IMG/VR virus record: IMGVR_UViG_2565956614_000006
Source: a virus
Lineage: Duplodnaviria; Heunggongvirae; Uroviricota; Caudoviricetes
Strand: one strand, 5' to 3'
DNA: 10,156 nucleotides
This document shows positions 1 through 10,156 of this stretch, one piece after another. The notes under the pieces were generated by a model, which did not search any database, was not told the DNA's origin, and saw nothing but the letters and a program-made list of their open reading frames with translations. Within the stretch, counting starts at the first letter, position 1. Every line of letters starts with the position of its first letter. The position numbers were made by a program, and so were the translations under genes.

Positions 1-672
<672 letters not shown>

Positions 673-923
673 GGTAATATTAAATCGGAACATTTACATC
701 GCGGAATGTAAAATTTAAATAAAAAGGACTCTTCCATGAGCCAAAATTCCTGAAATCTTAAGGGTAAGATAAAAGGTCTTAATCAGAATGACACGTTATT
801 ATTAATAAATAAAGCTATTCTTTCATTGCTGTGTTTTTCTTTACAAAAGTAATCCTTGCTATGGGTGGTTAATCATGCGTTAATGGTGTTCTGGTTTGTT
901 ACAAATTTATCTGAAGCAGTCAT

Positions 924-932
924 TGTTATAAT
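924..932 (+). promoter_or_regulatory. Candidate extended -10 promoter element (TGtTATAAT) for the cold-shock gene
   Basis: Sequence tgttataat at 924-932 matches TGnTATAAT; lies about 100 nt upstream of the csp start inside a long AT-rich leader, as expected for cspA-family genes. No convincing -35 found. Confidence 0.25.
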
Positions 933-1035
933 TTTATTATTTGTACCTCTTGAGATTTCCTTGTTGGTTTTTCTCTCTGATATTTTTTTTCGGACCATTC
1001 TGCCCAAGGGCTAATTTCTTCAAAAGGTAATAATT

Positions 1036-1248
1036 ATGTCTAACAAAATGACTGGTTTAGTGAAATGGTTTAACCCTGAAAAAGGTTTTGGTTTCATCAC
1101 GCCGAAAGATGGCAGCAAAGATGTGTTTGTCCATTTCTCAGCAATTCAGAGCAACGATTTCAAAACATTAACTGAGAATCAGGAAGTTGAATTTGGTATT
1201 GAGAACGGACCTAAAGGTCCTGCCGCTGTTCATGTAGTGGCGCTTTGA
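1036..1248 (+). CDS. cspI: Cold-shock protein, CspA family (CspI-like)
   Basis: 70-aa [45 protein letters not shown]... with RNP1-like KGFGFI and RNP2-like VFVHF motifs of the cold-shock domain; matches my recollection of E. coli CspI; AGG-containing RBS 8 nt upstream; long AT-rich 5' leader. Confidence 0.88.
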
Positions 1249-1447
1249 GGTAGACAATATTACAAACCATATTCACTTTAGATGCCCGTGTTGTCATGGT
1301 TCCCAGTATAGAACATCATCTTTTGATGTTTCTGACATGAATCCTTTCGGGGCAAAATGTATCTTTTGTAAATCAATGATGATTACATTTGATAATATTT
1401 CACAATACTTAAATGCCAGCCGTCTGTCGTTGGATTTAAAAAAGTGA
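1238..1447 (+). CDS. Small zinc-ribbon-like ORF (CPCC...CIFC) with no canonical start codon; possible non-ATG start or recently decayed gene
   Basis: Frame open from 1238 to TGA 1445-1447; translation ...[57 protein letters not shown] has two Cys pairs spaced as in a zinc ribbon. Only in-frame ATG is at 1337, which would split the motif. A strong intrinsic terminator follows 6 nt after the stop. Confidence 0.35.
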
Positions 1448-1452
1448 AAATG

Positions 1453-1476
1453 AAGGCTCCTTCGGGAGCTTTTTTG
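1453..1476 (+). terminator. Rho-independent terminator (GC stem, UUCG tetraloop, T-run)
   Basis: aaggctcc-ttcg-ggagcttt then a run of T's: stem of up to 8 bp, TTCG loop, six T's. Sits just downstream of the csp gene and the zinc-ribbon ORF. Confidence 0.65.
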
Positions 1477-1519
1477 CTTGGTATCTATTCGATGGATACT
1501 CACATACTACGGTAACATC

Positions 1520-1750
1520 ATGAAAAAAATCATAGTTTTTTTTAACTCTGAACCAGCAGTGGTAGTGCCAGCGATGACTGGAGTTAACACCATCATGCGT
1601 GAATATCCAAATGGCGAAAAAACACACCTTACTGTAATGGCCGCAGGGTTTCCATCTCTGACCGGAGATCATAAAGTCATTTATGTAGCCGCGGATCGAC
1701 ATGTTACTTCAGAAGAAATTCTGGAAGCAGCAATAAGGCTCTGGAGTTGA
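1520..1750 (+). CDS. Hypothetical small protein (76 aa from ATG 1520; possible YnfN-like prophage protein)
   Basis: Open frame 1478-1750; plausible starts at 1520 (MKKIIVFF...), 1574 or 1595 (MREYPNGEKTHL..., 51 aa). No strong RBS at any of them. Position between the csp gene and the gns gene parallels the Qin prophage cspI-ynfN-gnsB arrangement (recalled). Confidence 0.45.
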   Translation: MKKIIVFFNSEPAVVVPAMTGVNTIMREYPNGEKTHLTVMAAGFPSLTGDHKVIYVAADRHVTSEEILEAAIRLWS

Positions 1751-1921
1751 TTTGATGCTATTGTATTGATAATTCAGGAAAATTCTCTTTGTCTGTTTGT
1801 GTAAAATTTAGACTATCGTATGTTGATTATTGCGATGTTTCATCTTATCTTTTACACGTTTGCACCATATAATCGACTTACTGTGTAACTGGAAAGTCAT
1901 AACAGACTAAAAGAGGAAATG

Positions 1922-2095
1922 ATGAATATTGAAAACTTAAAAACAAAAGCAGAAGCAGATATTTCTGAATATATAACAAAAAAAATTATTGAACTTAAGA
2001 AAAAGACCGGGAAAGAAGTTACCAGTATTCAGTTTACCGCACGGGAAAAAATGACGGGTCTTGAAAGCTATGATGTCAAGATTAATTTAATCTGA
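1922..2095 (+). CDS. gnsB: GnsA/GnsB-family small protein
   Basis: 57-aa ORF MNIENLKTKAEADISEYITKKIIELKKKTGKEVTSIQFTAREKMTGLESYDVKINLI; the FTAREKMTGLESYDVKI block matches my recollection of E. coli GnsA/GnsB; RBS AAGAGGA at 1911-1917. Shorter than the supplied ORF-track cutoff. gnsB rather than gnsA is chosen from synteny only. Confidence 0.8.
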   Translation: MNIENLKTKAEADISEYITKKIIELKKKTGKEVTSIQFTAREKMTGLESYDVKINLI

Positions 2096-2124
2096 TGTAT
2101 TCAATAATAAAATTTATCCATAAA

Positions 2125-2146
2125 CCTCGTTTTTACGGGGTTTTGT
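2125..2146 (+). terminator. Weak candidate intrinsic terminator downstream of the gns gene
   Basis: cctcg-ttttta-cgggg (5-bp stem with one G-U pair) followed by tttt; about 30 nt after the stop. Confidence 0.25.
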
Positions 2147-2209
2147 TATATTTGAATGGTTCCGAATATCTAAATCACAATTGTTGATGGTTTTTATTAA
2201 ACCAATGCA

Positions 2210-2238
2210 GTCCGGCTCAGGAGTGAGAGAAGCCGGAC
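2210..2238 (-). terminator. GC-rich hairpin just 3' of the minus-strand DUF1398 gene; candidate terminator
   Basis: Perfect 8-bp inverted repeat gtccggct / agccggac with a 13-nt loop, 9 nt beyond the stop of the minus-strand gene; flanking sequence only moderately T-rich. Confidence 0.35.
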
Positions 2239-2246
2239 GTTATGGT

Positions 2247-2657
2247 TTAGCGTGGTAAGATCTGTGTAGTTTTCTGGATGCTTTCAGTAAATAGTAATGA
2301 GTTATCAAAGGCATAGTAATATCTTTGGTGTTCCTGGATATTTGTAACCCATCGGAAAACTCCTGCTTTAGCAAGATTTTCCCTGTATTGTTGAAATGTG
2401 ATTTCTTTTGATTTCAACTTATTATAGGAGGTCTCTATAAGATGTTTGTTTCTGGAGAATTTAACATTTACAACCTTTTTGAGTCCTTTTACTAACACTA
2501 TGTTGTCGTTTTCTAACACAATGTGAATATTATCTGTGGCTAAATAGTAAATATAAAGTGAGATATTGTGACGTTTTAGCTCAGAATAAAATAATTCACA
2601 GTTTAAATCTTTACGCACTTGATCGAATATTTCTTTAAAAATGGCAGCCTGAGCCAT
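2247..2657 (-). CDS. ydfO: DUF1398-family prophage protein (YdfO/YbcV-like)
   Basis: 136-aa ORF from the second ATG ([30 protein letters not shown]...), which has a GGAAGG RBS 7 nt upstream; the track ORF begins 5 codons earlier (2672) without an RBS. Resembles my recollection of E. coli YbcV/YdfO; ydfO chosen from Qin-like synteny; transcribed opposite to neighbours. Confidence 0.75.
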
Positions 2658-2957
2658 TGGTAAACCTTCCATGTGATACGATGGCGCGTAGTTTGCATTA
2701 TCGTGTTTATTGTTTCAATCTGGTCTGACCTCTTTGTGTTTTGTTGATGATTTATGTCAAATATTAAGCCTGTTTTTAATGAATAGTGTTGATTGCGTAA
2801 CAAAATTGAGCCTTGCTGGCATCCAGGAGGGATATGCAACCGACAGATGTATGTAAGGTCGATGTACTCAAACTTTCATACTTTTCCTCTTTTATGCAGT
2901 AAGATTTGAAGTAATATTTTAACCGCTAGATGACGAGCAAACGCATGGAGCGACAAA

Positions 2958-3164
2958 ATGAATAAAGAACAATCTGCTGATGAACTCTCGTTGGATCTGA
3001 TTCGTGTAAAAAATATGCTTAATAGCACCATTTCTATGAGTTACCCGGATGTTGTAATTGCATGTATAGAACATCAGGTGTCTCTGGAAGCATTCAGGGC
3101 AATTGAGGCAGCGTTGGTGAAGCACGATAAGAATTCGAAGGATTATTCCCTGGTGGTTGACTGA
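2958..3164 (+). CDS. Hypothetical small protein (68 aa), occupying the position of ynfO/ylcI-type morons upstream of terminase
   Basis: [71 protein letters not shown] with GGAG RBS 7 nt upstream of the ATG; no recognisable motif. Confidence 0.5.
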
Positions 3165-3184
3165 GCACCATAACTGCTAATCAT

Positions 3185-3352
3185 TCAAACTATTTCACCT
3201 GTGACAGAGTCAATATCGCATTCTGTCACTGTCAGGCTAATACAGAGCTGCAATTCAACTACTGCAATGTCCTCGTAATTAGGTGAATTTACAATATCGT
3301 CCTGTTCGGATGCCGGCTGCATTGCTGAAGATGAGGCATTTATGGTTCGCAT
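3185..3352 (-). CDS. Possible small acidic protein (55 aa), minus strand; speculative
   Basis: ATG at 3352 (minus) preceded by a GAGGGG RBS-like sequence 5 nt upstream; translation MRTINASSSAMQPASEQDDIVNSPNYEDIAVVELQLCISLTVTECDIDSVTGEIV; not in the ORF track (below length cutoff); overlaps a palindromic element. Confidence 0.2.
   Translation of the reverse strand: MRTINASSSAMQPASEQDDIVNSPNYEDIAVVELQLCISLTVTECDIDSVTGEIV
3193..3201. repeat. First copy of a thrice-repeated 9-mer TTTCACCTG
   Basis: Exact 9-mer also at 3635-3643 and 3712-3720; this copy abuts the palindrome gtgacaga...tctgtcac (3201-3229). Confidence 0.6.
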
Positions 3353-3488
3353 ATTTTCCCCTCATGCTCGTCAGTCCTGTGCGTAGGAAGAAACAGGACA
3401 CTCACACTAATTTGTGTGGGCATGCTGTGATGTCCTTCTGAATTATTCCTATGCCATTATGTAAAGCGCTGTATCAGATGCTCGTCAC

Positions 3489-3511
3489 GGCTGTCAGGCT
3501 GTCAGGCTGTC
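3489..3511. repeat. Tandem octamer repeat (GGCTGTCA, nearly 3 copies) immediately upstream of the cos-like site
   Basis: ggctgtca ggctgtca ggctgtc read directly; related CTGTCA(GG) motifs recur at 3223-3236 and 3662-3667. Confidence 0.6.
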
Positions 3512-3536
3512 GGGTCCTCCCGGTGGGGGCCCCTGC

Positions 3537-3557
3537 CACGGGGCGGGAGCGTCGCGG
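3537..3557. other. cos-like site: putative cosN (cohesive-end site) of the prophage
   Basis: acgGGGCGGGAGCGTcgcgg resembles phage lambda cosN acgGGGCGGCGACCTcgcgg (recalled lambda left end GGGCGGCGACCTCGCGGG): identical flanks and first 6 nt of the 12-mer; lies about 180 bp upstream of the small terminase start in a GC-rich block. Confidence 0.5.
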
Positions 3558-3633
3558 AAAAAGGCTAGTTTTTGCATTTCCATGGCGGCGGCAGCATGTT
3601 TGGTAATTTATTGATAATTAAAAGTTATTTCTC

Positions 3634-3720
3634 TTTTCACCTGTACAATATTTTTTTCTCCCTGTCATTAGACCAGTTTGCAATTAATTGAAATATATAA
3701 ATAAACATGATTTTCACCTG
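3634..3720. promoter_or_regulatory. Two direct copies of TTTTCACCTG spaced 77 bp apart between cosN-like site and terminase start; candidate cosB-type terminase or IHF binding region
   Basis: ttttcacctg at 3634-3643 and 3711-3720 in AT-rich DNA; the second copy overlaps the first ATG of the track ORF, arguing for a downstream start of the small terminase. Confidence 0.4.
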
Positions 3721-3736
3721 CCAGATGGAGTTGCTT

Positions 3737-4264
3737 ATGTCAAATGTGAGCGGGATCGGTGATGCTTATTACTGGAGTGTTTTTAAAATCGCTGAGGCCT
3801 TTGGGCTTCACCGGGACACAGTAAAAAAACGGCTCCTCGCGGCCAACACTCCTGTGGCTGCGACTGTCAGGGGGAACCCCGTTTACGCCCTGCAGCATGT
3901 CGGGCCAGCCCTGTTTAGTGTGAAGCATGAGGCAGCAGACTCTGTTCATGATCCATCCCGTATGGAGCCGAAAGAGAGAAAGGACTGGTACCAGTCTGAA
4001 AATGAAAGGATCAAGCTGGAAAAGGAGCAGCGAAAACTCATCCCCGTTGATGAAGTAGTCATCGTCTATTCGTCCATGAGAAAGGCTGTCGTCCAGGTTC
4101 TGGAGACAATTCCGGATGTTCTTGAACGCGATTGCGCCCTGACTCCTCAGGCCGTCGGCGTTGTACAGCAGGCCATTGATGACCTGCGATACACTCTTCA
4201 GGAAAAATCCTACGAGGCTTGTGCTGCTGAATTAATTCCTGATGAGGAAGGAGAGAGTCTCTAG
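3737..4264 (+). CDS. Terminase small subunit (DNA-recognition subunit; not Nu1-like in sequence)
   Basis: Immediately upstream of and coupled to the large terminase; N-terminal HTH-like segment (YYWSVFKIAEAFGLHRDTVKKRL); acidic C-terminus. Start at 3737 preferred (GGAG RBS 6 nt upstream); alternatives 3707 and 3725. Located downstream of the cos-like site. Confidence 0.65.
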   Translation: MSNVSGIGDAYYWSVFKIAEAFGLHRDTVKKRLLAANTPVAATVRGNPVYALQHVGPALFSVKHEAADSVHDPSRMEPKERKDWYQSENERIKLEKEQRKLIPVDEVVIVYSSMRKAVVQVLETIPDVLERDCALTPQAVGVVQQAIDDLRYTLQEKSYEACAAELIPDEEGESL

Positions 4265-4272
4265 GAGGAATA

Positions 4273-6372
4273 ATGGGTTTTTCATCAGCCCGAAATTTGG
4301 GAAGGGACATATCGGCAGGATTTTCCCCACCACGTCGCATGCCGATTTCGGAGGCTGTTAAAAAATTCATGCGTGTTCCCAAGGGGGCTGGTAACTCGGT
4401 GCCATGGGATCCTGAACTGACACCCTACATCATTGAGCCCATGAACTGCCTGGCATCGCGTGAATACGATGCGGTGATTTTTGTTGGTCCTGCGCGAACA
4501 GGGAAGACCATTGGTCTGATCGATGGATGGATTGTCTATACCATCGTTTGCGATCCTTCGGACATGCTCGTTGTGCAGATGACCGAAGATAAGGCCCGCG
4601 AGCATTCTAAAAAGCGCCTCGACAGAACGTTCAGAAGCAGTGCGGCGGTAAAGAAAAGAATGAGTCCACGTCGTAACGACAATAATGTCCATGATAAGAC
4701 GTTCAGGGATGGCTCGTTCCTTAAAATTGGTTGGCCCTCGGTCAACATTATGTCGTCGTCGGATTACCGGTTTGTCGCCTTAACCGATTACGACCGTTTT
4801 CCGGAGAATATCGACAGCGAGGGTGATGGTTTCTCCCTGGCCTCAAAACGTACCACCACATTTATGTCCGCCGGGATGACTCTGGTGGAGAGCTCGCCGG
4901 GACGTGACATCTGCGACAGCAAATGGCGACGTAAGTCGCCTCATGAAGCGCCACCGACGACTGGTATTCTTTCCCTTTACAATCGTGGTGACCGCCGCCG
5001 CTGGTACTGGTCATGTCCGCACTGCGGTGAATATTTTCAGCCAGCCATGGATGCCATGACCGGCTACCGTAATGAACCGGATCCCTTTAAAGCCAGTGAG
5101 GCGGCGTATCTACTTTGCCCGCACTGCAGCGGCATTATCACTGCGGAGAAAAAGCGTGAGCTCAATAGTGCAGGAGTCTGGTTGCGTGAAGGTCAGGTCA
5201 TTGATCGTAACGGCAACGTTTCCGGTGAACCGCGCCGCTCCCGTATCGCCAGTTTCTGGATGGAAGGGCCAGCTGCTGCGTATCAGACCTGGGCGCAACT
5301 GGTTTACAAATTACTGACTGCAGAACAGGAGTATGAAGCGACAGGAAGCGAAGAAACACTCAGGGCGGTTATCAACACCGACTGGGGATTGCCTTATCTT
5401 CCTCGTGCCAGCATGGAGCAACGAAAAAGTGAACTGCTTGAGCAGCGGGCAGAGCCAGTTCCTTCCCGCAGTGTGCCGGATGGCGTTAATTTCCTTGTGG
5501 CGACAGTGGATGTGCAGGCGGGACGTCATCGCCGTTTTGTGGTTCAGGTAACGGGCTATGGCAGTCGTGGCGAACGCTGGATTATTGATCGTTACAACAT
5601 CACGCAGTCATTGCGCAGTGACTGCGACGGGGAGAGCCAGCGAATTGATCCGGCCAGCTATCCGGAAGACTGGGATGTCCTGCTGACGGATGTTTTTCAT
5701 AAAAGCTGGCCGCTGGCCTCCGATCCTTCTCAACAAATGCGACTGATGGCAATGGCGGTGGACTCCGGCGGTGAAGACGGGGTCACTGATAATGCCTATA
5801 AATTCTGGCGTCGTTGCCGTCGTGATGGCCTTGGTAAACGTATTTACCTGTTTAAGGGTGACAGCATCCGGCGCGCAAAACTGATCAGCCGTACATTCCC
5901 TGATAACACCGGACGAACGGGCCGCCGGGCGCAGGCCGCAGGTGATGTGCCGCTCTGGCTTCTTCAGACGGATGCCCTGAAAGACCGGGTGAATAACGCG
6001 TTATGGCGTGACTCGCCAGGTCCAGGCTATGTGCATTTCCCTGACTGGCTGGGGAGCTGGTTTTACGACGAACTGACGTATGAAGAGCGGAGCAGTGACG
6101 GGAAATGGAGTAAGCCGGGTCGCGGTGCCAACGAAGCTTTTGACCTGATGGTGTATGCCGAGGCTCTGGTCATTCTGCATGGATACGAAAAGATCCGCTG
6201 GCCGGATGCACCGGAGTGGGCGAGCCGGGAAACCTGGCTGGAGTGTGTCCAGGACAGTACCGAACCGTCATCCTCACCGGAACCGGTATCCACGCCTGTT
6301 AAAAAACAAAAACGGAAGAAAACAGTAACTGACGATGTTAACCCCTGGCTGACTTCCGGAGGATGGTTATGA
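4273..6372 (+). CDS. Terminase large subunit, lambda GpA family
   Basis: 699-aa ORF with AGGAGG RBS; Walker A-like VGPARTGKT; CPHCGE and CPHC motifs like those I recall in lambda gpA; size and position match the GpA family. Confidence 0.88.
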   Translation: MGFSSARNLGRDISAGFSPPRRMPISEAVKKFMRVPKGAGNSVPWDPELTPYIIEPMNCLASREYDAVIFVGPARTGKTIGLIDGWIVYTIVCDPSDMLVVQMTEDKAREHSKKRLDRTFRSSAAVKKRMSPRRNDNNVHDKTFRDGSFLKIGWPSVNIMSSSDYRFVALTDYDRFPENIDSEGDGFSLASKRTTTFMSAGMTLVESSPGRDICDSKWRRKSPHEAPPTTGILSLYNRGDRRRWYWSCPHCGEYFQPAMDAMTGYRNEPDPFKASEAAYLLCPHCSGIITAEKKRELNSAGVWLREGQVIDRNGNVSGEPRRSRIASFWMEGPAAAYQTWAQLVYKLLTAEQEYEATGSEETLRAVINTDWGLPYLPRASMEQRKSELLEQRAEPVPSRSVPDGVNFLVATVDVQAGRHRRFVVQVTGYGSRGERWIIDRYNITQSLRSDCDGESQRIDPASYPEDWDVLLTDVFHKSWPLASDPSQQMRLMAMAVDSGGEDGVTDNAYKFWRRCRRDGLGKRIYLFKGDSIRRAKLISRTFPDNTGRTGRRAQAAGDVPLWLLQTDALKDRVNNALWRDSPGPGYVHFPDWLGSWFYDELTYEERSSDGKWSKPGRGANEAFDLMVYAEALVILHGYEKIRWPDAPEWASRETWLECVQDSTEPSSSPEPVSTPVKKQKRKKTVTDDVNPWLTSGGWL

Positions 6373-6581
6373 ACCAGAATGATATCGAAGCCATGATTCA
6401 GCGTTATATGGAAGCTGAAATGGCGGTGCTGGACGGAAAATCCGTCACCTTTAATGGTCAGCAGATGACCATGGAAAACTTATCTGAGATCCGGCAGGGA
6501 CGGCAGGAGTGGGAGCGCCGCCTTGCGGCTCTGATTACACGACGACGGGGGCATCCCGGGTACCGGCTGGCGAGGTTCTGA
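6369..6581 (+). CDS. gpW-like head-tail joining / head completion protein
   Basis: 70-aa ORF, ATG overlapping the terminase stop (ATGA), GGAGGA RBS 6 nt upstream; size, position between terminase and portal, and C-terminal ...RRRGHPGYRLARF (compare lambda gpW ...RRRGPAGFYV, recalled) support gpW. Confidence 0.6.
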   Translation: MNQNDIEAMIQRYMEAEMAVLDGKSVTFNGQQMTMENLSEIRQGRQEWERRLAALITRRRGHPGYRLARF

Positions 6582-8089
6582 TGGCAATTCTTGATGATGT
6601 GATTGGCGTTTTTTCACCAGGATGGAAAGCGGCAAGGCTGCGTTCCCGTGCGGTGATCCAGGCTTATGAGGCCGTAAAAACGACGCGGACACACAAAGCC
6701 CGACGGGAGAACCGAACTGCCGACCAGTTAAGCCAGTACGGGGCCGTGTCGTTACGTGAGCAGGCCCGTTACCTTGATAACAACCACGATCTGGTTATTG
6801 GTGTATTTGACAAGCTGGAAGAACGGGTGGTGGGGAAAAACGGGATTATTGTCGAGCCACATCCGGTATTACGCAATGGGGCCATTGCCCGTGACCTGGC
6901 TGCGGAGATTCGCACCCGATGGAGTGAATGGTCTGTCAGCCCGGAAGTCACCGGGCAGTTTACCCGTCCGATGCTGGAACGTCTGATGCTTCGTACCTGG
7001 CTGCGCGATGGTGAGGTGTTTGCCCAGATGGTTTCCGGGCGCATAAACAGCCTGGCACCTTCTGCCGGTGTTCATTTCTGGCTGGAGGCGCTCGAGCCAG
7101 ACTTTATTCCCATGACCAGTGATGAGAGCAACAGGCTGAATCAGGGCGTGTTTGTTGATGACTGGGGGCGTCCCGAAAAATATCTGGTGTATAAAAGCCG
7201 TCCCGTATCCAGACGGCAGATGGAAACCAAAGAAGTTGATGCAGAGCGAATGCTGCATCTTAAATTTGTTCGCCGTCTGCACCAGATGCGCGGGACGTCT
7301 TTATTGTCCGGTGTGCTGATCCGCCTCAGTGCCCTGAAAGAATATGAAGATTCTGAGCTGACTGCAGCAAGGATCGCCGCTGCTCTGGGGATGTACATCC
7401 GGAAAGGCGACGGGCAGAGCTATGAACCGGATGGTAATGGCAGAAAGGAGAATGAACGTGAGCTTACCATTCAGCCGGGCATTATTTACGACGATCTGAA
7501 ACCCGGCGAAGAAATCGGAATGGTGAAGTCGGATCGCCCCAATCCTAACCTTGAAACTTTTCGTAATGGTCAGTTGCGTGCCGTGGCGGCGGGCAGTCGT
7601 CTGAGTTTTTCCAGTACAGCGCGCAACTATAACGGCACTTACAGCGCCCAGCGTCAGGAGCTGGTTGAATCTACTGATGGCTACCTGATCCTGCAGGACT
7701 GGTTTATTGGTGCCGTCACCCGCCCGATGTACCGTGCATGGCTGAAACAGGCTGTGGCATCCGGTGTTATCAGGCTACCCCGCGATCTTGACCGTTCTTC
7801 ACTGTATACCGCGGTGTATTCCGGACCAGTGATGCCGTGGATTGACCCTGTTAAGGAGGCTGAGGCCTGGAAAATCCAGATTCGTGGTGGAGCGGCGACA
7901 GAATCAGACTGGGTACGTGCTGGTGGTCGTAATCCGGATGATGTCAAACGTCGGCGCAAGGCCGAAATTGATGAAAACCGCAAGCTGGATCTGGTATTTG
8001 ATACCGATCCGGCCAGTGATAAAGGAGGCAGTAGTGCCGCAACGAAACGACAGGAGCCGCAGCACACCGACGACCAGTCCGAAGAATAA
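6581..8089 (+). CDS. Portal protein (lambda gpB-like family)
   Basis: 502-aa ORF from the ATG overlapping the gpW stop (TGATG); the track ORF extends 24 codons upstream to 6509 but this start is coupled. Size and position between gpW and the head protease fit a portal. Confidence 0.8.
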   Translation: MAILDDVIGVFSPGWKAARLRSRAVIQAYEAVKTTRTHKARRENRTADQLSQYGAVSLREQARYLDNNHDLVIGVFDKLEERVVGKNGIIVEPHPVLRNGAIARDLAAEIRTRWSEWSVSPEVTGQFTRPMLERLMLRTWLRDGEVFAQMVSGRINSLAPSAGVHFWLEALEPDFIPMTSDESNRLNQGVFVDDWGRPEKYLVYKSRPVSRRQMETKEVDAERMLHLKFVRRLHQMRGTSLLSGVLIRLSALKEYEDSELTAARIAAALGMYIRKGDGQSYEPDGNGRKENERELTIQPGIIYDDLKPGEEIGMVKSDRPNPNLETFRNGQLRAVAAGSRLSFSSTARNYNGTYSAQRQELVESTDGYLILQDWFIGAVTRPMYRAWLKQAVASGVIRLPRDLDRSSLYTAVYSGPVMPWIDPVKEAEAWKIQIRGGAATESDWVRAGGRNPDDVKRRRKAEIDENRKLDLVFDTDPASDKGGSSAATKRQEPQHTDDQSEE

Positions 8090-9803
8090 TTCCTGGTTCA
8101 GGATGCAGGCTGGTCACCAGAGTGACGCGGATATTTATATTTATGACGAGATTGGTTTCTGGGGTGTTACAGCGAAGCAGTTTATCAGTGATCTGAATGC
8201 ACTGGGCGATATCACCCACATTAATCTCCATATTAATTCACCGGGTGGCGATGTCTTTGAAGGCATCGCCATTTTTAATGCGCTGAAAACACATGGTGCG
8301 TCCATTACCGTTTATGTCGACGGTGTGGCGGCGTCAATGGCGTCGGTCATTGCGATGGTAGGAAACCCGGTCATTATGCCGGAAAACACCTTCATGATGA
8401 TTCATAAACCATTTGGCTTTACGGGCGGTGATGCGGAGGACATGCGCACCTATGCCGACCTGCTCGATAAAGTTGAGGCGGTTCTGTTACCCGCTTATGC
8501 ACAGAAAACCGGGAAAACCACCGATGAAATTGCTGCCATGCTGGCGGATGAGACCTGGATGTCCGGTGCCGAATGTCTGGCACATGGATTTGCTGATCAG
8601 GTAACGCCAGCCGTTAAGGCAATGGCATGTATTCAGTCAAAACGTACAGAGGAATTTAAAAAGATGCCGGAATCCATTCGAAACATGATTACTCCGCCAC
8701 GCAACAGTGCTCCACGCGTACAGGATAATGAACCTGAAGCCTCCCGGACGCCAGTGCAGGCAGCAGCACCCGTGGTGGATGAAAACAGCATCCGTGCGCA
8801 GGTACTGGCAGAGCAAAAAGCGCGTGTAAACGGTATTAATGACCTGTTTGCCATGTTTGGCGGGCGTTATCAGACGCTGCAGGCTCAGTGTCTTGCCGAT
8901 CCTGAATGTTCGCTGGAGCAGGCCCGTGAAAAGCTGTTGAACGAGATGGGGCGCGAGTCCACGCCATCCAATAAAAATACCCCGGCTCATATTTATGCCG
9001 GTAACGGTAATTTTGTGGGGGACGGGATCCGCCAGGCGCTGATGGCGCGTGCCGGATTTGAAAAAACCGAACGTGATAATGTTTACAACGGGATGACCCT
9101 GCGTGAATATGCCCGTATGTCACTAACTGAACGGGGTATTGGGGTTTCCGGTTATAACCCGATGCAGATGGTCGGTGCGGCGTTCACACACAGTACGTCT
9201 GACTTCGGTAATATTCTGCTGGATGTTGCGAACAAAGCCATTCTGCAGGGCTGGGAAGATGCCCCTGAAACCTATGAACAGTGGACGCGGAAAGGTCAGT
9301 TGTCTGATTTTAAAATTGCCCATCGTGTGGGTATGGGTGGCTTCAGTGCTCTGCGTCAGGTGCGTGAAGGGGCGGAATATAAATACGTCACCACCGGAGA
9401 TAAACAGGCCACTATTGCACTGGCGACCTATGGCGAGCTGTTCAGTATCACCCGTCAGGCCATTATCAATGATGATCTGAATATGCTGACCGATGTCCCG
9501 ATGAAACTGGGCCGTGCGGCGAAATCCACTATTGCCGATCTGGTTTATGCCATTCTGACGTCTAACCCGAAAATCTCCACAGATAATGTAAGTCTGTTCG
9601 ATAAAGCGAAACATGCAAACGTACTGGAGAGCGCAGCAATGGACGTGGCATCGCTGGATAAAGCCCGCCAGTTGATGCGCGTTCAGAAGGCGCTGGATTT
9701 AACGTGGGGTCACCTCAACAGGCAGGTATATCTGAACTTGTTTTACGTGCAGGTAATGGTAATCCGAAGGGGATTACTGGTGCTTTATGGCAGCGCACAT
9801 TGA
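8034..9803 (+). CDS. ClpP-like prohead protease fused to scaffold/major capsid protein; 3' end disrupted by a deletion junction
   Basis: ClpP (S14) signature blocks [10 protein letters not shown]...[31 protein letters not shown]; C-terminal two-thirds resembles an HK97-fold capsid domain. Preferred start GTG 8034 with AAGGAGG RBS 5 nt upstream (inside portal 3' end); alternative ATG 8103. The frame ends in an implausible tail (...[28 protein letters not shown]) while another frame continues as tail-fibre sequence. Confidence 0.8.
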
Positions 9804-10156
9804 CAGGGTTTACAAATTTTGCCTGGGTTAATACATCTGGTGATACTTACGATATTTACGTTGCAATCGGAAATTATGCGACTGGTGTAAATATTCAATG
9901 GGATTATACCAGTAATGCCAGCGTGACGATTCATACGTCACCAGCATATTCTGCTAATAAGCCGGAAGGGTTAACGGACGGTACAGTTTATTCACTCTAT
10001 ACGCCATCAGAGCAGTTTTATCCGCCTGGCGCACCAATCCCGTGGCCATCAGATACCGTTCCGTCTGGCTATGCCCTGATGCAGGGGCAGGCTTTTGACA
10101 AATCTGCATACCCGAAACTTGCAGCGGCTTATCCGTCAGGCGTGATCCCTGATATG
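9662..10156 (+). pseudogene. Side tail fibre (Stf-like) gene fragment: internal part, no start, continues beyond the window
   Basis: Frame open from 9662 to the window end with no start codon; translation ...[96 protein letters not shown] contains the conserved block I recognise from lambdoid side tail fibre proteins. Out of frame with the capsid gene. Confidence 0.7.

Follow-up and report, generated by a model that had tools for sequence, protein, structure and literature searches.

The stretch of DNA analyzed here, 10,156 nucleotides in length and referred to as the window, carries a block of cold-shock genes, the features of which are listed in Table 1. Window positions 1036 to 1447, from the cspI start to the ynfQ stop, are 100% identical to E. 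coli K-12. In the RefSeq annotation of K-12 MG1655, the stretch equal to window positions 1259-1447 is ynfQ (b4724, YP_009518790.1), which belongs to the cryptic prophage Qin and has an ATT start. A CDS of strain E2865, WP_071524604.1 ("cold shock small protein YmcF"), maps to the same positions with ATT first. We read the first codon off both the K-12 and the window DNA at the annotated ynfQ start, and it is ATT in both.

Table 1. Features of the cspI-ynfQ region of the window
Feature	Position	Strand	Remarks
cspI 5' leader	890-1035	+	covers the 5' portion of the RF01766 hit (Rfam cspA thermoregulator), which extends over 890-1275
cspI coding sequence, 70 aa	1036-1248	+	stop TGA 1246-1248; identical to K-12 b1552
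Shine-Dalgarno (SD) sequence GAGGT for ynfQ	1247-1251	+	overlaps the cspI stop (T-GAGGT); AGG core ends 8 nt before ATT
ynfQ coding sequence, 62 codons and stop	1259-1447	+	ATT start 1259-1261, TGA stop 1445-1447; placed by RefSeq CDS mapping, PF23641, ATG in relatives, dN/dS
first cysteine knuckle, C9-P10-C11-C12, then H13-G14-S15-Q16	1283-1294	+	conservation in 40 sequences
second cysteine knuckle, C34-I35-F36-C37, then K38	1358-1369	+	conservation in 40 sequences
ynfR, 21-codon ORF (MKAPSGAFLLGIYSMDTHILR)	1450-1515	+	RefSeq; coding sequence crosses the terminator hairpin
intrinsic-terminator-like hairpin and T6	1452-1475	+	GC core 1456-1469 (GCUCC-UUCG-GGAGC), extendable to 1452-1473; T6 1470-1475
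ynfN, 76 codons in the window	1520-1750	+	next gene of the cold-shock cargo block
gnsB	1922-2095		continues the cold-shock cargo block after ynfN

The gene shows no differences between K-12 and the window, and both have the annotated ATT and the neighbors rzpQ/rzoQ, cspI, ynfQ, ynfR, ynfN, and gnsB in common. The prophage in the window is more complete than K-12 Qin, with terminase, portal, and capsid ORFs downstream, and its ynfN is longer. A run of T residues at 1536-1543 in ynfN counts eight in the window and seven in K-12, the annotation of which gives only 51 aa for this gene. When complete E. coli genomes were searched with a 561-nt query around the ORF, 2145 of 5426 gave a match, and the identity reached at least 99% in 1574. 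The RefSeq genes beneath the match are cspI, "ynfQ/ymcF: cold shock small protein YmcF", ynfR, and ynfN. The same ynfQ ORF is also present in many other genera of Enterobacterales, a distribution well beyond what chance would produce. The cspI-ynfQ-ynfR-ynfN block occurs in the sequenced lambdoid phages Tritos, 2H10, mEp460, and HannyBb, and in the window it is placed between the lysis genes Rz/Rz1 (175-672) and the terminase/portal/capsid module. Therefore, we regard the block as phage cargo.

The feature is already known. It is listed in RefSeq and EcoCyc (b4724; paralogue ymcF, b4723), and its family is Pfam PF23641. Zhang and colleagues are believed to have introduced ymcF and ynfQ in 2018 (Mol Cell). 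Neither the study by Weaver et al. (bioRxiv 511675) nor that by Nakahigashi et al. (PMC4909307), both checked for the first report of ymcF/ynfQ, mentions the cspI or cspG loci. The name also requires care: "ynfQ" in VanOrsdel et al. (PMC6001520) is another ORF of 37 aa located between ydfJ and ydfK, and Table 1 of that study, which also covers ynfR, gives ynaM the same 37-aa sequence.

The leader of cspI belongs to a match with RF01766, an Rfam model that spans the cspA leader, coding sequence, and terminator. The match scored 112.8 bits (E = 7e-29; gathering score, 78) and covered model positions 1-397; the model's own 3' terminator hairpin (model positions 398-425) was unmatched in the window. 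The part of the match that extends beyond 1248 is low-probability padding. The first terminator-like structure after cspI is the hairpin downstream of ynfQ, with a minimum free energy of -14.9 kcal/mol (z = -2.6 versus shuffles), and a simple scan gave the same stem. As the sequence-only reading had pointed out, the ynfQ stop lies close before it, the hairpin and T-run following TGA 1445-1447 by approximately 6-8 nt. A comparable GC hairpin with a T-run is present within approximately 5-25 nt of the stop in most homologous loci.

Placed after the cspI stop and ahead of the first terminator, ynfQ therefore belongs to the cspI transcript, the leader of which matches the cspA cold thermosensor. 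This arrangement supports the co-transcription of ynfQ with cspI from a cold-responsive leader, and, together with the conserved frame described below, it bears out the earlier suggestion of a real gene co-transcribed with the csp gene. Published expression data are indirect evidence for the cold induction of YnfQ. ynfQ has been listed as "Qin prophage, cold shock induced" and as co-induced with cspI and ynfN (PMC11228462), ymcF and ynfQ change jointly with cspG and cspI (PMC11728337), and the neighboring YnfR, tagged as YnfR-SPA, could be detected and rose strongly upon cold shock (PMC6001520).

A protein search with the translated frame identified 132 homologues, nearly all 62 aa long and all with PF23641, in Escherichia, Citrobacter, Salmonella, Klebsiella, Raoultella, Kosakonia, Yokenella, Leclercia, Kluyvera, Dickeya, and other genera. 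The window protein aligned over residues 1-62 with profile positions 1-62 of the 62 positions in PF23641 (YmcF-like), with a score of 111.8 bits (E = 1.7e-32; gathering score, 27), and it has every conserved motif residue found among 40 members of the family. Fifteen positions are invariant in the 40-sequence alignment (F7, P10, C12, G14, S15, Q16, R18, S20, D23, P29, G31, F36, C37, K38, and M41), and C9, C11, H13, C34, I35, and others are conserved in at least 90% of the sequences. Members of PF23641 are typically, not universally, found directly after a CspA-family gene; the cspI stop lies 10 nt before the ynfQ start, and this layout recurs in 46 of the 77 loci compared below.

For the DNA comparison, 80 loci were fetched from species-representative genomes, 77 loci including the window were analyzed, and 8 more divergent loci were added later. 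The median pairwise dN/dS in the ynfQ frame was 0.058, with a 90th percentile of 0.107 (codons 2-46, 708 pairs), whereas the two shifted frames over the same columns gave medians of 2.0 and 2.5. Variability at codon positions 1, 2, and 3 was 0.104, 0.050, and 0.376, respectively. Synonymous sites were saturated in the 77 loci, with pN of approximately 0.1. Judged from these substitution patterns, the ynfQ frame is under strong purifying selection. The earlier reading would have been abandoned if relatives did not conserve the frame; at a dN/dS of approximately 0.06, they clearly do.

The frame is open from 1238 to 1447, immediately after TAG 1235-1237. Its translation contains the CxxC-(21 aa)-CxxC motif reported by the sequence-only reading (C9/C12 and C34/C37). 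The reading was also correct in that there is no upstream ATG, GTG, or TTG, none being present in the 7 in-frame codons between TAG 1235-1237 and 1259, and in that the only in-frame ATG (1337, Met27) splits the motif, leaving a 36-aa ORF that lacks the first CxxC. It had proposed a rare start as one explanation and a comparison of orthologous regions downstream of cspI as one check. The codon homologous to 1259-1261 is ATT in 52, ATC in 4, and ATG in 21 of the 77 loci, window included; relatives thus carry ATG at exactly the codon at which RefSeq places the ATT start. Of the 85 loci, 72 have the AGG core of the SD at a distance of 8 nt upstream of the start position, and 6 have it at 7 nt. The sequence T[AG]AGG is invariant across 25 csp-coupled junctions. 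The 10-nt spacer upstream of the start codon is variable, and conservation begins at the ATT codon. Gene calls restricted to canonical starts give N-terminally extended proteins with Ile at the ynfQ start position. The window has the sequence features of the AUU-initiated class represented by infC and pcnB, namely, ATT at 1259, GAGG at 1247-1250, and no usable canonical start back to TAG 1235. The ATG in relatives, the SD spacing, the onset of conservation, and the conservation of the frame together fix the start at 1259, and, on these alignments, ynfQ starts at the ATT there.

We consider it highly probable (approximately 0.9) that window 1259-1447 corresponds to ynfQ and that ynfQ is a genuine coding gene of the YmcF-like family, which encodes 62 residues with two conserved CxxC knuckles, starts at AUU, and is carried as cargo by a Qin-type lambdoid prophage. 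The sequence-only reading, which was correct in everything it stated as fact, picked out a real gene that standard ORF finders miss because of its ATT start. For a genome scan, the ynfQ locus is a good negative result.

The choice of start codon followed the upstream gene. An intact csp ends 9-10 nt upstream in 46 loci, and these have 42 ATT, 4 ATC, and no ATG starts. In contrast, the 31 loci with no adjacent intact csp have 21 ATG and 10 ATT starts. The raw Fisher p value for this association in the 77 loci is 1e-11, a statistic that ignores shared ancestry. Upstream csp genes were scored by ORF because tblastn alignments are trimmed at the C terminus and undercount csp. All 10 csp-less ATT loci have a canonical ATG close by. 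The start in three of them, from Atlantibacter, reads ATT ATG. In the other seven, from Pseudescherichia, an 8-codon uORF (ATGAAAAAAGGATACTATTATTACTAA) overlaps the ATT and ends 4 nt past it.

The more divergent loci added later agree with this pattern, apart from one. Dickeya (gap of 11 nt) and Pluralibacter (gap of 10 nt) have csp and ATT, while Kluyvera and a second C. braakii copy have ATG and no adjacent csp. Shimwellia blattae and E. ludwigii also lack an adjacent csp and have an in-frame ATG 6-7 codons upstream; in an E. asburiae-type locus, an ATG is located 3 codons upstream. Tenebrionibacter was the one poor fit: csp is adjacent, there is no SD, TCC occupies the start position, and GTG is found one codon upstream. 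Within Citrobacter, C. sedlakii, in which 19 nt are deleted from the 3' end of csp, has an ATG start, whereas the other species have an intact csp and ATT. The Klebsiella-type ATG loci keep a csp C-terminal remnant (...PAVVNVVAKRG*). The link between csp and the start codon rests on few independent evolutionary events; the Klebsiella/Raoultella type and the Leclercia/Silvania/Enterobacter type may each represent one. The pattern across these junctions suggests a weak start that relies on csp translation or is tuned to it. The association is a modest, possibly unpublished addition to what is recorded for this family. Our literature search found no paper describing a near-cognate start coupled to csp in the ymcF/ynfQ family. 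The association of a weak start with immediate csp adjacency offers a simple, testable model of codon use and retention.

AUU and AUC initiate translation at 1-2% of the level of AUG, and, in 2016, infC and pcnB were the only non-canonical (AUU) starts regarded as confirmed in E. coli (10.1101/063800). mRNAs with AUU compete poorly against AUG mRNAs in vitro, especially at low temperature (PMC5499595). Therefore, an AUU on a cold-shock transcript looks odd, except in the case of coupled initiation or of an mRNA present in very large amounts. In our reading, ribosomes ending cspI at UGA 1246-1248 may be retained by the overlapping SD and reinitiate at the AUU 10 nt further on. Alternatively, a very abundant cold-shock mRNA may make a start at 1-2% of AUG sufficient. 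By either route, YnfQ would be produced during cold shock in a small, constant proportion to CspI, and a canonical start would be selected where csp is lost. On the sequence data, we give roughly equal weight to termination-reinitiation and to mere tolerance through the abundance of csp mRNA.

The stricter form of this proposal is that AUU/AUC works only through tight coupling to a heavily translated csp, the stop of which lies inside the SD 9-11 nt before the start, and that the loss or disruption of csp is accompanied by an ATG start or an adjacent ATG-initiated ORF. We advance it tentatively, as a possibility that falls somewhat short of even odds. Two observations run against csp coupling: the seven Pseudescherichia loci keep ATT without csp, and Tenebrionibacter, with csp, has neither ATT nor SD. 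If the proposal is true, ymcF/ynfQ represents a natural, phylogenetically replicated case of termination-reinitiation at a non-canonical codon, and coupling fixes the ratio of a small zinc protein to the cold-shock RNA chaperone.

The strongest alternative is that 30S subunits initiate independently at AUU 1259 through the well-placed SD, the weak codon setting a low output or a sensitivity to IF3 as in infC, and that lineages without csp compensated with ATG. A GAGG/AAGG SD with the same 8-nt spacing is present in the ATT as well as the ATG lineages, the start is not occluded by a conserved structure, and uncoupled AUU supports 1-2% of AUG initiation (10.1101/063800). Independent initiation also explains the association of csp with ATT; the lineages that lost csp perhaps also lost its strong cold-shock promoter and leader. 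However, AUU mRNAs compete poorly in the cold in vitro (PMC5499595). Moreover, in all csp-adjacent loci but one, the csp stop overlaps the SD and is found 9-11 nt from the start, which is the typical layout of coupled genes, and the csp-less ATT/ATC lineages always have another translated ATG nearby (the uORF in Pseudescherichia and the upstream ATG in Shimwellia blattae and E. ludwigii). We regard independent initiation as quite possible, although not probable. Regarding RNA structure that may occlude the SD or start, none was conserved in the 25 csp-coupled junctions. A hairpin hiding them was predicted in the window alone with a non-significant z of -1.35, and we rejected it as a candidate.

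Another route that we considered is recoding, by which YnfQ would be a C-terminal extension of CspI produced by a +1 frameshift at the end of cspI, CUU UGA G (1243-1249), which has the same slippery pair as the prfB frameshift site. The sequence GCG CUU UGA GGU is present at 1240-1251, and the ynfQ frame is +1 relative to cspI and open across the junction from 1238. However, the motif is not conserved and is missing from most relatives, with CTC TAA, GTA TAA, CGC TAA, or CGT TGA in its place. The gap from the csp stop to the start is 9, 10, or 11 nt depending on the genus, and, thus, the frame relation is not kept. The CUU lacks a stimulatory SD 3 nt before it, the codons of the spacer show no conservation, and the ATG lineages have no csp. 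Recoding is very unlikely. A CspI-YnfQ fusion by a +1 frameshift or by readthrough, assessed by prfB-type criteria, was rejected because neither the motif nor the frame relation is conserved.

The real product may also be sought in the 36-aa peptide from ATG 1337-1447, which is the sole ORF with a canonical start in the ynfQ frame; the upstream part would then be untranslated cspI 3' UTR. The most conserved residues of the family precede Met27 (H6, F7, R8, C9, P10, C11, C12, H13, G14, S15, Q16, Y17, and R18), the Pfam model spans residues 1-62, and the dN/dS of 0.058 was obtained over codons 2-46. Met27 itself is not conserved, with K, R, S, G, Q, or N in other members, and 1337 is not preceded by an SD. 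We give this shorter product almost no credence.

The absence of a canonical start codon in the window and the presence of ATG at the start position in some genera may also be read as the signs of a pseudogene that was once initiated by ATG, lost its start or had its frame broken by an indel, and is now decaying. The sequence-only reading had raised both possibilities. A start-codon mutation in a decaying gene does not agree with the retention of ATT or ATC in approximately a dozen genera and in both E. coli paralogues. A single-base indel that shifted the frame is contradicted by the identity of the window to K-12 and by an intact frame in 77 of 77 loci, with synonymous sites saturated and pN of approximately 0.1. 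The SD is also preserved, and 1574 E. coli records are at least 99% identical. Decay is barely credible. Lastly, conservation due to an RNA element for stability or regulation in the cspI 3' UTR, rather than to a protein, may be virtually dismissed: the stretch does lie between a stop codon and a terminator, and the Rfam cspA match does reach 1275, but that match is low-probability padding past 1248, the three-base periodicity is clear (0.104/0.050/0.376), dN/dS is low in the ynfQ frame only, and the alignment fold has no conserved helix.

The two CxxC knuckles of YnfQ are 21 residues apart and provide four conserved putative metal ligands, as in zinc ribbons. C11 and H13 are extra near-invariant residues beyond the Cys4 set. 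AlphaFold2, run with the 40-sequence alignment, gave a mean pLDDT of 74, with values of 88-91 over residues 11-40; in the model, the knuckles carry short strands, and residues 44-58 form a C-terminal helix of lower confidence. A Foldseek search against the PDB returned nothing significant. Its best matches, all weak (E 0.5-5), were the zinc ribbons of TFIIE-alpha, TFIIB, RPB12, eL43-type ribosomal proteins, and NrdR. In the modeling presented in a 2026 review, YnfQ has a rubredoxin topology and a metal site (PMC13348028). YnfQ most likely has a Cys4 metal site in a zinc-ribbon-like fold, and "zinc-ribbon-like Cys4 mini-protein" is plausibly its best description. The zinc-ribbon-like character claimed by the sequence-only reading is, thus, plausible with respect to the two conserved knuckles, whereas the fold comparison lends it weak support.

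The HMM search that this reading had recommended gave a full-length match to PF23641 YmcF-like and a CxxC-family match in NCBIfam that did not reach the cut-off (NF047912, ECs_2282 family putative zinc-binding protein; 17.8 bits against 37). A relationship to Rieske [2Fe-2S] or other iron-sulfur proteins through the CPCHGSQY motif was also considered and rejected as not significant. When PDB sequences were searched with a profile, the resemblance was restricted to 13 residues, FxCP-CHGSQY, similar to Rieske box II (C-P-C-H-G-S; E = 0.066); box I (C-x-H) is absent, and YnfQ is far too short for the fold. We take the resemblance to be a coincidence. Our best guess, held with low confidence, is that YnfQ may be a small metal-stabilized ribbon that binds nucleic acid or a component of transcription or translation in the cold.

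Among the closest known systems, besides K-12 ynfQ itself, is ymcF (b4723), which is located behind cspG in K-12. YmcF has 62 aa, is approximately 65% identical to YnfQ, has the same cysteine pattern, and belongs to PF23641. The junction of ymcF (TAAGGttgccattATT) resembles that of ynfQ in the window (TGAGGtagacaatATT): the csp stop overlaps the SD (TAAGG), the AGG core is followed by an 8-nt spacer, the annotated start is ATT, and a terminator comes right after the stop. Both genes have a gns gene downstream. In contrast to ynfQ, ymcF is chromosomal and not prophage-borne, the stop of its csp is TAA, and its C-terminal 17 residues diverge. Regarding the fold, the zinc ribbons of TFIIE-alpha, the TFIIB N terminus, RPB12, eL43, and NrdR have two CxxC knuckles approximately 20 residues apart and short beta strands, as does the predicted model of YnfQ.

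In translationally coupled restart pairs, the stop of the first gene lies in or near the SD or start of the second. Nearly all csp-adjacent loci show a similar arrangement, with a csp stop that overlaps the SD and is placed 9-11 nt ahead of the start. A near-cognate AUU/AUC is an unusual restart codon, and the coupling here is putative, being known from the sequence layout. The classic AUU-initiated genes of E. coli, infC and pcnB, have an AUU start after an SD, as does ynfQ. The AUU of infC serves the autoregulation of IF3, whereas nothing of that kind is known for ynfQ. Unlike infC and pcnB, ynfQ has its AUU 10 nt after the stop of a very highly translated upstream gene. ymcF and ynfQ are among the very few E. 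coli genes for which an AUU start is annotated.

The identity of the ynfQ/ymcF start codon tracks gene context throughout the family. In the window (1246-1261) and homologous loci L004-L091, the start codon was ATT or ATC wherever an intact csp gene ended 9-10 nt upstream (46/46 loci), and an adjacent csp was absent from all of the loci with ATG at the start position (21/21). Where ATT or ATC was kept at loci lacking csp, a second, ATG-initiated ORF adjoined the start.

In Citrobacter sedlakii NBRC 105722 (L010, ~1440-1503), the last codons and stop of csp were lost through a 19-nt deletion, and the remainder of csp is now in frame with the ymcF homologue, with 81 open codons upstream. The ymcF homologue of this strain starts with ATG, whereas every other Citrobacter locus differs from ATG at this position. 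The upstream csp is absent from seven Pseudescherichia loci (L019, L021, L022, L025, L027, L029, and L053; ~1480-1510), in which its place is taken by an 8-codon uORF, ATG AAA AAA GGA TAC TAT TAT TAC TAA (MKKGYYYY). This uORF is out of frame with the ymcF homologue and overlaps its ATT, and the uORF stop lies 4 nt past the ATT.

A YnfU-family (PF23499) gene was located just upstream of the ynfQ/ymcF homologue in Shimwellia blattae, Enterobacter ludwigii, and Tenebrionibacter, where it adjoins csp genes. PF23499 is another family that takes its name from a small protein of the Qin prophage. Thus, two small-protein families are clustered around csp genes.

Small genes near ynfQ/ymcF and csp genes, with their coordinates.
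Feature	Locus	Coordinates	Length	Remark
YnfU-family gene	L085	404-571		strand opposite to ynfQ/ymcF homologue
YnfU-family gene	L087	405-575		strand opposite to ynfQ/ymcF homologue
YnfU-family gene	L088	1-174		strand opposite to ynfQ/ymcF homologue
ynfR	window	1450-1515	21 codons	start 2 nt past ynfQ stop
ynfN	window	1520-1750	76 codons	ORF

The terminator hairpin and its T-run (1452-1475) sit inside the ynfR coding sequence, and a strong increase in YnfR-SPA following cold shock has been reported (PMC6001520). Therefore, the terminator must be read through. In the cold, readthrough of 1452-1475 perhaps occurs by Csp-type antitermination. Further downstream, ynfN contains a run of eight T residues (window 1536-1543), which is T7 in K-12. 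The 76-codon ORF is common to the window and E. coli strain E2865, and K-12 ynfN is annotated as 51 aa only, from an internal ATG. Judging from the sequences, K-12 ynfN looks to have been truncated at its 5' end by a 1-nt homopolymer deletion.

E2865 (L092) is identical to the window around ynfQ. The terminase and capsid regions of the window (4273-6372 and 7842-9803) were compared with this locus. The large terminase ORF of the window (4273-6372, 699 aa) is intact, and the terminase large subunit and protease/capsid fusion genes of E2865 are both annotated as frameshifted pseudogenes. The prophage in the window may be less decayed than that of E2865. E. coli-type cspI-ynfQ and cspG-ymcF were also present on contigs labelled 'MAG: Veillonella parvula' and 'MAG: Mucilaginibacter sp.' (L005 and L059); L005 has the same junction as the window and encodes an identical protein. 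Both loci probably represent binning contamination of these metagenome-assembled genomes.

YnfQ residues 7-17 (window 1277-1309) resemble the Rieske iron-sulfur box II (C-P-C-H-G-S), with E = 0.066 over 13 residues. C11 and H13, which are not among the four CxxC cysteines, also show conservation of at least 90%. These residues could be alternative ligands or a sign of a different cofactor.

The end of cspI reads CUU UGA G (window 1243-1249), with ynfQ in the +1 frame, and CUU UGA is the slippery codon/stop pair of the prfB programmed +1 frameshift site. We rejected a prfB-like frameshift because the motif was not conserved in relatives and no stimulatory Shine-Dalgarno sequence was present upstream of it; the likeness is probably a coincidence. 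The cspI leader and coding region (window 890-1275) matched the Rfam cspA thermoregulator model, and a counterpart of the 3' terminator hairpin of the model (positions 398-425) was not found in this match. In comparison with cspA, the cspI transcription unit is longer, with ynfQ inserted ahead of the first terminator.

Follow-up and report, generated by a model that had tools for sequence, protein, structure and literature searches.

An accessory-gene region of two unrelated modules between the lysis genes and cos of a Qin/Tritos-type lambdoid prophage of Escherichia coli

The right end of phage lambda (bor, lambdap78, lambdap79) and the DLP12 prophage (borD, ybcV, ybcW) carry accessory genes at the same position, between Rz and cos, and bor at this position is the textbook example of a moron. 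In the Qin prophage of E. coli K-12, the genes that follow rzpQ are cspI, ynfQ, ynfR, ynfN, gnsB, and ydfO. A paralogous arrangement, cspG-ymcF-ymcE-gnsA, is present in the core chromosome of E. coli. In phage Tritos (OV696610.1), which is prophage 3 of the AIEC strain LF82, the morons have been defined by RNA-seq (PMC9928086).

The 10,156-nt stretch of viral DNA analysed here (IMG/VR record IMGVR_UViG_2565956614_000006; hereafter the window) contains an AT-rich stretch that is the accessory-gene island of such Qin/Tritos-type lambdoid prophages of E. coli and is already annotated. Positions 1–2735 share 96.8% nucleotide identity with Qin, whose gene set, order, and orientation are the same and whose CspI, YnfQ, and GnsB proteins are identical. 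The two prophages differ in ynfN, which encodes an intact protein of 76 aa in the window but is frameshifted (51 aa) in K-12, and in the DUF1398 protein, which in the window is closer to YbcV than to YdfO of K-12 Qin. Past position 2735, Qin continues with ynfO (DUF3950) and nohA, whereas the window continues with a YbcW-like gene, cos, and intact terminase and portal genes. Tritos, which shares both the island and the position of cos, is 99.86% identical over positions 1–3540 and 98.96% identical over 3541–9688, but the two diverge after 9688, within the protease/capsid gene, so that the prophage of the window is probably a deleted, defective relative. The chromosome of strain MB06234 (NZ_CM129882.1) matches positions 1–5371 with 99.98% identity.

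The initial annotation had described the region as an AT-rich moron island of small genes between the lysis cassette and the terminase. Its gene calls and the moron reading hold: the G+C content is 0.356 in 673–3300 and 0.362 in 1036–3164, as opposed to 0.528 in the structural genes (3737–10156), and each of the six listed reading frames is present, namely cspI, the zinc-ribbon gene, the 76-aa frame, gnsB, the DUF1398 gene on the opposite strand, and the 68-aa frame; the 21-aa ynfR was missed. The left boundary is formed by rzpQ, the last gene of the lysis cassette (175–672, plus strand; Rz spanin, DUF2514; PF10721, 5.5e-39), which is annotated in RefSeq at the 99.98%-identical locus, corresponds to rzpQ/rzoQ of K-12, and has the rzoQ/Rz1 lipoprotein frame embedded at about 368–622. 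In virion DNA, the right boundary is cos (3540|3541). The last position of the Tritos record corresponds to window position 3540 and its first to 3541, which places the probable cohesive end (cosN), GGGCGGGAGCGT, at 3541–3552 on the plus strand; it is similar to the lambda end, GGGCGGCGACCT. It is followed by the small terminase subunit (3737–4264, plus strand; DUF1441, NohA/NohD-like; PF07278, 1.9e-44; phrog_141; Tritos TRITO_1) and the large terminase (4273–6372). All the genes of the island have names in K-12 and RefSeq, so that the novelty implied earlier is absent.

The island is not one unit but consists of two unrelated modules, a cold-shock cassette (cspI, ynfQ, ynfR, ynfN, gnsB) and a divergent pair of a DUF1398 and a YbcW-like gene. 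Lambda and DLP12 match the window only over 2228–3310, where their DUF1398/YbcW pair has about 89.5–90% nucleotide identity, and carry bor in place of the five-gene cassette. The csp-ymcF-ynfN-gnsB block is found repeatedly with lysis genes on one side and terminases of different types on the other. Among 5426 complete E. coli genomes, the cassette was found in 2096 (~39%), with at least 99% identity in 1503, and it persists in decayed prophages. The cassette and the DUF1398 gene appear dispensable for phage growth in this comparison, since the former is missing from lambda and the latter from mEp460 and HannyBb, all of which are viable phages.

The first gene of the cassette, cspI (1036–1248, plus strand; RefSeq “cold shock protein CspI”), encodes a CspA-family protein that is 100% identical to CspI of K-12 and matches PF00313 over profile positions 1–65 of 66 (1.6e-31). 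It is preceded by a putative promoter on the plus strand (856–884), with the −35 hexamer TTGCTA (856–861), a 17-nt spacer, and the extended −10 element TGcGTTAAT (876–884). In an alignment, this block is conserved with K-12 cspG, a Salmonella csp, and a Citrobacter-type cassette, and it probably drives cspI from a transcription start expected near 890, the position at which the Rfam cspA model starts. The match to this model (RF01766; 890–1275, plus strand) is full-length (model positions 1–428; 112.8 bits, gathering score 78; E = 3e-29) and predicts a cspA-type mRNA thermosensor that spans the 5′UTR and the coding region of cspI; the match lacks the terminator segment that is part of the model, and there is no terminator 3′ of cspI.

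The zinc-ribbon gene ynfQ (1259–1447, plus strand; 62 aa) starts with ATT 10 nt past the cspI stop codon and has no in-frame ATG, GTG, or TTG before position 1337. Its product is identical to YnfQ of K-12 and matches PF23641 over the entire profile (positions 1–62 of 62; 109.9 bits, 6.9e-32); in PMC6001520, the name YnfQ stands for another gene, now ynfT. Its two cysteine pairs, CPCC and CIFC, are invariant or nearly so among 26 aligned YmcF-like sequences, and the CxxC…CxxC motif suggests that the protein binds zinc. A search of the YmcF profile against PDB sequences returned chance matches to cysteine motifs and no related solved structure. Across about 20 genera, 17 residues encoded by ymcF-like genes are invariant and 9 nearly so, and the ATT or ATC start 9–10 nt after the csp stop is conserved across genera of Enterobacteriaceae. 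The linkage extends beyond phages, since ymcF follows csp also in non-phage loci of Salmonella and Dickeya.

An intrinsic terminator on the plus strand closes the cspI-ynfQ unit (1453–1478; AAGGCTCC-TTCG-GGAGCTTT followed by a T-run), with a fold energy of −14.9 kcal/mol for the hairpin (1453–1472) with its flanks. In 52 of 78 distinct loci, a hairpin and T-run follow the ymcF stop, mostly within about 15 nt, and their structure is conserved while the stem sequences vary between genera. The three terminator-like sites in the window are not significant by number alone (1.7 expected), so that the case for terminators rests on this conservation instead. The core-chromosome cspG locus, which has 73–74% nucleotide identity to the window over the csp/ymcF and gns segments, shows the same succession of csp, a 10-nt gap, an ATT-start ymcF, a terminator hairpin, and gns, and its hairpin is likewise crossed by an annotated reading frame. 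The middle gene of that locus, however, is ymcE, which is unrelated to ynfN, and gnsA overlaps ymcE and starts with GTG, whereas gnsB of the window lies 171 nt past ynfN behind a conserved promoter-like block of its own.

The frame that crosses the hairpin in the window is ynfR (1450–1515, plus strand; 21 aa; RefSeq “small protein YnfR”), which is separated by 2 nt from the ynfQ stop and by 4 nt from the ATG of ynfN. It is broken in one E. coli and not conserved outside the Qin-type loci of Escherichia, including Citrobacter-type cassettes. We therefore rejected a role as a conserved coupling or leader frame; by sequence comparison, ynfR is a lineage-specific feature. The intact ynfN of the window (1520–1750, plus strand) encodes a protein with 21 invariant residues and a confidently predicted fold of five strands and a C-terminal helix. 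The gene was found 3′ of ymcF in 31 of 80 species loci and is linked to csp-ymcF in several genera; no terminator was found 3′ of it. The shorter K-12 version results from a 1-nt deletion in a T-run. This frameshift and the deletion of the DUF1398 gene in some phages indicate that neither gene is indispensable.

The last gene of the cassette, gnsB (1922–2095, plus strand; 57 aa), belongs to the GnsA/GnsB family, as shown by a full-length match to PF08178 (120.3 bits, 3.1e-35). The protein is 100% identical to GnsB of K-12 and matches the crystal structures of GnsA (4XO1, 4XO2). A putative promoter for gnsB is located at 1823–1851 on the plus strand (TTGATT, 17-nt spacer, TATCTT); in an alignment, its hexamers and spacing are kept in the cassette of a different prophage type, whose YnfN is 74–75% identical. 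An intrinsic terminator follows the gene (2122–2150, plus strand), consisting of a 9-bp stem (hairpin 2122–2143; −14.7 kcal/mol) and a T-run. Between the convergent gnsB and DUF1398 genes, a G+C-rich hairpin (2209–2239) with about −22 kcal/mol on either strand and weak T-runs may act as a two-way terminator. The earlier statement that the small genes have their own terminators thus stands for ynfQ and gnsB, which are followed by clear intrinsic ones, but not for cspI, ynfN, and the 68-aa gene.

The second module begins with the DUF1398 gene on the minus strand (2247–2672), a homolog of ybcV, ydfO, and lambdap78. RefSeq places its start at 2657 (136 aa), whereas the open frame reaches 2672 (141 aa). 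The full-length match to PF07166 (147.5 bits, 2.2e-43) and the similarity to PDB entry 2HH8 (YdfO; 1.4e-69) assign the protein to the YbcV/YdfO family; the nucleotide identity to the lambda gene is 89.5%. The PHROG label “head protein” is unsupported, considering the opposite orientation of the gene and its absence from the viable phages mEp460 and HannyBb. The YbcW-like gene (2958–3164, plus strand; 68 aa; phrog_657, 5e-47) is a homolog of lambdap79, and its product, predicted to form a small helical bundle, is conserved from lambda to the phage of the window; no terminator lies 3′ of the gene. In a representative search for a wider YbcW family, nearly all of the 165 hits are faulty copies of the lambda gene that stem from sequencing controls, and only two were recognized as real divergent homologs, with about 40% and 54% identity. 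The promoter region of the divergent pair contains a PdhR-box-like 17-mer, ATCTGGTCTGACCTCTT (2718–2734), that is present in identical form between ybcV and ybcW of DLP12, where it is a PdhR SELEX site and where both mRNAs fell about 9–10-fold in a pdhR mutant (PMC7660256). Farther downstream, a 55-aa frame on the minus strand (3185–3352) that is unannotated in RefSeq matches phrog_4035 over its full length (1.2e-41); it has no match in Pfam and no similarity to YlcI or YnfO. Profile searches thus identified cspI, ynfQ, gnsB, and the DUF1398 gene by Pfam and the 68-aa frame by a PHROG, and structure prediction, also proposed earlier, gave folds for YnfN and the YbcW-like protein.

Expression in the lysogen was assessed by re-reading, by coordinates, the published RNA-seq data of LF82, whose Tritos prophage is 99.8% identical to the window (S4 Table of PMC9928086). 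The values of log2(fpkm+5) are 9–12.7 for cspI, 7.6–12.3 for gnsB, 4.7–10 for the YbcW-like gene, and 4.8–8.4 for ynfN, compared to 2.5–4.5 for Rz and the small terminase (PMC9928086). The repressed prophage thus transcribes cspI, gnsB, and the YbcW-like gene at levels that exceed those of the silent lysis and terminase genes by factors in the hundreds; expression of ynfN is weak to moderate, and that of the DUF1398 gene is near background (PMC9928086). These values are in line with the proposal that the island genes are independently expressed but do not show it for the DUF1398 gene. The mRNA levels of gnsB change independently of those of cspI. In K-12, cspI, ynfQ, and ynfN are induced by AZT (6.5-, 5.9-, and 5.8-fold, respectively) and depend on SspA (38-, 42-, and 51-fold; PMC11228462), and cspI and ynfN have parallel profiles in long-term stationary phase, in which a cspI deletion loses in competition (PMC7406224). 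The suggested cold response is on record for cspI (Wang 1999, as cited in PMC7406224) and for YnfR-SPA, which is described as strongly cold-induced in K-12 (PMC6001520). The LF82 data were obtained at 37 °C, so that cold induction of the phage-borne ynfQ, ynfN, and gnsB is an extrapolation. Transcription only upon prophage induction together with no phenotype on deletion, the outcome that would have spoken against the initial annotation, is already contradicted by the LF82 lysogen data and the cspI deletion phenotype.

The small genes could be late-operon passengers that are expressed in the lytic cycle by read-through from Q-antiterminated pR′ and serve the phage rather than the lysogen. The cassette genes are co-oriented with the late genes inside the late transcription unit (Rz to cos), and the plaque-forming phages Tritos, mEp460, HannyBb, and 2H10 carry the cassette. 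With cspI, gnsB, and the YbcW-like gene high in LF82 between flanking Rz and terminase genes at background, and with cassettes of at least 99% identity in prophages devoid of structural genes, such as K-12 Qin and that of strain MB06234, this explanation is rather unlikely, albeit worth keeping in view. The benefit to the phage would be, for example, that translation of late mRNAs and membrane fluidity are maintained upon induction at low temperature. The two readings are compatible with each other. The small genes other than cspI might also be decaying or spurious frames, considering that ynfN is frameshifted in K-12, ynfR is poorly conserved, the DUF1398 gene is deleted in mEp460 and HannyBb, and no biochemical function has been reported for them (PMC11551758). 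However, the residue conservation of ymcF-like genes, the fold and csp-ymcF linkage of YnfN, the reproducible overexpression phenotypes of GnsB, and the conserved and strongly transcribed YbcW make this improbable for the group; it probably applies to ynfR alone.

Pfam and RefSeq names such as “GnsA/GnsB toxin” and “addiction module toxin”, and the listing of ymcE-gnsA among type II toxin-antitoxin pairs (PMC8484670), would be in line with gnsB as a toxin that stabilizes the prophage and ynfN or another neighbor as its antitoxin. Yet we considered and rejected YnfN as a YmcE-type antitoxin, as it has no similarity to YmcE, whose matches are confined to core cspG-type loci and one Citrobacter locus; no adjacent, co-transcribed YmcE homolog exists in the window or at Qin-type loci. 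Given also the distance between ynfN and gnsB and the apparent promoter of the latter, gnsB mRNA among the top prophage transcripts of healthy LF82 with ynfN 16- to 60-fold lower, and the finding that plasmid-borne gnsB rescues growth of cold-sensitive relA fadR strains instead of stopping it (bioRxiv 2024.03.27.586906), an addiction module is quite improbable. A locus for defense against phages is the least probable reading of all. Searching the island with PADLOC gave nothing convincing: weak matches of CspI to CSD_V (3e-15) and of the DUF1398 protein to REase_II (4e-4, 17.9 bits), and none for the four small unknown proteins. Against the NCBIfam model “retron Se72 effector”, CspI reaches 50 bits and falls short of the cut-off of 82, whereas this protein, identical to the canonical CspI of K-12, scores far higher with the models for CspG, CspA, and CspE. 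Genes for a reverse transcriptase, a nuclease, an ATPase, or another partner are absent.

In the most likely explanation, the region consists of morons at the right end of a Qin/Tritos-type lambdoid prophage, in which two unrelated insertions occupy the interval between Rz/Rz1 and cos and the repressed prophage expresses the cassette. A chromosomal csp-ymcF(-ynfN) operon of Enterobacteriaceae is the probable source of the first module (about 700–2230). In this module, a cspI mRNA would be made from a conserved sigma-70 promoter and would owe its stability and translatability in the cold to its cspA-type leader, and ynfQ would be translated from the same mRNA by initiation at ATT, presumably coupled to the translation of cspI. 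The terminator behind ynfQ would stop most transcripts, and read-through would supply ynfR and ynfN roughly 10- to 20-fold below the level of cspI, judging from published expression values. Correlated levels are what favors read-through of this strong terminator over a separate promoter, and the promoters are assigned by sequence conservation and not by mapped transcription starts. With its own promoter and terminator, gnsB, if abundant, would shift the membrane fatty acids toward unsaturated species, an effect known from published overexpression experiments only. The second module (2228–3310) is the divergent pair common to lambda and DLP12, with its PdhR-box-like site. At low temperature and during long-term stationary phase, the cassette is most likely of benefit to the lysogen.

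More tentatively, csp, ymcF/ynfQ, and ynfN may form a conserved three-part module for cold and stationary phase that lambdoid phages have made portable. The synthesis of the zinc ribbon would be tied to csp translation by termination–reinitiation at the near-cognate AUU or AUC 9–10 nt after the csp stop, and the structurally conserved terminator would gate the third gene, possibly through the antiterminator activity of Csp; both small proteins would act with, or on, the Csp RNA chaperone.

As an inventory, the island adds nothing new, since the K-12 annotation exists and moron expression has been published for a nearly identical phage. The small additions are the conserved ATT/ATC start of the ymcF family, the conserved terminator structure behind ymcF, and the frameshift in ynfN of K-12. 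The island is also a reminder that YnfQ, YnfN, the DUF1398 protein, and YbcW are without a biochemical function although they are common, conserved, and in part strongly expressed. Experimental handles are provided by the AUU/AUC start tied to the csp stop, the terminator after ymcF, the linkage of ynfN in non-phage loci, and the intact 76-aa YnfN. If true, the portable three-part module would add unrecognized components to one of the best-studied stress responses of bacteria.

The window represents the late region of a lambdoid prophage of Escherichia coli. An Rz spanin gene (DUF2514; 175-672) with an embedded Rz1 lipoprotein frame precedes a series of small genes, which are followed by the genes for the small (DUF1441; 3737-4264) and large (4273-6372) terminase subunits and by head-tail joining, portal, and protease/capsid genes. 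All six ORFs that the initial annotation had assigned to an AT-rich island are present at the positions given: cspI (1036-1248), a zinc-ribbon ORF with the motif CPCC...CIFC (ynfQ; 1259-1447), a 76-aa ORF (ynfN; 1520-1750), gnsB (1922-2095), a minus-strand DUF1398 gene (2247-2672), and a 68-aa ORF resembling ybcW (2958-3164); only the 21-aa ynfR (1450-1515) had been overlooked. Five of them belong to named or curated families and the remaining one to a phage family. The lower G+C content relative to the structural genes is likewise evident (0.356 at 673-3300 vs. 0.528 at 3737-10156), with values of 0.30-0.42 for the individual features between the Rz and terminase genes. The finding is real and its interpretation as a set of accessory genes essentially right, but the region is already known: it was annotated long ago, is very common, and has expression data in print.

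The genes between Rz and terminase form two modules instead of one island. In phage lambda and in DLP12, similarity is limited to positions 2228-3310 (~89.5-90% identity), which comprise the genes for DUF1398 and the 68-aa protein and slightly more (counterparts lambdap78/p79 and ybcV/ybcW); in both, bor occupies the place held here by the genes from cspI to gnsB. In mEp460 and HannyBb, both the YbcW-like gene and this cold cassette are present, whereas DUF1398 is missing. The csp-ymcF-ynfN-gnsB block recurs in the same order in other enterobacterial prophages, between lysis genes and two types of terminase. The cassette (1036-2095) is found at a coverage of at least 80% in 2096 of 5426 complete E. 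coli genomes, nearly always in single copy, and 1503 records are at least 99% identical.

The larger segment 600-3800 is matched in 3361 of the 5426 genomes and covered to at least 80% in 440, and RefSeq names its genes cspI, ymcF/ynfQ, ynfR, ynfN, gnsB, "DUF1398 family protein", and "hypothetical protein". The cryptic Qin prophage of K-12 shares the gene order and is 96.8% identical to positions 1-2735. Tritos, a plaque-forming phage from strain LF82, matches positions 1-3540 with its right end (99.86% identity) and 3541-9688 with its left end (98.96%); because the Tritos record ends and starts there, a cohesive end is placed at 3540|3541, where the sequence GGGCGGGAGCGT (3541-3552) is similar to the lambda end. 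Three tandem 8-mers (GCTGTCAG, GCTGTCAG, GCTGTCGG) immediately upstream of this probable cohesive end (3490-3513) may constitute a terminase recognition element, and an inverted repeat (GTGACAGA...TCTGTCAC) is located at ~3201-3229. Similarity to Tritos ends at 9688, within the protease/capsid fusion gene, and from 9689 the window is identical (100%) to a deleted Qin-like prophage of strain MB06234, so that the prophage appears to carry an internal deletion and is probably defective. A 55-aa ORF on the minus strand (3185-3352) matches phrog_4035 over its full length (1.2e-41); it has neither a Pfam match nor a RefSeq annotation and is unrelated to YlcI of DLP12 and YnfO of Qin, which occupy the same position. 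E. coli- or lambda-like sequences also occur under improbable names (MAGs of Veillonella parvula and Mucilaginibacter, a Chryseobacterium assembly, a protein of the plant Dovyalis caffra, and "Campylobacter phage CJLB-4"), which probably reflects contamination or mis-binning.

The cold cassette begins with a cspA thermoregulator, which the Rfam model places at 890-1275 (112.8 bits; gathering score 78). A TTGCTA-17 nt-TGcGTTAAT block upstream of it (856-884), common to cspG, a Salmonella csp, and a Citrobacter-type cassette, is a plausible cspI promoter. Cold induction of CspI has been shown; in K-12, a cspI deletion is outcompeted by the wild type, and the profiles of cspI and ynfN run parallel in long-term stationary phase (PMC7406224).

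The start codon of ynfQ is ATT, 10 nt past the cspI stop; the frame contains no ATG, GTG, or TTG before codon 27, and a start at that codon would cost the protein its first cysteine pair. Among 80 species-representative loci of the ymcF family, which are not phylogenetically independent, the start is ATT in 60, ATC in 4, and ATG in 16, and 51 loci have a csp stop 9-10 nt before it. An intact csp is present within 240 nt in 50 loci, all with ATT or ATC, and absent from all 16 ATG loci, of which those of Klebsiella and Raoultella retain a decayed csp 3' end. This pattern fits a model in which synthesis of the zinc-ribbon protein is coupled to translation of csp through the AUU start. A terminator consisting of a hairpin and a T-run follows ynfQ (1453-1478; -14.9 kcal/mol with flanks), and comparable terminators follow the ymcF stop in 52 of 78 distinct loci, mostly within ~15 nt; the stem sequences vary between genera, indicating that it is the structure that is conserved. 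In K-12, cspI, ynfQ, and ynfN are induced by AZT (6.5-, 5.9-, and 5.8-fold) and depend on SspA (38-, 42-, and 51-fold; PMC11228462), and cspI and ynfQ decrease together in butanol (PMC11728337). As late as 2024, ynfO, ydfO, ynfN, ynfR, and ynfQ were counted among the uncharacterised genes (PMC11551758). Another family of small proteins that bind zinc, YnfU (PF23499), recurs next to csp genes in these prophages (2431-2604 and 5051-5215 in locus L013; beside cspB in K-12, locus L002), and YnfQ weakly matches a YnfU-type NCBIfam model (0.0023).

The ynfR frame starts 2 nt past the ynfQ stop, crosses the terminator hairpin, and ends 4 nt before the ATG of ynfN. In the chromosomal cspG locus of K-12 (L003), the annotated ymcE ORF (4848-5078) runs in the same frame through the corresponding hairpin (RLPRGAFF in YmcE vs. 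KAPSGAFL in YnfR), which casts doubt on protein-level selection of the YmcE N-terminus or YnfR. Tagged YnfR is cold-induced in K-12 (PMC6001520). Because its frame is not conserved in Citrobacter-type cassettes, ynfR is regarded here as a lineage-specific frame and not as a conserved gene. YnfN is conserved in its 76-aa form, in which 21 residues are invariant, the N-terminus included. K-12 MG1655 has T7 where the window has T8 (1537-1544), a frameshift that removes the conserved first 25 residues and accounts for the 51-aa annotation, which probably represents a truncated remnant. All organism-named entries among the 60 YnfN homologs come from Escherichia or Citrobacter, and Yokenella, Scandinavium, Raoultella, Klebsiella, and Trabulsiella are added by translated matches in the DNA that follows ymcF (31 of 80 loci). 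A comparison with YmcE revealed no relationship. An enterobacterial contig with non-phage neighbours (L016) encodes YnfN-like paralogues of 80 and 75 aa (3037-3279 and 4001-4228) on either side of csp, with an uncalled ATT-start ymcF-like ORF between csp and the downstream paralogue.

The gnsB gene lies 171 nt downstream of ynfN and is followed by a terminator (2122-2150); a TTGATT-17 nt-TATCTT block ahead of it (1823-1851) is kept in a divergent cassette and may serve as its promoter. When supplied on a plasmid, gnsB rescues cold-sensitive relA fadR strains of K-12, as does gnsA (bioRxiv 2024.03.27.586906), and the same preprint cites earlier work in which fabA6 and secG mutants were suppressed via more unsaturated fatty acids; the mechanism is stated to be still unknown (PMC10607373).

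In the second module, the DUF1398 protein matches YdfO (PDB 2HH8), a structure without assigned function. Since the gene is on the opposite strand and missing from viable phages, its PHROG label "head protein" lacks credibility. The divergent promoter region contains, letter for letter, a 17-mer (2718-2734) that has been reported from the ybcV-ybcW interval of DLP12 as a PdhR site; there, a pdhR mutant showed a ~9-10-fold drop of both mRNAs (PMC7660256). The fold predicted for the YbcW-like protein, a small helical bundle (pLDDT 78.9), has structural matches of a generic kind only, and the family of this protein is very small after exclusion of noisy lambda-gene copies; many ~3.5-kb ENA contigs with this gene resemble lambda control DNA.

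That these genes are passengers of the late operon serving lytic growth, as their position between Rz and terminase might imply, is a weaker explanation in view of their expression in LF82. Over 600-3800, the window shares 99.8% identity with the Tritos prophage of this strain (hit H19; window position x = LF82 1612297 - x). The re-read S4 Table of PMC9928086 gives log2(fpkm+5) values for five conditions: cspI 9.0-12.7, gnsB 7.6-12.3, the YbcW-like gene 4.7-10.0 (up 4.9 log2 in macrophages vs. LB), ynfN 4.8-8.4, DUF1398 2.8-5.2, Rz 2.9-4.5, and the small terminase 2.5-4.2. Therefore, cspI, gnsB, and the YbcW-like gene are expressed from a repressed prophage, and the anticipated transcription without prophage induction is documented. 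The values of ynfN parallel those of cspI ~3-6 log2 units below, consistent with a supply of its mRNA by partial read-through of the terminator, and the maximum of gnsB falls in a different condition than that of cspI, compatible with a separate gnsB promoter. In the same paper, the labels of the moron table are one row off relative to the coordinates (LF82_0907, LF82_2579, LF82_2580, LF82_3578): Table 1 and S1 Table label LF82_0907 "YnfN, 27-fold", whereas the coordinates given for it (1610202-1610375; 174 bp) correspond to gnsB, the name used in S4 Table, which is mostly labelled correctly; the row "YbcV" is the 207-bp YbcW-like gene.

Interpretations of the small ORFs as decaying frames, of GnsB as a toxin-antitoxin module, or of the island as a defence locus are also weaker than that of accessory genes expressed in the lysogen, which would benefit from them in the cold. 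To a region that is already familiar, the analysis makes modest additions: the comparative pattern in the start codon and terminator of ymcF, an intact YnfN, and the shifted labels of a table already in print.

Follow-up and report, generated by a model that had tools for sequence, protein, structure and literature searches.

In phage lambda, the cos site is arranged as cosQ–cosN–I2–cosB, and its cosB, with the order R3–I1–R2–R1, is bound by gpNu1 and IHF. The R-type cosB element is a well-known kind of site and is ordinary in lambda-like phages. A complex cosB contains three R sequences, of which R2 has the opposite orientation to the other two, and an IHF site that separates R3 from R2; the arrangement R3–I1–R2–R1 with an inverted R2 was described for Gifsy-1 and other lambda-like phages (PMC4669245, PMC9026076). 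The simple cosB of phage N15, with a single critical R3 and an accessory rR2, demonstrates that a reduced or non-canonical set of R sites, together with accessory sites of lesser weight, can suffice in lambda-like phages (PMC4669245).

Here we analysed the cos region of a 10,156-nucleotide stretch of DNA from a tailed phage (IMG/VR record IMGVR_UViG_2565956614_000006), referred to below as the window. By its sequence, it is a lambdoid Escherichia coli prophage of the cdtI/Tritos/HannyBb type and is 96–99% identical to these three phages. An earlier sequence-only reading had noticed three copies of a 9-mer around the cos and terminase region and had proposed that two of them are cosB-type binding sites for the small terminase (TerS).

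Results

Occurrence of the repeat

The 9-mer TTTCACCTG was indeed present in three exact copies in the whole window, all on the plus strand, at positions 3193–3201, 3635–3643 and 3712–3720; a search of the minus strand of the whole window gave zero matches. The gaps between successive copies are 442 bp and 77 bp. The two downstream copies, referred to as distal (3635–3643) and proximal (3712–3720), share a 10-mer, TTTTCACCTG, at 3634–3643 and 3711–3720. Their 77-bp spacing, which had been taken as about 7 helical turns, corresponds to 7.3 turns, so that the copies are about 120 degrees out of phase.

Only 0.10 copies of TTTCACCTG were expected by chance and three copies were reached in none of 200 shuffles, so for this specific 9-mer the repeat is rare by chance. 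The 9-mer was picked after the sequence had been read, however, and with the correction that this requires the significance is lower than the earlier reading had stated: there are ten 9-mers in the window with three occurrences on one strand, and in simulations a triple of some 9-mer inside 530 bp appeared in 3% of windows under an order-1 Markov model and in 11% under order-3. The corrected statistics are only moderate, and weak from the window alone. The repeat by itself is no more than suggestive, and the case therefore rests on the comparison with relatives.

The cos region and the terminase genes

The cos region of the window appears to follow the order cosQ (3512–3518), cosN (3541–3552), an I2-like bend segment, cosB (about 3590–3724), the TerS gene and the large terminase (TerL) gene. 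The cosQ homolog, the packaging-termination subsite, is GGGTCCT on the plus strand; it is identical to lambda 48473–48479 and lies at an equal offset from the nick. No polymorphism of this heptamer was seen in 51 close relatives, whereas its flanks were variable, in line with the description of the 7-bp cosQ as highly conserved (PMC4669245).

The genome records of cdtI and Tritos start at window position 3541, which gives GGGCGGGAGCGT (3541–3552, plus strand) as the predicted 12-nt 5' cohesive end. It is identical to the lambda sequence GGGCGGCGACCT at 8 of 12 positions, with mismatches at bp 7, 8, 9 and 11, and the flanks ACG/GGGCGG and CGCGG are common to the window and lambda. Between cosN and cosB lies the A-tract/T-tract segment GGAAAAAGGCTAGTTTTTGCATTT (3556–3579, plus strand), which is kept in all TerS classes of the family described below, at the same position as lambda I2 (bp 18–50; PMC4856287). 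Counted from the cohesive end, the distal copy occupies bp 95–103 and the proximal copy bp 172–180, and the TerS start codon falls at bp 197; the values for lambda are bp 53, 114 and 155 for the R cores and bp 191 for the start of Nu1. Both downstream copies thus lie between cosN and the small-terminase start, as had been proposed.

The TerS gene (3737–4264, plus strand) encodes 175 amino acids and was assigned to Pfam DUF1441 (E = 1.9e-44) and to PHROG 141, 'terminase small subunit' (E = 7.9e-65). It is followed by the large terminase gene of the gpA family (4273–6372, plus strand; Pfam GpA_ATPase and GpA_nuclease), a lambda-family portal and a ClpP-capsid fusion. The start of TerS is most likely ATG 3737, and not the first ATG of the open reading frame at 3707. 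A Shine-Dalgarno sequence (SD), GGAG (3727–3730, plus strand), precedes ATG 3737 by 6 nt; relatives with TerS 54–88% identical all begin with an MSNVS-like sequence at the equivalent codon; and ATG 3707 is replaced by CTG in 40 of the 51 close relatives. The start chosen in the cdtI RefSeq record, equivalent to 3725, has no SD. It had been suggested that the proximal copy overlaps the first ATG and so informs the choice of start. This does not hold, since that ATG occupies 3707–3709 and the copy begins 3 nt later, and since the relatives place the start at 3737; the proximal repeat is therefore located in the 5' leader beside the SD and not on the start codon.

The AlphaFold2 model of TerS (pLDDT 77) has a strand-helix-helix-hairpin-helix arrangement at residues 12–60, and Foldseek matched it to the winged helix-turn-helix (wHTH) domains of RacA, BmrR, BldC, Par and Xis, with high probability and weak E-values (0.05–0.7). 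The N-terminal domain is thus predicted to be a MerR-type wHTH, the fold class of the DNA-binding domain (DBD) of lambda gpNu1 (PMC4856287). TerS gave no match to Nu1 in Pfam, and a sequence search against the PDB gave no meaningful match. Comparison of a TerS alignment with Nu1 by hhalign reached a probability of 1.1% (E = 0.047), and the sole aligned stretch was the HTH-wing region. At the sequence level, homology of TerS to gpNu1 is not demonstrable and the protein falls outside the Nu1 family, although by analogy it may work like Nu1.

Candidate sites in cosB

Within cosB we could distinguish four candidate TerS elements (sites 0 to 3) and two candidate IHF sites. Site 0, GGCAGCATGTTTGG (3590–3603, plus strand; cos bp 50–63), lies at the position of lambda R3 and is a degenerate CAGCAGGTG-type element; relatives have a conserved CAGCAGCAgGTg here, and the window reads CATGT where CAGGT is expected. 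It is followed on the minus strand by TATCAATAAATTA (3604–3616), a perfect match to the IHF consensus WATCAANNNNTTR and a candidate I1 analog. This is the sole perfect match in the 10-kb window and is by itself not significant. A perfect consensus was also found at cos bp 64 in three other loci (L013, L023, L128) and at bp 62 in 569R4, and in two loci (L005, L012) it has the same offset from the ATG as in the window.

Site 1, TTTTCACCTGTACA (3634–3647, plus strand; cos bp 94–107), is a candidate R-type site that holds the distal 9-mer. Site 2, CCTGTCATTAGACCAG (3661–3676, plus strand), was recognized by homology to the elements of relatives and looks like a degenerate inverted partner of site 1; in the window, only about 7 of 10 positions agree with site 1 in reverse complement, and the alignment needs one gap. 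Its homologs read TGTCA(C/T)CTGA in relatives of the NRG recognition-helix class, and clear inverted copies of site 1 occupy this position in L098, L007, L101, L040, Gifsy-2 and PhiR40_1. The second IHF-like site, CAATTAATTGAAA (3681–3693, minus strand), has one mismatch to YAANNNNTTGATW. Its columns T178 and G179 (the TG of TTGA) were invariant in an alignment of 17 diverse cos regions, which covered five recognition-helix classes, and near it a perfect consensus was seen at −66 and −68 in L010 and L008. Site 3, TTTTCACCTGCCAG (3711–3724, plus strand; cos bp 171–184), is a further candidate R-type site and the best-conserved block of cosB, with the proximal 9-mer as its core.

In the window, sites 1 and 3 are thus clear copies in direct orientation and sites 0 and 2 are degenerate elements, with the perfect IHF consensus falling between site 0 and site 1, and its relatives show the full R3–I1–R2–R1-type pattern. 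A promoter and terminator scan of 3000–3800 gave nothing above shuffle expectation. An Rfam scan of the whole window found only a cspA thermoregulator at 890–1275, and none of its matches was near cos.

Conservation of the downstream copies

The comparison drew on some 360 related loci, taken from genomes and IMG/VR, and on named phages. Among the close relatives, defined by TerS at least 97% identical (51 sequences, 40 haplotypes), the proximal copy was unchanged in 50, with TCACCTG at −22 from the ATG. The distal copy was altered in 15: C3640G, which gives CAGCTG, in 11 of them, C3638T in three and T3642A in one, so that CAGCTG, TTACCTG and CACCAG exist as natural alleles. Either this TerS can do without the exact distal 9-mer, or it tolerates variants. 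The sequence-only reading had named a lack of conservation in phages with the same terminase as grounds against it; the proximal copy is conserved in such phages, and the distal one only in part (36 of 51). Polymorphic columns numbered 3 of 9 in the distal copy, 1 of 9 in the proximal copy and 31 of 184 in the cosB background, a test that is underpowered among close relatives; the density in the distal copy was no lower than in the background.

At larger distances, TCACCTG at −22 was also found in phages whose TerS is merely 53–60% identical overall. It is carried by NRG/NRS-class phages of Yersinia, Providencia, Proteus, Morganella, Rahnella, Xenorhabdus and Rouxiella and by phages of Rosenbergiella, and the element at this position spans at least seven genera. 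In the NRG class, CACCT/AGGTG elements are found at about −97, −71 and −22 from the ATG and often also at about −140, and the density of CACCT in these relatives is 19.8 per kb in cosB compared with 1.7 per kb outside it. When 52 distinct NRG-class sequences were used as a footprint, conserved blocks appeared exactly at sites 0–3, with unconserved DNA between them: CAGCAGCAgGTg at the R3 position, AGGTGACAA at site 1, TGTCA.CT.A at site 2 and CACCTGACA at site 3.

The 17-region alignment gave a similar picture across classes. The TG that ends the proximal copy (3719–3720) was invariant, the TG of the distal copy (3642–3643) was nearly invariant, and a conserved element was present at about −97 to −102 from the ATG, the position of site 1, in every TerS class. 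The two copies thus occupy homologous, constrained positions. Gifsy-2, PhiR40_1, the mEp460-like 569R4 and VT1-Sakai each show a repeated motif of their own at the corresponding stations, among them a repeat that takes the R3 position and two inverted copies on either side of a T-rich spacer, in agreement with the published arrangement of Gifsy-1.

These data bear on the simplest alternative, that the downstream pair is a chance combination of a 7-bp core and T-rich flanks in an AT-rich leader, with any function residing in the proximal block or in neither copy. An exact 9-mer pair did arise in about 22% of simulated AT-rich regions of 196 nt, the cosN-to-ATG length, and the 29% of close relatives with a changed distal copy would fit such an origin, as would the conserved proximal block of the HRD class, TCACCTGCCAG, which is offset from the 9-mer. 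We nevertheless regard this as unlikely, because the distal position is a conserved CANNTG-type element in every TerS class and the sequence of site 1 is strongly conserved inside each class (AGGTGACAA in at least 90% of the 52 distinct NRG-class sequences).

The motif and the recognition helix of TerS

The relation between the motif and TerS was followed in 117 distinct pairs of an N-terminal DBD and its upstream sequence. All but one of the 90 pairs with H/N-R-x at the start of the second helix have TCA(C/T)CTG at site 3, the single exception being CGCCTG. The remaining 27 pairs, with a D-R-x helix, mostly have (G/T/A)AG(C/G)TGG at this site and never TCACCTG. NRG-class TerS proteins are 72–77% identical to that of the window in the N-terminal part and 43–45% in the C-terminal part; DRA-class proteins have 43–53% N-terminal and 64–73% C-terminal identity. 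The site-3 motif therefore tracks the N-terminal wHTH domain rather than the C-terminal domain. From a weak alignment with Nu1, we infer that the class-defining residues 25 and 27 are at the start of the recognition helix. The co-variation covers only a few independent clades, and simple linkage contributes to it because the DBD and cosB adjoin.

Two other roles for the motif were considered. The first is that the proximal copy acts as RNA, with UCACCU pairing with the SD of the TerS mRNA and throttling its translation. UCACCU is the sequence of the anti-Shine-Dalgarno tail of 16S rRNA, CACCU of the NRG class is predicted to pair with the SD AGGUG at −6.5 to −8.7 kcal/mol, and the CGCCU variant of L005 would still pair through G-U. 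In the window, by contrast, the SD is GGAG, which is not complementary, and the predicted fold is different and weak (−4.5 kcal/mol); RNAalifold found no consensus structure and no pairs around site 3 and the SD in 16 diverse leaders. We therefore rejected anti-SD pairing for the window itself. An RNA-level role is quite improbable also because D-R-x classes carry a same-sense GAGGTG at site 3, which is not a complement, and the motif recurs 50–120 bp upstream in both orientations.

The second is binding by a protein other than TerS, such as a nucleoid protein of the host or a regulator of the phage, that recognizes the E-box-like CACCTG core. A CANNTG core is quasi-palindromic and generic, and could suit such a protein. 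We give this reading very little weight, because the core differs between TerS helix classes and goes with the TerS DBD, not with the genus of the host; the same motif is retained over seven or more host genera.

The upstream copy

The copy at 3193–3201 (plus strand) lies 348 bp upstream of cosN in a lambda-homologous module: window 3100–3310, downstream of a ybcW-like open reading frame, corresponds to lambda 47880–48090 with 89% identity. The sequence-only reading had suggested that this copy, which lies next to a palindrome, could be a cosQ-like or regulatory element, which would make it a third TerS site. Its exact match to the distal copy covers 10 nt (TTTCACCTGT) and it adjoins a conserved hairpin, both of which might be taken in favour of that view. 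However, the cosQ homolog is GGGTCCT at 3512–3518 and not at 3193, and at the homologous position HannyBb has TTTCACAAG and lambda, with its unrelated TerS, has TTTAGTCTG. We surveyed 72 loci, nearly all with a close TerS relative, and found the module with its hairpin in 33; among these, TTTCACCTG is present in 15, TTTCACAAG in 17 and a separate variant in lambda. In the remaining 39 loci the module that holds the copy is missing. With the same TerS the sequence is thus polymorphic or absent, and a role as a cosQ-like or regulatory site is extremely unlikely. As the copy neither follows the terminase nor resembles cosQ, we judge it to be a coincidental, polymorphic match outside cos.

We also considered whether it belongs to a vestigial second cos, as CTGTCAGGCT recurs at 3229, 3491 and 3499. 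This was rejected: the copy at 3229 is largely kept in lambda (CTGTCAGGAA, 8 of 10 positions), and the pair at 3491 and 3499 represents a tandem duplication of 8 bp that no more than 8 of 51 relatives share.

Discussion

Taken together, the comparison with relatives suggests that the two downstream 9-mers are probably the cores of R-type TerS recognition elements, sites 1 and 3, in a lambda-like cosB. Their conserved positions, the invariant or nearly invariant TG and the co-variation of the core with the recognition helix all fit cosB-type TerS sites, as the sequence-only reading had supposed. The N-terminal wHTH of the DUF1441 TerS would recognize TTTTCACCTGTACA at site 1 and TTTTCACCTGCCAG at site 3. 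IHF would bend the DNA at 3604–3616, and possibly also at 3681–3693, and so help the TerS-DNA complex to assemble, and the complex would place the gpA-type TerL for nicking at cosN, about 95 bp upstream. The overall logic would be the same as that of R3–I1–R2–R1 in lambda cosB. Binding of TerS and IHF and the roles of individual sites are deduced here from sequence comparison; on this basis the SD-adjacent site 3 appears to be the strongly constrained element, and site 1 may be a tolerant or accessory one.

The likeness to lambda extends over the whole region. Both have a 12-nt 5' cohesive end in the same ACG/GGGCGG context, an identical cosQ at the same offset, an A/T-tract segment after cosN, short repeats and an IHF consensus before a TerS start at a similar position (cos bp 197 and 191), and a TerS with an N-terminal MerR-type wHTH, in the window as predicted, followed by a gpA-family TerL. 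They differ in that the TerS of the window belongs to DUF1441 and not to the Nu1 family, and in the R motif, which is CGTTTCC in lambda and TCACCTG here. The two clear copies in the window are direct and 77 bp apart, whereas R3 and R1 of lambda are separated by 102 bp; the inverted middle site and the R3-position site are degenerate; the IHF consensus is upstream of the distal copy and not between two clear R sites; and there is an extra, strongly conserved site abutting the SD. The arrangement thus departs from the geometry of lambda, sites 0 and 2 having become degenerate in this lineage.

Phages of the Gifsy-1/Gifsy-2 type (also Fels-1, VT1-Sakai, mEp460 and mEp043) share with the window the TerS Pfam family, at 35–42% identity, the cosN/I2 block and the scheme of an R3-position repeat, an IHF-like site and an inverted pair flanking a T-rich spacer. 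Their recognition helix is different (LHRQTV versus LHRDTV) and stands in another N-terminal context, their motifs are TTCGACACTGAA and similar, and the distance from cosN to the ATG is in a shorter range (129–201, versus 196 in the window). They have no clear SD-proximal fourth site, and in the window it is the inverted pair that has decayed. The combination of one strongly constrained and one tolerant site in the window has a parallel in N15, although there the critical site is next to cosN (bp 48–59) and the accessory site lies inside the TerS gene, whereas the constrained site of the window is the one farthest from cosN.

A more elaborate version, to which we assign a low probability, is a four-site cosB used by the DUF1441 subfamily with the N-terminus MSNVS...WS.KIAEAF. 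In such a cosB, the main specificity anchor would be site 3, about 175 bp from cosN, rather than the cosN-proximal site at the R3 position. The palindromic CAGCTG, which was seen among the natural alleles, could be the intermediate by which the distal site changes its polarity from one lineage to another, and in some lineages the motif might also serve in the late mRNA as an anti-SD/SD pair that couples translation of TerS to the packaging site.

The finding leaves the current understanding of cos packaging unchanged. What it provides is a candidate recognition motif, TCACCTG, and a map of the cos sites for a widespread group of E. coli prophages, the cdtI-like phages that carry cytolethal distending toxin and their relatives, whose small terminase carries no annotation so far beyond a domain of unknown function; neither the motif nor the site map was described in the literature that we searched for DUF1441 and cosB. 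The table of helix classes and motifs across genera resembles a small natural specificity code, which could guide the engineering of packaging specificity and of cosmid or transduction tools, and could help to predict which prophages cross-package.

Start codon of the small terminase

Three in-frame ATG codons lie at the 5' end of the gene for the DUF1441-type small terminase, TerS (window 3707-3739), at 3707, 3725 and 3737. The first is replaced by CTG in 40 of the 51 close relatives, whose TerS is at least 97% identical, and the second is the start given for cdtI TerS in RefSeq. In the sequence comparison, the conserved N-terminus and the SD favour the third and point to ATG 3737 as the TerS start; the equivalent codon is GTG in the related loci L094-L096.

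In relatives of the NRG class, defined by the TerS recognition helix, the SD region GAGGTGACA (L009, L014 and others; -30 to -1 from the TerS ATG) is an exact copy of the motif of site 1, a candidate TerS R-type site in cosB; it also shows complementarity to CACCT in site 3, the other such candidate. Because of this copy and this complementarity, R motif, SD and a hairpin that may sequester the SD coincide in NRG-class phages, which is not the case in the window.

Variation at the distal site and upstream of cos

At the distal copy of the 9-mer, in site 1, CAGCTG (window 3640), a perfect palindrome, occurs as a natural allele in loci L048, L051 and L052. Site 2 (3661-3676), the degenerate inverted partner of site 1, is changed at window 3674 from GACCAG to GACTAG or GACTCG in all three CAGCTG haplotypes, versus 1 of 24 others; this association may be plain haplotype linkage, or it may represent co-adjustment of both sites.

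The region of the 9-mer repeats also holds three copies of a 10-mer, CTGTCAGGCT (window 3229-3238 and 3491-3508). The copies at 3491 and 3499 are the product of an 8-bp tandem duplication of GGCTGTCA (3489-3496), which lies close upstream of cosQ and was found in only 8 of the 51 close relatives; most of the 3229 copy is conserved in lambda as CTGTCAGGAA. A hairpin, GTGACAGA-N13-TCTGTCAC (3201-3229), directly adjoins the upstream 9-mer, and the segment taking in both (3193-3240) has a predicted fold of -14.6 kcal/mol. HannyBb and lambda have the same sequence in the two arms, the loop is variable, and no T-run was found 3' of the hairpin.

Flanking genes and mosaicism

An Rfam match to the cspA thermoregulator (window 890-1275; 112.8 bits, E = 7e-29) includes both an ORF of 70 aa (1036-1248) and its leader, and the HannyBb homolog of this ORF is annotated as a cold shock protein. 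Match and annotation thus identify 890-1275 as a cspA-like gene carried by the prophage, together with its 5' UTR thermosensor. Downstream, ClpP-type protease and Phage_capsid_4 domains are joined in a single ORF of 653 aa (7842-9803), whose 5' end overlaps the 3' end of the portal ORF (6509-8089).

The cosQ-cosN-I2-IHF segment (3493-3637) is 84-92% identical to that of PhiR40_1, 569R4 and mEp460, phages with a TerS only ~42% identical. For PhiR40_1-type phages, homology at the DNA level stops at 3637, inside the distal 9-mer and near its 5' end, which suggests a recombination boundary separating a shared cosN module from a TerS-specific cosB module. TerS itself (3737-4264 and relatives) is mosaic: the nearest relatives differ for the N-terminal DNA-binding domain (DBD) and the C-terminal part (N/C identity 77/43% versus 50/73%), which implies recombination between a cosB-DBD module and the TerL-interacting part of TerS.

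Follow-up and report, generated by a model that had tools for sequence, protein, structure and literature searches.

Does a cohesive-end site that begins like that of phage lambda and then departs from it belong to a packaging module of altered specificity, or is it the ordinary cos of a known kind of phage? The question is raised by a short segment in a window of 10,156 nucleotides (the whole stretch of DNA analysed here), in which the first-pass annotation had seen a variant of lambda cosN. We conclude that this segment is very probably the cosN of an E. coli prophage, a temperate siphophage that is lambda-like and of the cdtI/Tritos type, as judged from sequence comparisons, and that the divergent right half of its core is ordinary natural cosN variation of a documented class.

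For the comparison with lambda, both ends of NC_001416 were joined to give the reference cos, GGGTCCTTTCCGGTGATCCGACAGGTTACG-GGGCGGCGACCT-CGCGGGTTTTCGC (junction ...TTACG-GGGCGGCGACCT-CGCGGG...), and set against the wider cos sequence of the window, GGGTCCTCCCGGTGGGGGCCCCTGCCACG-GGGCGGGAGCGT-CGCGGAAAAAGGC. The two have the same left flank (ACG), the same right flank (CGCGG) and the same cohesive-end bases 1-6 (GGGCGG), whereas bases 7, 8, 9 and 11 are mismatched and bases 10 and 12 agree, so that 4 of the 12 core positions differ. The deposited lambda sequence thus bears out the description of the site as lambda-like flanks and a lambda-like first half followed by a divergent second half. The skeleton ACGGGGCGG-N6-CGCGG has a single match in the window, with 0 mismatches, as compared to a mean of 0.04 matches in shuffled sequences when up to two mismatches were allowed; the resemblance to lambda cosN is far beyond chance. 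Within the 16 bp of cosN, the flanking CG dinucleotides and the conserved left half (CG-GGGCGG......-CG) are those found in lambda at the same positions, and twofold symmetry covers 8/16 bp in the window versus 10/16 in lambda. A distinct 12-nt 5' overhang, as proposed at the outset, is also what we would predict, the core GGGCGGGAGCGT differing from that of lambda.

The likeness to lambda extends beyond the span first reported. The window carries the heptamer GGGTCCT 29 bp to the left of the predicted nick, and the same heptamer lies 30 bp to the left in lambda, where we take it to be cosQ, the packaging termination signal. A 7-bp cosQ at about 30 bp upstream of cosN is hence present, and it does not vary in any of the E. 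coli relatives examined or in 34 unique IMG/VR sequences with a cosB of the window type. The 7-bp cosQ has been described as highly conserved among lambda-like phages (PMC4669245). In contrast, Gifsy-2, Fels-1, and PSTCR8lys, which come from Salmonella and Providencia, have AGGTACTCC at the place where the E. coli phages have GGGTCCTCC, and therefore cosQ is not invariant across the wider family.

Table 1. Features of the cos region and of the genes to its right, in window coordinates. Positions in bp are counted from the first cohesive-end base (window 3541 = bp 1).
Feature	Window position	bp	Strand	Sequence or remark
cosQ-like heptamer	3512..3518		+	GGGTCCT; same as lambda 48473-48479 (NC_001416)
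cosN segment	3537-3557			CACGGGGCGGGAGCGTCGCGG, i.e. CACG-GGGCGGGAGCGT-CGCGG
cosN, 16 bp	3539..3554		.	12-bp cohesive-end sequence plus conserved CG on each side
Predicted nicks	3540/3541 (top strand), 3552/3553 (bottom strand)			by homology and from phage record ends
Predicted 5' single-stranded cohesive end	3541..3552		+	GGGCGGGAGCGT; left end of virion DNA
Conserved spacer, at position of lambda I2 segment	3553..3574	13-34	+	CGCGGAAAAAGGCTAGTTTTTG
Candidate R3-position element	3581..3598	41-58	+	CATGGCGGCGGCAGCATG
IHF consensus site, candidate equivalent of lambda I1	3604..3616	64-76	-	TATCAATAAATTA
Direct repeat, copy 1, candidate R2-like TerS site	3634..3643	94-103	+	TTTTCACCTG
Direct repeat, copy 2, candidate R1-like site	3711..3720	171-180	+	TTTTCACCTG
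terS	3737..4264		+	small terminase subunit (DUF1441)
terL	4273..6372		+	gpA-family large terminase (ATPase and cosN-nicking endonuclease)
Head-tail adaptor	6369-6581		+	
Portal	6581-8089		+	lambda family
ClpP protease/major capsid fusion	from 8034, truncated at 9689		+	

Indirect support for a cohesive end at this position comes from phages whose deposited genomes begin there. The first-pass annotation had suggested searching the segment against phage genome termini, and this search was productive: the GenBank records of cdtI (AB285204, 2007) and Tritos (OV696610) open exactly at the base corresponding to window position 3541 and close at ...CCACG, i.e. ...CTGCCACG. The cosN sequence is consequently not new, being the already deposited left end of the published cdtI and Tritos genomes. 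Tritos is prophage 3 of E. coli LF82, produces virions and gave a plaque once; the paper describing it is silent on the basis for choosing the start of the record (PMC9928086). The first 80 bases of Tritos match window 3541-3620 with 100% identity. A third relative, HannyBb (PP925841), was deposited as a phage from bird faeces and has the same cos at an internal position of its record. We count all three as virion-forming relatives, cdtI being described as inducible. Their 12-nt core, flanks and cosQ are identical to those of the window, their cosB is 98-99% identical and their TerS 100% identical over 179 aa; from cosQ through the start of terS, DNA identity is 98-100%, which places the window among the bearers of the cdtI/Tritos-type cos. 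The record of cdtI (AB285204/NC_009514) is collinear with window 3541-9688 at 97-100% identity and with no indels.

The whole window is 100% identical to a prophage in the chromosome of E. coli KV7, at least 80% of it is found at one place in 748 of 5,426 complete E. coli genomes, and the stretch from cos to terS is present in 661 of the same 5,426. A packaging signal of this kind is what one would expect in so common a type of E. coli prophage. Annotation can place the true left end of the prophage's virion map here, and the cohesive-end sequence could be used for the design of end-ligation or PhageTerm-style checks. The papers that a literature search for the 12-mer and similar cores brought up all dealt with unrelated matters (G-quadruplexes, primers etc.). 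Outside of Escherichia, contigs of a Veillonella parvula MAG and a Bacillota MAG carry the complete cosQ-cosN-spacer-cosB of the E. coli phages and are most likely mis-binned Escherichia phage contigs. Exact 20-mer matches in Treponema, Sphingomonas, and Streptomyces were set aside as chance, since they come without cosQ and spacer.

Several other records bear on the length of the cohesive end. Hafnia phage yong2 opens at CGCGG, directly after the position homologous to the 12-mer, and the record of LLS marks a "5' extended single-strand cohesive site" at the corresponding place; for mEp213 and LLS, the 12-mer GGGCGGCGCGCT was designated as 5' cohesive end by inference, with credit to M. Feiss (PMC12315714). 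For the cyanophage Cr-LKS3, whose TerS is 38% identical to that of the window, 5' cohesive ends have been determined by experiment, and these measure 9 nt between the same lambda-like flanks (PMC9303873). It might be argued from this measurement, and from the 9-14 nt that separate ACG from CGCGG in members of the family, that the nicks in the window have a stagger other than 12 nt, e.g. 9 nt, and that the starts of the cdtI and Tritos records were chosen by analogy with lambda only. We consider this very improbable. The spacing from CG to CG is exactly 12 bp in the window, lambda, Gifsy-1, and mEp213/LLS, and the 9-nt end of Cr-LKS3, lying between the same flanks, suggests that the nicks track the flanks. 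A 12-nt 5' overhang with the sequence GGGCGGGAGCGT on virion DNA is therefore strongly favored by the flanks and the record ends taken together.

The genes to the right of the site are those of a phage packaging and head module (Table 1). Both terS and terL are intact ORFs. The terS start chosen here corresponds to RefSeq, and its methionine hardly varies among homologues; starts further upstream would be 3725, as in the cdtI annotation, and 3707. The ATG lies at bp 197 from the cohesive end, compared with 191 in lambda. TerL matches Pfam GpA_ATPase (E = 4e-80) and GpA_nuclease (E = 2e-86), i.e. a large terminase of the gpA family lies downstream of the site. To the left of cos, a lysis/moron region comprises rrrQ, rzpQ, cspI, ynfN, gnsB, and ybcV-like and ybcW-like genes. 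Phage-inducible chromosomal islands (PICIs), which hijack the terminases of lambda-like helper phages, likewise retain cosQ and cosN of lambda-like form next to a different cosB (PMC9026076), and a PICI cos could in principle look like the one described here. Yet, this reading is practically negligible and was rejected on gene content: the set downstream consists of terS, terL, portal, and protease-capsid genes collinear with cdtI, there is no rpp gene, and a phage lysis module (rrrQ/rzpQ) lies upstream. As a separate observation on the upstream region, the Rfam cspA thermoregulator matches at 890-1275 with 112.8 bits, above the gathering score, over the leader of the prophage gene cspI and the start of that gene.

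The small terminase had been called unlike Nu1, which holds true at the level of sequence family. TerS matches Pfam DUF1441 (E = 1.9e-44) and PHROG 141, "terminase small subunit" (E = 3.8e-65); DUF1441 was its only Pfam match and BLASTP against Nu1 was non-significant (E = 4.6), which places it outside the Nu1 family (Pfam Phage_Nu1) by sequence. NCBIfam holds no model for this protein. The statement might not extend to architecture. In a comparison of the two proteins by hhalign the probability was only 11% (E = 0.0027), with an alignment that was collinear from end to end. An AlphaFold model based on 33 homologues (mean pLDDT 83.6) predicts that residues 16-64 form a strand-helix-helix-hairpin-helix unit, with three long helices after it. 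The best Foldseek matches of the N-terminal unit are MerR-like winged-helix domains, namely RacA, TnrA/GlnR, BldC and the MerR family, with probabilities of up to 1.0 and weak E-values (≥0.046); one viral packaging-motor entry appears in the list, at rank 19. A profile search of solved structures with the TerS alignment gave no relevant match. The DNA-binding domain of Nu1 belongs to the MerR-like winged-helix fold class, and the model of the window protein predicts an N-terminus of the same kind, so that "not Nu1-like" applies to the sequence family of TerS and not necessarily to its architecture.

A foreign small terminase attached to a lambda cosN would point to a mosaic module, as had been suggested. 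In that sense, the module is not mosaic. TerL, too, is distant from its lambda counterpart, with only 24% identity to gpA (over 627 alignment columns, E = 3e-22), and the module is for this reason not lambda machinery with a swapped small subunit. Lambda and the window have in common cosQ, the bases flanking the nicks, bp 1-6 of the cohesive end, the 12-bp stagger (predicted in the window), a cos about 190 bp upstream of terS, and an IHF site (a candidate in the window) between cosN and terS, but spacer and cosB are unrelated in sequence and the small subunit is Nu1 in one and a DUF1441 protein in the other. The closer kin are found elsewhere: mEp213/LLS/Eeyore, mEp460, Fels-1, VT1-Sakai, and Gifsy-2 combine the same DUF1441 TerS with a gpA-type TerL and a protease-capsid fusion, and have the cos architecture of the window. 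Based on these comparisons, cos, terS, terL, portal, and protease-capsid genes form a coherent and widespread module of the Gifsy-2/Fels-1/cdtI/mEp213 type. Modularity is visible at a finer scale. TerL was compared with the window in six relatives only (Eeyore, Flotzy, PhiR40_1, mEp460_4F5, VT1-Sakai, and 1720a-02), where its first 200 residues are 69-78% identical, versus 35-42% identity for TerS in the mEp213/mEp460/Fels-1/VT1-Sakai/Gifsy-2 group, in which cores and cosB elements differ as well.

How unusual is the divergent core? Alignment of the homologous cos sites of 17 phages, plus Gifsy-1, revealed a common layout of cosQ, about 20 bp, CCACG, the core, and the spacer CGCGG(A/G)AAA(A/C)GGC..TTTTT. 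In this setting, the core reads GGGCGGGAGCGT in the window, cdtI, HannyBb, PhiR40_1, and Tritos, GGGCGGCGCGCT in mEp213, LLS, Eeyore, and Kp4865-4, GGGCGGGAGCGG in mEp460, GGGCGGCGTGCT in PSTCR8lys, and GGGCGGCAGCGG in Fels-1. Gifsy-1, a Salmonella phage that is lambda-like by the Feiss definition and has true Nu1 and gpA homologues together with heads of the lambda/21 type, ends in GGGCGGCAGCGT, which differs from the core of the window at bp 7 only; cosQ (GGGTCCT) is common to both, whereas the right flank of Gifsy-1 is CGCAGG, unlike the CGCGG of the window. Relative to lambda, the Gifsy-1 core differs at bp 8, 9, and 11, exactly as stated in earlier work, in which differences at bp 7-12 were reported to be common among lambda-like phages and the CG dinucleotides flanking the nicks to be conserved (PMC4669245). 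The distance from ACG to CGCGG varies as well: it is 9 nt in mEp460_4F5 and Flotzy, 10 nt in 1720a-02 and CP-1639, 11 nt in VT1-Sakai, and 14 nt in Gifsy-2, whose left half has also diverged to GGTGGC. These cores of 9, 10, 11, and 14 nt between the same flanks, which indicate that overhang length is not fixed in the family, could be real variants of cohesive-end length, assembly errors at cos, or damaged sites.

The divergent core had also been taken as a sign of altered cos specificity, in the sense that TerL, as part of a mosaic terminase, came to require GGGCGGGAGCGT through co-evolution and would leave a cosN of the lambda type uncut. The 4 differences from lambda, the distance of TerL from gpA and the separate Pfam family of TerS are all compatible with this proposal, which we nevertheless regard as improbable. 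Lambda TerL efficiently nicks a cosN carrying base changes in the right half, the right-half changes of the tested N15 variant had no effect on nicking, and neither lambda nor N15 terminase displays cosN specificity; packaging specificity instead resides in the interaction of TerS with cosB (PMC4669245). Moreover, Gifsy-1, whose terminase subunits are true homologues of Nu1 and gpA, uses a core one base away from that of the window, and either GGGCGGCGCGCT or GGGCGGGAGCGT occurs in relatives with 77-78% TerL identity across the first 200 residues. Finally, a scan of IMG/VR with the exact 20-mer recovered at least 120 contigs, and among the matches listed cosN and spacer, unchanged, are followed by at least three types of cosB/TerS, i.e. 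the window type, the mEp460 type, and the PhiR40_1 type. Since a single cosN goes with at least three kinds of cosB, it is most likely cosB and the small terminase that determine packaging specificity in these phages as well. A single cosN combined with several cosB/TerS alleles illustrates the established view of cosB-TerS specificity and does not extend it.

Between cosN and terS, the window contains candidate counterparts of the elements known from lambda cosB (Table 1). The spacer next to cosN is nearly identical in all phages carrying the TerS family of the window, whatever their type of cosB, and the mosaic switch point lies just to the right of it, at about bp 34-36. Next comes CATGGCGGCGGCAGCATG, which is conserved in the cosB sequences of the window type (type A) and is located roughly at the position of R3 in lambda (bp 50-65) and N15 (bp 48-60) (PMC9026076). 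Relatives have a different trinucleotide-periodic element at this position, e.g. TCATCATCATCATG or CACCATCACCACC. We infer that TerS binds at the CATGGCGGCGGCAGCATG candidate, and the R3-position element may be a hypervariable recognition element for the small terminase. A three-base period at the R3 position was observed in every relative: the unit is GGC GGC GGC AGC in the window, CAT CAT CAT CAT in Fels-1, VT1-Sakai, and LLS, CAC CAT CAC CAC in 1720a-02, and CAG CAG CAG in PSTCR8lys. The candidate IHF site is the sole exact match to the consensus WATCAANNNNTTR in the 10-kb window, at a chance expectation of 0.57 per window, and is kept in relatives with the same cosB type. As for the direct repeat TTTTCACCTG, the first copy is only partially conserved among these relatives and the second is located 17 nt upstream of the terS ATG.

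Across the 34 unique close relatives, cosB is conserved so uniformly that the bounds of TerS binding sites do not stand out, and more distant phages provide a point of comparison. Providencia phage PSTCR8lys, whose TerS is 56% identical, contains inverted repeats with TCACCT at bp 93-135 and has TTTTCACCTGNCAGA in common with the window directly upstream of terS. In Fels-1, cosB holds a clear direct-inverted-direct series of repeats, TCATCATCAT.. / ..GATGATGA.. / TCATCATCTT, an arrangement that corresponds to the R3-R2-R1 layout described for lambda-like phages. The cosB of VT1-Sakai yielded the first direct and the inverted copy only.

Homology with lambda suggests how the site might work, with the nick positions and the binding sites of IHF and the small terminase assigned on the same grounds. 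IHF would probably help by bending the DNA at 3604-3616, and bound small terminase would place the large subunit, a gpA-family protein, on cosN. This subunit would then nick top and bottom strand at the predicted positions, and the resulting virion DNA would have 5' cohesive ends of 12 nt, the left one being GGGCGGGAGCGT. Packaging is expected to proceed rightward from terS and to stop at the next cos, where cosQ and cosN would both be needed. [quoted passage not shown]

Whether the window copy itself is active is a separate matter. Collinearity with cdtI stops abruptly at 9689, inside the ClpP protease/major capsid fusion, and the RefSeq annotation of KV7 has this fusion without its C-terminus and, as the feature that follows from 10019 onward, a tail protein without its N-terminus; the segment 9689-10156 holds a deletion junction. 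Having lost part of the capsid gene as well as genes downstream of it, with a fragment of a tail gene now adjoining the truncated end, the prophage is defective and cannot package itself. Its intact cos could therefore serve only in trans, for a helper phage whose specificity matches. The same truncation, which makes heads of its own impossible, invites the view that the site is a fossil, left without function as a cryptic prophage decays and used by nothing now. We hold this to be possible, though doubtful: every cos element is undamaged, terS and terL are intact, the stretch from cosQ to the start of terS has hardly diverged from virion-forming Tritos, cdtI, and HannyBb, and the site could still be cut if a phage of the same specificity resided in the same cell. 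In any case, the fossil view concerns the present activity of this copy and not the identity of the site as a cosN of the cdtI/Tritos type.

Several minor features surround the site. A tandem octamer, GGCTGTCA, is present in two exact copies plus GGCTGTCG and abuts cosQ at 3489-3512. Its copy number and sequence vary among relatives, and the sequence to the left of cosQ in cdtI differs from that of the window in being without these repeats; given this variability and its absence from cdtI, the octamer is probably dispensable for packaging. A 51-aa ORF at 3451-3606 (+) spans both cosQ and cosN and matches no PHROG family, and the HannyBb record has hypothetical proteins annotated over the same cos stretch (3052-3284 of its locus). 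Such ORFs called across cos are probably spurious. Scanning for promoters and terminators around cos gave nothing above chance.

A further idea concerns the mobility of the site. The unit of cosQ, cosN, and spacer might move between phages as a cassette independent of cosB and terS, with the right-half variants constituting "cohesive-end compatibility groups". We consider this rather unlikely. If true, these groups would decide the cyclisation of chromosomes cut at two prophage cos sites in a polylysogen, and they would shape exchange and helper-mobilisation of defective prophages such as the one in the window. Two cos sites also occur together on one 12-kb contig, IMGVR_UViG_2574179916_000005, at 93-112 and 8228-8247, in the same orientation and 8.1 kb apart. 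They have the same cosN and different cosB, the mEp460 type coming first and the window type second, and the mEp460-type cos is followed by an ORF the size of TerS (164 aa) and an apparently truncated TerL (331-aa ORF). This contig looks like a rearranged composite of two prophages.

Follow-up and report, generated by a model that had tools for sequence, protein, structure and literature searches.

The Qin prophage of Escherichia coli integrates at ydfJ, and across 189 strains its length lies between 11 and 97 kb (PMC6379469). Its described version in K-12, with the late-region deletion that joins nohA to stfQ (b1548/b1547), occupies the same locus as the prophage analysed here, between truncated ydfJ and rspB. 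The two prophages have the moron and lysis genes cspI, gnsB, rzpQ, rrrQ, essQ, cspB and cspF in common and, at the right end, tfaQ, pinQ and ydfK. Nucleotide identity to K-12 is 90-92% across ynfN-gnsB-ydfO and 94-96% across tfaQ, pinQ and the 3' end of the side-tail-fibre gene (stf). Like the allele described below, K-12 Qin has lost its head and tail genes and kept some 320-340 C-terminal codons of stf. The DNA under study, a single stretch of 10,156 nucleotides referred to here as the window, very probably owes its present form to a single deletion of 15,095 bp in the Qin late operon at the ydfJ locus, by which the capsid gene was joined out of frame to stf.

The window is E. coli DNA from Qin. 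All 10,156 bases align to the chromosome of the pig isolate KV7 (NZ_LT795502.1, 2373627-2383782) with two differences, 1743 G/T and 9680 C/T, the latter synonymous (CGC/CGT) and 8 bp from the junction; the draft contig KI521847.1 (GCA_000485635.1) matches it at 100% identity. The right end of the window, 10156, is the end of that contig (L004 12054), within the stf 3' region, and since this region is multi-copy in E. coli (median two, maximum nine places per genome) the contig probably broke at a repeat. Window coordinates equal those of the KV7 locus sequence (L001) minus 4701, and the KV7 RefSeq annotation was transferred on that basis. The KV7 copy lies at the Qin site (5' end of ydfJ, rspB opposite), between rspB/integrase and truncated ydfJ as in K-12, and RefSeq annotates in it the Qin gene set rzpQ, rrrQ, cspI, ynfN, gnsB, tfaQ, pinQ, dicB and relBE. 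Its gene order runs from rspB through integrase, xis, dicB, relBE, hokD, ydfU, ydfT, cspF, cspB, essD, rrrQ and rzpQ to cspI, gnsB, a DUF1441 small-terminase-like gene, large terminase, portal and the truncated capsid fusion, followed by a 5'-truncated phage tail gene, tfaQ, pinQ, ydfK, ynfT and truncated ydfJ. Positions 1-9688 of the window correspond to the Qin lysis-terminase-portal-capsid region, which is present at 99.5-100% identity in hundreds of E. coli genomes. A moron block of small host-adaptive genes (1036-2095; cspI, ymcF/ynfQ, ynfR, ynfN, gnsB) separates the lysis cassette from the packaging genes, and a DUF1398 (ydfO-like) gene occupies 2247-2672 on the opposite strand. The packaging genes of the late operon 5' of the capsid gene (3707..8089) are all intact:

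3707-4264, + strand: DUF1441 small-terminase-like gene (ORF, KV7 RefSeq, Pfam tags in draft contigs)
4273-6372, + strand: large terminase gene (ORF, KV7 RefSeq, Pfam tags in draft contigs)
6369-6581, + strand: small ORF (ORF list, KV7 RefSeq)
6581-8089, + strand: portal gene (ORF, KV7 RefSeq, Pfam tags in draft contigs)

In two genomes, GPEC1446 and ST866, the Qin copy at ydfJ has its structural module complete and its stf at the full 986 codons, and the sequence of the parent was inferred from these intact relatives. Nucleotide searches of 5,426 complete E. coli genomes place the last capsid base at 9688 and the first stf base at 9689, and the region around the junction resolves into the following features:

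8034..9688, + strand: retained 5' part of the ClpP-like prohead protease/major capsid fusion gene (99.5-100% identity to intact genes in the closest genomes)
9659..9688, + strand: stop codon TAA of the stf frame (9659-9661) and nine fortuitously open codons of capsid DNA (SPPVDARSE, 9662-9688), from translation
9688..9689, no strand: deletion junction, a single bond, ...GCGTTCAGAA/GGCGCTGGATT..., from base-by-base comparison with both parental sites in ST866 and GPEC1446
9689..9803, + strand: read-through of the capsid ORF into stf DNA, out of frame, giving 37 unrelated residues and ending at TGA 9801-9803, from translation
9689..10156, + strand: stf (stfQ) remnant, codons 648-803 of 986, matching internal parts of intact stf genes at 100% identity

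Around the breakpoint the sequence is ...GTTCAGAA/AGAGGGGG in the capsid parent, ...GATTGGT/GGCGCTGG in the stf parent and ...GTTCAGAA/GGCGCTGG in the window. The parental flanking bases differ on both sides (A against T on the left, A against G on the right), leaving 0 bp of microhomology, and base-by-base comparison with ST866 and GPEC1446 found no filler bases between capsid and stf sequence, so that the breakpoint is unambiguous. Window position 9688 corresponds to position 14920 of the ST866 locus (L002) and 28687 of the GPEC1446 locus (L007), and 9689 to 30016 and 43783, respectively; the parental sites are thus separated by 15,095 bp in both genomes, between which the deleted-side sequence is identical. 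A 6-bp identity nearby, GTTGAT, precedes one breakpoint by 12 bp and the other by 6 bp and was set aside as off-junction and short enough to be due to chance. The first-pass annotation, made from the letters of the window, had proposed a deletion that joins the protease-capsid gene to the inside of stf and had placed it within an interval of about 140 bp; the intact same-locus relatives bear out the fusion, carrying the 15,095 bp at this point, and alignment with their capsid and stf genes narrows the interval to the one bond between 9688 and 9689.

On the left of this bond the capsid gene keeps codons 1-551 and two bases of codon 552, of 675 in PGAP numbering, and loses its last 123 codons. 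The protease part is complete (CLP_protease PF00574, E = 3.4e-36, residues 23-168), but the truncated product matches the capsid domain Phage_capsid_4 (PF25209), a profile of 262 positions, only from 7 to 150, where the intact GPEC1446 protein matches 7-261, and on its coding content the protease-capsid gene is a truncated pseudogene. Its frame runs as an ORF from 7842 to 9803 in the mechanical ORF list, and annotators differ over the start, PGAP choosing GTG 8034 (56 nt of overlap with the portal gene) and another caller ATG 8103 (13 nt past the portal stop); from the latter the fused ORF measures 566 amino acids. The codon split by the junction, AA/G, by chance still encodes K. The nonsense-looking tail that had been noted on the capsid frame up to 9803 is confirmed as such, as it resembles no capsid sequence and ends at the TGA already listed. 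Capsid codons start at positions divisible by 3 and stf codons at remainder 2, and because the two frames differ there is no chimeric capsid-fibre protein.

On the right, stf is entered at the first base of codon 648 of 986 (phase 0 at GPEC1446 L007 43783), and the remnant, 339 codons in all, extends beyond the window end, with tfaQ directly 3' of it in KV7 and in the draft contig L005. The genes that it matches are annotated as 'prophage tail fiber N-terminal domain-containing protein'. By Pfam the remnant retains the Collar domain (PF07484, remnant residues 114-156), and the tail-attachment domain phage_tail_N (PF08400) and the Phage_fiber_2 repeats (PF03406), which lie within residues 1-647 of the intact protein, are lost. 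In intact Stf, three tandem repeats of about 40 residues (KGIVQLSSATNSTSE..AATPKAVKAA.D.ANGKYTAQDATT, PF03406 x3) stand just upstream of the breakpoint (GPEC1446 L007 43357-43782 region, residues ~506-640), and all three are gone from the deletion allele. A terminator scan of 9300-10156 gave one terminator-like hairpin with a weak T run, at 9757-9779 within the remnant and shortly ahead of the stop of the fused ORF, which is chance level (one found, 0.8 expected). The remnant has no native start, and gene callers pick GTG 9704 or TTG 9800. A second frame had earlier been described as opening at 9662 and reading tail fibre to the window end. The frame itself stands, but 9662-9688 is capsid DNA and stf sequence begins only at 9689; the frame seemed to open at 9662 because the stop at 9659-9661 is followed by the nine codons that happen to be open.

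The order of the locus is common to KV7, ST866 and GPEC1446, from gnsB, terminase, portal and capsid to stf, tfaQ, pinQ, ydfK, ynfT and truncated ydfJ, and the protein accessions of tfaQ, pinQ and ydfK are identical across the three. On both sides of the junction the Qin copies of GPEC1446 and ST866 are 99.7-100% identical in nucleotide sequence to the window, with the same gene order and flanks, and differ from it in retaining the 15,095 bp and a complete capsid gene. Compared with them, 14 whole genes are missing, namely DUF2190, head-tail joining, tail terminator and tube, G, T, tape measure, M, L, K, I, J and lom, together with the capsid 3' end and the 5' two thirds of stf (its first 647 codons). 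The earlier statement that everything between capsid and tail fibre is absent is therefore accurate, and from its gene content the locus would no longer be able to make heads or tails. GPEC1446 differs from the window by only two mismatches and one gap over 9,688 bp, and such near identity to an intact relative indicates that the deletion is recent.

The junction occurs in one of the 5,426 complete E. coli genomes, that of KV7; no other complete genome has the contiguous sequence, which intact prophages would share were this an ordinary arrangement of the late operon. The exact fused ORF and junction are also present in three draft assemblies (GCA_000485635.1, GCA_054662995.1 and GCA_001263735.1), making at least four assemblies with KV7, and these show 0-2 SNPs against the window over the shared part. 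The C/T difference at 9680 indicates that the junction allele has been sequenced in distinct isolates. The unjoined sequences are common, stf being contiguous across the right breakpoint in 1,370 genomes and capsid DNA covering most of the stretch immediately left of the breakpoint in about 1,820. We considered whether the stf breakpoint is a recurrent mosaic boundary and rejected this, given the contiguous genomes and the scatter of partial matches, which start at 121, 124, 199, 516 and 531 in a spread sample of 40 records. A 40-nt junction sequence, with C or T allowed at 9680, gave no match in a metagenome scan, which thus offers no evidence of the allele outside isolate genomes. Presence in at least four assemblies, yet in only one of the 5,426 complete genomes, indicates that the junction is real, inherited and lineage-specific. 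By sequence comparison it is fixed in a small clonal lineage, to which KV7 and at least three drafts belong.

The deletion fell on a prophage that bears other lesions. In KV7 Qin an IS5-like (ISKpn26-family) element splits the excisionase gene xisR and a truncated ISEsa1 transposase lies in the early region (L008 9967-12732 and 19836-20885), the ISEsa1 remnant adjoining replication-region genes and an IS1 lying nearby. GPEC1446, whose structural genes are intact, has the same ISEsa1 remnant, IS66 insertions (ISEc8 in flxA) and several frameshifted early genes. Probably, then, Qin in this lineage was already defective and immobile before the deletion because of its IS lesions, and induction may no longer be possible even in the version whose structural module is intact. 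The first-pass view that the deletion marks the prophage as cryptic needs qualifying in this respect: it is a further step of decay but not by itself the cause, as there are IS lesions too and the ISEsa1 remnant is found also in intact GPEC1446. In the RefSeq annotation of KV7 both products are already flagged as pseudogenes, the capsid fusion as 'incomplete, missing C-terminus' and the phage tail protein as 'incomplete, missing N-terminus'. The allele is ordinary prophage decay, a lineage-specific case of a well-known process.

As to how the deletion arose, the comparisons show two sites 15 kb apart joined directly, with no shared bases, no filler and in different frames. The result is a capsid ORF that stops after 37 nonsense residues and a C-terminal third of stf, with tfaQ and pinQ behind it, that has neither a start nor a promoter of its own. 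Judged from this one product, the joining was probably a short-homology-independent illegitimate recombination, through two breaks or a topoisomerase-type exchange, for which gyrase, with its highly degenerate cleavage consensus, would be a candidate. As a further stage in the decay of an IS-crippled prophage, the event was probably neutral or mildly beneficial. Short-homology-independent illegitimate recombination has been described in E. coli phage work (Shimizu et al. 1997, J Mol Biol 266:297, as cited in PMC11111574) and, as presented through that citation, resembles the window junction in that the parental sites lack homology and nothing is inserted between them; it was defined experimentally through the formation of lambda transducing phage, whereas the present event is known from its product alone. 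We regard it as the best-fitting known class, roughly an even call among the homology-independent routes. Native E. coli end-joining reportedly relies on microhomologies of 1-9 nt (bioRxiv 10.1101/605246) and fits less well because the junction has none. Microhomology-mediated deletion, for which at least one shared base was sought and 0 bp found, was rejected, as was IS-mediated adjacent deletion, there being no IS at the junction, where capsid and stf directly abut.

The alternative that fares best is an origin in several steps, by successive deletions, for example an IS-mediated adjacent deletion and then a second that removed the IS, with the bond at 9688/9689 recording the last event only. 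Nested deletions would leave the same final scar, and such a history would be in keeping with the IS activity in Qin of this lineage (the IS5-like element in xisR, the ISEsa1 remnant and the nearby IS1) and with the stacked scars of other cryptic prophages, such as that at the ompW locus of EC0026B, in which four partial genes stand in a row. Nevertheless, no IS or foreign base is left at the junction, no intermediate allele was found among the 5,426 complete genomes, and the closest relative, at about three differences in 9.7 kb, carries the whole region, so that a succession of events would have had little time. We therefore consider several steps improbable and retain the single 15,095-bp deletion.

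Selection is a less likely explanation still. For this locus it would mean that the arrangement is kept because the truncated protease-capsid, or the orphan Stf C-terminus with TfaQ, serves the host, through phage interference or as a receptor-binding reservoir. K-12 Qin, DLP12 of FDN-9 and the ompW-locus prophage underwent separate deletions and each still has an stf 3' fragment with tfa, and in the window the TGA of the fused ORF (9801-9803) overlaps TTG 9800 of the stf frame, GTG 9704 also being called as a start. But geometry is sufficient: with the 3 kb of stf lying at the right-hand end of the element, a deletion that does not extend beyond the prophage will often terminate within this gene, and no selection need be invoked. 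Moreover, a promoter scan of 9300-10156 found no promoter-like site (1.5 expected), the capsid fold is cut in mid-domain and the allele is rare, and for this arrangement we hold selection to be very unlikely. Taken across decayed lambdoid prophages generally, the repeated survival of an orphan Stf C-terminus with Tfa (and Pin) might be read as the mark of selection, the remnant being an expressed cassette kept by the host, or a donor to infecting phages that alters their host range, or, in the case of the capsid remnant, a poison of head assembly in superinfecting phages; this is a speculation to which we give only slightly more credence. Were it true, expression of the stf remnant here would possibly be coupled to the truncated capsid ORF, whose stop overlaps the TTG.

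Site-specific deletion is less probable again. Invertases of the Gin/Pin/Cin family normally act within tail-fibre genes, and pinQ lies only about 1.7 kb downstream, so that PinQ might in principle have recombined a pseudo-crossover site in the capsid gene with a site in stf, deleting the interval. We take AAACCNNGGTTT to be the conserved crossover core of gix/hix sites, and a test with this consensus is approximate. This core is absent near either breakpoint in the intact parent, where one match with a single mismatch (L007 21121) compares with 1.8 expected, and the two breakpoint sequences share no similarity, which makes PinQ a very improbable agent. An assembly or sequencing artefact, a false join by collapse between two prophage regions as the multi-copy stf 3' region and the ending of the window-equal draft contig within it might suggest, is effectively refuted, as four genomes, each assembled on its own, one of them a complete chromosome, share the junction and differ by 1-2 SNPs, with the SNP at 9680 only 8 bp away and with contig L005 continuing, like KV7, into tfaQ and pinQ. 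The single deletion in the Qin late operon is thus the reading that we carry forward.

The significance of the allele is limited. A base-exact Qin deletion allele marks a small E. coli lineage and could serve as a typing marker, and the locus adds one more clean, homology-free junction to the catalogue of natural E. coli illegitimate-recombination products. Beyond annotation it has little importance, the RefSeq pseudogene flags and the variation in Qin size (PMC6379469) being already known.

Comparison with other decayed prophages places the allele more precisely. DLP12 in FDN-9 and the ompW/yciE-locus prophage in EC0026B resemble the window in having packaging genes directly next to incomplete tail or tail-fibre genes and in keeping tfa with a 3' fragment of stf, but they lie at other loci, have other breakpoints and carry several stacked scars. 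In EC0026B (L009 5421-8215) and in FDN-9 DLP12 at appY (L010 6787-7528) the stf matches start at query 121 and 124, about 180 bp upstream of the window breakpoint, and these near-equal starts suggest that one remnant was passed on by recombination, or that the two have a boundary in common.

The comparison with K-12 Qin, which the first-pass annotation had described as similar but not the same, holds in both respects, as the prophage is the same and the deletion independent. The window does not carry the K-12-type nohA-stfQ deletion allele. The K-12 deletion has its left breakpoint at the end of nohA, a small terminase gene of the Nu1 type, whereas here it is inside the capsid gene; K-12 Qin lacks large terminase, portal and capsid, whereas here large terminase and portal are intact and most of capsid is kept. 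Residues 1-79 of K-12 StfQ are of another allele, and the protein aligns to intact Stf only from residue 750, against a remnant starting at 648 in the window. K-12 has nohA and ynfO (L003 5799-6990) where KV7, ST866 and GPEC1446 (window 3164-4264) carry the non-homologous DUF1441 gene; a BLASTP comparison of nohA with that gene gave E = 6.4, which is no homology, and nucleotide comparison with the ST866-type Qin gave no match for the K-12 DNA between a point beyond ydfO and the interior of stfQ. A K-12 deletion nested in, or derived from, that of the window was accordingly rejected, and the differences in breakpoints, stf alleles and terminase module indicate that the two arose independently. 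By these alignments the late regions of 'Qin' across strains are different mosaics, over and above carrying different deletions, and K-12 Qin is just one among several independently decayed versions.
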